This document shows, piece by piece, positions 1-64,000 of a stretch of DNA of 64,000 bases. How positions within the stretch are numbered: the first letter of the stretch is position 1; each line of letters opens with the position of its first letter. The translations under genes and the position numbers were made by a program. The notes beneath the pieces were generated by a model. That model ran no database searches, was not told the origin of the DNA, and worked only from the letters and a program-made list of their open reading frames with translations. Source of the DNA: Guillardia theta CCMP2712 (lineage: Eukaryota > Protista > Cryptophyta); assembly GCF_000315625.1 (NCBI RefSeq), contig NW_005434673.1:396270-460269 (forward strand). The letters are read 5' to 3'.

Positions 1-996
1 GCAGGTGCCATGGCCTGAGCAACCATTGAAGCAACTCTCTTTGGAAGCATTCTTCCCGAAGAATTTGATGTCTTTCACGTAGACTTTCGTCCAGACGCTG
101 CTCGGATCGGTCTCGAACCTTACGGACGCAAACCGGGCCGTCACGTTCGGAACGAAGTCTGAGGTGTATCCTTTGATCACGTTGTCAACAATGTTCTGGA
201 CAAACCAAAAATTATTTCCGTCTGTGCTGAAGCTCAAGTTTGCACGAGTGGAACCAGAGAAATCTGCCTGCAGAGAGCTTATCAAGAAATAATCCCCAAG
301 GTCCATCGTGACTTGTTCGAAACAATCGATCCTCTGGGCAGCGATCTCAGTGACTACGATAGTGATACAGTCGCCGACTCCAGCATAACAGTATCCCAGC
401 ATTCGTCCGTCTCTGCTTGCAACATTGATATGGATGGATCTTATTGGTTTGTTGGGGAGATTGTAGATCATTATCTCGTTATAGCTGTCAGAGGGCTGCA
501 GGGTTCTCAACAAGACTTTCTCCTGGTCTTCTGTGAAAACATATAGTTTTGTATCGACTGCCCAAATACCGCGAATATACACTGAAACCAACCTCTCTGG
601 CCCTGTCGAAAGCGGGAAAATCGCCCAAGACATCCCCGCAGCATGGTTGGCTTCAATGGTAGCCCCTGTATATTGACTGTTGTCGGTAGCTTTTTGCAGT
701 TCAGATCTTTGACAATCACAACTTCCACTACATAAACCATCCGCACAAGCGTTAAAAAGTGCATTAAACACTGAATTCATGCGCCAACTTCCCGATCTAC
801 AAGGGTTCGCCACCCAGTTTGTGTTCCAGTCTCCATCTGCAGCTGCCTGTATCGCCCCTCCTTCACCTGCTGTCGGCCATGGCTGTACAGAGTGCACGGG
901 CAAATAGGAGGATTGCGAGCTGATGGGAACACAATACGATGAGAGCAAGACCCAGGTTAATGCGATGAAATCCAGGAAGCTTCGATGCGACTTCAT
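1..996 (-). CDS. Secreted discoidin (F5/8 type C)-like plus EGF-like domain protein, 5' part; runs off the window
   Basis: My manual translation gives an open frame from ATG 996 to base 1; it is absent from the ORF track because there is no stop in the window. Sequence: MKSHRSFLDFIALTWVLLSSYCVPISS (signal-like), AADGDWNTNW, QVTMDLGDYFLISSL...FSTDGNNF...VTARFASVRF...VKDIKFFG (discoidin motifs), then CFNGCSGHGTC (EGF start). Confidence 0.75.
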   Translation of the reverse strand, partial: MKSHRSFLDFIALTWVLLSSYCVPISSQSSYLPVHSVQPWPTAGEGGAIQAAADGDWNTNWVANPCRSGSWRMNSVFNALFNACADGLCSGSCDCQRSELQKATDNSQYTGATIEANHAAGMSWAIFPLSTGPERLVSVYIRGIWAVDTKLYVFTEDQEKVLLRTLQPSDSYNEIMIYNLPNKPIRSIHINVASRDGRMLGYCYAGVGDCITIVVTEIAAQRIDCFEQVTMDLGDYFLISSLQADFSGSTRANLSFSTDGNNFWFVQNIVDNVIKGYTSDFVPNVTARFASVRFETDPSSVWTKVYVKDIKFFGKNASKESCFNGCSGHGTC

Positions 997-1389
997 CGCG
1001 AGACTACTCGGTTTCCGAGCGAAGGTGAAAGCCCGGCAAGCAAGCTTGCACAGCTTTACAAGGAAGGGCCTGAAAGAGCAGATAGTGAATACAATCCTCT
1101 TATACATGTACAAAATCGACCATGCTTGAAAAAAGTTTCTTACTCCTTCACTTCTTGCAAAGTTTCATAGAGTCTCGGTCAACATCAAGCTCACTAAACT
1201 TTAATCTCCTTTCCTCAATTACATTTACACAGCCGCTCCATGCTCATCTGACCTGCGCTTCTTACCACTACCTCCTTGTTATTCTGCTATTTTGTCCTTG
1301 TCTCCTTCTCATCCCCCTCCTTCGCCCCCGCCCTCCCCCCCCTTCTCCTCTGCCTCTTCCTTGCTTACCGAAAGTTTCCTGCATGAAGC

Positions 1390-1690
1390 GAACCCTCCCC
1401 CAAGTTTTCAACAACATGGTGGGGGTAGTCACCCCACCTTTATCTGGCTGTTTTTTCGCATTATCACCGGTACTTTGGTCTATGATTGGAGGGGGTATAT
1501 CGAATGCGAAACTCAACTTCACTGGGTAGGTCATTGCAATCTAGGGGTGGGGTAGGGGTGGTCAGTGATACAGGGTCAAACTGATGACGGATGACCACAA
1601 TCATGAGAGTTTTCGTGTAAAGTTGGGGGTCAGGTCTCCCTGGATGATCGTGGGGAAAGGGGGGTAGGGGGGGTGTTCGAAGAGTTTGCT
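1390..1690. promoter_or_regulatory. GGGTRGG/ACCCC-motif cluster between divergent genes
   Basis: Repeated ggggtag, ggggtggggtaggggtgg, caccccacc and ggggggtagggggggtg in non-coding DNA; the same class recurs elsewhere in the window. Confidence 0.4.
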
Positions 1691-2110
1691 TCACTCCTGT
1701 CCGTCCGGTCGGCCCGGCCCGGAATCGTTCGGAATTGCCCCGAGGCCCCGGCCCGGCTGAACTCAAAAAAGTCGAATTATCAGCACAGTACGGTAGAAAT
1801 GATGCATGGCGATGGGGATCTGATCTGCTGCTGCGCCAGCGACATGCGCCCGACCCCCGCCATGGCAGCCCATGATCTCAGCCCTCTCTTGGCAATGCAG
1901 CACGAGATGCTGGGCCGAATCTCATTGTCCTCTTCATGTCCATCCATATCATTTGTCGAGAGATCCAACAAAGTGTTTGAAGGCGATCATAAGCAGGGTA
2001 GTTTCGAAGCCTGTGTCATCGCCCCAGTCTTCTGTCATCAATACCGTCAATCATTCTATAGATCTGGTTGGAATTTCCAGTTTCCTTGACTTGTTTTTGC
2101 AGCAGGAAAG

Positions 2111-5068
2111 ATGGCAGCGCTGGCCTTGATTAAGGTGGTGGTTTGTTGGGGACAAATAGCTGTCTGACGAAGTCCGATTCAGGGTTGCATCGATGTCGCC
2201 ATCAACACGAAGAAGGTCTTCTTACAAACTAGGAGGAGAGTTCAAGATAAGATGATCGGCACTCTCGAAACAGGCGGTGGATTTCTTCAAGACGATGGGC
2301 AAGTCGGAGGAAGAGGCGTTCTACTTCTGGCGGATGCTCGACGCCTTGACGGCTCCGCTCGAGCTGGCCATCGCACTGAGGAGGCGAGTTTGGGAGGAAG
2401 GGGAGGAAGGAGAGGTTGAGAGCTGATGAGGGTGGGGAGAAGTGGGGGGGTGAGCACGTGCTTGTCTGGTTTCAACATCGATTTGTTACCTCCCGTGCAA
2501 TTCAGCTCGCTGTTTCGATTCACAGCGAGCGAACTGCGCCAGCTATTGCATCCCCTGCGCTTATTGGGCAGGGATGGTTTGCCACGAAAGTTCATACTGG
2601 GGACTCTATTGGCACCAGACGAAGGGCAATGGGAAGTAAGAGCTGACGTGGCTCTGATGATCGTGCTCTATCGTCTAACAAGAAATGCTTCAATGGAAGA
2701 GATAGCCTGGTACTTCAACTTGACTGTGTCAAAGTGCTCTGCTGCCTTCGATGCCTTGGTGAGGTATCTCATGACATACCACGAGGAACCTGTGCAAGAG
2801 GTATACTGCATGGCTCGTCGCTTTCAGAGCATTGCCGATTACATGGTCGAACTCGGCTCCCCCTTACGATAACCTCCTGGGCTTCGTCGACACCGCGTAC
2901 ACGANNNNNNNNNNNNNNNNNNNNNNNNNNNNNNNNNNNNNNNNNNNNNNNNNNNNNNNNNNNNNNNNNNNNNNNNNNNNNNNNNNNNNNNNNNNNNNNN
3001 NNNNAGTCGAGATCAGGATTTTTGGCGATACTGTTGAAAGCTGAGTTGAACATCAGGATAATGTCTGATGATTCGTTGCTGACTATCGTTTTCTTTCTTC
3101 TTATCCCAGAGCACTGGGACCGTGTACTTCCCTTCTTTGTCTCCGGCGATCTCGTACAGCTCACGAATGCTCTTCGCGTTGTTGACAGTGTCCGGGATGC
3201 AGTACGTGCACGGAAAAGATCCGTGACCGTTCAAGTTCGAGACTGGAGGATCGGAAGGATCTCTGAACATCCACCCGATATGCTCGTCCTAGTCCTCCAA
3301 ACGTCACCACGAGGAGGATGGAGGGATATAAGGTTGGAGGGGAAAGAAAGGTTCCCCAAACACCTGACGATATTTCTGTGCAGACGCCATTCAACGCTGC
3401 ATGACGTGGATGCTGTTGTAGAATTAGCAAGGTACACCATCGCAAGGTGTGAACTGTTGGTGGACCGCGACGGAGAGGTAGGGAGCTCAATCAAACTCGA
3501 TGAAGACGTTGAACGGGGCTGGTCAGGGTCTTCCCGACGACGATTCGTCGGGGGCATGGAAAGAATGGCTCAACGGCAAGAAGGATGGAGTCTCGAGGTT
3601 TCGTCTCTGTGCAGTGATGTATCATAAACGTGTGGGTTCAGACTGCAGATCATGCGTGAGCTGCTACCAAAACTGCAGATGACTCACCAGGCTCTGACCC
3701 TGGCGCTCACTTCGATAAGAATCAAGGTTGTTTGCAGGCCTTGTAAGTGACTGCTGTCCACTGACTGTTTCGTATCTTCAGCATGATAGCGATACTTTGA
3801 AGATCCGGTGATGGGAAATCGCAAAACAGCTCACACGAGTGTGACAAGCTTTCAGCTCCCCCTTCTCGTTCATTCCTCATGCAACCGATGTAGCTGTGGA
3901 GGTTTACCATGACTTTGAATTCGGCAGGGTAAGGGGATTGAGATCAGGGTATAAATGACATTGACTCTACTGGTGGTCAGGTTGAAAGCCACATCATGAT
4001 CGCAATGGGGGAGATCTACAAGTCAACACAAACACCAGCCGCTGCCAGAGGTTCACCCTTTTGAATTGAAACTTCACTGGTGAGATTAGGGACAGGCTCG
4101 AAATCAGCAGCAAGACTCTGGTGCCTTCTCGGAACACACGCGGTCAATCTGCATAGAAGAGAGAATGAGAAAACAAACGCTAGCGGGTCCGTTACCTTGA
4201 GTCCTTTCCAGCAATAAGAACTCCGCAGGTACTACCTGAAATTTCAGCAAATGAAATTCGCGAGCGATCTCGACTCGAGCAAACTGGACGATAGCGGAGT
4301 GAGCGAAGGGGAACCCACGGCGCACGGGTGCAACTTGGATGTGGAAGGTCCAGTTTCGAGGAGCTGAACGATGATGGCAGGGATCTCTCTTTGAGCGAGG
4401 ACCTTTCCTTCGCGCGCAAGTGGATGGATGAGGTTGTGGTGAGTGCGTTGAGCTCATGGACTGATGGGACCGACTTGAAGATCCCTGAGCTCGAGGTCGA
4501 CGAGAGCGACAAGAATCGCCTGGTGAGGACGTAGCTGCTGCCGCCGGCCCTTGCTGACCCTTTGCAGGTCTACAAGCTCGGCCAGGAGTACCTGATCGCG
4601 TTCGAGAGCACTGCCAACATCTCCGCGGAGACGTTCGAAGGTTCCTTGCTTCCGCTCCGATCGCCTTGTAACTTCGTGCCATCAGCTATCATCTGCATCG
4701 GGAAATGCCTGCAGCCCTCCAGCAGGTCCGAGTTCTCTACCGCTGTCTGTGATGTTGCTGACAAGAGCGCAAAGTCGCAAACCGACATGCATAGCCGACC
4801 TGTCGCTGGACGTGCGGCCCCTCCCCCGCTCACCCAAGAGTGTTGACTCGATGGCTGCAGGACAGGAGATGGTGGAAGGCGCAGCTGGAGAAGCAGCTGG
4901 GGCCTTTCTATGAGCAGGAGAGTCACGAGGATGTCAACAGCATAATCAGGTGGGCGTCAGTTGTAACATTTGAAGTGTTGAACAAAGTTTGCACAGTCCC
5001 ATCAGGGAACAGCTGAGAAAAACGACATTAAACGATTGAGACTTAGAGAGCAGCTGGAAGTCACGTAG
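2111..5068 (+). CDS. Multi-exon hypothetical protein spanning the first assembly gap
   Basis: Splice-bounded exon-like segments: MAALALIK|, AVDFFKTMGKSEEEAFYFWRMLDALTAPLELAIALRR|, GLPDDDSSGAWKEWLNGKK, IMRELLPKLQMTHQALTLALTSIRIK, YYLKFQQMKF, VYKLGQEYLIAFESTANISAETFE. Joining them across the gap is inferred. Confidence 0.45.
2451..2904 (+). repeat. Partial second copy of the Harbinger-like gene (matches 13822-14274) ending at the N gap
   Basis: Matches 13822 onward except for one extra C in a C run near 2860, which frameshifts LGSPYDN to LGSPLR*. Confidence 0.9.
2905..3004. other. Assembly gap (100 N)
   Basis: Run of N. Confidence 1.
3005..3288 (-). pseudogene. Isolated exon of a glutathionyl-hydroquinone reductase (GHR/ECM4/YqjG-type GST), frameshifted and probably misplaced by assembly
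   Basis: DEHIGWMFRD...PDTVNNAKSIRELYEIAGDKEGKYTVPVLWDKKK/KTIVSNESSDIILMFNSAFNSIAKNPDLD matches GHR consensus motifs. There is a +1 base in an A-rich run near 3095 and no upstream CPW exon is visible. Confidence 0.7.
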
Positions 5069-5184
5069 AAGAGTCGAGCGGGGGGTTGTGGTTGAGGTAG
5101 GGGACAAACTTGTCAGACTGGCCAAGGTTTTGTGATGCAGGACGTATCAGTGTGGCACTAACCACGATTTAGAATTCTCTTCTT

Positions 5185-8100
5185 TCAGTTTGGAATCACA
5201 AAGTTGCAAATCTTGCCAGGGACGAAAATCTTCTTCTTGATTTCCTTACCCTAGTGAAGAAATTTCAAACCCAATGAACGAGCAGGGAATTCTCACCTCA
5301 ATCCACTTCTGGACATTCTCGTTCTGCTCAATAAGGGCGATGGCAGCAGCTTGGTCGGCATCAGCTGGGACCTGGACGGCAAGGTCTTGTCAGCTGAGGA
5401 TGGTCAGGCGGCTAGCTAGCAAGTGACTGACCTCGACGGTTCCCTTCAGCTTCCCGTTGATCTGTAGATTTCATGAGGAGGGAAGCAGGAAGGCAAGCAA
5501 GGAGGGACAAGAGGGGCAGGGGAGGGGAGGAGGGACGAGAGGAGCAGGAGAGGGAAGGAGAAGGAGGGAGGGGAGGGGCCCACCTGCACGGCGATATTTA
5601 AAGCATCCTCGACCAAATACTTCTCATTGAACTCAGGCCAAGGGCTAAAAAGTAGCAGTGAGTTGGCAGGAAGAGTAGAGCGATGAGGTTTGCAGTAAGA
5701 CGAGCTGCAGCTGCAGCAGTAGCAGAAGGAGGCCTTGTCATACCTGTTAGACACTGAGGGTTTCTGGCCCAACCTCTCCCAAAGCTCTTCAGCGATGTGA
5801 GGAGCGTAGGGATTGAGCAGTTGGACGAAGGGGATCGCGATGCTCCTGGGGATCGACTTCCTGCCATCATCTCATCAACTCCCTCCTCCCTCCTCCCTCC
5901 TCCTCCTCCTCCTCCCTCCTCGCACCACTTGTAAGCCGCGTTGACAAACTCCATCATGGCAGCGATCGCCGTGTTGAAGCTAAGCTTCTCTGTGTCCTGA
6001 GTGACGCGCTTGATGGTGGTGTGGAGCACCTGGGAGGACGAGGGTGAGTCTGCCTCCCCGCTTGCTCAAGGAGTCACCTTGAGATGCTCCTTCCCAGGCT
6101 CCTCGTCAGTCAGCGGAATGTTGTCCTCCGTGATGAGCCTCCAGGCACGGTTGAGGAAGCGGTACACGCCCTCCACCCCGTTGGTGTTCCAGGGCTTCAC
6201 CTGCTCCAGCGGGCCCATGAACATGAGGTAGAGACGGAGGGAGTCTGCTCCGACGTTGGAGATGACGTCATCAGGGTTGACCACGTTGCCCCTGCTCTTG
6301 GACATCTTGACAGCCCGGCTGAGGACGCGGATCTCGGGCTGGTCCTTGAGGACAAAAGATTCTCCCTTCTTGATCAGCTGGCTCTCGTCGACACTGCGAG
6401 CCTCCATCTTCGCTCGTGTCTTCTTGTGCTCAGGCCCCTGCTCCCCATCCTCGTTCACTTCCTTAGCAGAGACAGCCTTGTCCGTCCCTGCCTCGTAGAA
6501 CACCGTGTGCTCGATGGGGCCGAGGATCAGCCCCTGGTTCACCAGTCGCTGGAAGGGCTCCTTAGTGTGTACGACCCCGCAGTCGTAGAGGACCTTGTGC
6601 CAGAACCTGGCGTACAGCAGATGAAGCACGGCATGCTCGGCCCCTCCGAGGTACAGGTCAACAGGCATCCAGTACTTCTCCAAGGCCGGGTCGATGGGAG
6701 CACCAGGGTTCTCAGGATCGAGGAAGCGGAGGTAGTACCAGCAGGAGCCGGCCCACTGCGGCATCGTATTGGTCTCCCTCCGCACCTTCCTCCCGTCCGG
6801 CAACTGGTAGTTCACCCAGCTGTCGATGGTGGACAGAGGTCCCTCCGTGGTACCGCTGGGTTGGTAGGACTCGACGTCAGGGAGAGTGACCGGGAGCTCC
6901 GACTCGGGGAGGGGATGGGGGGCGCCGTCCTCGGTAAAGACGATGGGAAAGGGCTCCCCCCAGTACCTCTGACGAGAGAAGAGCCAGTCTCGCAGCTTGT
7001 AGTTCACCTTCCCCTGGCCTAGAGACTTCTGCTCCAGGTAGGCGATCGTCTTCGCCTTTGCCTCATCCACCTTGAGGCCGTTGATGTCCAGCTCAGCGCT
7101 AGCTGAGTTGATCAGCACGCCGTCATCCGTGTACGCTTTGGCCTGCACGTCCTCACCACCCTGGACCACCTCCTTGATGGGAAGGCCGAACTTGGTAGCG
7201 AACTCGTGATCGCGTTCATCGTGCGCTGGAACCGCCATGATCGCTCCTGTTCCGTAAGAGCCCAGGACGTAGTCTGCGACCCAGATCGGGACCTCCTCCT
7301 TGGTCAGCGGGTTGATTGCGTACCCCCCGGTGAAAAGTCCAGTCTTGTCTTTCTGCAGCTCTGTCCTCTCCAGGTCGCTCTTCTGCGAGGCCTTCAGCAC
7401 GTACTCCTTTACGGCGTCTCGTTGCTCTGGGGAAGTGACCTTGTCCAGGAGCGGGTGCTCCGGAGCCAGCACGAGGTACGTTGCTCCGAACAGAGTGTCC
7501 GGCCTAGTCGTGAAGACGACAACCTCCTCTGCCCCGTTGCTCTTCTGAGCCCTTGGATCAGAGCTGTAGCGCGGGGACTTCTTCGCTGGCTTCACCAGAA
7601 CTTTCCTCCCTCCCATCTCATACTCCCCGCAAGCCTTCTGCGCATCTTCCTCGTTCATGAACTCGACGAACCCGTACCCCTTGGACCTCTGGGTGTCCCT
7701 GTCGCGCAAGACTCTCGCCGACTTGATGGGACCAACCTTGCCCAGCTCCCTCTCAAGATCCTCCTCAGAGTAAGCCCAAGGGATGCCACCGACGAAGACT
7801 TTCTGATGCTCCACCTCCTCAGTCCCTCCTGTAGCAGCCCCGGACGACTTGACCTTGAAGGAGACCTCGGCTCCTTGGCTCTTCCCGATCCAGTTCCTCT
7901 GCATCTCCTTGACTGACTCTGGCCAATCAAGCTCTTCGAGGTCTTCGAGGAGCCTGTCGGCATAGGCAGTGATCTTCAACATCCACTGCTTGAGGTTCTT
8001 CTTGAACACAGGGTGTCCCCCTCTCTCGCTCTTTCCATCGATCACTTCCTCGTTCGCCAGCACGGTCCCGAGAGCAGGGCACCAGTTCACGGGGACTTCT

Positions 8101-8873
8101 GCCTGATACGCAAGTCCCTTCTCATACAGCTTGAGGAAGATCCACTGGGTCCACTTGTAGTACTGCTCGTCCGTGGTAGAGACCTCTCGCTTCCAGTCGT
8201 AGCTGAACCCAAGGCTCTGCAGCTGCTCCCTGAACCTGTCGATGTTCTTCTTGGTAGTGACGCTGGGATGTGTCCCTGTCTGAATGGCGTACTGCTCCGC
8301 AGGCAACCCAAACGCATCCCATCCCATAGGGTGCATGACGTTGTAATCGTTCATCTTCTTGTAGCGAGAGAGGATGTCGGTCGCCGTGTACCCCTCCGGA
8401 TGCCCAACGTGGAGACCCGCGCCAGAAGGGTAGGGGAACATGTCGAGAACGTAGTACTTGGGCTTCGACATGTCGACCTTCTCTGGCGTCCTGAAGGTGT
8501 CTTGCTCCTTCCAGAACCCCTGCCACTTGCGCTCGATCTCTTGGAAGGGGTAAGCGGAGCTCGTGGAACTTTCCTTCTCCGCCATCTCCACGGATCCACC
8601 ACTCATCATGACAGCATGACGCTGATAGATCGGGCTCCTCCTGAGGGGCAAGGCCGTCCTCATCGTTCCCTTGCATGTCCACGACGCTCTCCCAGTTCTT
8701 ACACTATTTCCAGTGTGCAATTGCGACACAAAACCAGGCAGCTTCCTCGGGTGCAGCGCAGACAGACTGTGCATGAGATGGTCCTGCATGGAAGGGGAGG
8801 GCATCTTGAAGCAGCTGGCAAAGCTCAGCCCCACCGCCGACATGACGCAAGGAAGCGCTCCTAACCCCCGCAT
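5185..8873 (-). CDS. leuS: Bacterial-type leucyl-tRNA synthetase, plastid-targeted, with an inserted RRM domain
   Basis: [18 protein letters not shown] (HIGH), [17 protein letters not shown] and [12 protein letters not shown] (CP1), [37 protein letters not shown] 2.8-kb first exon is followed by six short GT-AG introns leading to [23 protein letters not shown] and [13 protein letters not shown]. The N-terminus is signal peptide plus ASC-F plus a Ser/Arg-rich transit-like peptide. Confidence 0.97.
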
Positions 8874-8949
8874 TGGCGGCCGCCAGACACACTACCAAGA
8901 CCACTGGCCTTCCCTCGTCCCCGCTATGACCAGCGCTCTAAGCCTGGCA

Positions 8950-9360
8950 GCTTGCCCGCCCGGGTGACACATCCGATCCGGGCGGCGATCGGATTGATCT
9001 CGTAGCGGCCCTTCAAACTGATTCAAGTCCAACTCGGACCATAGAGTCACTACTGCCACTCAGACCAATGAGAGTCCACAACGCCGAGCAGATCTTCCAT
9101 AACTTACTGTGACGGGAGTTTACTGTAGACTCTGAGTCAAGAATTTCATACTACTGTTGCCCTCTGCTCGTTTCTCGCCTACTGACCCCTCTAAAGGGGT
9201 TCCCAACCTTGGGAGGCCGGCCCTTGTTTCCTAGAGGCCCCGCCGACCTGGTTGCTTCCGTTTTAGATGCCCCGGGGGGGGCCCGGCCCCCGCGCCTGTG
9301 TTGGCCACTCGGAGCCGGGAGCCCGGCCGGGGGCCCTCATCCCCGCGGGCTCCTGGGCCT
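8950..9360. promoter_or_regulatory. CCGG-rich, GATCGGA-containing intergenic patch between divergent genes (putative bidirectional promoter)
   Basis: cccgggggggg, ggcccggcccc, gcccggccggggg, atccgatccgggcggcgatcggat, agagtcac. Confidence 0.4.
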
Positions 9361-9470
9361 CTTCAAACAAGCGGTAGAAGCTGGCGGGAGGACGCCATGG
9401 AGCGGATAAGAGCTAGTAGAGGCTGGTAGAGGGTCTAGAGGGAGAGAGAGGGAGAGGTTCATATATGAGC

Positions 9471-12337
9471 ATGGAGATTGTAGAGAGAGTCCAAAAGAGC
9501 AACCAGGAGCTTCTCAGTCTGATCTCTTCGATCCCAAGGAATCGACAAGGAAGCGAGGTAAGGTGTTCACTTAGTCTTAACCCATGATCCCCTTGGGCTC
9601 GCTGCCGCACTGTCTCTGATGTCTTCGACAGTATGCTCGCAGCCAAAGTCGAAACATGTTGCATCATGAATCTTTCGACCACAAAGAGGTTGTGACTGTT
9701 TGGATGCTCTGTACAACATGGTTGATGGTTTCATCAGAGGGAAGCGTTAGAGAGGAGCAAGCAGACCATCGCTGATCTACAGGCAGAGATCTTCAGTCTG
9801 AAGAATATTCTCAGACAGCAGGAAGCTCGACAAGAGGTTGACAGTTTCTTCATATGAGTTTGAAATGACGTACTCTCGACCCTAGGCGGAGAGTGCCCAA
9901 GTTGCCATCAAATCAGAGCAATGCGAGGCGAAAGAGAAACAATTATCGGAATCACAAGATGAGATCAACAAACTCAAGAAAAGCTTAAAGAATGCCGAAG
10001 AGGAAGTATCGACGGCGAATTCAAAGGTTTTCTCACTTCGTTCGCTACTCAGTGAGCTGAAAGTAATCTGTAAGATTCGAATCTTGTCGCATCAACTAGA
10101 GGCGTTGAAGAAGGTAATTCCAAATTGATTCGGATAACATCCCACGATCTCATGGGTTGACAGACCAAACAAAGTCCGGAGAAGGACTCAAATCTCTCCG
10201 AAAGATGCATGGAGGCCGAGGCAAAAGTGAACGCCCTCATTGATGTATATTTTCCGAAGTTGATGTAAGGGAAGGTGTAAGTATTTATTTTAGGAAGTAG
10301 AAGGTTCTGCTGCAAAACAAGAAAAAGATGCTCGTATAATTTGGAGGCTGGCAAGGCGCTGCAAAGACATCTTACACAAGTGTTTCACCATAATGTGTTT
10401 GATGACATACTCACGAATTCAACTACAGGACCTCAGCGTTTTCATACGATTTCAGTACAGAAGTTTGACAATTCTCAATTATGTCTCATTGACGATTGAA
10501 TAACAGGCTTATCGACTATTTTTGATGTCTGGGCCCAGCACATGAAAGTTCGAAATAAAGTCAAATTTGGCAAGTTCAGGATTCTCAATCGGTTCAAGTT
10601 CAAAGTGTACTTCTATGGTACGAATTCCAGTCCCTATCTCCTACATACCTGATTATCAGTCTAGTCTTTCAGGAATGGTTGCGATTTACCAATGTACAGA
10701 AGTTGTCAAGCACTTTTGAGACTGTAAAGTTCATTGCTTGATTATTGTCTGCCAACGATGACAGCGAACAGGAAAACGACACAGCATCCAGCCCATCAAA
10801 GAGTTTGATTTTATCGGTGAGTCTTTTGCCCTTTTTTCACAAGATTTTGACACAAATTCAATCTTGGTGTTGAGCAGATCTCGAATGAGAATTATGACGA
10901 GCAGAACTCGCCCTCGCTGTCGCATAAGGGTTCAGATACAAGCGGCAGGAAACTAAGAATCGAGAATTCAGCCAGCACGGTCAACACCCTAGAATTGCTC
11001 AAAGGGGCATATCATACGAATAGGCTTACCTTGACAACTCCGAGAGGACCGGGAGGGCAGGACAACAGGTTTCTTTCCTTCAGTCTCGAGCCGAGTCTAA
11101 TGAGTGCTTTCAAGCAATGAACTGATAGTCCAGGACAAGTCGATGACTTCGAATGATCGATCGATTCATTCAAAAGGAGACACTTCCCCTGGAAACACTG
11201 ACGAGGGACCGTTGGATTGGATTTTCAAGTACCTTGGAGAGCAAGAGTCAAACAACAATACTGTCAACAGCCTTCCTGGACCTTCCAATGGCACAAGTGG
11301 GAAAGGCAGTCAGAGTTCTTCACGATTTAAGAAGATCAATTCCTTGGAGACGCCTGCAAAGGTCTGCTTGCAATCATTCCGACATACATGATGCAACCTG
11401 AAAAACATTCAGGCGATGATTATTCCAGATCACAACGTGTTCATTGAAGCAGAGCTTGGATTGCATGTTCATAATCTAGTGGGTGCAAGGTGATGATCGA
11501 TTCTTGAAAGCTTTTATTTTTCATTCTTCATGACAGCTAACTCTTGATGCAGAGAAAGTCCCCGCAAGAACCATCTGAGCCTGTCAAGTACACAAGGCAC
11601 TGCAGCAGCAAATCAGAGCCAACACTTGACGGTCTCTCGGAACCTCACAGGTTTGCAGTGCTGACGACAGGACAGGTGCATGAGCTCTCCGCTGATTGGG
11701 AAAAACGAACTTTCACAGCAAGGCGCAGCTACCCAGAAAGCAAGTTGACACCCCGTGGTGAACCCCAAGTGCAGAGCGCTTACGTGAAGTCCGCCCATGA
11801 CCTGGAGAGATTGAAGTTACAACCGGTTTGTTGGTTGCAATCCAACTTAATTCATTATGATCGTGCATGAAGGAGCTGATAGCGCAAATCTCTTTTCAAA
11901 ATCAGTTGCCGAGAGGGTGGAAGAAATACTACGACGAAGTCAACCAAATGCCCTACTACTACAATGAAATCTTGAAAGTAACGCAGTGGGAAAGACCGCC
12001 AGCTACGCGGGGAACGCCAATCGAAATTTCCCCAAGCTTGCAGGTAGCGTTTTCTAATGCTGTTCTGAGACATTTTCTCATAGAATAGCAGGATTCAGCG
12101 GACGGTTCCAAAGAAGCAGAGGCAGAAAACGGCACCAAGCGATTCGACAAGAATGTATATTCACCATCGCAGGCACAGTGGGCCCGGCAGCAGCTTGGTC
12201 TTGTAGAAGTACTTCTACCTTCTGTGCTCTGGAATATTTCCTCACTGTCATTCTCAGGTTTCCCCTGGTGATGCTTATGATGCAAACAATGGTGGGTCAC
12301 CCAGACTCACTCCAAGAAGTCCGATGAGAAAGGCTAA
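9471..12337 (+). CDS. Multi-exon coiled-coil protein with a C-terminal WW domain
   Basis: Coiled-coil exons (EKQLSESQDEINKLKKSLKNAEEE) and the WW signature LPRGWKKYYDEVNQMPYYYNEILKVTQWERP at about 11906-12000. Boundaries approximate. Confidence 0.65.
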
Positions 12338-12473
12338 CGTGTTGAATCGTGTTAATCGTTAGCAGCAATTGCCGCCGCTAACTTATCATTGCATTGCATG
12401 AGGAATGATTCACTTTGTGTACATAAATTAGATCAGATTCAATCTCAATGAATTCATGGTGTGCTCTCATATT

Positions 12474-13348
12474 TTAGTTCGAGGGAAACTTCTTCACCCA
12501 GCCTTTTGAGAACCCGAACTCCATCGCAACCTGTTCGATGTCATTGACTGACTGACCACCAGCAATCATCTCTTACAGCTGCTGCTCCAAATGCCAGCAC
12601 ACTCTCAACAGCAGCGCCAGAGCCTTGTAGAATCATTTCCCAGTTAAAGTAGCTGCAAACTAGCGGGTCAGACAGAACGAACTTGATTCCTGTTTGGTGA
12701 CCTCAAGGGCGCTCCGCAAGAAAGGGGAAGTGCACTGCAACTGTCACTTGCTTGCAGCATTGACCATGCTCGGGTGATGACAAACGCGCCAAGAACACCC
12801 TATTTCAGCTCGTCAAGGTTCGCAGGGACGACTGTGAAGGCTCACCTGCTTTAGTTGAGGGTTCCCGTCACCGCGGATGGCGTATCCTGTGACCCATGAA
12901 TTTAACCTAGCCGAGCACCTCTACTCAGGCAGCACTCACTGTAAACTAGTCCAAAGAGCGCCAACATGAAGGCCAGACCGTCGTGCGCCAGTTCCCACTG
13001 CGCTGAGAAGGCGTCTGACGGGTAGAAACTGGATTTCTCGATCACAGCAAGCGGTGCCATGGCCAACGACCCAGACAAGCTTGAGAGGAGTGCAACCTTG
13101 ACCGATTCGATTCTTTCAGCTGCCTCGTCAACGACACTCACTGACCACCTTTTGTTCGAGCTCTCCCCTTCCCCCTCGTTCCCCTCTGCGGACAACCTGA
13201 GGCTTCTAAGAGCTGGTTGGGCTCTGGATGAGCATCTTCGTGCGGAGAGACGAACTTCCTTCACACTTGCGATCGCCATGAACGACTCGGACGGTGTACA
13301 CGTTGCCACGAGGCATACCATCACTGCTGTAGCTCGCACCCCCGCCAT
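12474..13348 (-). CDS. Plastid-targeted membrane protein of cyanobacterial/plant conserved hypothetical type
   Basis: Signal peptide plus SES-F plus Arg/Ser-rich transit-like region; ERIESVK, LFGLVY|RYAIRGDGNPQLK and a terminal FSKGWVKKFPSN* resemble a conserved photosynthetic-lineage membrane protein. Confidence 0.6.
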
Positions 13349-13568
13349 GTTATAAAGGAGCTCTCAGCTGTCCCAACTCGACATCACTATAGGGTTCTCT
13401 AAAGACAAACTTCTGCCCTTTGCAATTCCCGAACGGGCCGGCCTCAATGAAATTCACATTTGCCTTCAAATTCAAATCACCCGCCATTTCAACCCATCAG
13501 TCCCTGCCCCTTGCCCCGTGCCCAGAGCCCTCCGCTCTACTCTCCGACCTTGCAAGTAGCGAACAAGG

Positions 13569-14825
13569 ATGCCTTCTCCTCCGTCAGTACAACAACATCG
13601 TTTGCGAAGCTCAGACATACTTAGACGCGAACTTGTCCGACTTTTGACCACCAAGGTGGAACACGTAGTGGAGACGGTCGTGAAGCAGAACGTTATAAGT
13701 CGACTCTGCAACACCTTGGACGCGACAGCTTTCTTGAAGGCTGAAAGAGATAGGAGAATCGTGGCAAAGTTAGTGAATCATGTAAAGAAAATCTGGGGAG
13801 AATTCAGCGAAGCAGGCAGCATGAGCACGTGCTTGTCTGGTTTCAACATCGATTTGTTACCTCCCGTGCAATTCAGCTCGCTGTTTCGATTCACAGCGAG
13901 CGAACTGCGCCAGCTATTGCATCCCCTGCGCTTATTGGGCAGGGATGGTTTGCCACGAAAGTTCATACTGGGGACTCTATTGGCACCAGACGAAGGGCAA
14001 TGGGAAGTAAGAGCTGACGTGGCTCTGATGATCGTGCTCTATCGTCTAACAAGAAATGCTTCAATGGAAGAGATAGCCTGGTACTTCAACTTGACTGTGT
14101 CAAAGTGCTCTGCTGCCTTCGATGCCTTGGTGAGGTATCTCATGACATACCACGAGGAACCTGTGCAAGAGGTATACTGCATGGCTCGTCGCTTTCAGAG
14201 CATTGCCGATTACATGGTCGAACTCGGCTCCCCTTACGATAACCTCCTGGGCTTCGTCGACACCGCGTACACGAATTGCTACACTCCGAAACCTGGTTCC
14301 CAAGGAGTTTCGGAGTTGAATGGCAACAAGCCCCTTGCTGGGTTCAATTGTCTGGTTTTTACGCTGGGCAACGGTCTCTTAGTACTCAGCAAACCTTGCA
14401 CAAGCAATCGATCAGAGGACTTGATGTTTCAAACAAGCGGTGTTGCAGACGATCTGAATTTAGTTGAAGAAGGACAGAAGATTCACTACCTTTTCTATGG
14501 AACTAACCGGTTCACAATGCAGTTGCACCTTCAAAGGGCCATTGTTCCACCCGTGAATGACAAGGAATTTACCCTGAATTTCACGATGTCAAAGCTTAGG
14601 AAGCCGTTTGACAAAATATACACTGACTTTCAAGACAAATGGCCTGGTGTTCAAGCTTGCACTGAGCGAGCAGACGTGTTCAGGGTTGCCATTTTGCTAC
14701 ACAACTGTTGGACTATACTGCAAGGCAAGGATCACTTGGATTTGAATGGCAAACGTTCCAAGTACTCAGATGGCATGAAATTGACTTTGAAACAATACTT
14801 AGTCGAAAGATTCGATCCCTGGTGA
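13569..14825 (+). CDS. PIF/Harbinger-type (DDE_Tnp_4, HARBI1-like) transposase-derived protein with a degenerate catalytic triad
   Basis: Intronless 418-aa ORF with FSSLFRFT, ALMIVLYRL...EIAWYF (HTH region), GFVD, GFNCLVFTLGNGL, FYGT, NFTMSKLR.PFD and VAILLHNC in the family's motif order. Confidence 0.8.
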   Translation: MPSPPSVQQHRLRSSDILRRELVRLLTTKVEHVVETVVKQNVISRLCNTLDATAFLKAERDRRIVAKLVNHVKKIWGEFSEAGSMSTCLSGFNIDLLPPVQFSSLFRFTASELRQLLHPLRLLGRDGLPRKFILGTLLAPDEGQWEVRADVALMIVLYRLTRNASMEEIAWYFNLTVSKCSAAFDALVRYLMTYHEEPVQEVYCMARRFQSIADYMVELGSPYDNLLGFVDTAYTNCYTPKPGSQGVSELNGNKPLAGFNCLVFTLGNGLLVLSKPCTSNRSEDLMFQTSGVADDLNLVEEGQKIHYLFYGTNRFTMQLHLQRAIVPPVNDKEFTLNFTMSKLRKPFDKIYTDFQDKWPGVQACTERADVFRVAILLHNCWTILQGKDHLDLNGKRSKYSDGMKLTLKQYLVERFDPW

Positions 14826-14974
14826 GTGCATGCATGGGTGTCCTTGCGCAATGGCCCAAGCCATGGCACTATTCACTCATGGATTCTCGTTAGAGTTTTG
14901 CGTTCCTTTCTAGTTTTTATCGAGTCATTGTACAATGTATGGGTCGTGTATCCTTTCTTCTACACCCTCATGCC

Positions 14975-15330
14975 GCACGGGCCCGGGTCGGACAGTGAGT
15001 CCCAGTAAGTGACGGTCACTGGCCGCTCCCGATTCAGCCTCATGTTCAATGTTAGAGTCAGGGCTCGACATTAAAAAGTAAGGAGGCCCCATTCGCCATC
15101 CCTTCCAGTACGCTTCCGGGACCCCGAGGGAGGCTCATCAACCTGGGCCAAGTGCTGCGGGGCCCAGCTGCCAGCTGTTCGAGCTCTAGTCAGGTACAGC
15201 GGCCGCGGCAAGTGGCGGCCGCAGGCTGGACTATTGGCTGGCTCCAAGTGTGGCAAGGCGAATCGGTCACTGTTGCCAGAGTTCAAGATTGGAACTGATC
15301 GGATCGCGCTCCCCGAGAGTGTTTGCGGAA
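14975..15330. promoter_or_regulatory. CCGG/TGAC/GATCGGA patch
   Basis: gggcccgggtcgg, agtgacggtcactgg, cggccgcgg, tgatcggatcg. It lies between convergent 3' ends, so its role is uncertain. Confidence 0.3.
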
Positions 15331-15546
15331 AAGATAATTGATCGATCAGTCGTGGAAATCATCATTCAGGGATACTTTATTGTGAATCTGTAATCCCTAC
15401 TAGAAAGAAGAAAAACAAATGGCAAACTTCAATTAGTTGAAAATGTGTAGTATCGCGCCATAGAGTGTGGCATCTGTGATGTTGGCCGCATATCCTCAGC
15501 AACCATGTCTTCTCGTTGGTTCTGATGACGGCACCAGTTTCTCCAT

Positions 15547-16464
15547 TCACACATCGAAGATAAAGTGCATCCTCCCCAAGAAAGCCTCCCTCCAGCCGCC
15601 TTCTTCCTCCGGTATCAGCTGAGCGCGTCGGAACATGTTGTGCATAGTGTTGATCGCAAATTTGACACGGGCAGGAGCGTCGTCTGCCTGAAACAGCTCT
15701 TCGATGCCTCGAGCAAACTCCTCCGTCATGTCCTCGTTGACCTTGAAGCCCATCCACCCGAAGAACGTGTCTGCGCTGCTGGGCTCCCTGAAGGGGAGGG
15801 GCTGCACGACGCCCGTGACAGCGGCGATGTGGAGGTACATGAGGAGAGCCTTCTTCTGGTTCTTGCATCGCTTTTGGATGCATTGGGAGAGCTGGTCGTC
15901 CAGTGTGTCGCGCATGTTGTGGGACTCGAGGAGCTGGTCGCGCTGCTCTTGAAGTATCTTAGTTTTCTTCATCCACCTTTGCTGGCCTTGTCTAGCAGTT
16001 GCTGGTCTTGAACCAGCTGTAGCCTCGGGTGTGGGGGAGTCAAAATGGATGCTTGCAAGGACTTGGTCTGAGTCTTGACCTGCCTCCACATCGCTCAAAG
16101 TATGGCTGGTCATGGTGGTTGTATCAGAGCTGGTGTTCTCGGGGGAGCAAGCTCGTAGGTGAAGGCGAGAGTCTCCGATGCAAGATGTGGAGGTGATTGT
16201 TGAATCTTGATCTGAAAACTCAATCGCGGAAATTTGGTCATAGCACGAAAAGAACTGATTGAACTCAAGATCGCAGTCTTGTCCCATCCTATACCAAGGC
16301 CGGATTACAAGGGAAGGACTGCTCGCACCATCCAGAGTTGGTTCGAATTCTATGCTCTGTGACTCAGTCACGCCACACGTTCCACACACAGTTATGTCTG
16401 AGCTCTGATAGGCCCCACACTCCCCATCTAGAACAAGTTCCCCGTCCCAAGAAACACTTGACAT
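15547..16464 (-). CDS. Lineage-specific hypothetical protein, paralogue A (acidic/Ser-rich N-terminus, conserved C-terminal domain with FFGWMGFKV)
   Basis: Part of the 444-aa ORF with a likely start at MSSVSWDGE; the C-terminal 130 codons are shared with 17256-17747. Confidence 0.65.
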   Translation of the reverse strand: MSSVSWDGELVLDGECGAYQSSDITVCGTCGVTESQSIEFEPTLDGASSPSLVIRPWYRMGQDCDLEFNQFFSCYDQISAIEFSDQDSTITSTSCIGDSRLHLRACSPENTSSDTTTMTSHTLSDVEAGQDSDQVLASIHFDSPTPEATAGSRPATARQGQQRWMKKTKILQEQRDQLLESHNMRDTLDDQLSQCIQKRCKNQKKALLMYLHIAAVTGVVQPLPFREPSSADTFFGWMGFKVNEDMTEEFARGIEELFQADDAPARVKFAINTMHNMFRRAQLIPEEEGGWREAFLGRMHFIFDV

Positions 16465-17738
16465 ATACGCAAGTTCGAGCACAAGATCGCGTAAAGCTCC
16501 TTGAGTCAGACGAAAGAAGATAGGAAGAGGGCCAGGGAGAGAAGCAAAAAGGTAGTCAGGGGTGAAGACAGGAGGCAGGAGGCAGGAGGCAGGAGGCAGG
16601 AGGGGCAGGAGGTAGGAGGGACAGGAGGCAGGAGGCAGGAGGCAGGAACAAGGGATGGAGGACTGGATATAGGGGGTAGGAGGGTTGAGAAGAACAGGGT
16701 GGGGTCCCCGACATTTTAAAACTCTAAAACTCTTCACCACCCACCAGAACAATGGACAAACAGGGGGTTCACTTCCAGCAAACAGGGGGTACTGAGATGA
16801 ATCGATCGACCACCCATGCTCTCCTAGTACCAACAGGGGGTACTCCGCTCCTCTGAAGTTCCTGGCCAACAAACTGGACACCCCTCCACCCTATTTTTTG
16901 CAGAGCAAACAGGGGGTAGTTTCCTAGCTGAACAAGGGGGGGTAGTGTAGAATATCGGGGGTCCTGGCCCCATGATTTGCCCGCATTGGGGGTAGGGTAC
17001 ACAGCCACAAACCTAAAAGAAAATCTGCCTGCCCCACCCCCGTCCAAACTAGGGGAAGCAGTGGGAAACAGGGGGGTGGACAGAAGTTCGTGGCAAAGAA
17101 GTACCCCCAACCACCCATAATCTGCAACTCAGGAGAAGGGGTCCATGAGACTAAAAAAAAATCCACGAACCTAGAGAGCACTCATCCCCCTCCCTTGCCC
17201 CTCCTCTCGCACCCACCGATTTCCTCCTCCCCCATTGCACCCAACCACTGCGTCGATGACTGCTGATGTGGAAACTCGCCCTATCATGCCGCGACTCGCC
17301 AGGGCAGGTCAAATGCGCTGGTTGATGAAGATCAGGATGCTTCAACAGCAGCGCGACCAGCTCCTCGAGTCCCACAACATGCGCGACACACTGGACGACC
17401 AGCTCTCCCAATGCATCCAAAAGCGATGCAAGAACCAGAAGAAGGCTCTCCTCATGTACCTCCACATCGCCGCTGTCACGGGCGTCGTGCAGCCCCTCCC
17501 CTTCAGGGAGCCCAGCGGCGCAGACACGTTCTTCGGGTGGATGGGCTTCAAGGTCAACGAGGACATGACGGAGGAGTTTGCTCGAGGCATCGAAGAGCTG
17601 TTTCAGGCAGACGACGCTCCTGCCCGTGTCAAATTTGCGATCAACACTATGCACAACATGTTCCGACGCGCTCAGCTGATACCGGAGGAAGAAGGCGGCT
17701 GGAGGGAGGCTTTCTTGGGGAGGATGCACTTTATCTTC
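15556..17738. repeat. Inverted duplication: 15556-15947 versus 17347-17738 (392 bp, one substitution seen)
   Basis: The arms are reverse complements. ORF-track translations in several frames differ at only one site (PSSAD versus PSGAD). Confidence 0.95.
16660..17150. promoter_or_regulatory. GGGGT/ACCCC-motif cluster between the divergent paralogues
   Basis: gggggtagg, gggtggggt, repeated aaacaggggg(t), ggggtagggtac, gtacccccaaccacc. Confidence 0.45.
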
Positions 17739-17747
17739 ACAGCGTAA
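17256..17747 (+). CDS. Lineage-specific hypothetical protein, paralogue B (short form)
   Basis: MTADVETRPIMPRLARAGQMRW...GRMHFIFTA*; inverted paralogue of 15547-16464. Confidence 0.6.
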   Translation: MTADVETRPIMPRLARAGQMRWLMKIRMLQQQRDQLLESHNMRDTLDDQLSQCIQKRCKNQKKALLMYLHIAAVTGVVQPLPFREPSGADTFFGWMGFKVNEDMTEEFARGIEELFQADDAPARVKFAINTMHNMFRRAQLIPEEEGGWREAFLGRMHFIFTA

Positions 17748-18389
17748 AGGAAAGAGACGCTGTCAGGTTATGAGAGGAGTCAGGCATCTTTGCTTGAACA
17801 AACATGTTACGTAGTCCTTGTTGCTTATTGATGTTCAAGGATAAAATCACAAAATTGAACGCACTCTTGTCCATAATGCTTCTCCACTACCTCTGTTTTG
17901 TCGCTGCTATCAGACAGCGCTCATGTTCAAATGGGAATGAAGGATATCAGCCTTGTGCCATGGCTCTCGTCGCAAGAAACAGAAGGGGGATTGAGCAGAT
18001 TGAAACAATCATCGACGCAAGTCAGCCGCTGTGAACTGTGAGAGAACTTGTGGGCTCCGGTTCTTTCCATCTTCAATCATCTTTTGTTTCATAACCCAAG
18101 GGGAAGGGACAAACAGGAGCAAGCTAGGTAGGAAAGGGTAGACCAACAAATCCTCCTCAACACTGAAAAGACTACAAGAAGGAAGAGGCAGCGAAACTTG
18201 GGCCTCCACTGCAACCACGCGAGCGGCGGCCGCGCGGTATGCACGACAAGCAGGGGGACAAGGATCAGGACAAACAGTCAAGCAAACAGACGATGAAAAG
18301 CAGCCTGGCAGGGTTCCTACCTTCAGATACAATGATCTCCCTTCAGTGAGTCTCCGATACAATGATCGGGAGTCCCTTCAGTGGGAGCC

Positions 18390-18800
18390 TCGAGTCCGAC
18401 CGAGTCACCGTCGGCGGTCACTGTCGACAACTTGACGGGCCGACCAAGTGACCGTCGGTTGTCAATGAGTGATCACATACTATGATATGATCAGTCATCG
18501 ATCGCTCCGAGTGGCCGGGCCGTGCCGCAGTGTGCCCGGCAGTGCAACTGAACCCGGCAAGGGCCGGGCCGCGGCAGGCCCGGCGGCCGGCCGTAGCCGG
18601 GCTACTCACTGAGGCAGTCACTAGTAGCCTCAGTAGTGCGCCGCGGTACAGTTGTATTCGGAATCTTTACTCAAAGTTAAGTTAAAAATCAGTACGAGGA
18701 CAATCAGGAGAGTCGGAATCATGCACAAAGTGGTGGGTGGTAGTGATAGAAGGACAGGGGTAGTTTCAGATATGGAATGAGAGGGTAGGGGTGGCAGTCT
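18390..18800. promoter_or_regulatory. CCGG/TGAC patch followed by a short GGGT cluster upstream of the GT13 gene
   Basis: gagtcaccg, ggtcactg, ggccgggccg, ggcccggcggccggccg, tttactcaaagttaa, gagggtaggggtgg. Confidence 0.4.
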
Positions 18801-18826
18801 GTTTGTCCCCGACCCACCAGGTGGGC

Positions 18827-21800
18827 ATGGTGAGGGAAAGAAGGCGGTGGATGGTGGGCATGGCTGGAGGGATGGCGATGGGAGCGACGATGACCTTCTT
18901 TGTCATGCTCTCACTCTTTCACGAGAGACTATGGCCTTCTACCCGCCCAAGACGGCTTGCTACCCTGAGCAACGTCAGAGTCAGCCTCGCCACGATCCCG
19001 AGCTGGATGCTTTTCCGAGCGAGCAGGAGCGCGGTCTTACAGGCAGAGAAGGAGCTGGGCAAGGAGTTCGATGTTGTCAGCGTGCAGGACTCGATCAAAC
19101 CTTTGAGCATCTCCTGCTCGGGTGAGGACAAGGTTTCGGAAGAGATCTGCGAACTTTCGATGGAGCTTTCCCTAGCCCACCTGCACGGTCTCTGGTCGAG
19201 CTTGAGCGAGGTTCTTCCCTTTGCGCAGACCAGGAGACCATCCTTCAACGAGGCTGACTCCTGCAATGTCACGAGTATGAGTAGCAGCTCGCACCATGGC
19301 GTCCACCATGTTAACGTGAAGTGCTCGAATATGGGAAGGAGGAGGAGAGTAGGAGCGTTCCTCAGTTTCATCAACCGGCACACGAAAGAAGAGGAAGAGA
19401 TCCCAGTGTTGGTGTCTTGGTTGGACCATCTGAGCCTTCCTCTCTTCGTCGCTCCCTTCGACCTCTTCCTCGTAGCTCCCTTTGAGCTATCGTCCTTGGT
19501 GGAGAAGCAGGTTAGCCGCTTGCTAAGAAGGAGGGATGACAATGCTCACAAGGCTCTCTGTGTGAGAATCCGCAAGTGGAAGGACGTTGGAGGCGGGCGA
19601 GTCTTGTGCTCGACGCCTGGTCTCGAACAGGGAAGTGTTTCATCCAATGTTCCGATCATATGGATCTCCAAGGTGGCTGGGGACGAAAGTTCGCAAACCA
19701 GCACCGGGAAAGTCGACCAGGTTATTCGGACGCTGAAAGCTGTGGAGGGGTCGATTGGGCATGTCCACAATTACGAGTATTTCATGTTTGTGGAGCAGAG
19801 TTTCTTCGTCTGTGGGAGAGTTTTCTCTCATTTCCTGCAGAACATTCTTTCTCTCAGACGCTCTTTCACGCTGATTGCATGCGGGCGGGAGCTGTCCTGC
19901 TTCCTCGGGGAGTGGAGAGACCTCAAGTTCTGGTCGAGGGCAGTCTCTGCTCCTGCAAGAGAGAGGACGTCCAAGAGCTACTCGCTCCTGCAGGTGGTGG
20001 GGAAGGAGAAGATAGAGTTCCGAAGGCACTTCGGAGACGCCCCTTCATTCCGCTCCCTCGAGGACATGCTGTTTTCCGCAGACGATGAGAAGGGAAGGCA
20101 GAGATGCGAGAGGACTGTGCGATTTTCTGACGAGGAGCTGCACAAGCCGGAGGCTGAGGAGACGCATGAGGAGGAGACGCACTGTGTCGGCCACATAGAC
20201 ATGCTGGCTCCCTGTCAGGATCCTCACAAGACCGTCTCCTTCCTCGCTCATCCCCGGTGGTCTCATCAGATGAGGTCGAAGAGAAGGCTGTTGAGTGTTC
20301 AGATCCTTGCGAACGACCGGCCGAAGCAGCTTCTTCGCACTGTCATGCAGCTCCTGACGCAGCTGGAGCCGAGGTGTATCACTATCCACCTGGACCATTC
20401 AAAGCAGGACAAGATTGAACCGCAGCAGAAGCTTACGACGAAGGTGGCTCATTGGCTGGGAAGCACGTTCGGGACGAAGTGGAGGAGGAACGGACGCAAG
20501 TTCCTTCCTGCCGTCACCCATCGCCTTGGGTTCCAGCGCAACTTCGCCTCCAAGAACTTCACGGCCGACCTGACGCCTACCGACAGACTTGTGCATGCGA
20601 CTTGGAACGCACTGGCATACGCCTTTGACGATGACCCAGCAGGAGGAGCATGCAGCCCGAACGCGACTGTGATCCTCGAAGACGACCTCCTCCCCACCCA
20701 TGACGCTATTGAGTACTTTCTGATGGGGAAGGAGATCATGGACGAGGACGAGGAGGTTCTTGTAGTGTCAGCATGGAACGACAACGGGTTCAGCTTGCGG
20801 GAGGGACTTCGATGTGCGACGCTGAGGGGAGAATACTTCATGAGCTTGGGTTGGCTAACAACTAGGAGGGTGTTCGACAGGATTACCAGCCTCCCTCACT
20901 TGTGGCCCTCGGTATCTGTGGAGCATGATGGAGAGCAGGTGGTCGGCTCGGCCATTGACGGAGGGTGGGAGCTGCCCTTCCTCAAGCTGTTCAAGGAGAC
21001 GGGAGTCGGCATATTCCCCGCAGTTAGCCGGGTGTGGCATCAGAGCTCGAGGAAGGGCTGGTCGGTCAACTCGCTCATCCAGAAGCAGGTCCTCAACGCT
21101 CACACCCGCCTCTCCTCAAACGCCTCCTGCACCTCCGACTGGACGCGAGAGAAGCGGTACGACCAGCTCATCGCCTCCACAGTCAGCAACGGCCAGTGGG
21201 TCAACCTGTCTCTCTACCCCTGCTACAAGTCCCTGCTCGCCCAGGCTGCTCCCTCCTCGTTCGTCCTTGCCACGGACCTTAAATTCAACTCGCCACCAGT
21301 CGTGACGCTCTTCCACATCTTCGGCCTCGTCAAGGGTTTCGGTAGAGCTCGGGGCTACTACAAGGGCGTCATCCGCTTCTTCTTCGCGCAGCACAACCTC
21401 CTCCTCCTCAACTCCAGGTCGCCCTTCTTCCGACAAGCCCCCGCCAGATTGAGGAAGCTGATGCTCAACGAGCGTGAACTCTCCTCTTTCCTCGATGGCA
21501 CGTGCGCATGGCACAGGCAGGCTTCACATCCCCTGGCCGTCGTCAATCTCCCTTCCAGCCCTTCTGCTACCACCATCGTCACCCTCGCCGCGAAGCGGCA
21601 AAGCTGCAGCTCAGCTTGTTCGCAGCTGAACCGCACGTGCAAGGACTGGGCGGCTCTCTTGGCCTATTCTCCCTCCTTCCTATGGAGCCGAGGGAAGCTG
21701 GCACCCTTGAATCGCTCCTCCAGCCTCCTCCGGGGACGACCGGGCGTGGGGTACGGCTCCTACCTTGCCTTTGGCAGAGAGGATTTGCCCATCCTCAGCA

Positions 21801-21943
21801 AGGGGGAGGTGCTAGACGGTCTGCCTCGGCTGTTCCGGTGCCGTGCCGTCTCCGGTGAGGAGGAAAGAATCTGCCCCTGCCTTGAGAGGCAGTACGCGGC
21901 CATGGCAGGAGCTTTTGGGGTGTTAGGTACTCTCGATCGCTGA
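18827..21943 (+). CDS. Type II membrane glycosyltransferase, GT13 (GnT-I/POMGNT1-like) domain with extra N- and C-terminal domains
   Basis: Intronless ORF of about 1040 aa with an N-terminal TM. VQILANDRP, VILEDDL..THDAIEYF, VSAWNDNG and RGEYFMSLGW are GT13 motifs. Cys-rich tail QSCSSAC...C...ERICPC. Confidence 0.85.
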   Translation: MVRERRRWMVGMAGGMAMGATMTFFVMLSLFHERLWPSTRPRRLATLSNVRVSLATIPSWMLFRASRSAVLQAEKELGKEFDVVSVQDSIKPLSISCSGEDKVSEEICELSMELSLAHLHGLWSSLSEVLPFAQTRRPSFNEADSCNVTSMSSSSHHGVHHVNVKCSNMGRRRRVGAFLSFINRHTKEEEEIPVLVSWLDHLSLPLFVAPFDLFLVAPFELSSLVEKQVSRLLRRRDDNAHKALCVRIRKWKDVGGGRVLCSTPGLEQGSVSSNVPIIWISKVAGDESSQTSTGKVDQVIRTLKAVEGSIGHVHNYEYFMFVEQSFFVCGRVFSHFLQNILSLRRSFTLIACGRELSCFLGEWRDLKFWSRAVSAPARERTSKSYSLLQVVGKEKIEFRRHFGDAPSFRSLEDMLFSADDEKGRQRCERTVRFSDEELHKPEAEETHEEETHCVGHIDMLAPCQDPHKTVSFLAHPRWSHQMRSKRRLLSVQILANDRPKQLLRTVMQLLTQLEPRCITIHLDHSKQDKIEPQQKLTTKVAHWLGSTFGTKWRRNGRKFLPAVTHRLGFQRNFASKNFTADLTPTDRLVHATWNALAYAFDDDPAGGACSPNATVILEDDLLPTHDAIEYFLMGKEIMDEDEEVLVVSAWNDNGFSLREGLRCATLRGEYFMSLGWLTTRRVFDRITSLPHLWPSVSVEHDGEQVVGSAIDGGWELPFLKLFKETGVGIFPAVSRVWHQSSRKGWSVNSLIQKQVLNAHTRLSSNASCTSDWTREKRYDQLIASTVSNGQWVNLSLYPCYKSLLAQAAPSSFVLATDLKFNSPPVVTLFHIFGLVKGFGRARGYYKGVIRFFFAQHNLLLLNSRSPFFRQAPARLRKLMLNERELSSFLDGTCAWHRQASHPLAVVNLPSSPSATTIVTLAAKRQSCSSACSQLNRTCKDWAALLAYSPSFLWSRGKLAPLNRSSSLLRGRPGVGYGSYLAFGREDLPILSKGEVLDGLPRLFRCRAVSGEEERICPCLERQYAAMAGAFGVLGTLDR

Positions 21944-22189
21944 GCTCTGGTGAGCTCCACCAGCCTCATGCTCTCTGGAATTCTTCCCCTTCCCTCGCTC
22001 CTCCTCTCCCTCCTTCCAGCTCTATTCTTCTCTTCTACTCGCATGGCCTCGCCTGCGATATCGAACTCTGTTTCTTCCCTCCTCCTCCTCCCCCTCCTCC
22101 TCCTCCTCCACCTCCTCTCGTGTACATTTGGGAGGCCTTCCAATATTTTTAATTGCTTTCTTTGCAATCCATTCATCAAAAGTCTCGCT

Positions 22190-25100
22190 GCACTGACCGA
22201 TCGTGTGTGCCCTCCCCAACTTGCTCCTATCTCTCCTCAGACCGCCATCCTCTCCAGCAACTTCTTGGGGCGCTTCCCGGAAGTAGGGTTGCGAACAATG
22301 TTCAGAGTGTGCTCACCTGAGCCGTTGCAGCCGCAAGTGATTGCGCAGCTCCTCTTCTTCACCCCAACCTCCACTGAAGATCCCTCGACTCCCCTCACCA
22401 TCTCGGGCACCACATTCACGTCCAAGGCTCTGTTGCCATTGACGCTCACAATCACATCGCCAACCTGAAGAGCACACAGGTCAGGAGGGATGCGGAGGCT
22501 GCAACGTCTTGAACCTCAAGGCAGTTGCTCTTGTTGACTTCCTCTTGAAGGATCCACCAACAGGTTCCATTCGGAATGACCTCTGAAATCTGGATCTCTC
22601 TTCCTTCAACCTGCTCCATGCGCAGTCCAATCCCGCAAATGACCGGAGCTGCAGCCCCGAGCTTCACTCGCCCGCACTGGGCATGCTCTCTCTTGAGACG
22701 GTCGTACTCGTCCTGAAGTTCTTGCTGTGCCAATGTCAGCTTCTTGATTCTCTGTTCCAGCGCCAGGAGGTTGTCTGGACATTTCTGGTGTTCATCCCTG
22801 AGACGCTTCAGCTCTCTGGCATTGGCGTCAAGCTCAGCTTGAAGTTTTCGAATCTTGTCATCACATCCAGAATGCAGCCCTTTCAGCTACATGCTCATTC
22901 AACGAAGAAGAAACATTCCAGAAACAGACGCAAATACCTGCTTCATCTCTTTCTGCGAATCAGCCAGTTCATTGCGAAGACCTCCAATCAATTCGTCGCA
23001 GGGCTTGTGCTTGGCGATCGCCTGTACCTCCCTCGTCAGAGAGACAGCCCAAGGTGTACTCTCATGATGTCCCTACATCGTCGCGCTCTCCTTCGAGATC
23101 TTTCTTAGTCTTGGCCAAGGTAGCCTGAAGCTCCTGGATCTTCCCCTCGCAAGGCTTGTGTGCATCTGTCGCCTGCATCCCAACACAGTGAGCTCTGAAG
23201 AGCGCTCCCGGGTCTGCTCCTCTTCGCATCTCACAGCGCATCCCGCCACTACACACCTTCTTGAGGTCCTTCTCCAGCTGCTCGACACGCTCCTTGAGCG
23301 ACTTGATCATCGCGTCGCAGGGCTTGTGCTTGGCGATCGCCTGTACCTCCCTCGTCAGAGAGACAGCCCAAGGCGTACTCTCATGATGTCCCTACATCGT
23401 CGCGCTCCTTTTCGCAGTCGAACTTAGTCTTGGCCAAGGTAGCCTGAAGCTCCTGGATCTTCCCCTCGCAAGGCTTGTGTGCATCTGTCGCCTGCATCCC
23501 AACACAGTGAGCTCTGAAGAGCGCTCCCGGGTCTGCTCCTCTTCGCATCTCACAGCGCATCCCGCCACTACACACCTTCTTGAGGTCCTTCTCCAGCTGC
23601 TCGACACGCTCCTTGAGCGACTTGATCATCGCGTCGCAGGGCTTGTGCTTGGCGATCGCCTGTACCTCCCTCGTCAGAGAGACAGCCCAAGGCGTACTCT
23701 CATGATGTCCCTACATCGTCGCGCTCCTTTTCGCAGTCGAACTTAGTCTTGGCCAAGGTAGCCTGAAGCTCCTGGATCTTCCCCTCACAAGGCCTATGGG
23801 TCTCTGTCGCCTGCGATGTAATGTGGTAAGCTGCTGCGATACGTCCCTCCTAACATCCCGCCACTACACACCTTCTTGAGGTCCTTCTCCAGCTGCTCGA
23901 CACGCTCCTTGAGCGACTTGATCATCGCGTCGCAGGGCTTGTGCTTGGCGATCGCCTGTACCTCTCTCGTCAGAGAGACAGCCCAAGGCGTACTCTCATG
24001 ATGTCCCTACATCGTCGCGCTCCTTTTCGCAGTCGAACTTAGTCTTGGCCAAGGTAGCCTGAAGCTCCTGGATCTTCCCCTCGCAAGGCCTATGGGTCTC
24101 TGTCGCCTGCATCCCAACACAGTGAGCTCTGAAGAGCGCTCCCGGGTCTGCTCCTCTTCGCATCTCACAGCGCATCCCGCCACTACACACCTTCTTGAGG
24201 TCCTTCTCCAGCTGCTCGACACGCTCCTTGAGCGACTTGATCATCGCGTCGCAGGGCTTGTGCTTGGCGATCGCCTGTACCTCCCTCGTCAGAGAGACAG
24301 CCCAAGGCGTACTCTCATGATGTCCCTACATCGTCGCGCTCTCCTTCGAGATCTTTCTTAGTCTTGGCCAAGGTAGCCTGAAGCTCCTGGATCTTCCCCT
24401 CGCAAGGCTTGTGTGCATCTGTCGCCTGCATCCCAACACAGTGAGCTCTGAAGAGCGCTCCCGGGTCTGCTCCTCTTCGCATCTCACAGCGCATCCCGCC
24501 ACTACACACCTTCTTGAGGTCCTTCTCCAGCTGCTCGACACGCTCCTTGAGCGACTTGATCATCGCGTCGCAGGGCTTGTGCTTGGCGATCGCCTGAAGA
24601 AACTATGAGATGTTTAGTGGTGCAGGAAGTGATTTGTCGACTTCGTCTCTCTCTTTCTCTGTCTTCTGAATCACGTTCTTCAGTTCTGAAATCTGAGCGT
24701 TGACTTGGGCTTCAAACTGAGGGCGAAATGAACAATAGCAAGCAAATTGATAGTCAGACCTCGGTGAAGTGGCGGCGTTCCTGCTGAATGGTGTTCTTCA
24801 GTTGATCTAGGGTTGCTTGTACCGACTTCAGGTGGGACTCAGTCTCGGTTTGCATTTGTCTTACGTTGGCGGCAATGCTTCAACATGACGTTCAGTGACT
24901 CATGTGCAAGCAGCTGCAAGCATACGTGGCATCGTAGTCCTCTTGAGCAATGACCATCTTGCTCCACAAATCAACGGTCGCATCAATGAGGTCCGCTGCA
25001 CGGTTGTCGCCGAATCGGACAGCAGCATCCTTAATCTGAGTGAAGTACTCGAACATCTGTCGTTTATCCGCCACTTTCTCAGTGGCCATCCTTTTCAAAT

Positions 25101-25730
25101 TCACGACGATCTCTTCCCCGTTCTGCAGGCCAATCATTGACTTGACATGGACCACACAACCAACCCTCTTCCTGACGGTGACGGACACATCGCTGTCAGG
25201 GGTGTCGGGTCCAATCAGGAAATCTACGACGTTCTCCGAATCCACCTCGAGGCCATCCACCTGACCAGGAAGATCAGCGTTCCATCTACCTGGGCACCGA
25301 CTGGAAGTGCAAGGATACCTTCAAGATCTGATCCCCCTTGGAGAGCTTCTTGCACTGCAGGCCGGGAGCTCCGATCATCAGGTTGTCGATGATGGCTCCC
25401 TGCAGGCATGGTCATCCGCGAACACGGCTGGAAGCCAGGGATCCGTGCATGGACATCTCACAGGATAACGAAACATGAAGTAGGACACGCTGAAGATGAA
25501 ACGCCAAGACCGCAGACCAACAGCAAGGGCACAACAAAAGAACAACAACCGAATCCCACCCACCTTGAGCATGATGCCCACGGTCGCACGAGTCGCCGCA
25601 GCATTCCTCACGATCGTCACAAGGTCGCATGCGAGAGCGTCTGTGCCATTGCTGCTGGAAGCAGCCTGCATGCGGGAGCATGCGGTGTCGACAAGCGCGA
25701 GGAGTGGCGGGAAGCGAGCATCCGCGGCCA
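22190..25730 (-). CDS. Multi-exon PDZ - coiled-coil repeat - PDZ protein
   Basis: N-terminal PDZ (RATVGIMLK...VDGLEV...FLIGPDTPDSDVSVTV), central heptad repeats, C-terminal PDZ (CGIGLRMEQVEGREIQISEVIPNG...IVSVNG...MVRGVEGSSVEVGV). Ends approximate. Confidence 0.75.
22994..24596. repeat. Tandem array of five exon-intron cassettes (319, 319, 296, 319, 319 bp) plus a partial sixth
   Basis: cgtcgcagggcttgtgcttggcgatcgcctg recurs at 22994, 23313, 23632, 23928, 24247 and 24566. Confidence 0.97.
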
Positions 25731-25749
25731 TGGTTTGTGGTTCAGGCCA

Positions 25750-26275
25750 GCAGGGGTGGGGTCCTAAATATACTCCGAAGCGACGCAATATGTACATAGC
25801 TAGTGGGTACAAGGATGGGGGGTGATCATACAAGGGTGGGTGGGCGCATAGTCTGAGGAGGGGTTCATTTGATAGCTGTAGATGGGGATTTCAGAGATAT
25901 ATCGAATCCGTGCAGGTATGGGGCGGGTACAGGTGGGGTGATACCACCCCCTTTCCAGATGTTTGCTGCTACCCCCTACCCTGTTAAACTACCCACCAAA
26001 GCTATGAAAGTTGCCGAGTTGTATTTGAGGGTGGGTGGGCAATCAGTGATACCCCACCCCGCTCCTGGATGGGCAAGTGGGGGGTCACTGTCGTGGCTAG
26101 GTCCTCTTCGGATAGGGGATTCTGAACGGACACTACCCCTTGTTCCGACCTCGGATCTTTAAGGCCGGAGTAGGGGTGATTTCGGAGAATCTACAGGGGT
26201 AGGGGTTCCCAGATACATGTAAAAGGAGGGGGTGGTAGGACGAATCTGTCACAGTTGTTTTACTCAAAGTTAAAA
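25750..26275. promoter_or_regulatory. GGGTRGG/ACCCC-motif cluster upstream of the PDZ gene
   Basis: Numerous ggggtggggt, gggtgggtggg, accccctaccc, accccacccc and ggggtaggggt; ends with tttactcaaagttaa. Confidence 0.45.
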
Positions 26276-26800
26276 AAGAACGATAAGGCGCAAGATGCGA
26301 TCGAGTACAGAACATGCTGGGCGACCTTGCAGGCTGCCTCCCTGCATCGCCTCTGTGGCATGCAGCTATGCTCGTCCCAGAGTACTTCAGATACTACTAC
26401 AGTCAGAAAATCCTGGCAGCAGCAGCGTCAAATTCTCCCCGAATGGCAAGAATCAGAGACTCAAACATCATTTCTAGATGAAGCAAGTGCTGAAGATCTG
26501 ATCCTTCACCGTGCTTTCTAGCGACATCTGGAGTCCCCCTCAATAGCAAGTGGCAAGCCTCTTTCATAACCATCATGCGAGCTCGAACATCTATGGACTC
26601 GTCGGTGATGGCACGTTCTACTTGCCAACTCCTTCAAGACCTCGTTCTTTCACTTCTTCTTGGGACTGTCATTGTCATCGGAGGCAAGGGCGAGGTCTGT
26701 TGTGCGAAAGAATATTCCGGAGTGCGTCGTGCATGTGTCTTGGGTTTGGACTGATGATAAGGCGCGCATAAGTCGACACGTCAAATGGCAACCGGGTTGA

Positions 26801-28481
26801 CTACGGGAAGACGCACTTTTTCATTTTCTTTACTTGAAGATACAGGACAGCACTCTTGCTGGGAGAGTTATGATCCGCGAGACAGCGCGCGTCCACCTGC
26901 AGGCATGCCGGGGAGTCAAGCAACATGCTGTTGGCAGCAGCAGGGGAGAAATTCACCATCCGGATCCCGGGAGCGCTGCACCTGTGCATATGTCGACCAT
27001 TGATTCCAAAAGCCGTAAAGCGTTTCCCACGGTCCTCCCTTTCCATCTCGTCTCGATGAAATGAGCTATCGCGTATCTGGGCGGGGCGCAAATTTCAGTC
27101 ACAGCTACATCGCACGATACATGTAGGGAAAGCAAGAAACAAGCTTACGTAGGCATATGGACCGTTGATCTGAATGCTTCTATCTTATACAATCTCTCCA
27201 AATATCTGAAAATCTGTCATTAAACGTGCAAGTGCTTTTATGCACATGCTACTCACGCTGTCAGATTCGGATAGTTTCTCATTCTCCGTATGTGACATCG
27301 AAATGCAGGATAGTAGCTGACGTCAAACCTTATCAAAGTTGGAAAGGCCATGACGTCCAACTCCGTTATTCTATCGCCAGCTAGAAACTGACGGCCTTTC
27401 AACACCGATTCACAGGCATCCATCGCACGGAAAGTCTCAATCAAAGCAGCTCGGTAAGCCTCCTCCCGCGCAGCGTATCCGCACTTGTAGACACCAGCAT
27501 TGATCTTGTAGACGATCTGCCTTATTCTCTCAATCTCTTCTTGTAGATCGTCGGGATACAAGTCGATGCCGTTCACTCCCAAACTTCTGAAATTCTGGAA
27601 ATCCATATCGAAGTCAGCAGGCCATCAAGCATCGTGCGAATCACTGACGGATTGCATCACCTGGTGTAAAATCCTAACAATTTCTCCACTCTCATTGTTG
27701 ATAATCCTCCCAGTCTTTGAGTCCCACAGTGCAGGAATGGTCACTCGTCCTGTTGACTGGAAGAAAAATCAACAGTTTACAGTTTCACGGCTGCGCAATG
27801 AAGAAGTTGTCGTACTCGAGGATCAGTTGCCGAGTACAGTTCGTGCAGATAAACAGTTCCACTCTTAAGTCTGACGTGGTTGAACGGATCTCGGTTTGTT
27901 GATCTACCAAGTTAGCGCATGAGCGAGGAGGATAGGAGGTGGAAGGGTGCAATGCTTACTTCGAGTCTTGTTTCCGTCCTTTGGAAAATCGCCACCCCTT
28001 CGTCGCTATAGCAGGGAGCCCCTTGGAGATGGGCCAAATCCTGAGGAGACAAGACATGTGTCAATATCCCCACTCAAAAGCTCCTGTTTGCCATCTTCAA
28101 GCCTCCTTCTCACCCATCAGTCGCAATCACGCCAACTCGGCCTTGCAATCCCGCCAATCCATGAGCAATCAGCGTCCTCTGTGACCAGGGGTCTCCATAG
28201 CTGACCAGCAGAAAGTATCGTCCCTCTTCAACATCCTCCTCAAAGATCTTCCCTTTGAATCTCACTGCCAGCATCGCCTCCTGACACGCCTGCCCCTCTT
28301 GTCCCTCGACAGCAGGCTTGCCATTGATGAGGATCACCGCTCCTTTCTTCGTGAAAGGAAGAGCATTGGAGACAGAGTCAATCAGCCCACTCAGATATCC
28401 TCCTCTTGCACCGACCTCCCTCGGTCTCCTCACTACACTCTGCCTCCCCCTTTCCTTCCTCCGTCTAGCCGACTCAGCCAT
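26801..28481 (-). CDS. Glutathionyl-hydroquinone reductase-like GST (ECM4/YqjG family) lacking the catalytic Cys
   Basis: [87 protein letters not shown]. The 3' end is uncertain. Confidence 0.85.
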
Positions 28482-28549
28482 TGTCCCACCCTTGCAAGCC
28501 CACCCCCACCCCCACCCCCACCCACGAGCCCGAGTACCACACCCCCTGG

Positions 28550-28700
28550 CTCAGTTGACTCGGTGATCATCGGATGATCGGACCGTCGTTCCCCCGGGCC
28601 GGGCCGGGGAACCGGGCCCGGGCCCGGCCCGGTCGGTGACCGGATGCGCCGAGCGGGACAGGCTGCGAGTCAGTGTCACTCAGGTGATCAGTCGAGCCGA
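28550..28700. promoter_or_regulatory. CCGG/TGAC/GATCGGA patch between divergent genes
   Basis: tgatcatcggatgatcggacc, ccgggccgggccgggg, ccgggcccggcccgg, gagtcagtgtcactcag. Confidence 0.45.
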
Positions 28701-28904
28701 GAGAGGCAGAAGAAGCGAGAAAAAAGAAGTCATCGCATCGCGTTGAAGACAGGACTTCAAGTGCACAGCCCGGCAGAGCAGCCGGGGGAAGAAGAACAGG
28801 AGCAAGAGCACTGAGAAGAACTTGACGGCTCAGCGGCCTTCTGAGTGCCAGTAGACGTTGCCCACTCACTGCAGTCTCCTCACTCCGAAGACAGCGCCGT
28901 GAAC

Positions 28905-30959
28905 ATGACGGTAAGAGAGCGACGGGACGGTCCGATCTCCGGGAGGACCGTGACTTGAGGGGTCACTTCCTCTCGCACCGGGCTTTTCTGGAACTGTACC
29001 TCTGGGGCAAAGGGGTGGGGGTGGGAAAATTCAGAGGTAGGGGAGAGGTTAGCGAGCTGGAGGGAGTGGGCAGAGTGGGAGGGCAAGTGGCTGGGAATGA
29101 AGGAGTAAGAGTCGGCAGAAGAGAGCGAGCAAGAGAGGTTGATGGAGGGTCCAACGTTCGGAGGCAGGGAGAGGGGAGAGAAAGGGGAGGGGGAAGAGGG
29201 AAAGTTTTGTGGTTGGAGTGGGATGTGAAGGGAGGAAAAATGCGTACCTATCACCCGTAGACCCTGCCCCTTGCTGATTATGTCTGTAGATTAAAATTTA
29301 CAATCCTTCTACGGGAGAGGAGGTCGAGCTCGACTACAGCTCGTCAGAGCCTGCGCAGCTTCACATCCTGAATAAGAGCAGCAAGGCTGTCGCAGTTCTC
29401 TGGATCGATGAGAAGAAAGTTGAAACAGAGTACGCTAGGGTTGAGGCAGGGGGTTCGGTCATACAACCAACTTTTGTGGGACATCCCTGGATCTTGAGAG
29501 ACTGCATCAAGCGCAGGATTTTCTTCATGCATGTCGCTGGTCCAGGAACATGCCGGCTCATCGTACAGCAGCACGCAACTCGTCATGACCTTTTGGATGC
29601 GCATGTGGAGCAGGAAGAATCCTCGGCTCCTGTTGATGCCCCTGATGCCGCGCAAGGATCGATCTCGGTTGACACTTCACCAGCTGTCGAAGTTGAGAAG
29701 GATCAGGAGAGTGAACCTCCGCAGCCTGCGGATGGAACGAACGCGGATGGAACGAACGCGGACGGAGCGAACGCGGACGGAGCGAACCTGGATGGAGCAG
29801 ACGCGTTGGCTGAGATCTCACCGGGGTCGGAGGAAGAGAAGAAAGATGGTGACGGAGCAGGAGAATTGAATGCTGAGGTGACAGAGGCGGTGCAATCGTT
29901 GACGATTGATCAAGAATGCGGCCAAGAAGAGCCGTGCGAAGAAGGATATTGCGCCAGAGATGTCGCAAAGACTTGCGCTGGAGATATCAGCATCTGTGCC
30001 TTTGGCTGCGTCTCGAAGAGGGCGATCGAGGTGGCCAAGCATGTTGTGCAGAAAATGCTCGAGCACGCCTCCAAAGACGTCTGCGATCGTCTTGTCTGCG
30101 GGTTCGCGAGCGTTGCTGTGATAGGGCGGAACCAAGTCACGTCCGACATGCCCCCACACGCCTTCCTCAAGAACTTGCAGACTGGAGAGGGCTCAGGCCG
30201 CAGCTACGACACAGGATGTCGAGGAGTGGGAGGGACTTGCAAGGTCCCTTGCACCTCAGTCGGGGAGGAGAATCTGCTCATGGAGGACGGCGACCGCTAC
30301 GGGGAAGAATCGATCCTCGTGCACGAGTTCGGACACTGCGTGATGAACGGTAGGAGCTGATGATCGTAAGTTGACAACTTGCTTGGCTCCCTGACCGCCC
30401 CACAGTTGGACTCAGCTCGGCCCAGCTCGACCGGGTTAAGTACTTGTATGAGCACGTGAAGGCGGCCGGAGGCCACGGAAACTCCAGCAGGTGAGCAGCA
30501 GTTCCCCAGCAGGAGGGTCGAGCTCTCCGCTAACCTGCCTTGATTGCAGCTACCTCATGTCGAACGCCGAGGAATACTGGGCGGAGATCACCCAGGCATG
30601 ATGCATCACCTCCTCCGTTCCTCTCGTATCCCCCCTCCCTCTCCCCTTCCTCCTTCCCACTTTGCTTCATCCCTCTTCCTTTCTCTTCCTCCCTTCTCCT
30701 TTGTCCTGAAGCAGCTTGCAGGCCTGGTTCGAGGCCAACTCGAGGGAGGACGTCAACTGCGGGATCAGGACAAGGGAGGACGTGAAGAAGAGGGACCCGA
30801 AGCTAGCTGAGCTCCTGCTCGAGGTGAGGAGCAGTGGGAAGGAGTATCCCAGGGAGGAGTCCAGCTGACGGGGAGCTGAAGGTGTACGGTGATGGCGAAT
30901 GGCGGTACTTCAAGGATTGCCCGAAGCCTGAGAAGTGGAAGAGATACAAAACGAAGTGA
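28905..30959 (+). CDS. VHL-beta-domain plus zincin metallopeptidase (HEFGH; ATLF/PPEP-like)
   Basis: A putative MT|gtaag micro first exon, then AVAVLWIDEKKVETEYARVEAGGSVIQPTFVGHPWILRD (VHL beta), an acidic linker, RGVGGT...SVGEENLL...ESILVHEFGHCVM, YLMSNAEEYWAEITQAWF and RDPKLAELLLEVYGDGEWRY. Confidence 0.8.
29728..29802 (+). repeat. 15-bp coding minisatellite (ADG[TA]N-like, about 5 copies)
   Basis: gcggatggaacgaac and gcggacggagcgaac in tandem. Confidence 0.85.
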
Positions 30960-31029
30960 GTTGAGGAGGAGGAGGAGGAGGAGGAGGAGGAGGCAGTCAG
31001 CGTGTGTTCGTTCAATCCCCTCACGCTTC

Positions 31030-33500
31030 AGGAGCTAAAGAATAAATTTTTGGACTGCTCGACTCTCACAGTCTCTTCTGATTGAAGATGCTCATCCTTT
31101 GCGCTCTCGATGACATGCTGCCGCAAATTTCAGACCTTCTGCTTCCTGATCCCCCACTCGCGCAATGCATCCCCTCCTCCCTCTCCCTCTCCCTCATGCT
31201 CATGCGTCTTCACGCCCCCTCTCACCTGAACGCAGACTCCCCATCCCCGTCCATCAGGTAAGGATCCCCCCCTTGCGACACGAGCAGCCGCCCGATCGCA
31301 TCATGGCCCTCCATCACCACGAGGTGGAGTGGAGTGATACCATGCTTGGTCTGCCTTCTCAGTCAGTTCCTCCTCCTTTTCTCTTCCTCACCCATCTTCC
31401 AATTTCTGACGTCCTCCTATTCTATGAACTCGACTCACCATACCGATCGCACGCCTCTCCTCCTAACGTGACTTTCTTCCCCCTCCATTTTCTAGTTCCG
31501 GGTCCTCCTTCTCTCGTCCTCCTACCTTCACCTATCCTCCCCTGCCTCCTGCCATCCTTCCTGCATCACCTGTGTGTTCGGGTTCGCTCCAGCGTTGAGC
31601 AGGAGATGCGCTATCCTCTCGTGCCCGTCCTTGCACGCGATGTGCAGAGGAGCGATACCCTTGTGAGTCTTGATGTTGACCTACACGGCACAGTGAGCAG
31701 ACTGTGAGGGGCAGGAGCAGATTGTCGAGGATGGCAGCGCAAAGGGGAAGATGTCGGCCGAAGAGCGAATGGTTCCAAAGAACATTTTCGGTGAGGACAG
31801 GAGCAAAGGGCAGCAGAACGAGGAGGAGGACGGGTTGGGTGGCCACTCACATCCGAGCCAGACTCTAGCAGGGCCTCGGTGACTCGCAAGTTTCCCTCCT
31901 GCACGGCGATGTGGAGGGCAGTGAGCCCGTTGCTTGTGATGGCATTGACCTTGCACTGGAGGAGGAGAAGTTACCTTCCCTTCCTCTCCTCTTCCCTTCC
32001 TTCTTCTCACCTTGAGCCCTACCAAGAGCTTCACTGCAGCAACGTGCCCGCCTCGAGCAGCTAGATGCAAGGGAGCGATGCCCTCATTCGTGGTTACATC
32101 CTGCCCATCACAAACTGAGGGTCAGAGACGAGAGCAGGAGCGGGGCGGGAGAAGGCGGGGAAGGAGGAGGCAGATTACAGGGCAGATGGACAGGGACAGG
32201 GATGAAGAGGAGGAGGAGGAGGAGGAGGAAAACGGTTGCGCACCTTCTCTCCTCCATTGTCAAGCAGGATGGCAAGGGTCTTTGTGTGACCTCGGTCTGC
32301 TGCTGCATGCACCGGCTGCACTCCTCCTTCATCCGCGCACCTGAGGTCGGCATTCCTCTGGAAGAGTTTCAGAGGAAGTGTGGGAGAGAGCGAGAAGCAG
32401 GGAGGAAAGACAGAGAGAAGCTAGAGAACAAGCATTTAGGACGAAGGAGAGGGGAGGGAGGAGAGAGGAGAGAGGAGAGGGGAGGGAGGAGAGGGGAGAG
32501 AACGAGAGGAGAGGGGAGGGAGGAGAGGAGACAGAAGCAACGGTCACGACAAGTTCGGCTACCTGTATCAGCAACTTGACAATCCCTTCCATCCCTTGCA
32601 GTGCCGCGTAGTGGATCGGTCTCCGTCCCATCAGGTTGGGCTTGTCAAGGTCCATCCCAGGATGATTGATGAGGAGAGTAGCTATCTTCTCCTGCCGCTC
32701 CTCCAGCGCCTGCATTACGCGTCAGGACCTGGCGGGGAGCAGGGAGCTCTACAAACCAGGTGAAGGGGAGTGTTGCCGTTGGTGTCGGTCGTGTTGACTT
32801 CCGATCCCTCCTGCTCTAGCAAGAAGGAGACCGAGTGAACATGCCCCTCCCTAACGGCCACGTGGAGGTGCGACAATGGCATGAAGTTCGGTTCAGGTTC
32901 CTCCATGGGCGGGGATTCGATCGGCAGGCTGACGATCCTGCAACGGGATCAATTTCGCTTGTCAGGAAGGGAACTTTAACATGAGAGGCGAAAGGGAGAG
33001 GAGGCGTGGATGTAACCCATGTCAGGGAGCAAGACGGAAGCAGGGTGAGCGAAGGCAGGGGGCACGGAATGGGTGAGCAGGCAGATGGGATGGAGGTGGA
33101 GCAAGTGAAGGAGAGAGAGTGTGAGCGGAAGAGATGGAGGATGGGAGGGAATGGAAACTTACTCGCTGCTCCTCCTCCGCAACCCTCTTCCTTCAGCGCG
33201 AGCTTGCAGCGTTAGCAGCAGCTCTTCGTTGGACTTGGCCGCTGTTCCGAACATCCCAGAGTTGATTAGAGCGAAGGTGACATCTTCAGCTGCGGCAGAC
33301 ATGGGCTTCCTCCGGCTTGAAGGACATCGTGAGAGAGGGCGGGGAAAGGCAACATTCACCTCAAGAATCGCCGAGCTCCTAACTGCTTCTTGTTGAACTC
33401 CTTCCCTGTTGGATTGATGTTGCTGACGCGCAGGATGGTGTTGTTGTCTAGCTGCACCTCCAGCATGTTCCCAAGGTCCATCTGTCCCATAGTGTACAGG
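31030..33500 (-). CDS. Multi-exon ankyrin-repeat protein
   Basis: LHVAVREGH, GNTPLHL, GRRPIHYAALQG, PLHLAARGGH, TALHIAVQEGN, TPLHLVVMEGH. Ends approximate. Confidence 0.85.
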
Positions 33501-33889
33501 AAGTACAAGCAAGTGGCTTCCTTTCAGGTCGCCTTGCGCATTTATCACCCAGATTCAACACATATTTCAGTGACACTTTGGTGGGGCTAGAGGACAGCCC
33601 GTGTTACAGCAGCTCGACATCAGCGGTCACTTCTTCTCATGTTCTGGCCCAATCAATGAATGAGAAGTGTTCCTGCCATCAAAGGATTCAAAAGATGAAG
33701 TAGAGGCGAATGGAAGTATCAACGACATCATCGATAGGTTTCAAGCATAGAGCAGATGGAGCCGAATGCAGACAACCTTCATTGCTGATAGCAACTGCTG
33801 ATTCTTGTCCTCACAACCTATCCATCACTTCCCATATCCCTCCCTCCCTCCCCAGCCACCCTCCTCCTCCTCTTCCTACTACCGATCAT

Positions 33890-34490
33890 CCCACCCCAGA
33901 CTGCCATCCCCCGATCAACGGATCAACCACCCCACCCCCACGCCAATTCTTCGAATCCAAGTATTCAACCCCCTTCTTCTAAAATCTTTAGGTTTACTCA
34001 AATATATTTAATGATACATAAATTAGTTAATAAAGTAATAATTGTACCCACCCACCAAATGGTTTATGCTCTTTCATTTGTAGGGGTCCTCGATCTTTCA
34101 GTTTGGCTAATGTACCCCTCTATGTGTCTATGGAAGAGGGGGTATTCATTAACCCCACCCCACCAATCCCCTTCGACTTCAACACCCCCCAAAATAACAC
34201 CCCCACCATAGTATTTCTGCAGCTTTTCTGTGACAAGACCGGTACAATTTCACCCACCCCTCTATTGGACAAATCCGCTGGGTACATCACCCCCACCCCA
34301 TAATTTCAATATTTGTCCTCACCCCTACCCTTTAAAATCCTGGATTTCAGGGGGTGATACAAACTAAACACCCTGAACTCAGTAGAAAAGGGATTCTGAA
34401 CTAAACTTGTAAACCCCAACAATTCAAGAGAAAAGTACCCGTACTTCCACATACCCTAAGAGCGATTGAACACCACCCCCTTGGGGGTCA
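33890..34490. promoter_or_regulatory. ACCCCACC-motif cluster with AT-rich spacers between divergent genes
   Basis: Many accccacccc, acccacc, acccctaccc and aggggtg motifs. Confidence 0.45.
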
Positions 34491-34513
34491 GGGACAGAGC
34501 GGCGCCTGCAGGG

Positions 34514-36144
34514 ATGGAGCTGTGGGAGGATACGATCTATGTGTCCGGCCTGCCGAAGGATATCACCGAGCAGAGGTGAGGAGGAGGAGGAGATGAGAGA
34601 TGAAGATGATAGATGAAGATGGACACCTTGGGGGCTGTTCTGCTTCATGAGATCAGGATTCTTTGTCGCTTCTCCAAGGCTGTTCTTTCATGTTGTACAG
34701 ATTTTTATCATTCATTCAGAGCTCTGTGTGCTCGACGGGGTTTTCTTGTTTACTTGATTGTCCCATGTTTGAATTGAAACAATGGTGTGATAAAGAGGCC
34801 TCGCTAACCATCATTTTGCTGTGTCTTGTGGCTGACTGTGACGTACAGGCTTGTGGACTTCTTTGGGCAGATCGGTATCATCAAGGAAGGGAAAGGAAAA
34901 GAAAAAGGCAAAAAGAAAGTCTGGATCTACAAAGACAAGGCTACTGGTGAACCCAAAGGAGATGCAACAGTCTCCTACGACGACCCCAACGGCGCTAAGT
35001 ATCGCGCGATGGTTGATTGCAACCTGCTATCCACCTTACCGTCAATGGCAGGGGAGCCGTAGATTGGTTCAACAACAAGCCCTTTGAGACCACCAACAAT
35101 ATTATCTCAGTCTCTATCGCCCAACGCAAAGCCTCCAACTATGCTCCGCGGGGAGGGGGTCGCAGAGGTACCAGAGGCGGGAGCTTTATTCGCTGGAACT
35201 GATGTATTTGAAGGTGGACGAGGTGGATATGACCGTGGTGGGTACGGAGACAGGGGAGGTGGCTATGGCGATGATGGCTACGGAGACCGACGAGGGTGCT
35301 GATGATGCATTCTAACGATCTCAACGAAATGATTGGAAGCACCTGAAATAGGGGTGGAGGCAGAGATGACTACGACCGTGGAGGCGGAGGAGGGTGTGTC
35401 AATCAAAGTGCATTGACAAGACCGATGATGTACGATGAACAGAGGTTGGCAAGATCGTGAAAGAGATCGGGAAGGATATGGAGGAAGGTAATTGACAGTC
35501 AACGATTTCTACGTGGAGCGATCTGAGCCTGGTGCCATGGAAATTCTTTTTGTAGAGGTGGATATGGAGGCCGAGATGGCGGGTGAAAACTCCTTCTGCT
35601 CTCCATCTATTCTTTGATACATGCGCCCAAAGCGGAGGGTATGGTGACCGTGGCTATGGCGGCGGCGATGGAGGGTATCCATGCTACTTGAATTTGAATT
35701 CGCGTGACTCATATGTTTCCCGTCTTTCGCAGCGGTGGACGAAGATATGAAGGCAATAAATCACTTCGTGCTGTTGTATGTCTGATGATTGCGATGTAGG
35801 TGGCCGTGGAGGTGACTACGGCGGCCGTGGAGGTGACTACGGCGGCCGTGGAGGCGACTACGGCGGCCGTGACGGGTATAAGAAATCCGACCGTTGTAAT
35901 AGAATCTCACACGTTTACAGCGGAGGTGGTGGTTACCGTGAAAGCCGTGACATGCCAGGCGGTATGACATGGACGATCATTACCAGTATTGATTGATTCG
36001 TCTACAGGCCATGACGATCCTCGCGGCGGCTATGGTGGACCACCAAGGTAGACTAGGACTATTCACAACATGACGGTGATTCGGCAATTGAAAACGATGA
36101 ATTGCAGAAGGGGCGGCTATGACGACCGGGACAGACAGTACTGA
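34514..36144 (+). CDS. FET-family (TAF15/FUS/EWS-like) RNA-binding protein: RRM plus RGG tail
   Basis: DTIYVSGLP, FFGQIGIIK, VWIYKDKATGEPKGDATVSYDDP and AVDWFNNK are characteristic of the FET RRM. The RGG/GY tail lies in micro-exons and ends RDRQY*. Confidence 0.88.
35802..35870 (+). repeat. 21-bp coding repeat (GRGGDYG, about 3 copies)
   Basis: ggccgtggaggtgactacggc in tandem. Confidence 0.85.
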
Positions 36145-36299
36145 AGTCTCGAAGGTTGGAGTAACGTAATGTGCGGCAGAGCCACGGCTTTGATTGATAT
36201 ATCTAAAAGCTGCACAAGTGTTTTTCCCTTGCGCCAGAAAATCTCTCGTCTTGTGCGAGGATAATTGCAATAAACTTCTTATGCGCTCTTTTGCAAGAT

Positions 36300-37810
36300 G
36301 TCTATAGGCTGTATGGAAACTAGAGAGAAAAAGTTCCATCCCACCTACAAATAATGTGCTCAATGTCAGAACAGCTTCGTTGGAAGGTAACATTTGCACG
36401 TTCGTTAAGTAAACCTTGAGGGATCAAATAGAGCATTAGAATAAATTCCTTCGAGAAGTTTACTATCGCATTCATGAGGCTCACAAGCTCCACGCACGGA
36501 AAGGGGACCAAACTGAACCTAATTTCGTAGCAGAGAAGATCAAAGATGTACAGATTTCTGAATTTGATGTCATGGAATCAATGGATTCTCAGTTCGGGCT
36601 GCAACAAGAAATGATGAGCAGCTGTCGTAGGCCTCTCCAAGGGGTCATTGTTACCTGTTATTCATAGAGGTAGAGGCTGTGTATCCGTTTGTTCGTGGAG
36701 TTGAGAACCTGGAATGCGATCTCACAAACATCGTGAGATCGTCCGGGTTGCTCACATGGTCGCAGAGAGCGTTCTCGGAGTCGAATATGGCGAATTCCCT
36801 ATTGATCCTAGAGACCAAGCTTAATCCAGATGCAGGGACGCGAGGCTGATTACGTGGGCTTTGCTGAGGTATCCTCTTGCGCTGCAATTCAACCACGATG
36901 TGTTCATATGTGCCCTCACTCGTGACCTTCAAGATCACAGGAGATCAGAAGAGTGAAGGGTTGACGTCGGTTATGATGTCAGGGCCTCACCAAACTTTCA
37001 GGAAAAGGTTTCAATACTGTGCCCTCTGGTGGTGGCCCATCGGAGACCAATCGTAGCAGCCCAAGCTTCACCGTTGTTCCCGGCCTGCCAAGGAGTCGCT
37101 TCGCAACCTGCAGGCATGTTCTAAGACTGGACAAACTTGAAGCACCTGCAGAAGACCTCGTTAGCTGGCCTTCGGTATACGTCTGCATCATTGATCGAAT
37201 GAAGGATATCGCCGGCCTGAAGCACATGAAGCGCTCAATCCATGGGCGCAAGAAAGCTTGCAATACCTGAATCATGCGCGATTGTTCTGCACTACTTCCT
37301 GGCACCAAGCTATGCACAACTAGAGCCAGAAAGGTATCGCTTTGAAATGATGGCTTTAGAACTATTCCAACCCCAACCGTTTCAGCCACTGGAGATTGAT
37401 CGGGATTGCTTGCCACTGCTTTCACTCGATCTGTTTTTCTGCCCTCATTTGTCAGATCATACCTTGAAGCACTTTGAAGTTACCTGCAGTCGCAACATGC
37501 AAAACTCATGGTTATTCAGGTTATACTAGCTTAAAGGAGATATCGCTGGCCTTCGTTCGAACCTGGCAAAAGAAAGTCAATAGGAAGCAAGCCGGACAAT
37601 GAATGAATTGAAAGGATATCAAATTTTGCATTGGCATACAGACTAACAATCTTATAATCGCATCAGCACAGTGATTATTTCCTGTTGAAACCCTCTAGAC
37701 AACAAAGGAAAATTTCCGATTCGATCCATTCTCGAGCCTTGGAGGACTCCACTCACTCAGCTGATCTCAGGTCAAACAAAGGTTTGATCCAGCTTCATAT
37801 GGAACATCAT
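36300..37810 (-). CDS. Multi-exon PDZ-domain protein
   Basis: VGVGIVLKP...LVVHSLVPGSSAEQSRMIQ...GDILHSID...VAKRLLGRPGTTVKLGLLR. Ends uncertain. Confidence 0.65.
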
Positions 37811-37944
37811 GCAGCAATCACTTGGTTATCACAGCTTCTAGCATGAACAGAAAAGCACAACTCTCCTCCTCCTCCTCTGCCTCCTCCTCCTCTGCCTCCT
37901 CCATCCATCGTCCACATTCAATGCATTCTGGCCCGTAGGAGCAG

Positions 37945-38420
37945 CCGCGGGCCGGTGGCCGTACCCCGTCCTGCTAGCAGAAAAAGTGAACTCGAGGGTG
38001 GGGGTAGTTTCTCAGAAACATGGGGTATGAGAGAACAGGTGGTGGGATAGGAGGGGTGTGCAGACCATACATGGAAGGGCATAGTAGGGGTGGTTGTCTA
38101 TTTGCTGAGTTGAAGAGGGGTAGGGTACTCATTTGAAATTGAAAGCTAACTTGACGGGTACTTTTCCATATGAGACGGAGGGGTACTCGACACTAGGGGG
38201 TACTCTATCCATTCAGCCATTGAGCAATTTTGCCCTGGCAGCGCGGCTCGGCCCGGCCCGGACTCCGAGTCTCGGCGGCGGCCCGGCCCGGCAGCTCCGG
38301 GCGGCCCGGCTGGCCCGGACTCCGATTGCCAGGCGGTGACCGGCTGATCAGCCTGCCACAGTCGGAAGCAGCCGGCCCTTCCGAGTCCAGCGTCTGGCCC
38401 AAGTTCAGCCCGGATGATCT
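37945..38420. promoter_or_regulatory. GGGT cluster (about 37995-38205) adjoining a CCGG patch (about 38240-38420)
   Basis: gagggtgggggtag, gggggtgg, ggggtagggtac, gggggtactc twice; ggcccggcccgg twice; ccggatgatc. Confidence 0.4.
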
Positions 38421-38469
38421 TCTGCATCAATCATGGCAGTTTTCAAGTCACTGTTGACTCTGCATCAAG

Positions 38470-41400
38470 TTACAAGAGGACTAAGTTCTGATGCCAATAG
38501 GGGACGTCGTCAAACCGCACGAGCTCGCGCTTGGTCCCTGTGAAGGCCAGGGACAGGGTGCGCACAGGCCCATCCCCCCACCTGCTCCTCAGGAAGCCGC
38601 CAAGTCTGTCGAGGGCGTCGAAGATCTCGAGCTGAGCTGGGCTCCTCCAGAAGGGGAGATGCAGAACCTCCAGATTGTTGTAGAAGAAGGAGCCATCCCA
38701 TCTCCCCAGCTGACTCCCTAGCAACCCTCGATGCACCAGCAGTTCCTCCGAGCTGGGCGCCTGCCCTGTCTTGTCGAGCCTCCCCGCTACTCCCCTGACG
38801 GCCTCGTAGAGCCCTGCGCTGAGCGACGGGTGCTCCACCGCCCGCGCTAGGAAGCCGTAAGCGCCTCCAGTCTCGTTCATGGCGAGGAAGGGGTCCCGAG
38901 GAAGTGGAGCAAGGAGGAAGGAGTCCGTGTCGAGCCGCATGTAGTACTCCATGCTCCCAAGAGCTTTAGTATGGAAGATGGGACCAGAGAAGAACCTGCA
39001 CATGTTTCTGTATCCCAGTCCTTGTGTTGGCGCCTCGGAGAAGAAATTCATTCCCTGCCCCCTCACAGCAGCGGCAGGATCCTTGAGATGCTCCTCCTGC
39101 TCCCTCAAGTCCACGAGCTCGAAGGAGAGGTCGAGGACGAGGCCGGGAGTCTCCTTGATCCAGCGCATGTTGTCTGAGCTCAGGCCGTCGTGGAAGACGA
39201 TGACGGGGTAGAAGCCATGGATGTCGAAGAAGTTTGACTGGAGGAGGAGGAGACTGTGGTAGAGGTCTGTCAAGTCTTCCGTGGAGTTGGACGTGAGGTA
39301 GACCACCGAGCAAGCTCTCATCGCTCCTGCCTCCTTCTGCTGCTCCCCTCTCCCCTTCCTCTCCCTGCCCTCCCCCGTCCACTTCCTCCCTGCTGCTCCC
39401 CCATACGAGGGGGAGAGGTCGATTGTCCCGTCCTCCAGCCTTTCAAGAAGCCGTTCCATCATCCTCTTCGGCCGCTCCTCGTCGATGAGGATGTTGTCCG
39501 AGTAAGGAGCGATCGCAAACTTTGACTTGTCCTTCGCTTGGGCGATGGGGGCGAGGGCTAGGGGCAGCTCCTCGTAGTTCCCCGTCCTCAACATGATCTG
39601 CCCGATCAGCATGTAGATGTTCGAATCCTTGGGGTTGAAGCTGAACACTCGCAGGAGATGGCACAGGGCTTGAAGGTAGACAGCGCTGCTGCTGGTCCTC
39701 CTTACTCTCCTGCCAACCCTCGACAGGTCGCACATCGTCACTCCGCCGTCAAGGAATGAGATCCGTTGAGGCTCCTGCTCCTGCAAGAACGATTGCATCC
39801 TCTCAAAGTCGTGCTCTTCCAGCGCCAACTTCATCCACGTCATGGCGAGGAACATGCTGCATCCATCGGGCAAGTGAGAAGGGGAGGAGAGAGGCAACTT
39901 TCGGCTACTCACTTGGTGTCTGCTCGGTCGGATTGTAAGTTATCACTGACATGGAGATGAAGGCAAGATTGAGCCCACGACATGTTGTCGTAGAAGATGA
40001 TGCCCATGTTGAAGTGAGTCTTGGACAGAAGTTCCTGCATTCTCAAAGGTCAGGTTGGACACCAGAAGATGAATCAGTTCAGGGGGATATGAATGCAAAC
40101 AGGACATCGGATGGGTTCATGTCTGCAAGAAGACACGGGGATACGAGTTGCAAGGTAGCTACCAAAGACTATCAGACCGCACAAACACAGAGCTCGTCCG
40201 AGTACAGTTTTCAGACCGTCAACAGGACAAGAAGGCATAAAGTCAGACCTGATGCTTCTCCTTCTGCTCCAACAGCTCCGAACGAGCCATTTCACAATGC
40301 TTCAGACCCTGCTGTCCTTGCTGGACGAGTCGGAAACTTGCACAAAGATCGAGGAGCAGCTTTGCTCGTCCCTCTCTTTCTGTTCTCATTTTCAATATTT
40401 TCTCCTTCCCCTCCGACCGCTCAAGTTCACCAGTTGCAGGCAGCCAACGCAAAACACGTTGGAGAAGGGAGATGGCGGCAAAGACGTCCCCTACCTTGAT
40501 TGAGATCTCAGCACGATAAATCAAGAAAAGTGGTAGAGGAGGAGGAGGAGGAGAGTTGGTGGGTAGGAGCGACAAATAGGAGGAGGAGCAAGAGGGGATA
40601 GGCGGGATTGACGGGCTTGAGGAACGAGCATATATACCTGATCTCGAATGCGATAAGCTTCTAAGCAGCAGGCATGAACAAGGAAAGAGAAATCAAAAGG
40701 CGGAAGAGATGGGTCCCTAAGAGCTCTAATGAAAGGACAAGGGAAAGATAAGGACGGGAGGAGTCAGAACATGCGGAGGGAGGGGACAAAGCAAGAAATC
40801 ATCAGATTTTGAACCAGTCAAGTTCATGCTAAGACAAGATAGTCCAACCTTCCATAGGCCTTCAACGATGCTGCGTACTTTTCGGACTTCTCGTAAGCCT
40901 TTGCCATGCTCACAAGGTTGTTGAGCTTCAAAGTTTTCATCTCCTCGGGCTCCTGCCCGAGTTCGAAAGCCTCCAAGTCACTGATGAGCCTTTCCACAAG
41001 ATGAAAACTGCGCAATGCGATCGAAAAGCTGAAGATGCAATTCCAACATTTAGAGAGAAATTTCATAGAACAAAGTCCTGGGCACTCACTTCCCATGAAG
41101 GTGGCCAAAGGCACCAAGGCGGAAAATCTGCCAAGCCAAACTAGCCATGGCAGACTTGGAGGCAGGAAGTCGAAGAGACGAGCACAACAAGAAATCTTGC
41201 TGGCAAAAAAATGCAGAATCCCAATCCTGCACAGCAACATGAACAACTGGAAACCCACGACTAAACATTCTCAACCTTCTCCCTCGCATGTTCCTCGCAC
41301 TCCTTCCTTTGGCAACTCTCCACATCCGCCCGATCGGGGGGAGTCTTGTGAAAGGCGTCAACGCTGCGATGACTCACAGTAGAATCTGACTACCTTGCTT

Positions 41401-42070
41401 GCTGCCTCCTGCTCCTCATCCAAGTCATTCTCGTCGAACAAGATTTGCGCTGAGGGAGAGCTGGAACGAACTTCAGGCAACGCAGCAGCGACAGGCGATG
41501 ACGTCATCACACTATCTGTACGGCGCGTCTCAGCCATGTCTTCAGCCAGTCATCCCCGACTGCTCCACCTCCTCTTCTCGCCCGCAATATTGCCAGCGAG
41601 GCTGAAGAATACAACCTGACGCGTTCGGTCAAACCATGAGGTCAAAGATGCTTCGAATCACCGAAACAACACCCTCCTCCTCTCGTAGGGCAGAGCTGAA
41701 GGGCGAGAAAGCAATCTTGGAGTGCGGAAATCATGTCAGGCATGATGGAGCTACGAGACAAGAAGCGAGGACCGCTCATCTTGCAGCGAGTTGGCTGCAT
41801 ACGTGAAACATTGCATCGCGTCGCTAAAGCGTCCCTGGTCCGCAAGGGCCTCACCTTGAGAGGAGAGACTCTCGGCATTGCTCCAGCACCTTCAAGGAGG
41901 GCTCGGTCACGCAGGAGGAATCCAAGAGGACGCGCTTACTCCTCATCGAAGTCTCGACATGAACGCGGCACGCATCTCCCGCTATCCTCCGACGATGGAG
42001 AGATGAAGAGCAGGATGAGGAGAGCCAACGTGACGCGCATCCCCCATGTCGGCTCACCTAGATCATCCAT
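38470..42070 (-). CDS. TPR-like region plus GT15 (KRE2/KTR alpha-1,2-mannosyltransferase-like) protein
   Basis: GYRNMCRFFSG, YYMRLDTDS, YNNLEV..L.FWRS and GGF...RWGDGPVRTL are GT15 motifs. Upstream helical exons (LVSMAKAYEKSEKYAASLKAY; IYMLIGQIMLRTGNYEE) are TPR-like, and the N-terminus is hydrophobic (MRVTLALLILLFISP). Joining the 5' exons is inferred. Confidence 0.8.
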
Positions 42071-42439
42071 GGCAACGTCAACGTTGACGGCCCTCTAGCA
42101 GTTGGACCGGGTGACCAGACAGGCAGGAAAACTTGGCTACGAGGAAGGGGTACATGCCGAGGATCAACAGGAGAAGTCACCTCCCAAGGTGGTGGTGTGT
42201 GTGGGAGGAGGATGGACAGAGGAGGATGTAAGTGACGGGATCTGACGGAAGGGAAGATGGAGGAGGAGGAAGGGAGCGCAGCGTTCTCGAGCCGCCTGCT
42301 TGTAAAACCAAAAAAAGGATAAAAAAAAGAAACGACCCGGCCGGGCTCGGTAAAGGGCCGTCGGCCGCCGGGCTCGAATCCTCCAAAGGAACTGAAAACT
42401 TGGAAAAAAGTTCTTTCTGCGGAACAAAATCCAAACAAA

Positions 42440-43738
42440 ATGAGTGAACAGGTGAGTGCGGCCGGCCTGGCAAGAGCAACCAGGGGAAGGGGAGGGAGGG
42501 AGGGAGACAGAGACAGAGACAGAGACAGAGACAGAGACAGAGAGACAGGGGAAGGGGCAGAGGAAGAGACAGAAAACGAGAAAGACGAAGGTAAAGAGAT
42601 CGAGAAAAGGAAATTCAGATGGACTTGCGCTCTATCAATGAAGCTCTGTCATTAATTCATTCAATACGAAAGAAGGACATGAAGTTTGACTGCTTGTGGG
42701 CGGTAGTTTGATGTAGTTTAATGTAAGAGGAAAGATAGATGTAGCGTATCAAATCTACAGGCAGCTCCCGACATTTTGTTTGTTTCGAAGGTGACGAATG
42801 TTTTCAGAACGTGTGTCGCTATTGTCTGGATGAGGAACCCAAGGACAAGCTCATGAATCCCTGCCGTTGCGCTACACCTGGTGGGTCAAGGCTGCCGCTG
42901 GTTTGGGGAGGAGTATTGATCACTGATGTGCCGGCAGTGCACAGCGATTGCTTGGAGAAGTGGATAACGTTGGGGGAGAGGTCTGCAAGGAATCTCAGAT
43001 GTGAAGTATGTCAGAGGTGACAAGCTCCTTATGCCACCTGTAGCTCGTGATGATGTTTCTTACAAACAGCCTGATACGAGCGAGGCTGCAGCTAGCTCCA
43101 CTCCACACTCTCTTCACGTTCAAGGGAGGCAGGAAGATCTTGGTTTGGATGGTCTTGAGACTGGGATACAGAGCTTTCATCATACGGTTGGCTCCCTCCT
43201 CTCTCCCTCTGATCTCCAGTGCCTTCCTCACTCTTCCATTCCAGCCGCCTTGTGCACAGATTTCGACCTATCATGAAGAAATGGAGCGAGAAATTCGCCG
43301 CCAGGAGCGTGAAACTCTTGGGTGAGTCCAGTACGGGCGGGGGGACAGAGGTGGCTCACGTGTTTGGTCCCCAGACCTGCTGGCTTGCGGGAGGGACTCA
43401 GCGTTTGTAGGCTTGTTCTCCTGGCTGTGTTTACAGCTCCTCCTCCGAGACCTTCAGTGGTGATCTGCCCGCTGGTGGCTGCGATCCTGTGGCATGACTG
43501 CTCCTTCAGGTTCTGGCGCTCGGCCTCGCGGTTCAGGAAGGAGAACGCTGTCCTCACCTTCCTCGATGAGAAGTCGATGGGCCCGGAGGAGGAGCAGGAG
43601 CAGGAGCAGGAGCAGGTGGGCCCCGCTCGCACGAGAGCCCGCGCCGTGACACGACCTCACCCCATCTCGATAGGAGTCGCAGAATCACGAGCAAGGGGAG
43701 CAGGGGTCGGACGGCGGAGGGAGAGCGGGCTTCCCTAG
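42440..43738 (+). CDS. RING-CH (RINGv/MARCH-type) membrane E3 ligase-like protein
   Basis: CRYC...LMNPCRC...VHSDCLEKWI...CEVC followed by hydrophobic segments. Confidence 0.85.
42505..42548. repeat. (GAGACA)n intronic microsatellite
   Basis: Direct reading. Confidence 0.9.
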
Positions 43739-43990
43739 ATTCTTGCTGGCAGCTCGGAATTCACTGTTGTTTGCTCCTCTCCCCCCTCCCCACAGCCTGA
43801 CTCGCTTCCTCCGTCCAGGTTTCATTGGATGAGCCGGTCGCTGCAAGATCGCCTGTCCTTCCGTCTCCACATCTCGCAGGTCCTCCCTGCGCTCAACTTC
43901 CATGCATGTCACCTGAACCCCGCGTAACAGGCACAAGCGGAGTTTGTGCTCGGGATGAGATGAGGGTAAAGGCGCGCAATGCCACGGGAT

Positions 43991-44040
<50 letters not shown>
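43991..44040. repeat. (GGAGCA)n microsatellite
   Basis: Direct reading. Confidence 0.9.
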
Positions 44041-44280
44041 GAGGGCTGGCCCTTGTAATATTAGGAAGTGAATTTATGACTCATCCTACGCATATCCTCC
44101 TCTTCCTCCTCATTCTCCTCCGCTTCACCCTCGCACTCTGTCTCTCTGCCTCCTCCCCCGCCCCCCCGTCCCGCCATCGTTTCATCCCAAATAAAGATTT
44201 CCCCGTTGGGCTTTCCTCCCGCAAACTTTTTACCCTCCGCCCCCCATGCACACCGAGGGCGGCGGACAGGCAGCAGGGCA

Positions 44281-45675
44281 ATGAGGAGATCTGGATACCT
44301 CTACCCGCACACAAGCAGCCGCCCTCTTCTCTCCCTCTCCCTCCTTGCCTCTCTCCTCCTCTCCCGCATCATTCCTGTGCGCTCTCTTCAGACCTTCCTC
44401 GCGGTTCGCTGCATTGCGCTCCGCACATGGAAGCTAGCCTCGTGCGGTACAGCACCGGCGATCAGGTCCTCAAGGAGCTTTCCTCGCACGCCCATGTCGC
44501 ACTGGACGGCAAACGAGGGCGACAGCATGCCTGACCCGAGTCTGAGGCTGTGGGATGCGCATAACCACCTTCACCTCACCCCCGACAGCCGCGACCTCCT
44601 CGACCTCCTGCAGGTCGTGATCTCATGCTTCAACACCTCCGCTGACAGCTCAGGGGTAGCCCGAGGAGGATCAAGTCTGCTTGTCGCTCATGGGCACGAG
44701 GGTCTCTGACTGGAGCGCCATCGCCGACCTTGCGGCCCAGCATGCGAGCAAGCTGGTGCCGAGCTTCGGGTTCCATCCTTGGTACGCGCTCGTGTGCTGC
44801 CGTGTGCATCGTGATGGAACTGAGAGAGCAACGAGGTGGGCGCACGAGAGGGTCGAGGAAGACTGGAAGCAAGAGCTCAGGCGCCTTCTGCATCAGCACC
44901 CGTCCGCCTGCGTCGGCGAGATCGGACTTGACGGCCAGTGAGTTGAACATGTACCACGGAGAAGAAACTTTGACACCCTGACCGACCAGGTGGATCCCAC
45001 CAGGTCTTGACAGCGTTCAGTACGAGAAGCAGAAGGAAGTCTTCCAGGCTCAGCTCGAGATCGCGACGGAGATGTCTCGACCGGTCGCCCTCTCCTCGTC
45101 ATCGCTGGCCTGACGCTGCTGCAGGTGTCGTTGCATTGCGTGAAGGCATACGGGGACATGTTTGACATGCTGAGGTTCTCCGACGAGCTTCCTCCAGCCA
45201 TCTACATGCATTCATTCGGGGGGAAGGTGAGGGGTGTGACCTCCCTGCTGCGAGCTGGGGCTGATGGAGACTCAGGTGGGGATGCTGAACAGTTTCGTCA
45301 AGATGAAGAAGTATGGCGACCGGTTCTACTTCGGCTTCAGCAGCTTCACCAACCTCCGGAGCCCCAAGACATCTCAGGTTAGCCAATCTGTTCACCTTTC
45401 TACCCCTCCCTCATCCTCTCCTCCTGTAGGTGATAGCCTCGGTCCCCGACGACAAGCTCCTCCTTGAGAGTGATCTCGAGGACGCCAAGGAGGTCCACGG
45501 GGCTCTTCTCCGGATGCTACAAGTCATTGCAGGTAGCTGAGTTCCCCCTTTTGCTTGTTCCCTCCTCTGATCTCTCTCTCCCTCCGCTCCCCCCATCCCC
45601 ACCTCTCCTCTGATCTCTCTCTCCCTCTCTCCCCCTCTCTCCCCCTCTCTCCCCCTCTCCCCCTTTCTCCTCTGC

Positions 45676-45746
<71 letters not shown>

Positions 45747-45913
45747 CTCCCTCCCTCCCTCTCTCCCTCTCTCTCTTGCCCCCCTCCCTCTCTCTCTTCC
45801 CCCCCCCACCACCCCGCCTCACTGCTTCACGCGCAGATGCGAAAGGATGGACTCTGGACTATGCTGCAAAGAAAACCTGGGAGAATGCTGAAACATTTTA
45901 TTCGAAGACTTGA
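44281..45913 (+). CDS. TatD-family metal-dependent DNase with an N-terminal presequence
   Basis: WDAHNHL, FGFHPW, VGEIGLD, SLHCVKA, MHSFGG, FYFGFS, LLLESD across spliced exons. Confidence 0.9.
45676..45745. repeat. (TCTG)n intronic microsatellite within a pyrimidine tract
   Basis: Direct reading. Confidence 0.9.
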
Positions 45914-46158
45914 GTCACAAGGAGCTTTCCTTAGTGACGGAGCGTTCACAGATTGGTGTGGATACAAGATGATGTTAGCCAAGATCTCTTCCTCGCCAGG
46001 ATCCGATCAAACAAGAAAGCGAGTCAAGAAGCAAGAGCGCTTCCAAATGTTGTTTCAGTTTCATTCCTTTCGAAACTTACAAACAATGCAACATTGCTTT
46101 CCACTGGCCTCGTGTTGAAGCCGCCTTGAGACATATCTCAGTTACCCTCTCTTCCACC

Positions 46159-47090
46159 TTTAGCTGCTGGTTGACAGCACGTGGACGCCATAGTCAAGGT
46201 TTGTGTACTCCGCCGGGCAAGCGCCAGGGGTCCAAGCTGTGAAAAACTCTCATCACCGATGCAGGAGCACAACCATGGACAGTGAATATCATGACGACGA
46301 CATTCACAACGTTACAGACACCAGCGAGACCTCAACAGTAACCGTTGCATCAGCACACAAACACTCCAATCTCGCATGAGAGAGCTGCAACGTGACATCG
46401 CTCGGACAAGACAAGACTTTCATCATCACATCCATGACCCTTCCAGCAAGCACTTCCATGTATCGCAACACGCGTGAAGAAACTTCATATCCAGGTCCTA
46501 CCAGTGGGTCCTCCGTTGTTGATGGCGATCTGCTCAGTCTGCGCACAAAGAGAATCATGTCAAAGGATACACAACAAGCTCTCCCCTGACCTCAGCAGCA
46601 AGTCCATCACCGTGAGTACCTAAGAAACCTCATCACCGAACTCAACCAGGGGAGACGGACGTACCGATTTGGACGCAGATGTTCTTGCCGCCCTGGTTGA
46701 TGATGGAGTAGGCAAATTGATCCAATTCCGAGAGCTTTCTGATAGCCGCGAACATTCCTGCAAAGAGAGATGAGTTGGGGCAGGAGAAAGGGAAATGGGT
46801 CGTGAGAAGGATCGTTTAGCCAGGGCAGGGGTCAGTGTTAGGTTTCAGGATATTTCAGACGCTCGCTCCGGGTCGGTGTTAGAATAGAGGAATTTGAAAA
46901 CAAAGATATCTTTGCTGTCTTTGCAGAAAATTTGATCCAAATACATGGAACATTCGTATCAGATCGCAATATTGAATCTGATCTTTCTTTTCGAATGCGT
47001 CAATGTGTGAAGATTTGTGATACACGAGCTGCCAACTACTTTGTGATGCAGCTAAGAGACCAACATTCTTGCACACACAAGTGAATGCCA
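46159..47090 (-). CDS. Multi-exon hypothetical protein
   Basis: Splice-bounded segments (MFAAIRKLSELDQFAYSIINQGGKNICVQI; GPGYEVSSRVLRYMEVLAGRVMDVMMK). No family recognised. Confidence 0.3.
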
Positions 47091-47581
47091 TCCTCGCATA
47101 ACGCTGATTTCCCTCTTTCTCCTTGCCACTCCTCTTCACTCCCCCGCTTCCTAGTCCCGCAAACCCACCCTTCGCTTTCTGCTTACCACATTTTCCCTTA
47201 CGCTCTTCCCGAGTCTGGCCCACCTCCCAACCTTTCTATTCGCCTTCTCGTTCTTGTCAGCTTCTTTCTCATCCTCGTCTCTCAAGCTCTCTGCTCCCCC
47301 GCTTCATCACATTATTCCATGGTTACGGCGAGCGAAAACCGCATCGCCATCTATTTTGGGCGCGATGAGGTGTTAAGCTAGTTGATAGCTAAACTTAGTA
47401 CAATTCCTCTTAATTTAGTATAAATTATCTTAAAGTATCTTAAAGTAGATATATTTGTTTTATTCAAGATGGATCCTGGCTAAAATTAGCTCTAATCTAT
47501 CCTGTTTGTGTTCACCACCCCTCCTTCCCCCCTCACGTTCACTCCCTGCTACACTGTGCTTGACTTACGCAATGCTGCACG

Positions 47582-50277
47582 TCAGGCCGCTCGAACGACG
47601 CAGCAGCCGATCGCCTGGGCGTCATGGCGACTTGAGTCAGCAGAGATCCTCGACGGAACGATACTCCTGCAAATCTTGGCATGTCTCAGCGATTTCTCGT
47701 CCATCAACTCCAGCGTTGAAGAGAGAGGTTTGTCTCGTTGCCAGAAGTAAGCATACTCTTGCTGTTGTTCGGTTAGTGGAAACATGTATGGGGGAAGATA
47801 AGATGATACCGGAAAAGTGTGCTCCTCTGTTGGTTGCATTCCGGCCACATCACTGGCGTTATAATGTACAAGATGATTCCCCACCCTCTTGCAGACAGGC
47901 GTGTACAGCTGGATCGTAGAGTTTTGTGCCTCTTGTTCCAGCTCGAGCAAGAGGGCTATTCCGGGGAATTGAGTGATGGAACCACCTGCAGCATGAAGAT
48001 AAGATGAGATGTGAAGATGAGATGAGATGTGAAGATGAGATGAGATGAGATGAGATGTGAAGATGAGATGAGATGAGATGAGATGAGATGAGATGTGAAG
48101 ATGAGATGAGATGAGATGTGATGAGATGAATCACAAACAACACCGACAACCTTTAGAAGCGATGATTGTCTCAACGGCGTAATAAGCCCTCACCGACATG
48201 TTCCTCCGCGAGAGCTCTGACGGGAACGTGTACGTATGTACTGGGAATAACCTGGCAGTCTGAAGGGTTTGGAGGCAAAGGGATCACGAGACGAAACACA
48301 AGCATTCCACCACCTTCTTCTGATCATGGCAGCTCTTCCGATCGATGTCGTCGATGAAGATGAAGACGTTGAAGGGGTTGACCTCGGTGACGTACAGCAG
48401 CCGAGCGAGCAGAGCGTGCAGTCTTCTTGGTCTACAGCCCCGAAACAGCAAGGCAACAATGGGCTGCGGAGGATACGATGGCGACAAGATCCCGTAGGCA
48501 TGACCAAAGAACCTTGCGGCTCTCTGCAGGCTGAAACTCAGTGGAGTCTCAATGTCTCAGAGCAGCGATTCACCTCTTCGTGTAGCTGGATGCCCTCTTT
48601 GCTCAAAGCATCCAGGACGAGAAGCTCTTCGACGGCCTGCACCAGCCATTCCATCAGAATCAGAGCACACAAGAAAATCTCTCACCTGATACTCAACAAG
48701 TTGATCTCGGACGGCAGCAAGTTGACCGTCAATGAGGTCGAAGCGGGCATCGCCATATTTTGCATCCTGTTCACTCATCTGAACAGCCCCGGGCTCGTGC
48801 GTGAATTGAAGCATCCTCCTGTCAAGGCCGTTGCCTGCACTTACTTCGTGAGGATGCTACGATGGCGAAGGCTGCAGTTCACCAGGCCGTCGGACGTACA
48901 AGGTGGACGGTGAGGACAGCCATTTGACGCCTGCGTACGCCTCGTAGAGGCACATCATGTATGCACCATCCTCCATGTCCATGTGGAAGAGCTCTCCATC
49001 AGGATAACCTCCTCTGGCGGGGCAGAGGTCAAGGGCCCAACTAGGGACGAACGTCAAAGAAATCCTTGCCGTACATGAAGTCATGGGCCTCTTTTCTTAT
49101 GCAGATGTTCATCGGCGATGTGTCTTCGATGGCGATTTGCCAGTGAGGATGAAGTTCCTTGTTGGCATCATGCACGCTGAGGATTCAGCGAGAGAGATTG
49201 ACCTGAATAGGGGCCTGATGCGCAACAAAGGAGCTCTCGAAGTATTCCTTCCCGGCGTCCATCCTTAGCTTCACGAACGCGAGGTTCGTATGCCTGCGCA
49301 GCTGCTGGCCCTTCAGAACGCTGCAGCGACTGTTGATCCCTTCTCACCAGGTCCCAGCATGTCGGCACATGATGCTCGTAGAAGACATCGTCCGCCTCCC
49401 CAAACAAGATGATGGATCCCCGGGCGGCAGCAACACCATCGTTGCGAGTGACACCTGCAGCAATCAACCCCGTTGACTCCTCGCGACCAGTTCGACATCT
49501 ACAAGCACCTGCTCCTCGATTCCTCTCGTGCCTGACCAGCGTGTAGCGAGGCGGCGGAGCGAGGCATTCACTGCAGGCCCTTGCATTCCAGACGCCGCTG
49601 GGGTCCAGGAAGCGGGAAATTACTTCCACGCTGTTGTCAGTTGAAAAGTCGTCGACCACCACAACCTCGCAGGAGACTCGATTGAGGCCCTAAGAGCAGA
49701 TGTGAGGGGGGCGGCGACGATGCCGAGAATCACCAGGCTCGCAACAAGCATATGGAGCAGCTCAAACGATCGCTCGAAACTTTCAAAAGCGTGTATGACG
49801 AACTCCCCACAGTTGTAGCACGGCACGACGATGGATACCTGACGGCTTCGATGAGATAGATACACGTCAAAATTTGAGTCAAACTCACAGAATCTGGGTA
49901 GATCATGGGTTTCAAAGGCCCAGTGTTGGCATACCCCGCAGAGTTTGTTCCCATGCTAAGATACAGGCATGAGGGATATCATGACAACAGCATGAGAGCA
50001 AGGGGACCTGGCTGACACCTGCACAAGGAGACATAGACAGATTATCACAACGACCGAGGACCACCATCGGAGCACTTGCTGTTCTAGAGGAACCAGCATT
50101 TGATGACAGGCCCCCCACAGGTACGACAGCAGTCGCTTGTGAGTTCAACTCAACGAGCACGCATCATGCGTTAGCATCCAAGATTGTACATCAAAGAGTC
50201 TTGAGGATGGGAGATCCTGTGCCTCCCTCGCCTCCTTCGCGCCAGTTGCTACTGTTCTCGTTCGCTATCGTCGCCAT
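47582..50277 (-). CDS. Multi-exon GT2-family glycosyltransferase
   Basis: VSIVVPCYN, EVVVVDDFSTDNS, NRGAG..RNDGVAAARGSIILFGEADD. The start and the inclusion of 47582-48500 are uncertain. Confidence 0.75.
47993..48129. repeat. (AGATG)n imperfect intronic microsatellite
   Basis: gatgagatgagatg... with tgtgaa interruptions. Confidence 0.9.
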
Positions 50278-50369
50278 GCCCGACGAAGGCCCATGGCGTG
50301 ATGAAAACAGAACTTTTGCTTTGGGAAACTTGGGAAACTTGAAACTTTCAAACGAGAAAAGTCCTACTA

Positions 50370-50670
50370 CCGGGCCTCCGCCGGCCGGGCCCGGGCCGCG
50401 GGCGTCACTGTCACGGTGGCGTGGCAGCCTCGCAGTGACCGAGTCTGTGACTGCGCTGACTCAGCTGGCGGGCGGGACACCTGGAGTTGAAGGCTCGGAA
50501 GTCCGACGGTCACGACCGTCACGGTACGGTCGGCGGCCCAAAGTTCAACGCCGACTTACTAAGTTAGTAACTTAAGTTGAAGACTGTGAAAATCAGTTCG
50601 AACTGTGATCGGACTCGGAGCCCAGGCGGCACTGGCCGCCCGGCCGGGCGGGGGGGCCGGGCACCTGAAG
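50370..50670. promoter_or_regulatory. CCGG/TGAC/GATCGGA patch between divergent genes
   Basis: ccggccgggcccgggccg, gtcactgtcacgg, cagtgaccgagtc, tgactcag, ttactaagttagtaa, tgatcggac. Confidence 0.45.
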
Positions 50671-50746
50671 GCTGAAAAAAAAGTCATGAATGATTGCGCC
50701 GCCCGACCGGCGACGCCACAATCCGATCGCTTCTGATCGACACATT

Positions 50747-51933
50747 ATGTCCCTGCCGCAGAAGGACAGCGATTGGTCGCGGCTGATAGGCTTCCGAGGG
50801 CAGGAAGAGAAAGATGAAGCTGCTCCTGAGGCCACCAAACGTACGTTGAACTACCCCCACAGCAGTGTCACTGACCGTGATTGCCGGTGAAGCAAAGGTG
50901 ACGGTGATCCGAAAACCAGCGCCTGTCGCTGAGTTCGGCGTTGGCATCCTGCTGGATAAGCTCACCATGAAAGTAACAGGGTGCATTCCTGGCCTAGCTG
51001 CAGACAGGAGTGGAATGATCCTGCCTGGAGATGAGATTGTGAAGATCAATGGTGGAGTTTCTTTCTCCGTTCATATCGGAAGCTGGAATTAAGCTGGTGG
51101 GATTGACGGCATGGCTTTCCGCAGGCAAAGAGATGTTCTATTGGGACGACCCGCTGGAAGGATTTGAGAATTTAGGTTTTCTAGGTGAAACGTTCTGGCA
51201 GGTTTTGCTTATCAAAATGATTTGCTGCTTGGTTGTAGGAAAGGAAGGCACTTTGGTGCGTGTTGATGTCAAAAGACTAGAAAATCCGGGAACTCCTGTA
51301 GGGCTCATTCATGGTCAGCCCAGCAAAACCTGACTGACTCGCACCACTGCAGATTCAGCGATACAGATGGTTTGCAATTGAGCTGATGCGGGGAACATGT
51401 GAATACTTGGATCTCTACAACAAATGTCGAACTTTGGTGAACTTTAACTCACTCAAGAAGGATGCTGAGCGATGGCGCGGCAGGAGTTTCGCAATTCGCA
51501 GCTAGAACGTCCGGAGAAGGAGGTGAATGTGAACGTCGACCATGTCGACCGGTCGGACTCTCTTGAGCTTCGAGAAGAAATAGAACGGTTGACCCGGCAG
51601 TTGGAGTTGATGCAGAAGAAATCTACTGAAGATGACGCTGAAATCGAAGATTTAAAGCGGCAAAACAAGAAGCTGTCATCGGAAACTGAAAGAGCTTATG
51701 GCGAAATGAAATCTTTGAAAGACATGATTGAAAAATTGCGAGCACTTCTGTTGGAAAATGACAAGTGAGTTTTGTTGATATTGTTTTGGCTTGTAAAAGC
51801 ATCCTGCAGGGCTGCCGAGATTGAAAGACTCAAGCTTGAGCTAAAGAAAACTCAACAAGAACTGGAAACAACCCGATACAATTTTGAGCAAGCCCACAAG
51901 GCTCGAATCCAGTTGGAGGCAAAACTCACTTGA
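50747..51933 (+). CDS. PDZ plus coiled-coil protein
   Basis: FGVGILLDKLTMKVTGCIPGLAADRSGMILPGDEIVKING, GKEGTLVRVDVKR, then a C-terminal heptad region. Confidence 0.8.
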
Positions 51934-52071
51934 TTTGGATTGGTGGGCTAATATCTTGCTTATATCTTTTATGCAGAGTTTTGAATCACGAATGAATCTT
52001 TGATGTATTTTTAGCTAATATGCACGAGCATTCGGGGAAGAAACCCAATGGTTTGCCATGACGAAGGAATA

Positions 52072-53243
52072 TCATAATTCTGTAGTCTTTCCACTGCGAA
52101 AATCATCTGTGGGTGTGTGGGGTATGTGCAGACTCATCCGGCCCATAGAGACTCCGTCAAGCTCATCATTGGATGCAGCTTTTTCGAGCTTCTTCTCAAG
52201 GTCACCGGAGCATGTTTCATCTGAATGCTCTTGAACGTTTGCAGCCAAGCCGCTCCATCCATCGCCTAGCATCTTGATCATGTTCCTTTCCTTCTCTGGT
52301 AGCAAGTATTTTGCAATCCTCCAGAACTTCATGATGTCAGTGAGACAATTGCAGAAGAGGCAGTCGTCACCGAGTCAAAGAACCAAGGTTCTCCGATAAT
52401 CACAATCCCCACGATGTGTTGAGGAAAGTAATGAAGCAACCCAAGCCTGGTCCAACGCAACGAGGGGACACACAGAGGAAAAGCAAGTGAGGAATCAGTG
52501 CGGCATTTCAATACAAAATATTCTCACCCTCCAGATCGAAAGATTTGCCACATGTGTACAAGTCCGAACTCACTGACATCCTGTACAACCACCAAACCTC
52601 TCTCCTAATCATTCGAGTCAATTCTCACTTTTGCAGGGCTGTTCCCACCTGGATTTCACTAGAGTGGAAGATTGCCTCATGTATGTAAATCTGCCATTGG
52701 AACAGCTCGGATCTGACTACGAGTCAAAACGCGAAGGGCCAAGAACAGAAAGAAATGTGACATCACATGCTTCTGTTCCAGTCGAAAAGTCGATTCCGAA
52801 CAACAAGCACTTTCCTTTTTCCGCTACACGTCTCACCATTCAACAAGACCTGCGATATCGGACCATCATCTCTACAGCGCCATGTTTCCACATGCGAAGT
52901 ACACCGCTCCGCTCCGAATCATATTTACCGCCTCCCCGCTCGTCAAGTTTCTGTAGCTGCCATGGAGTCAATGCTTCAGATTTCTCCCCTCCAACCGAGA
53001 TTACAGATGTTCGTTCTTTCTTCTAAACTCGAGAATCCGATTCTTCACTCTCTCGACACATCCCTGCTTTCCCGGTTCGATACGTCCACATGAAGCCCTT
53101 ATCGCAGCATCCTCCACTTCGACCTGCTTCGTGAACGATGGGGGGATGTCATGAGCCGCTTCTTCTGCTCGTACACTGCGACACGTCACAGTGATCGCAA
53201 CAAGTAGCACGAGCTGCTTCCTCAACCAGCCACTTGCCGCCAT
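52072..53243 (-). CDS. CRAL-TRIO (Sec14-like) domain protein with a signal peptide
   Basis: GLVVVQDVSEFG, LLHYFPQHIVGIVIIGEPWFF, FWRIAKYLLPEKERNMIKMLG; N-terminal LVLLVAITVTCRSVRA. Confidence 0.7.
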
Positions 53244-53319
53244 TCCCCTTCTCTTCACGCCTCAACCTCGAGCCCTCCTTTTGAGCATTGAGCGCCAATA
53301 GATGTTTTATGAGTCGACC

Positions 53320-54290
53320 CGGCGCTGCCGGGCCCGCGCCGGGCGGGCCCAGCGCGCACCCGGCCCGGGGACGGTCGCCAAAGAAGCATCCAGCCCGCCT
53401 CATTGCATGGTAGTAGGAAAGCACCGGGGCAGCACCTTCGAACCCGTTCGAATGCCAGGGGTCGCAATTGAAGCTCCTCAAAGTTGCTCATGTGGGCTAA
53501 AAAGTCACGTTACTAGTCACGTTACCAGCATGGCCCGTCACGGCAAAGAAGGGCTAAAAGAAGGGGTGGGGTGGCTAATAATAACTTTAGATCTGCTTTA
53601 AATGGTTTTAATTATCTGGGGTCGATCTAATTTTAATACCTTTTTTGAAAAACAGACTCTCCATTCCCAGGTGGGGTAGTGTTGATTCAGTACAATTATT
53701 GAAGGATTTGTCTCTGTCAGTTGGGTGGGGTAGTTTTATACTGATGTTGTTAAGTATTACTTGTATTTTAGAGTGGAGGAATAATACTCAGGGTAGGTAT
53801 GATACGCTTTTAAAATCGTGAATCTTTTTTTGTCTGGGTGGGGGTTATCTATATCGCTGGCAATTGGTATGACCCCTAAGGGCCTTCTCACTTTCTCGAG
53901 TCATGTCTTAAGTCAATAACCACAAGTGGTTACCCTTTTGAATTTATGGAGATGAGGGAGTTCCTGGGGTGGGGTATCCTGTCATCGACAATGGAGGACT
54001 TCGAAAGGGTGGGTTATACGTTTCTCCCCTGTAGGACATGTTGAGGGTGGGTGTGAAAAGGACTTTGAGAGGGTAGGGGTGTATCCACTGGGCTAAAACT
54101 AGTTCTAGGGAAAAAAGGTAATACCTGCGTGTACAAGGATGGAAGATTTGAAGGGTGGGGGTCCTGGGGGATGTTTTATAACCTTTATACTGTAGGGTCT
54201 TTTGATTATGATCGAGGGGGTGCTGGTCAGAAAGGGGTAGGTGGTCCTCGAAGGGGGTTGTAAACGATTAGGTCGGTCGATAGGATAGGC
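53320..54290. promoter_or_regulatory. CCGG patch plus a long GGGTRGG cluster between divergent genes
   Basis: More than a dozen gggtgggg/gggtagg motifs spaced by AT-rich DNA between 53563 and 54260. Confidence 0.5.
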
Positions 54291-54301
54291 GGCGAACAAT
54301 C

Positions 54302-54958
54302 ATGGCCGGAGGGAAGGGGGGGAGGGAGGAGGAGATGAAGGAGAATGAGCTGAGGGAAGAGAACCAAGACTCAGGAGATGGGATGGAAGACCCTGAAACC
54401 GTCTTCTGTGACAACAGCGCGGGCCGAAGAGGGCGCATAATATGCGACGCCAAGTATCCACATCAAGTGCTGCATGTGGACGGCAGGGCGGCAGCTCTTG
54501 GTGGTCAAGGGGAGAGTGCTTTCCTGGGAAGGAGGCTGGCAAGGTGTCTGAATATGATAGTCTACCGAAACAGAGGTGCTTGTGCCCCCGATGCGAACAG
54601 TGACTTTGAGAACTTGATCACCGATTGCATTCAAGAGGGCAAAGCAGTGGTGTTGAACTGCGCGGAAAATGAGATCTGCAAGACTCTATGTGTTCTCCCA
54701 ACCACGTCAGCAGATATGCGATCGGTGGATATCTTAATGTATCCGACTTGCTTGTCATTGGACTCCTGCGGCTCCTGCAAGAAAAAGACGGCACTCACTA
54801 AACGTCAGATTTCGTTCAATCACCAACAAGAGAAACTGAATACGATATTTGGAGACCATTGCACGCGGACGCTCAGCGCGGCATTTGATGACAGGGAACT
54901 ATATTCAAAGAATAACGAAGTTGTACATACTGGAAGAAGTGTTTCAAGCACGAATTAG
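54302..54958 (+). CDS. Intronless hypothetical protein with a possible degenerate PAS-like domain
   Basis: 218-aa ORF. RIICDAKYPHQVLHVDGRAAALGGQGESAFLGRRL resembles PAS N-terminal strands. Confidence 0.45.
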   Translation: MAGGKGGREEEMKENELREENQDSGDGMEDPETVFCDNSAGRRGRIICDAKYPHQVLHVDGRAAALGGQGESAFLGRRLARCLNMIVYRNRGACAPDANSDFENLITDCIQEGKAVVLNCAENEICKTLCVLPTTSADMRSVDILMYPTCLSLDSCGSCKKKTALTKRQISFNHQQEKLNTIFGDHCTRTLSAAFDDRELYSKNNEVVHTGRSVSSTN

Positions 54959-55315
54959 AGATGGCGAAATCCGTCGAGGTGTAAATGGTGGGGTTTCGGC
55001 AGCAGGCATTTTTTTTTCTTTGATCTAGCTTCTTCTTCATTGTTGTGGTTCAGATGCAACTGGAGTCTAATTTCTGATTTACTATGATGCAATATCTCAT
55101 CATCGTACAGATCTGCAATTTTCTTGCTTTCACCTTCGATCTGTCCGTTATGGTTTAATTTACATTCCGAGTGATAAAGATGGCTGAATTGAAAGACACC
55201 TGTCTCTTCTTCGCTCTTTCATCTCAACACACCACACCCGAGTGATGTCTCGATCTTGATCCTACTTCTAGTCAGCTCCATATCTTGAAACTTCCAGACG
55301 CGTTCGAAAAAAAGG

Positions 55316-58300
55316 CTAGTCCGAGTGCTCTGCGCCTTCTTCCTCCTCAGGAAAGGACTCCAGCGTCTTCATCTCTCTTTTCCGCTCCCTCTTCTGAAAC
55401 CCCTCTCTTCTAACTTCATCAATGCCTGCCTCCTCAGGAACAATCTCCTCCTCACGGCTGGGCTCCTCATTCCCCTGCTCGCTAACGTTCGCAACGTCGC
55501 GTTCTCCTTCGAGGAGTTCTTCTCCTCTGTCCGACTTTTGGTCGGAGCTGCTTCGGCTGCTTCTTTCCTCCTCCTCTTCTCCTTCTTGAGGCTCGTACGC
55601 AGCCCACGCAAGCAGGATCTCCACCAGTCTACCTGCAAGCACATGGAGTCAGAGTCGACAGTGACAGTCCAGTGCTCGTCACGTCGCTGCGCCCTCGATC
55701 TGAACATCTTCTGTAGGGTAGTCTCCCTCCCCATCTCTGCGCACTGGAACCAGGCAATGAAGATCATCGCCATGTCCCTGTCTTGTCGCTTCTTGCGGAA
55801 CAGCTTCATCATGTCCCACTTGGGCCCCTGCTTGCTCAAGTGAGCAACGAGACTGAGTGCACTGATTCACATGCTTCAAGACCTCGAAAGCATCATTCTT
55901 CCATGCGTCATAGCTGTCTCGCAATCTTGTATCAATCAACATCCCCAGCACTCGCTTCATCGTCCTGCCGGCACTAGCAGTTACTTCTCCCCCCACTCCT
56001 TTCCCCTCTCCTCCTTGCGAGACGGATCACCTCCTGGCGTACTCCTCGTTCCTCCACTCCTCCCAAGAGTCCCACATCTTGACACGTCAGACAAGTATCA
56101 TCAGTCAGAGCTGGGTGGCGCGGGATGGGGGACCTTAGCTAGCAGGTCGACGTTGCGGTTGTGGAAGATGGACTGAAAGAAGTTGCGAATCTCATAGTTC
56201 CTGACGATGAACATCTGCCACGCCCGCAGAGCCCTGGGAGGGAAGTGATGAGATAACAAGACGGCGAACATGAGAGGGAGGGAGGGAGGGAGGGAGGGAG
56301 GAAGAAGCAAGAACAGGAATCAACCAGAAAGGTGGGAGAAAAGGAGGTAGGGAGCAGAAGAGGCAAATCACATTGCAAGCGAGCGATTGAGCCATCTGTT
56401 CTTCAACAAGTTTGTGAACTTATCTCTGTCAAGGTTGATCTAGCTCAAACGTTAGGGAACAGAGAATAGAAGGATGCTGCAATAGCAGAGGTTCTACCTG
56501 TTTGTTCCTCTCCCATTTCTTCATCCACTCAGCTTCCTGTCAAGACCGATCTAAGAGAGGAGAAAGGAGGAGGAGGAGGAGGAGCCATCTGTTGACCTGA
56601 GCTTGAAACTCCCGCGCCTGCTTATCCTCGAGGTATCGATTCAGGAGCGCCCTTTCTCGTCCAACGTTGCATGCTGCATCGATGATGACGCAGGCGGCCA
56701 GCGCCTTGCCGGACATCCATGCTCCTTCTACCGAGCACTCGGTGATCCAATCCCCTGCTACACCGATGCCGTTGCCTACAGGAAGGGGTTCACAGGGTGT
56801 TCGGTGGGGGGGTGAAGAAAACTGAGAGGAAGGAACGAGAGAGAAGAGAAAGGGGAGGAGGGAAAGAGAGGGAAAGGATCGGCAGGATGTGGAGGGGGAG
56901 AGAGAGGAGGAGGAAAGACCTGCATCGAAGAGGCAGTACTTCCTCTCCGGCGCAAAGAGCTTCATGTCCATTGCCGACGCGTTGTTTAGCATCGAGCCCG
57001 GCAGGCCTGCAAGTTCCGCATGCTCCCACAGAGACGCTTGAACGTGCGATGGCGTGTGGGCACGCACGTTGATTTCCGTCTCCTCCATATTCGCGCCGGC
57101 TAAGGCTAGAGGGAGGAAAATCTGCAAGAATAATCAGGGCAGCATGAAGGGAGGAGGGAGGAGGGAGGAGGGAGGAGGGAGGAGGGAGGAGGGAGAAAGA
57201 GAAGAGGAGGAGGGAAGAAGAGGAGGGAAGAAGAATAAGAAGCAGGGGAGGAAGCAAGATCAACCTCTGCCGTCTTCTCAGCCACATGGTTGGGGCTCGC
57301 ATCTCGATTCATGTTCGACCACGAGGAGGACAGGACTATCATCCAAACATACGTGAGACTCTTAGTGCTGCTGCGGTTCCCTCCTGCTTCTCCTGCTCCT
57401 CCCGCTCCTCCCGCTCCTCCACCACTCCCCTTCTTCTGCGACCTGAGGTACTCCGCCTCTGCCGTGATATCCCAGAAGCTGACGATCTGGGGGTCACCGA
57501 GCTGAAACGCCTCCTCCTCCTCCTGCTCTGCGTCCCTCTTGGTTCTCCTTCGCTGCTGCTCATGGCGGTGCCGCCGGTACCTCTGCAACGCATCGTTGAG
57601 GGTTTTGCGAGAAAGACGGCTGCTCCCCTCCTCTTCCTCTGCGAGGAAGTCGAGGAGCAGTTCGATCTCCTCCTCCAGATAGCCCAGCATTGACAACTTG
57701 GAGGCGATGGAAGAGATCTCGATGAAGGTCGTTTCATCCTCCTCCTCCTCCTCTCTCTCCCCCCTTCTCTCTCCTGAAACCTCCTGACGTTGCTTTCGCC
57801 CTCCCTCCCTTTCCTCCGTCCACTCCAGCAGCATGTGGAAGAGGTCTTCGATGGAGGTCTCGAGGTCGAAGGGGGTCAGCGAGGCTCTGCCTGGAGCAGC
57901 AGCGGGAGGGCTGGGCTGAAACACGTCCTCCTGCATCATCCGCGCATAGATATCTCGCTCGAGGGCAGGGAGGTGAAACGAGCCCTGAGGAAGGAGAGAG
58001 ATATCTTAAGGTTGAGAAGAGGAGGAGAGGGGAGGGGAGGGTTGGGAAGAGTGGGAGGATAGAGGAGCGGGAGATGGAGGAGGAGGAGGAGGAGGGAGGG
58101 CAGGGGAGCTAGGGAGCAGAGGATAGAGAGAAGGGCAGAACAGGTAGGAACGAGGAGGGTGAGGGGAAAAGGAGCATGACCTGAAGAGAGATGGGAGGGA
58201 GATGGTCGAACTCGATGGTGACAATCCATGCAGGAAGCATCTCACACTGAAAGCAAGATGAACGAGAGCTAGAGAAGCTGCAGCGAGAGGGGGGGAGATG

Positions 58301-61300
58301 GGGGGCCNNNNNNNNNNNNNNNNNNNNNNNNNNNNNNNNNNNNNNNNNNNNNNNNNNNNNNNNNNNNNNNNNNNNNNNNNNNNNNNNNNNNNNNNNNNNN
58401 NNNNNNNTCGGCCTCAGGATGCTGATCCCAGGATAGGATCGGACATGTCGGGCATTGTCTTGTCGCCTGTCATGGTCACCGGGGTGGCCTACCTAGTCCC
58501 TGAGGGTTTAGTCAAGTTTACCGTTCGCAAAATGGCGAAAGACTTTCTCCACGCTACGCATACATAGGACTACCGATTTCCAGGATGTCACGTGGCAATG
58601 TCCGGGCGGACAGGGGGGCAGGAGGACAGTAGAGAGGAGGGGATGGGAGGAAGGAGGATAGAGGAGAGGACGAAGAGAGAGGAGAGGGAGGAGGGGGAGG
58701 ACGCGGGAGAGGAGCAGAAGCTTGAGAAGAGCAAACCTTGCTCGCTGTCTTCATGATGAAAGATGACTTGGGATGAACTTTGTTGAGGATGTTAACAACA
58801 TCGCCCGGGGGTGTGCAGACACAGACATAGTCAAACTTCAAGTTTACAGCCTCCACGCCCAAGGCCGAACTTCGACGCCGATCGCCCGGCATGCCACTGC
58901 CACCTGCTCCCTCCTCCTGATCCTCCTGCTCCCTCCTCTCTCCCTCTGTACCTCCGTTGTCCTCCTGCTCCTCGCCCGCACGGACATTCCCACGTGACAT
59001 CTTGAAATCGGTAGTCTTATGCATGCGCAGCAGCGCGAGGGCCTCCGACGTCCTCTTGCCACCCGCGATGTCTTCCTCGTTCCCCATCATCTCCATCCTC
59101 CTCCGCTTCTCCTCCCCATCACTGCCCTGCTCCTCTCCCCCCCGTTTCTTCGGGGAGGAAGAGACCAGCTCGACCTCAAACTTGTCCTCTGCAAAATTCC
59201 TCCTCACATGGCGCACTTGACAACCCCGACGGACGTCCGACCCCTCCAGCATCGCATCCACCACCGTCTTCAGCTGCGGTTTCCCCGCAAACAGCAGCGT
59301 GCTCTCCCCCATCCCCCGCGACGCCTGCGCGCGCTCAAACCCCCCTGGATGAGCGAAGCGATGGAGGTATGGCCTGCATGCTACATCAATTCCCTGCTCC
59401 CAGCTCTTGTCTTGCTCTTCCTCGTTGTCTATGTGATCCATTCACGTCTCCTTCATCTGCTGTTCCTCTCACTCGCGTCTTTCCTCGTCTCCTCTCTTCC
59501 CAAATCATTATTCTTCTATCCTCCTCCTCCTCCTCCTCCTCCTCCTCTCCTCCTCTCCTCCTCCTTTACCCTGTGATGTCGAAGTCTCCGATGCCGCTGC
59601 TTGACTCAGTGGACGTTGACTCCAGGAGGGCGCGGAGGTTGTCGACCGCTCGAGCCAGCTGAACGAGCTCGGGGCCAGACAAGATGCCCCTGAAAGTGCA
59701 TGAGCCATTGCCGGGCAATGCAAATGCAGCTGAGAGGTGGACTAAAGAGAAGGAGGAGGAGGAGGAGGACAAAGAGGAGAAGGATTGGGGGGGGAGGAGG
59801 AGGATAAAGAGGAGGAGGAGGGGGGGGGATCGTGGTGGTGATGGTGGGCAAGTCGTTACTCTTCTTTTGCTCTTTGGTAATCTTGCTCAGCGCGTTGAAG
59901 CGCGAGACCTGTCTTCACGTCAGGATGGAGGAGGAGGAGGAGAGGAGGAGGAGAGGAGGAGGAGAGGAGGAGGAGAGGAGGAGAGGATGAGGAGGAGGAG
60001 GAGGAGGAGGAGGAGGAGGAGGAGGAGAAGGCGAAGGAGGAGGAGGAGGAGGAGGAGGAGGAGACTGTGGCTGCTTACCGGCATCGGAGGGAGTCTCAAG
60101 CATGCGATCCCACATGAAGCCGGAGATGCGATCAGCATGAGGCCCTCCGCTCAAGCTCTCCCCGTCCTTAGGCCCCATACGGATGTACCTGTCACAGCAG
60201 ATGAGAAGGCGGGGAGAGGGAGAGAGGAAGATGAGGACGAAGCTGCTGCTCCTGCTGCTGCTGCTGCTGCTGGTGGTGGTGGAAGTGTTGGTGGAGGTGT
60301 TGATGGTGGTTGTGATAGCGATAGTGATGTTGATGAGATTTTCTCACTCTCGTGCAGCTGACAGCACGTAGGGGTTCGACAGGTTGAGAGGAAACGCGTC
60401 AAGCCTGTAGCTCTTTCCCGTCGTCTCCGTCATCCCGATGGCTCGAGAGGACCCGAAAGGGACGACGATCCCTTTTCTCACCCACTTGTCCACCTGCTCC
60501 CTAAACTCTCCTCCAACCGCGCTGAAGAAGCGGCAGCCGGAGAAAGAGTGTCCTCCACCAATCTTGTGCTTCACGCTCCTGACCCTCCCCCCTGTCTCCT
60601 CCCCGGCCTCGAAGACCGTCACTCGGATCCCAGAGTTCTCTCCCTTCCTGCTCAGGTACGCTGCGCACGAGGCCCCCGCTATCCCTCCTCCGATCACCGC
60701 CACGTGCACCAGGCTTTCCCTGCTGGGGGGCCGGCGGAACTTGGGATGGGCGGGAAGGGAATGAGGGAAGTGCTCATACATCTCGTCGCTGATCAGCACA
60801 TCCTCCCTTGCGATCTCCTCTCCTGCGGGTGGGCCTCCCCCCATGCCCTCCCAGTACTCCGGCGGCTCCTTCCCTTGCTCAACCCAGCGGACGCTGATGT
60901 ACTCGTTCACTTTGATGAGCCTGGACGGGGAGGAACATCAGTCCCTAGAGCATGCGGCCAAGGAAGGGGATCAGCAGCAAGAGTAAGGAGAGGAGAAAGA
61001 AAACAAGAAGCGGAGAGGTATACCAAGAAAAGAGGGGGGTCAAGGGGAGAGGAAAAATCGAAACTGACCTGCGGACAAAATTTCCCACCCAATCCGCACA
61101 AGCGTCCAGCTCAAACTGGTTGGAAGTTCTTCCCACCCAGACCCAAAGCAGCGAGTCTCTGAGCTCTAGGAAGGAGTAGGAGGAAGGATCCTTACGAGGG
61201 TCCCCGGAGGAGTTGAGGAGGATGAAAGTGTCCTACGAAAGTGGATAAGACGCTGGCCACAGCTCGTCCAACAGACTCACCCCGCTGTTGAGCGACTTCC

Positions 61301-62780
61301 ACGTGGGGCTCATCCACTCAAGCCGAACGTCGAGAGCTGCTCCTTTGAATCTTCCCAGCTTCCTTCCCCTTGATAGACACGTCATTCGACAGCAGGGAAC
61401 TCTCGTCAGAGGGCATACGTCGGAGGAGGAGGCTGGATTGATTTTGACAACCTGTACGCCAAGCTCTTGTTCCAAATGTGGTTGACGTTCGCTTGTATCA
61501 TGCACCTTGTCTTCATGGTCATTCTCTCGTTCAAACAGCTCGCAGCTTCATCTTCATCACCTTAGTCCGGTCAGGTACCAATGCTTCCCACCCTCGTCTC
61601 TCCGCAGCCTTAGCGTGAACCTGTTCTCCCGTCACCACAGCACACGTCCACGACCCTTGCCATGACCTCCCCTCGTTCAGGTTGACTGACATGGCATTCT
61701 TTTTTGTGTTCCTTGTCAACTTGACAATGTCGAACTCTCAGACAAGACAAGGAGGGTGAAAGCAGGACAGACCTCCACGTTCTCTTCAATGAAGTTGAAC
61801 GAGAATTCCTCCATCTCCTCGAAGTGTCCAGTCCACAATGCAACGTGCACTCCAGTGACCTGCTACAGGTGAACATCCCTGACTCCGTACTCCAGCGTTA
61901 CCGACACTTTGATGTCAACACCTTCAGGAAACTCTTTGGTGGACGGCATCGGCATCCCTTGAGTGGGGCGGTCGCCGAACCCGGAGTTTAAGTCCGCGTT
62001 GCCGATGTTGTCTTTCTCGGCTTTGTTCTTCTCTTCTCTCTTCTGTGACCTGAAGTTGAGCTCTGCCTCCAGCACCTCTCTGAGTTTAAACTTATGCTCC
62101 ACATATTCATCGAGCGTTGGGGCCCTCAGTTTGGCGGCAGGGATGAAATCAGGCCTTGATGCCATCATCTGCTGATGCTGCTTCAACGGTTCAGACGCGT
62201 CTTTACCCCAACAGAAGAAGGACCATGAGATCTTTCAAGTGCGATTCAGAGTTGGTGAGTTTCAAGCAACGTAGAACTCCTTCCTTGCCATCTGTGACGT
62301 AGTTTGCTCCGAGTTTGTGATCGTCCGCATAAGCGAACAGCCATGCATTACGCAGGTTACAAGCAGCTGCTTGCTCCTGTCAAGATATCAGGAGAAAGAC
62401 GATGTTGCTCCACTTGCTCAGATGGTAAGAGGCGGCACCTGCTCTGCTTGAAAGTAACTTTTTACCTCAGCCCCGTCTGTATTGGAATCCGGGAAGCCCA
62501 CAGGCTCCTTGGGTGACGTCAGAGTCTCGCAGCACCGCACGCTTATCGTCTTGAAGTCTCACTCACCTCGCTCAGGGGGATCTCCTCGCAGAACTCGTAC
62601 AGGTCTCCTATCTTCACCTGCCAGAAGCTCAGGCAGTCCCCGATACCAACGGGTGGTAACCATGAGCTTGGCACGGCGATGACGCCAACCATTACCAATG
62701 ATCATCCTCCTTGGCACAGGCTCCTTCAGACGTCACTTCCTCTCCTGCTCTGCTGCTTCCCCGCTCCCCTCCTGAGCAAC
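55316..62780 (-). CDS. Large multi-exon protein: gelsolin repeat, renalase-like FAD-dependent oxidoreductase and a C-terminal helical Trp-spaced region
   Basis: Spliced KSLNSG|DTFILL...LWVWVGRTSNQFE...VEQGKEPPEYWEGMGG; VAVIGGGIAGASCA...VTVFEAGEETGGR; FDYVCVCTP; GVAGDWITECSVEGAWMSG; ALRAWQMF, DSYDAWK. The gene spans a gap and its start is uncertain. Confidence 0.75.
58308..58407. other. Assembly gap (100 N)
   Basis: Run of N. Confidence 1.
59927..60062. repeat. (GGA)n imperfect intronic microsatellite
   Basis: Direct reading. Confidence 0.9.
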
Positions 62781-62983
62781 CATGGCCAGTCTTGATTGCT
62801 CAGTCCATGAAGGATCCCAACAACGGGTCAAACTTGTCAACGGCAGGTCAAATGGCGTCTCGCTAAAAACTCTAAAAAATAGAGTAGGGTGGGGTAAATT
62901 CAGTACGGGTTAATTTATAAATCCAGACAACAGGAAAGTATCGGGTAGGGTAGTCTTGACCTGAGGAATAGGTACATCAAAGA

Positions 62984-64000
62984 ATGAAGGGAGCAGTGGG
63001 CATCCATGGCAGTGATCGAGCAGGACCAAGGAAGATATGCTGGCGCTTAGGGCAAGATGCATGTTTGATGCGTCTAGCGACAACTCTGATGTATCCTAGA
63101 AGCATGTTTGATGCGTCTGGCGACAACTCTGATGTATCCTAGAAGCATGTTTGATGCGTGTAGCGACAACTCTGATGTATCCTAGAAGCATTTTTGATGC
63201 GTCTAGCGACAACTCTGATGTATCCTAGAAGCATGTTTGATGCGTCTAGCGACAACTCTGATGTATCCTAGAAGCATGTTTGATGCGTCTGGCGACAACT
63301 CTGATGGTCATCGCTGAGATCTTTCTTTGCAGCTTCAAAGGATGTCGGCCGCCTTCGAACTTGCCCGCACCTCAGAGGAAGAGCGAATTCAGGACCTCTC
63401 CATTTCCAGCTCGATCAAGACCTTGCAGGGCCTGGTGCTGCAGCTCACCTCGCACCTGTGAGCATCGAGGTCTGACATCTTAGCAGACTTCCACGATCAT
63501 TCCGGAGGCGAAGAAGAAACAGGTCACAGCTCCTCAAGAGCCCTTCTTCGGAGTCGGACTTTCCGTGTCTCACAAGACTCTGGTGAGTGAAGGCGCAATG
63601 CTACGTGACTTGACGTTGTGTGCTCAGCAAGTTGAGGATGTCGTGCAAGGCTGGGCCTCTGCAAGCTGCGGGCTGATCTGCGTCGGCGACCGGCTGTTGT
63701 CTATCGATGGGAGGGAGGTCGAAGACATTGAAGATGTCAAACGACTCATACCCGGGAGGTTGATAGCAACCCTAGAGCACAACAAGATGTGAGCGCGTGT
63801 CAGGTTGGGAACGTATGTGATAGTTGAGCTCTCGCGCATCGAGGGGGAGTTGAACAAAACATTCAAGGTACTTTTCGGACGTGTCAGCTCCTAAGACTTG
63901 TTGACACCCATCCAGGTCGAACTGATGCGAGGGAATCCTACTTTTCTGGAGGTTTATGAGAAGCATGGGCAACTTCTTTATCAAAACGAGAAATTGTATG
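62984..64000 (+). CDS. PDZ-domain protein, 5' part; runs off the window
   Basis: FFGVGLSVSHKTL|QVEDVVQGWASASCGLICVGDRLLSIDGREVEDIEDVKRLIPG|VGTYVIVELSR. Start uncertain. Confidence 0.7.
63059..63306. repeat. 43-bp minisatellite, about 5.7 copies, probably intronic
   Basis: atgtttgatgcgtctagcgacaactctgatgtatcctagaagc starts at 63061, 63104, 63147, 63190, 63233 and 63276. Confidence 0.95.

Follow-up and report, generated by a model that had tools for sequence, protein, structure and literature searches.

The nuclear genome of Guillardia theta carries, in the 64,000-nucleotide stretch of DNA analysed here (the window), a minus-strand gene for an organellar LeuRS whose editing domain seems to be interrupted by an RRM. 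This arrangement raises the questions of whether the additional domain is truly part of the protein, how it came to reside there and what it might do. An initial annotation, made from the DNA letters alone, placed about 105 residues between two conserved LeuRS motifs. We find 108 residues between these motifs, which lie where they had been described. Specifically, the insert occupies aa 342-449 of a 935-residue open reading frame (6066-8873, minus strand) that encodes a bacterial-type LeuRS. It corresponds to window positions 7527-7850 and is located between the first two strands of the editing domain.

A canonical RRM nested in the editing domain

The features of the enzyme and its insert are as follows, in order of translation. 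Residues are numbered by the open reading frame, which equals the numbering of the full-length protein P0001 plus 70.

8574-8873, minus strand: N-terminal extension (about aa 1-100), read from the translation; homologues have similar extensions
8400-8411, minus strand: HVGH, the HIGH class I signature (aa 155-158)
7851-7898, minus strand: 16-residue segment with the end of the CP core and the first beta-strand of the editing domain (aa 326-341; modelled strand at P0001 residues 261-271)
7806-7850, minus strand: N-side linker (aa 342-356), rich in Gly, Ser and Ala, differing from species to species; aa 345-353 have pLDDT below 50
7575-7805, minus strand: RRM fold, beta1-alpha1-beta2-beta3-alpha2-beta4 (aa 357-433), from Pfam, PDB matches, AF2 and dN/dS
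7626-7799, minus strand: Pfam RRM_1 (PF00076) match (aa 359-416)
7779-7802, minus strand: RNP2 motif KVFVGGIP with aromatic F360 (aa 358-365)
7659-7682, minus strand: RNP1 motif KGYGFVEF with aromatics Y400 and F402 (aa 398-405)
7584-7613, minus strand: 10-residue motif located by motif search (aa 421-430)
7527-7583, minus strand: basic C-terminal extension (10 residues; clade consensus AKRS.RYAA.P) and C-side linker (aa 431-449)
7476-7526, minus strand: 17-residue segment with the second hairpin strand of the editing domain and the Thr-rich editing motif (aa 450-466)
6294-6308, minus strand: KMSKS class I signature (aa 856-860)

As judged from its sequence, the gene product is a class Ia LeuRS of the bacterial/organellar type. 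It matches the Pfam families tRNA-synt_1 (aa 117-333, E = 2.4e-43) and tRNA-synt_1_2 (PF13603, the LeuRS editing domain; aa 447-613, E = 5.8e-62), and its translation shows the editing motifs TTRPDT (aa 455-460) and GTG...HDERD (about aa 541-555). TTRPDT and a 16-residue segment occupy invariant or nearly invariant columns of the homologue alignment. Full-length P0001 has a precomputed PF08264 match and its 3′ exons map to the window, which indicates that the anticodon-binding and C-terminal domains are present. HVGH, KMSKS and the editing motifs, which the initial annotation had called intact, were all found at their expected sites in the translation and the alignment. Because the synthetic and editing motifs are intact, the product is predicted to be a working LeuRS that carries an extra module.

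The order of the domains (HIGH, CP core, editing, leucine-specific, KMSKS, anticodon-binding and C-terminal) is that of bacterial/organellar LeuRS. Over the aligned body, the protein is 56-62% identical to the enzymes of E. coli and T. thermophilus and to the dual-targeted plant and green-algal LeuRS, and a Foldseek search gives TMt values of 0.83-0.86 against the LeuRS-tRNA complexes 2bte and 4aq7. However, the first editing-domain hairpin of bacterial/organellar LeuRS is closed by a short turn, with no folded domain, whereas an RRM occupies this place in G. theta. No comparable insert is present in solved LeuRS structures among the matches.

The insert is a complete canonical RRM held on two flexible linkers in the first beta-hairpin loop of the editing (CP1) domain. 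As predicted from the letters, Pfam RRM_1 is found nested between tRNA-synt_1 and tRNA-synt_1_2, and its score lies far past chance (E = 4.7e-18; 65.3 bits versus a cut-off of 20.7). A PDB search retrieves 163 RRM chains at E ≤ 1e-5, the best at 6e-26. The AF2 model places strands at P0001 residues 284-292, 313-320, 327-335 and 353-361 and helices at 300-307 and 338-344, with block-mean pLDDT values of roughly 67-88 over the RRM and below 50 at the flanking residues 275-283 and 363-377. The earlier placement at the start of the CP1 editing domain is right in that the insert lies in the editing domain proper, in its first beta-hairpin, but this hairpin is not the element known in the literature as the ‘CP1 hairpin’. 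The basic C-terminal extension is kept across sequences despite its low-confidence model.

The insert in transcripts and in the reference gene model

The coding region was delimited by tblastn of the 1,012-residue P0001 onto the window and by spliced cDNA contigs, which yield the following structure.

5188-8873, minus strand: seven-exon coding region (organellar LeuRS of bacterial type, G. theta leuRS2 class)
6075-8893, minus strand: cDNA-defined first exon, bounded by the longest contig's 5′ end and the first splice donor; no gaps and no differences in runs X1, X2 and X7
7552-7845, minus strand: 294-nucleotide piece excised as an intron by the NCBI model P0010 (888 aa), from the homologue alignment
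6027-6074, minus strand: verified intron 1 (48 nucleotides, GT..AG), from contig joints in X1, X2 and X7 and a splice-site check
5862-5928, 5645-5743, 5462-5583, 5369-5428 and 5250-5295, minus strand: other verified introns, from contig joints; repeats make the limits of the second and fourth approximate

The RRM insert is present in the mature mRNA. All six small 3′ introns are absent from the cDNA contigs, and positions 7527-7850 are unbroken in these same contigs, so that the assembled transcripts of three independent studies all keep the segment. The contigs run continuously from 6075 to 8857-8893, which bears out the view that the insert lies in a single uninterrupted exon rather than in a gene-model fusion. 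This first exon also holds the start codon, the targeting region, the catalytic core, the editing domain and KMSKS. Transcript-like contigs from relatives (L001 and L011) likewise retain the insert.

The 888-residue NCBI model removes 294 nucleotides that encode most of the insert. GT..AG boundaries for this piece appear on a one-base shift, and its length is divisible by three. However, its length exceeds that of the verified introns (46-122 nucleotides) by a factor of 2.4-6, its GC content of 0.59 is exon-like, and its donor context (TC|GTCCGG) is unlike those of the verified introns (GTATGA, GTGGGC, GTGAGA, GTGACT and GTCAGT). No splice joint across it occurs in the contigs from the three studies. 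We therefore reject the piece as an intron, on the grounds that it is unspliced in cDNA contigs and that its size, donor context and GC content are unlike those of true introns. The 888-residue model may have been derived by homology-guided gene prediction.

These observations also bear on the reading that an unspliced intron, or a chimera of assembly or gene modelling, accounts for the segment, which would then never reach the protein. Such an artefact would agree with the NCBI reference protein, which lacks the segment. Yet the segment persists in spliced cDNA of three studies, is in frame, gives a strong RRM match, and is conserved in frame under purifying selection in eight other protein clusters, some of which include transcript contigs. 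We reject this reading on the cDNA and splice-feature evidence and assign it next to no probability.

A related idea is that the 294-nucleotide piece behaves as an exitron, removed from a small share of the transcripts or only in certain conditions to give forms with and without the RRM, possibly for different compartments. The GT..AG boundaries and the length in multiples of three would permit this, and assembled contigs drop rare variants. Nevertheless, excision would cut inside the conserved C-terminal extension, the donor context and length differ from those of verified introns, and the three studies yield no joint across the piece. We consider such optional removal very unlikely.

Owing to the false intron, the G. 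theta reference protein in NCBI and UniProt is devoid of the RRM, and surveys of domain architecture that use this model miss the domain. The reference gene model needs correcting.

Distribution, origin and selection

Among the LeuRS matches listed in a database of 5.8 billion protein clusters, the insert is limited to one small clade. The carriers form nine clusters at 90% identity with 77 members, and the eight clusters besides that of G. theta consist of environmental or transcriptome sequences. In a LeuRS tree computed without the insert columns, G. theta and the other carriers form one clade (SH-aLRT 100) that is nested within RRM-less eukaryotic organellar LeuRS, which argues for a single gain. 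Loss of the insert inside the clade was not seen among the matches listed. The environmental carriers are placed sister to G. theta and have signal-peptide-like N-termini, from which we infer that they may be cryptophytes. The RRM-LeuRS gene on one genomic contig (L002) has no gene neighbours in common with the window, and the closest relatives of a neighbouring BCCIP gene on L002 include none from a named organism.

The inserted domain has been maintained by selection. RNP2 (KVFVGG.PW) is invariant in 22 distinct insert sequences, and RNP1 (SKG[YF]GFV.F) is kept in all 22, with one Y-to-F change. Values of dN/dS are 0.24-0.33 for the RRM (dS 0.44-1.1) versus 0.02-0.05 for the enzyme body, a 5-10-fold difference in evolutionary rate. 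On these sequence comparisons, the insert was gained once, in the common ancestor of G. theta and its relatives, and purifying selection has acted on it ever since, preserving the aromatic residues of RNP1 and RNP2 that contact RNA in such domains. The insertion appears to be an old event because the closest other RRM in the G. theta genome is only 39-43% identical. The same value leads us to reject a G. theta paralogue as the source of a recent exon-shuffling event.

An ancient shuffling or retro-insertion event could nonetheless have left a passenger of little or no function in a permissive surface loop. Such tolerance is seen in P0110, a bacterial LeuRS of 926 aa encoded on a 2.1-Mb contig. 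This unrelated enzyme, which is sister to a Methylacidiphilales LeuRS, has an insert at exactly the same editing-domain loop and thus indicates that the site accepts extra sequence. That insert comprises about 80 low-complexity residues with no match to RRM or any other Pfam family and is of independent origin, whereas the G. theta insert is an RRM. The much faster evolution of the RRM relative to the remaining enzyme would also suit a passenger. However, dN/dS is well below the value near 1 that such a sequence would show, RNP1, RNP2 and the C-terminal extension stay invariant while synonymous sites are saturated, and no clade member among the matches listed has lost the insert. We consider a passenger very unlikely.

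Two further searches yielded no additional carriers. A HMMER search with the 108-residue insert against 1.84 billion cluster representatives returned multi-RRM proteins as its best 150 matches, with no LeuRS and no self-hit; it is uninformative on distribution because LeuRS clusters at 50% identity are likely represented by RRM-less sequences. An ESM Atlas feature search, a weak negative, gave ordinary LeuRS clusters only and no RRM-LeuRS cluster with at least 50 members.

The architecture also seems to be new to the literature. A search of about 8.4 million full texts turned up no account of a LeuRS that contains an RRM, and a full-text literature search found no paper joining an aaRS, an appended domain and an RRM. 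Together with the restriction to one small clade among the LeuRS matches listed, this speaks against RRM-CP1 insertions being already described and widespread, in agreement with the initial annotation, which knew of no RRM as a LeuRS appendage. Gile et al. 2015 give the gene class as plastid/mitochondrion dual-targeted and make no mention of an RRM domain.

Targeting and candidate functions

Where the enzyme acts constrains what RNA the domain might meet. The translation begins with a hydrophobic, signal-peptide-like start that is followed by F (..SFASC|FKMP..), and an internal methionine, Met71, precedes an Arg-rich stretch. Met71 could possibly serve as a second start for mitochondrial import. 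For G. theta leuRS2 (KP998854), to which the window gene is related by gene class, the published prediction is ‘Plastid/mito’ (PMC4494062). A PF13603 scan of the whole assembly identifies one strong locus, the window gene, and one weak match that is ValRS; by this sequence criterion, the window gene is the only bacterial-type LeuRS gene of the nuclear genome. Given the published prediction and the single bacterial-type gene, dual targeting of the enzyme, to both plastid and mitochondrion, is probable. This refines the initial description of a plastid-targeted LeuRS.

Added domains are a classic route to new aaRS functions, and terminal or appended RNA-binding domains increase the tRNA affinity of other aaRSs. 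To our knowledge, such added domains are almost always terminal. EMAPII/Trbp111-like domains, Lys-rich N-extensions and WHEP domains each place a generic RNA-binding module in cis on a eukaryotic aaRS and are likely functional analogues of the G. theta arrangement, although they are terminal and not RRMs, whereas the G. theta module is an RRM nested in the editing domain.

By this analogy, our preferred but tentative reading, to which we give somewhat less than an even chance, is that the RRM is a tethered helper that binds tRNA-Leu. It would be a cis-acting module for single-stranded RNA that rides on the mobile editing domain, which in LeuRS rotates by about 29 degrees and moves along with the tRNA 3′ end (PMC9424281). 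The module may raise the affinity of the enzyme for tRNA-Leu, whether it captures the tRNA or keeps hold of it as the 3′ end moves back and forth between the site of synthesis and that of editing. Such extra affinity could be useful if one enzyme serves the tRNA-Leu sets of two organelles. However, RRMs usually bind single-stranded RNA and tRNA is mostly structured, plant and green-algal orthologues serve two organelles without an RRM, so that the domain is no general requirement, and the 5-10-fold faster evolution of the RRM fits an accessory role that need not be tRNA-specific.

An essential enzyme whose mobile editing domain holds a canonical RRM under selection, and whose RRM-less orthologues serve as natural controls, constitutes a clean system for examining how an extra RNA-binding module affects tRNA capture, proofreading or organellar moonlighting.

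The last of these is the main rival to the tRNA-Leu helper. The RRM might instead bind non-tRNA organellar RNA, such as mRNAs, precursors of tRNA or rRNA, or introns, and thereby stabilize or chaperone RNA or couple leucine charging to translation, in the style of chloroplast RRM proteins; we judge this second RNA-binding role, which the initial annotation had put forward as a possibility, rather unlikely. Intact RNP1 and RNP2 aromatics and a conserved basic C-terminal extension are typical equipment for binding single-stranded RNA, and the long flexible linkers would allow the domain to reach RNA outside the active sites. Among the PDB matches are chains of cS22/PSRP2, an RRM protein of the chloroplast ribosome (E = 6e-15 and 1.6e-14), as well as hnRNP, PABP and ELAV-type mRNA binders. 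Free plastid RRM proteins (cpRNPs and cS22/PSRP2) likewise act in plastids through canonical RRM_1 domains, but each is a protein in its own right, often with two RRMs, and the G. theta RRM is no closer to cS22 than to the RRMs of nuclear hnRNP, PABP or ELAV, which gives no sign of a particular kinship. Indeed, the cS22 matches are no better than those of many unrelated RRMs, and no particular target is indicated.

Yeast mitochondrial LeuRS (NAM2) and the Neurospora TyrRS CYT-18 are splicing cofactors for group I introns, and the CP1 region of NAM2 is involved. They resemble the G. theta enzyme as organellar synthetases with a second RNA client, which is only proposed for the latter; they act through their own surfaces or idiosyncratic insertions, whereas G. 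theta LeuRS has an RRM. A comparable role in binding or splicing group I introns, raised initially by analogy with the yeast enzyme, is unsupported on the plastid side: cryptophyte plastid introns are patchy group II introns, several with maturase-type ORFs, and G. theta is devoid of the common psbN intron (PMC5534331). This patchiness also speaks against intron clients more generally, in that the insert is present in every clade member. Binding of organellar mRNAs or precursors as a true second function, coupling leucine charging to RNA stability or translation in both organelles and maybe even switched by rare exitron splicing to an RRM-less isoform, is possible but doubtful. If it were correct, this would be the first synthetase to gain regulatory RNA binding through an RRM nested in its proofreading domain.

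Finally, the RRM might mainly mediate protein-protein contacts or association with organellar ribosomes or another complex. Some RRMs are established mediators of protein contacts, and the tethered, exposed placement of the insert and its resemblance to a ribosome-bound plastid RRM protein are compatible with docking. We regard this as decidedly unlikely, since protein-binding RRMs usually lose the RNP aromatics, and these are strictly conserved in the insert.

An RRM in the LeuRS editing domain

A minus-strand ORF of 935 amino acids (6066..8873 in the window) encodes a clear LeuRS that retains HVGH, KMSKS, the Thr-rich TTRPDT and the GTG...HDERD editing motif in intact form, as the initial annotation had claimed, and each motif quoted there was found in its place. 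The insert, described there as about 105 residues long, was counted at 108 and is a clear RRM:

7527-7850 (-), RRM insert, 108 residues, aa 342-449, between flanking segments aa 326-341 and aa 450-466

Pfam RRM_1 matches aa 359-416 (E 4.7e-18, 65.3 bits against a cut-off of 20.7), nested at the expected boundary between tRNA-synt_1 (aa 117-333) and PF13603, the LeuRS editing domain, whose sequence picks up again at aa 447 (E 5.8e-62). The presence of an RRM inside the editing domain is confirmed as an observation far beyond chance, and it would surprise a synthetase specialist. In agreement with the earlier remark that the RRM is not a known LeuRS appendage, full-text literature searches turned up no description of one: LeuRS with 'RNA recognition motif' gave unrelated co-mentions only, and aminoacyl-tRNA synthetases with an appended domain and an RRM gave nothing.

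An AlphaFold2 model built on a 96-sequence alignment (mean pLDDT 83.1, pTM 0.72) gives the insert the order beta1-alpha1-beta2-beta3-alpha2-beta4 (block-mean pLDDT ~67-88), with pLDDT below 50 on either side of the RRM (ORF aa 345-353 and 433-447) and editing-domain strands flanking the insert (aa 331-341 and 450-455). In RRM-less LeuRS these two strands form a simple hairpin, whereas in the G. theta enzyme the RRM lies between them. The model resembles the T. thermophilus and E. coli LeuRS-tRNA complexes (Foldseek TMt 0.83-0.86), and no solved LeuRS among the Foldseek matches has a domain at the RRM insertion site. At the sequence level this is a generic RRM, matched in the PDB by, among others, PABP, Hrp1, nucleolin, hnRNP A1/A2/D-like, ELAV/Hu, PUF60, chloroplast cS22 and CIRBP.

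In bacterial LeuRS papers, 'CP1 hairpin' denotes a zinc-knuckle element (N. gonorrhoeae residues 147-194), and the N. gonorrhoeae editing domain comprises residues 225-427, directly after the NW223IG motif (PMC9424281). The RRM therefore occupies the first hairpin of the editing domain proper, so its original placement at the start of the CP1 editing domain holds, although this is not the element termed 'CP1 hairpin'. The LeuRS editing domain rotates by ~29 degrees in the cycle (PMC9424281).

An unrelated bacterial LeuRS (P0110, on a 2.1-Mb ENA contig), which our tree places as sister to a Methylacidiphilales LeuRS, carries ~80 extra residues, of low complexity and not an RRM, in the very loop of the editing domain that holds the RRM in G. 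theta (columns ~416-530 of protein alignment A1), which indicates that the site tolerates extra sequence. It has a second insert further on in the editing domain.

The reference model and transcript evidence

A protein database search returned two G. theta products of this gene: P0001 (1012 aa, from a JGI contig), which contains the RRM, and the 888-aa NCBI model P0010 (leucyl-tRNA synthetase [Guillardia theta CCMP2712]), which is 100% identical and has no RRM. P0010 passes from ...FKVKS to AQKSNG..., omitting 98 in-frame codons (294 nt, 7552-7845 (-)), and a GT..AG pair is present at these boundaries after a shift by one base; its start is also downstream of the targeting extension. Because the reference model takes the RRM as an intron, RNA evidence is decisive. 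We examined 5000-9300 in one raw-read run and in assembled Logan contigs of three runs (X1, X2 and X7) from three different studies.

Gaps in the RNA contigs relative to the window
6027-6074 (-), intron skipped in X1, X2 and X7
5645-5743 (-), intron skipped in X1, X2 and X7
5369-5428 (-), intron skipped in X1, X2 and X7
5250-5295 (-), intron, joint reported for X1 and X7 only
~5862-5928 (-), further gap in X1, X2 and X7
~5462-5583 (-), further gap in X1, X2 and X7

The joints have CT..AC intron ends on the plus strand, that is, GT..AG on the gene strand, and the skipping of these small introns identifies the contigs as spliced cDNA. Each contig nonetheless runs as one unbroken piece with 0 differences from 6075 to 8893, 8857 or 8867, straight through the RRM, and no joint across 7552-7845 is reported in any of the three. 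Moreover, the supposed intron is 294 nt long, compared with 46-122 nt for verified introns, has an exon-like GC content of 0.59, and has a donor context (TC|GTCCGG) unlike theirs. Thus, the main mRNA encodes the RRM, the NCBI/UniProt reference P0010 is a mis-model, and the idea that the insert is an artefact is contradicted; the initial view of one uninterrupted exon rather than a gene-model fusion is borne out. A minor RRM-less isoform may exist, since no more than 2 reads of the raw-read run fell in the region and assembled contigs drop rare variants; optional splicing of the 294-nt piece as an exitron is a lesser alternative.

The X1 contig with the LeuRS mRNA runs 1441 nt past position 5000 (record positions 1-1441; region ~3559-5249), so at its 3' end the LeuRS transcript overlaps a neighbouring one or lies directly against it. 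Nearby ORFs lie at 4104-4682 (-) and 2734-3627 (+).

Targeting, constraint and candidate role of the RRM

Scanned for PF13603, the complete 87-Mb assembly gave one strong locus, the present gene, which is thus the only bacterial-type LeuRS in it. Gile et al. 2015 assign G. theta leuRS1 to the cytosol, leuRS2 to 'Plastid/mito' and leuRS3 to the periplastidal compartment, and neither 'RRM' nor 'insertion' occurs in that paper (PMC4494062). As the sole bacterial-type gene, this locus most likely corresponds to leuRS2 (accession KP998854). The enzyme is therefore probably targeted to plastid and mitochondrion, and not to the plastid alone as originally assigned. In translation, the N-terminus opens with a hydrophobic stretch resembling a signal peptide, after which comes F (..SFASC|FKMP..), and there are two candidate starts:

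8873 (-), Met1, leading into the signal-peptide-like segment
8661-8663 (-), Met71 codon, leading into an Arg-rich stretch

P0001 begins at Met71, and a Met at or near position 71 recurs in several relatives (P0005, P0008 and P0009). Similar N-terminal extensions are present in relatives. This arrangement would fit dual targeting by alternative initiation.

The single weak PF13603 hit in the assembly is a eukaryote-type ValRS. L004:4-1743 (+), equivalent to G000:C139 ~189334-191073 in the G. theta assembly, holds a 579-aa open frame that combines the N-terminal part of a ValRS of eukaryotic type (PPPNVTGTLHIGHAL; tRNA-synt_1 E 3.4e-67) with a Lys-rich linker and, upstream, a PDZ domain (PF00595 aa 28-84, E 5.5e-8), a possible PDZ-ValRS fusion.

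Across 22 distinct insert sequences there is little or no variation in RNP2 (KVFVGG.PW), RNP1 (SKG[YF]GFV.F) and a basic extension on the C-terminal side (AKRS.RYAA.P); the Gly/Ala/Ser linkers vary freely. Nei-Gojobori dN/dS, taken from pairs whose synonymous sites are not saturated (dS 0.44-1.1), is 0.24-0.33 for the RRM and 0.02-0.05 for the flanking enzyme, which points to constraint on the RRM that is looser than on the catalytic body. These ratios and the invariant motifs disfavour a neutral passenger, and conservation of the RNP aromatics disfavours a docking module; both are lesser readings.

The sequence predicts a working LeuRS with a flexibly tethered, RNA-binding-competent RRM on the mobile editing domain. 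Other eukaryotic synthetases have appended RNA-binding modules, and by analogy we tentatively favour the RRM as an in-cis auxiliary RNA anchor for tRNA-Leu, a reading to which we give slightly less than even odds. Such an anchor would raise tRNA-Leu affinity, or hold the tRNA as its 3' end moves between synthetic and editing sites, and could help one enzyme to cope with the tRNA sets of two organelles. The main rival, a second, non-tRNA client, seems rather unlikely. Its group I intron version, raised in the initial annotation, finds no support in plastids, as the introns of cryptophyte plastids are group II elements of patchy occurrence and the common psbN intron is missing from G. theta (PMC5534331); other RNA clients are possible. 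Since orthologues that naturally lack the RRM can serve as controls, the role of the nested RRM is directly testable.

Distribution and origin

Residues 300-500 were scored against 5.8 billion protein clusters. Among the matches listed, eight further clusters combine PF00076, PF13603 and PF00133 (56-63% identical over these residues); with P0001 included, the set amounts to 77 member sequences, every one of which comes from an environmental or transcriptome assembly (JGI, ENA or Logan). Some are transcript-like contigs with a single unbroken full-length ORF including the anticodon-binding domain, namely L001 (1093 aa on 3381 nt) and L011, and others are genomic, for example L002 (11.9 kb). The architecture thus appears rare in databases (9 clusters among the matches listed), and none was found among Atlas clusters of 50 or more members.

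In a whole-length search, the closest LeuRS among the matches listed are RRM carriers (69-76% identity), and the RRM is absent from all others listed (56-62%), which comprise bacteria (Kiritimatiellae, Verrucomicrobia, Lentisphaerae, Rhodothermales and Calditrichaeota), organellar enzymes of green algae, liverworts and ferns, and two EukProt entries. A maximum-likelihood tree of 44 LeuRS (quick search, SH-aLRT support only) was restricted to columns with at least 50% occupancy, so the insert did not enter the data. The clade uniting all 11 RRM carriers has an SH-aLRT support of 100; within it, G. theta is sister to the remaining ten, and the clade itself is nested within a eukaryotic organellar group (support 94). 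A single gain accounts for this distribution. Identity between the insert and the best other RRM encoded by G. theta is no more than 39-43%, and the insertion is therefore old, with no donor recognisable. The RRM-carrying relatives are presumably cryptophytes.

With cyanobacteria and alphaproteobacteria outside the tree because they are absent from the top matches, the eukaryotic organellar clade (cryptophyte-like, green algae, land plants and two EukProt entries) groups, among the sequences sampled, with PVC- and FCB-type bacteria, namely Kiritimatiellae, Verrucomicrobia and Rhodothermales.

Follow-up and report, generated by a model that had tools for sequence, protein, structure and literature searches.

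The window (the whole 64,000-nucleotide stretch of Guillardia theta CCMP2712 DNA analysed) carries a fusion gene on its minus strand, running from ~62705 to ~55650 in at least 12 exons. From the exon model, the encoded protein is predicted to have ~1300 residues. A conserved N-terminal region precedes one gelsolin-type repeat, which a short conserved linker connects to a renalase-family FAD domain, complete but rich in inserts; the C-terminal tail has periodically spaced tryptophans. A preliminary description of this DNA had placed such a gene at 56680-61400; the locus was correct, but the gene is far longer. Every motif quoted in that description was found on the minus strand, to which all features described below belong. 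Searches used single exons of the window gene, or relatives of it with uninterrupted ORFs. No Rfam matches were found across the window, and its plus-strand ORFs gave no significant Pfam match.

The probable start, MIIGNGWRHRRAKL, lies at ~62705. The N-terminal region (61866..62705, exon limits approximate) was located by tblastn with the ORF of an orthologue from the Tara Oceans metagenome. Residues 7-15, 17-31 and 55-99 of this ORF match 62690-62664, 62617-62573 and 62376-62242, respectively, the last with 42% identity (E 3e-5 when the whole window was searched and 3e-7 when the upstream stretch was), and a PMPS..GVDIEVSV block matches ~61960-61900. Pfam found nothing significant in the N-terminal region or the tail, and a feature search with the N-terminus of the orthologue gave no usable match.

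The single gelsolin-type repeat is divided among three exons. Its first part, RKLGRFKGAALDVRLEWMSPTWKSLNSG, forms the end of exon a (61281..61373) and aligns with residues 359-393 of the G. theta paralogue GUITHDRAFT_103078 and with Tara RNSVMGRFKGHSKAVKLEWLPESHWRQLNDG; SLNSG closes the exon at 61281, at a GTGAGT donor. Intron 1 (61233..61280; 48 nt, GT..AG) has an in-frame TAG at its end. The central part, DTFILL...LWVWVGRTSNQFELDACADWVGNFVR, is encoded by exon b (61069..61232), which was delimited by alignment, splice sites and comparison with Hanusia phi. Following intron 2 (60921..61068; 148 nt, GT..AG), exon c (60348..60920) was defined by Pfam, the Tara match and its GTGAGA donor. It opens with LIKVNEYISVRWVEQGKEPPEYWEGMGGG and contains the strand and helix that close the repeat, with VRWVEQGKEPPEYWEGMGG, then the linker SDEMYEHFP...P and the start of the Rossmann fold, reading stop-free from the gelsolin end into VAVIGGGIAGASCA...VTVFEAGEETGGRVRS. 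The gelsolin end and the Rossmann motif therefore do share one exon (60920-60348, no intervening stop), as had been proposed from an ORF at 60344-60910. However, 60344 is not a protein stop, because the TGA that ends this ORF (60346-60344) is part of the splice donor aga/GTGAGA.

Seven further exons (d to i are given here) finish the renalase-family domain, which ends at 56597. Intron 3 (59690..60347; 658 nt) is of low complexity, rich in (AGG)n and poly-Pro-Ser. Exon d (59570..59689; GILSGPELVQLARAVDNLRALLE...DFDIT) was matched by eye to Tara SGKELATLAHSIENLRL...DFAFQG, and its phases fit, with split codons GAG and GGG. The middle of the domain is encoded by exon e (58737..59373), which comprises SRGMGESTLLFAGKP, an acidic insert and FDYVCVCTPP (58835-58806) and was placed by tblastn to the paralogue and to Tara ORF 8295-9230. 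Exon f (58181..58246; CEMLPAWIVTIEFDHLPPISLQ) matches Tara VPMWTVVMEFEHPV and paralogue KPVWVVLVTFSHPV; an alternative exon, SYVCVAWRKSFAILRT (58566-58519), was dropped, as 58246-58181 fits the orthologues instead. In exon g (57265..57984), delimited by splice sites and phase, a long acidic insert precedes a W..(A/S)..WS block, YVWMIVLSSSWSNMNRDASPNHVAEKTAE, that aligns with Tara AAWIVFTNATWSSQNAWRSSPEVANLVSE. A donor within it, SLT/gtatgt (~57350), was discarded because the residues beyond align with the orthologue. Exon h (56920..57121; ...HVQASLWEHAEL...KYCLFDA) rests on comparison with the paralogue and Tara and on splice sites, and exon i (56597..56775), which encodes NGIGVAGDWITECSVEGAWMSG as the C-terminal FAD-binding motif and closes the domain, on Pfam, PDB and Tara matches. 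The tail exons (55657..56536, limits approximate) contain tryptophan blocks collinear with the Tara tail, namely EAEWMKKW, RALRAWQ, LRDSYDAWK and GPKWDMM...IAWFQ; the tblastn matches are weak yet collinear (E 0.001 for two blocks). On inspection, exons b-i are stop-free, have AG acceptors and GT donors and fit together in phase; both GT-AG and phase are preserved in each of the eight introns from a to i. Each exon is collinear with both the paralogue and the Tara orthologue.

An assembly gap (58308-58407) falls within intron 5 (58247..58736), which makes the assembled length of this intron provisional. The preliminary description had left the gap to be crossed; exon e (ending at 58737, phase 0) and exon f (starting at 58246, phase 0) in fact abut, joining as FIMKTASK/CEMLPAW, which matches the uninterrupted FILTAARDAQTVPMW of the Tara ORF with zero residues lost. 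None of the reads or contigs of runs X1-X3 or of the RNA run spans the gap. Runs X1-X3 are low-coverage contigs, taken as genomic DNA because introns are present in them. The loose ends flanking the gap (58244 and 58636) gave chance or low-complexity matches of 18-20 nt to G000:C1:794.9 kb and no bridge, and apparent joints at 57528/57529 were disregarded, as their 20-letter sides lie in low-complexity sequence. RNA reads at the locus numbered four (from ~6% of one RNA run), and none is informative on splicing or strand, owing to this small number.

Relatives of the gene were found in marine metagenomes and in Hanusia phi. The Tara Oceans contig (L005) has the gelsolin repeat and Rossmann motif in one ORF (5823-8288), and the metagenome orthologues contain both domains in a single ORF of 821-892 aa. 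When the whole G. theta genome was searched with the Tara protein, the window locus came top (7e-33 for exon c, 2e-15 for exon i), followed by the paralogue; judged by sequence, the window gene and the Tara sequence are orthologues. A word-index protein search with the Tara orthologue returned its own cluster plus one relative at 86% identity. The same search with exon c, among candidates of 108-345 aa only, gave zero matches, and hence no G. theta gene model was recovered for the locus. In Hanusia phi, a transcript-derived EukProt contig covers the repeat and the Rossmann motif; the locus is thus transcribed in Hanusia, with both small introns kept unspliced in this contig. The exons share 85-86% identity with those of the window without indels (46/54 residues in exon b), whereas the intron parts share ~20% and differ in length. 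The counterpart of intron 1 is 27 nt long with ~19% identity, against 85% in the flanking exons, and that of intron 2, also retained, is ~240 nt long with ~21% identity.

The paralogue GUITHDRAFT_103078 is an intronless, single ORF of 1137 aa with Pfam matches to Gelsolin (1.3e-9) and NAD_binding_8 (1.5e-9). This protein and its Hanusia orthologue (EukProt 763303-Hanusia_phi.AAC.11) resemble the window gene in repeat, linker and renalase-family domain, the whole core being collinear, and the linker from gelsolin repeat to Rossmann domain is conserved in both subfamilies. However, identity between the subfamilies is ~30%, and the paralogue has an N-terminal EF-hand pair, C-terminal TRAF/Sina-type zinc fingers and no introns, in contrast to the at least 12 exons, different N-terminal region, large acidic flavin-domain inserts and Trp-periodic tail of the window gene. 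No EF-hand or zinc-finger match was found in the window gene by Pfam on its exons, N-terminal region and tail. By sequence comparison, the window gene is the second of two old paralogue lineages having a common gelsolin-linker-renalase core. This core is present in the paralogue, Hanusia phi and the Tara orthologues, and the proposal that repeat and oxidoreductase belong to one gene is supported by the shared exon, the single ORFs of the Tara orthologue and paralogue and the single Hanusia phi transcript contig.

The repeat shows the signature SLNSGD-F-IL, LW-W-G, E...A in a long helix and E-P-EFW...GG. Pfam Gelsolin gave no match on the three window pieces, each scanned separately, and stayed under threshold on the Tara orthologues and on the intron-retaining Hanusia phi sequence; the paralogue and its Hanusia orthologue scored 1.3e-9 and 6e-9, respectively. 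The gelsolin signature noted in the preliminary description is therefore upheld by alignment to relatives, by profile searches and by an orthologue fold model, while the Pfam scan of the separate pieces misses it. A profile of both subfamilies matches the solved structures of villin (7.5e-34) and gelsolin (4.5e-33). With a profile of the window subfamily alone (45 positions), gelsolin-family chains make up the top 20 matches (best 4e-4), and the Tara orthologue as a lone query matches villin at 0.0028. As the window repeat is split over exons, the Tara orthologue's repeat was folded in its place, from an input alignment that included the paralogue subfamily. In the AF2 model (mean pLDDT 68), strands lead into a long helix (105-125), after which come another strand and a short helix; the model also has a disordered 48-residue insert. 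A gelsolin fold has its central sheet flanked by a long helix on one side and a short one on the other. The 50 best PDB matches listed by Foldseek were all to gelsolin, severin, villin, fragmin, adseverin, CapG or archaeal gelsolin-type (2DGel) structures, 49 at probability 1.00 and CapG 1j72 at 0.82, with target-normalised TM <=0.71 for single-domain targets. Profiles and the orthologue model thus support a gelsolin fold. Actin-bound G1-type domains are among the top matches by sequence and by fold. In the profile alignment, SLNSG-D and NQF-E-LD of the window line up with GD and DE of villin. The Asp of the GD motif and the Glu opening the long helix, which we take to be the type-2 Ca2+-site residues of gelsolin, have aligned counterparts in exon b; on this alignment the acidic residues of the site are retained in the window repeat. 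As a separate observation, the G. theta actin gene is interrupted by an intron.

Exon c contains the Rossmann features GGGIAG, VFE and GGR, so that the N-terminal beta-alpha-beta FAD-binding motif (GxGxxG, acidic beta-2 end, GGR) is present, and it matches NAD_binding_8 (3.1e-11), DAO (2.1e-8) and Amino_oxidase (1.2e-6) in Pfam; a feature search with this exon gave generic FAD/NAD-binding family labels and nothing beyond. At the other end, GIGVAGDW...VEGAWMSG lies at ~56770-56700, and the C-terminal FAD motif GIGVAGDWITECSVEGAWMSG aligns with residues 296-320 of the bacterial renalase 4zcc. Exon i alone matches the C-end of Amino_oxidase (0.023) and, in the PDB, the bacterial renalases 4zcc/3kkj as sole matches (0.041). 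A family profile, composed mostly of paralogue-subfamily sequences, matches renalases 3kkj (8.3e-30) and 4zcc (3e-29) over residues 3-320 of 336, followed by protoporphyrinogen oxidase at 7.7e-9 over the N-terminus only. The C-terminal half of the Tara orthologue alone has renalase as its sole match (1.3e-4), and its W..(A/S)..WS block, the counterpart of that in exon g, aligns with 4zcc residues 220-249. These data support assignment of the flavin domain to the renalase family (COG3380-type NAD/FAD-dependent oxidoreductases), in agreement with the relationship to renalase-family flavoproteins first suggested from its motifs. Inserts, large acidic ones among them, lengthen the domain to ~800 residues, and the large acidic ones might harm catalysis.

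The comparisons establish the predicted exon-intron structure and the fusion; they also identify both domains and show conservation across species. We consider it probable that the locus is one intact nuclear gene for a gelsolin-renalase fusion of the older paralogue lineage, encoding a putative renalase-type oxidase that is placed or gated by its repeat. According to PMC5655536, which cites Moran et al., renalases oxidise 2- and 6-dihydroNAD(P), small dihydro-NAD(P) isomers, with O2. The flavin domain would accordingly take hydride from a reduced pyridine-nucleotide-like substrate onto FAD, and O2 would then be turned into H2O2. The gelsolin-type repeat may position or gate this oxidase through Ca2+, through actin binding or through both. 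A wider proposal, which we offer tentatively, is that cryptophytes possess an old, duplicated family of Ca2+-/actin-linked renalase-type oxidases. The repeat would tether them to actin or gate them with Ca2+, tying pyridine-nucleotide repair or local H2O2 to the cytoskeleton, and the two lineages would reach EF-hand signalling by different means, one via built-in EF-hands and the other via a Trp tail binding a centrin- or calmodulin-like protein. What the preliminary description had observed is confirmed, and its interpretation is partly supported: the single gene and the renalase-like oxidoreductase hold, and the MICAL-like, actin-oxidising idea is not supported.

The alternative that fares best accepts the fusion gene and denies the repeat an actin-binding role, making it a Ca2+ switch or protein-protein adaptor that regulates the flavoenzyme intramolecularly. 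Gelsolin-like domains act as adaptors in Sec23/24. Such a role would be in keeping with a lone repeat that is divergent, under the Pfam threshold in the window subfamily, and interrupted by inserts (13 residues in the window gene, 48 disordered residues in the Tara orthologue), and with the retained Asp and Glu aligned to the type-2 Ca2+ site. The linker, conserved across both subfamilies, also suggests a fixed intramolecular arrangement. However, actin-bound G1-type domains rank among the closest matches of the repeat, and we regard this alternative as rather unlikely.

It is improbable that the enzyme works as MICAL does, its flavin domain oxidising actin residues directly once the repeat has docked on the filament. 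Both architectures couple a flavoenzyme to a module of the actin-binding type, and a renalase-type oxidase would release H2O2 beside the partner of the repeat. However, the flavin domain belongs with renalase/amine-oxidase enzymes and not with those of the aromatic-hydroxylase type (Pfam FAD_binding_3 0.026, under the cut-off, compared with 8e-30 and 3e-29 for the renalase profile), CH and LIM domains were not found by Pfam in any scanned window piece or in the orthologue, and renalases, according to PMC5655536, use small dihydro-NAD(P) isomers. Still more doubtful is a decaying or silent pseudogene duplicate of the functional paralogue. The four RNA reads, the many low-complexity inserts, the unbridged gap and the lack of a gene model in the exon c search (108-345 aa models) would fit decay, but the introns from a to i keep their splice sites and phase, the exons are stop-free and match those of Hanusia phi without indels while the introns have diverged, the Hanusia locus is transcribed and marine metagenomes retain a separate lineage of orthologues. 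Finally, it is scarcely credible that two neighbouring genes, one for a small protein with the gelsolin repeat and the other for a renalase-like enzyme, were misread as one: the linker does have an in-frame Met (DEMYEHF) ahead of the Rossmann motif and the G. theta RNA run contributes four reads, but exon c is stop-free between both parts and the same junction and linker motif occur inside uninterrupted ORFs of the Tara orthologues and paralogue.

We found no description of a gelsolin-renalase pairing in the literature searched. Since the fusion is conserved in two diverged paralogue lineages and in several cryptophyte-like organisms, it suggests that the place or activity of the algal enzyme depends on actin or Ca2+. 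It therefore offers a concrete handle on renalase-family function and may reveal a link between redox chemistry and the cytoskeleton independent of MICAL. For annotation, the gain is that a locus rich in introns now has an exon model and that its assembly gap is placed in an intron.

Renalases are small stand-alone proteins, the physiological role of which is still debated. The window domain has in common with bacterial (4zcc/3kkj) and human renalase the GxGxxG start, acidic beta-2 end, GGR, W..at..WS and GDW...VEGAW.SG. However, those enzymes have ~340 residues, whereas the window domain has ~800, shares its protein with a gelsolin repeat and further regions, and has putative activity. The repeat likewise resembles the gelsolin/villin/severin superfamily in signature and in predicted orthologue fold. 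Those proteins have three or six repeats, whereas the window protein has one, divergent, insert-bearing and fused to an enzyme, and its actin and Ca2+ binding are putative. MICAL combines a p-hydroxybenzoate-hydroxylase-type monooxygenase with a CH domain and oxidises actin. It differs from the window gene in both flavoenzyme class and actin module, with no homology detected between them, and the likeness lies solely in the idea of coupling a flavoenzyme to an actin-binding-type module.

The window gene is a single minus-strand gene: one frame runs through it, joining two identified domains by a conserved linker, and it is conserved between species. It lies in a eukaryotic, spliced region with many low-complexity runs. 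Exons a to i were modelled by reading the DNA, with a scripted check at each junction. Exon a ends at 61281 with SLNSG and exon b (61232-61069) reads DTFILL...LWVWVGRTSNQFELDACADWVGNFVR. Exon c (60920-60348) holds the end of a gelsolin-type repeat, LIKVNEYISVRWVEQGKEPPEYWEGMGGG, then the linker and the Rossmann start, VAVIGGGIAGASCA...VTVFEAGEETGGRVRS, without a stop throughout, so that the two domains share an exon as the preliminary description had it. Exons d (59689-59570), e (59373-58737, ending in phase 0), f (58246-58181, starting in phase 0), g (57984-57265), h (57121-56920) and i (56775-56597, the last FAD exon) follow; the limits of d, f and g are backed by the Tara ortholog (ORFs on a Tara Oceans metagenome contig). 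All introns are GT..AG and all phases are compatible (split codons AGG, GAG, GGG and GGC), and the scripted check found no stop codon in any exon. A TGA at 60346-60344, where the mechanical ORF terminates, was ruled out as the protein end, as it sits within the splice donor aga/GTGAGA. Neither the plus-strand ORFs across the locus nor an Rfam search gave a match.

Exon c also matched a second G. theta locus (C12), an intronless ORF of 1137 codons. It shows 100% identity with GUITHDRAFT_103078 (Guillardia theta CCMP2712), and Hanusia phi has an ortholog of it (78% identical). This ORF contains EF-hand, Gelsolin (1.3e-9), NAD_binding_8 and Amino_oxidase domains and a weak zinc-finger match. The two genes are collinear, at ~30% identity; the collinearity begins where the gelsolin repeat begins and extends as far as the GDW...VEGA motif. 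The window gene is a separate, paralogous copy.

Searches were run with individual exons or with relatives whose ORFs are unbroken. No match was obtained when exon c was word-searched against proteins of 108-345 aa, and relatives were then sought exhaustively, using a small profile built on the gelsolin-Rossmann junction region. The best match after the paralog cluster was P0005, a 353-aa protein from the transcriptome-derived Hanusia phi EukProt set, which spans exons a to c with both small introns read through. Against P0005, exons b and c show 85% and 86% identity with no indels, whereas the intron parts are at ~20% identity and of unequal length (27 nt in Hanusia vs 48 nt in the window, and ~240 vs 148 nt); the pattern is that of conserved coding exons between drifting introns. 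A cluster of 49 ENA marine metagenome proteins (P0012/P0162, 821-874 aa) and its relative P0194 (892 aa, 86% identity) carry the N-terminal region, gelsolin-type repeat, linker and Rossmann start within a single uninterrupted ORF. On the Tara Oceans contig (L005, 32.9 kb), downstream ORFs carry on the same gene, with the blocks ARGMG..LLFRG, FDYVCICVP, VPMWTVVMEFEHPV, AAWIVFTNATWSSQN, FLWPEA and HCLFDPASGLGVAADW..VEGAWVSG, and then the tail. The Tara proteins are orthologs of the window gene, because their best match in the whole G. theta genome is the window locus (7e-33, 2e-15, 4e-5), with the C12 paralog second. The gelsolin-Rossmann fusion described in the preliminary description recurs in Hanusia phi P0005, in metagenome ORFs and in GUITHDRAFT_103078. 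Moreover, a linker motif, (S/A/P)DE-x-x-E/K-H/V..P, is conserved across both subfamilies (the window-gene and paralog lineages). Conservation of core and linker in both subfamilies and between species indicates that the fusion predates the duplication and is under constraint.

Two further sequences are metagenome fragments from ENA. In the more distant P0065 (311 aa), a gelsolin-like end, FEQGEEAQEFWKLL, is joined to a Rossmann start, and the core may thus be present beyond both Guillardia lineages. P0006 (218 aa), a relative of the paralog subfamily, has a weak, sub-threshold ankyrin match (Ank_2, 3.9e-4) immediately before the conserved linker and the Rossmann start, the position of the gelsolin repeat in the others; either a domain swap or an ORF-calling artefact caused by an intron could account for it.

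The gelsolin repeat that had been read from the DNA is supported by alignment, profiles and structure prediction for the Tara ortholog. Of the Pfam families proposed for scanning, NAD_binding_8 and Amino_oxidase were positive on exon c, whereas the Gelsolin model had no hit in the split pieces of the window gene, in the Tara orthologs, with their ~50-residue insert, or in the Hanusia sequence that retains introns. The three window pieces of the repeat align column by column to the Pfam-positive repeat of the paralog. For a profile of both subfamilies, E-values ran from 7.5e-34 to 1e-32 with villin and gelsolin and were 1e-10 with single domains. With a profile of the window-gene subfamily only, effectively its C-terminal piece, the 20 best PDB matches were gelsolin-family chains (best 4e-4). 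In an AF2 model of the Tara repeat, strands are followed, as expected, by a long helix, a further strand and a short helix; the mean pLDDT is 68 (83-91 in most core blocks, falling to 59 where the long helix ends and to <50 within the insert). The best 50 Foldseek matches listed from the PDB were all gelsolin, severin, villin, fragmin, adseverin, CapG or archaeal gelsolin-type (2DGel) domains. Of these, 49 had a probability of 1.00 and the remaining one, CapG 1j72, had 0.82; target-normalised TM reached 0.71 for single-domain targets. In the profile alignment, the SLNSGD Asp and the NQFELD Glu line up with the GD and DE positions of villin, which we take to be type-2 Ca2+ ligands.

For the flavin domain, Pfam gave NAD_binding_8 (3.1e-11), DAO (2.1e-8) and Amino_oxidase (1.2e-6) on exon c, and the C-terminal end of Amino_oxidase (0.023) on the last FAD exon. 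Exon c alone matched many enzymes of the amine-oxidase fold, renalase among them at 8e-4. A profile of the whole flavin domain, in which the paralog subfamily dominates, matched the bacterial renalases 3kkj (8.3e-30) and 4zcc (3e-29) over residues 3-320 of 336; all other matches were 20 orders of magnitude weaker and confined to the N-terminus. Within the window-gene subfamily alone, the C-terminal half of the Tara ortholog had renalase as its sole match (1.3e-4; the alignment takes in the W..at..WS and GDW..VEGAW.SG blocks), as did window exon i alone (0.041). The proposal of a renalase-like flavoprotein is thereby upheld, and for the same reason the analogy with MICAL finds no support at the level of enzyme class.

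An assembly gap (58308-58407) falls between exons e and f. The junction reads FIMKTASK/CEMLPAW, and the Tara ortholog has FILTAARDAQTVPMW within one ORF, with an equal residue count from F to W. From this collinearity, no coding sequence is expected in the gap and the frame would be preserved across it. No contig or read spanning the gap was found in runs X1-X3 and one RNA run. Runs X1-X3 are genomic, since their contigs pass through introns, and low coverage is consistent with both the total size of these runs and their word share; the G. theta RNA run gave 4 reads, from the ~6% of it that was read. Two loose ends beside the gap were rejected as a bridge: they stem from matches of 18-20 nt, due to chance or low complexity, with a locus at a distance of 340 kb. 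Their source is a pair of exact 18-20 nt matches flanking the gap (58225-58244 and 58636-58655), both to 794.7-795.0 kb of contig C1; one is purine-rich and of low complexity, and their joint pointing is an odd coincidence.

The gene exceeds the 56680-61400 of the preliminary description, because N-terminal and tail blocks of the Tara ortholog match outside it; exon limits are approximate in both regions. The N-terminal blocks lie at 62690-62664, 62617-62573, 62376-62242 (E 3e-5 to 3e-7) and ~61960-61900. The N-terminal region (62705-61866; P0162:1-450) drew no Pfam match, nor was any Atlas neighbour informative; window gene and Tara ortholog share stretches of it such as AWL.A.....LG....TDG..G.LRCL.L. 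A 43-bp tandem unit (5.9 copies, 96% matches, 63055-63306) begins ~350 bp upstream of the gene's likely start. At the other end, ~56536-55657 contains blocks collinear with the Tara tail (LRDSYDAWK, RALRAWQ, IFIAWFQ), in which Pfam found no family. The Tara tail (L005:10899-11477) has a Trp each 32-33 residues, six times (21, 53, 86, 118, 150, 182), in contexts such as DAFSYWK and KIFSSWE that are reminiscent of Sfi1-type centrin-binding repeats.

The flavin domain would act as a renalase-type oxidase, and the single gelsolin-type repeat could serve either as an actin tether for the enzyme or as a Ca2+-dependent switch. The actin gene of G. theta is itself interrupted. According to PMC5655536, 2- and 6-dihydroNAD(P) are the substrates that renalases oxidise, yielding NAD(P)+. 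Full-text literature searches returned no paper joining gelsolin and renalase in one protein and no relevant paper on gelsolin-domain proteins in Guillardia. The flavin domain of the window gene is longer than a 340-residue renalase because exons e and g carry acidic, low-complexity inserts, and the Tara ortholog has inserts in the same places. Gelsolin and renalase domains are each well known; what is new is that they are combined, in two lineages and here in an insert-rich form, as variants and not as a new kind of system.
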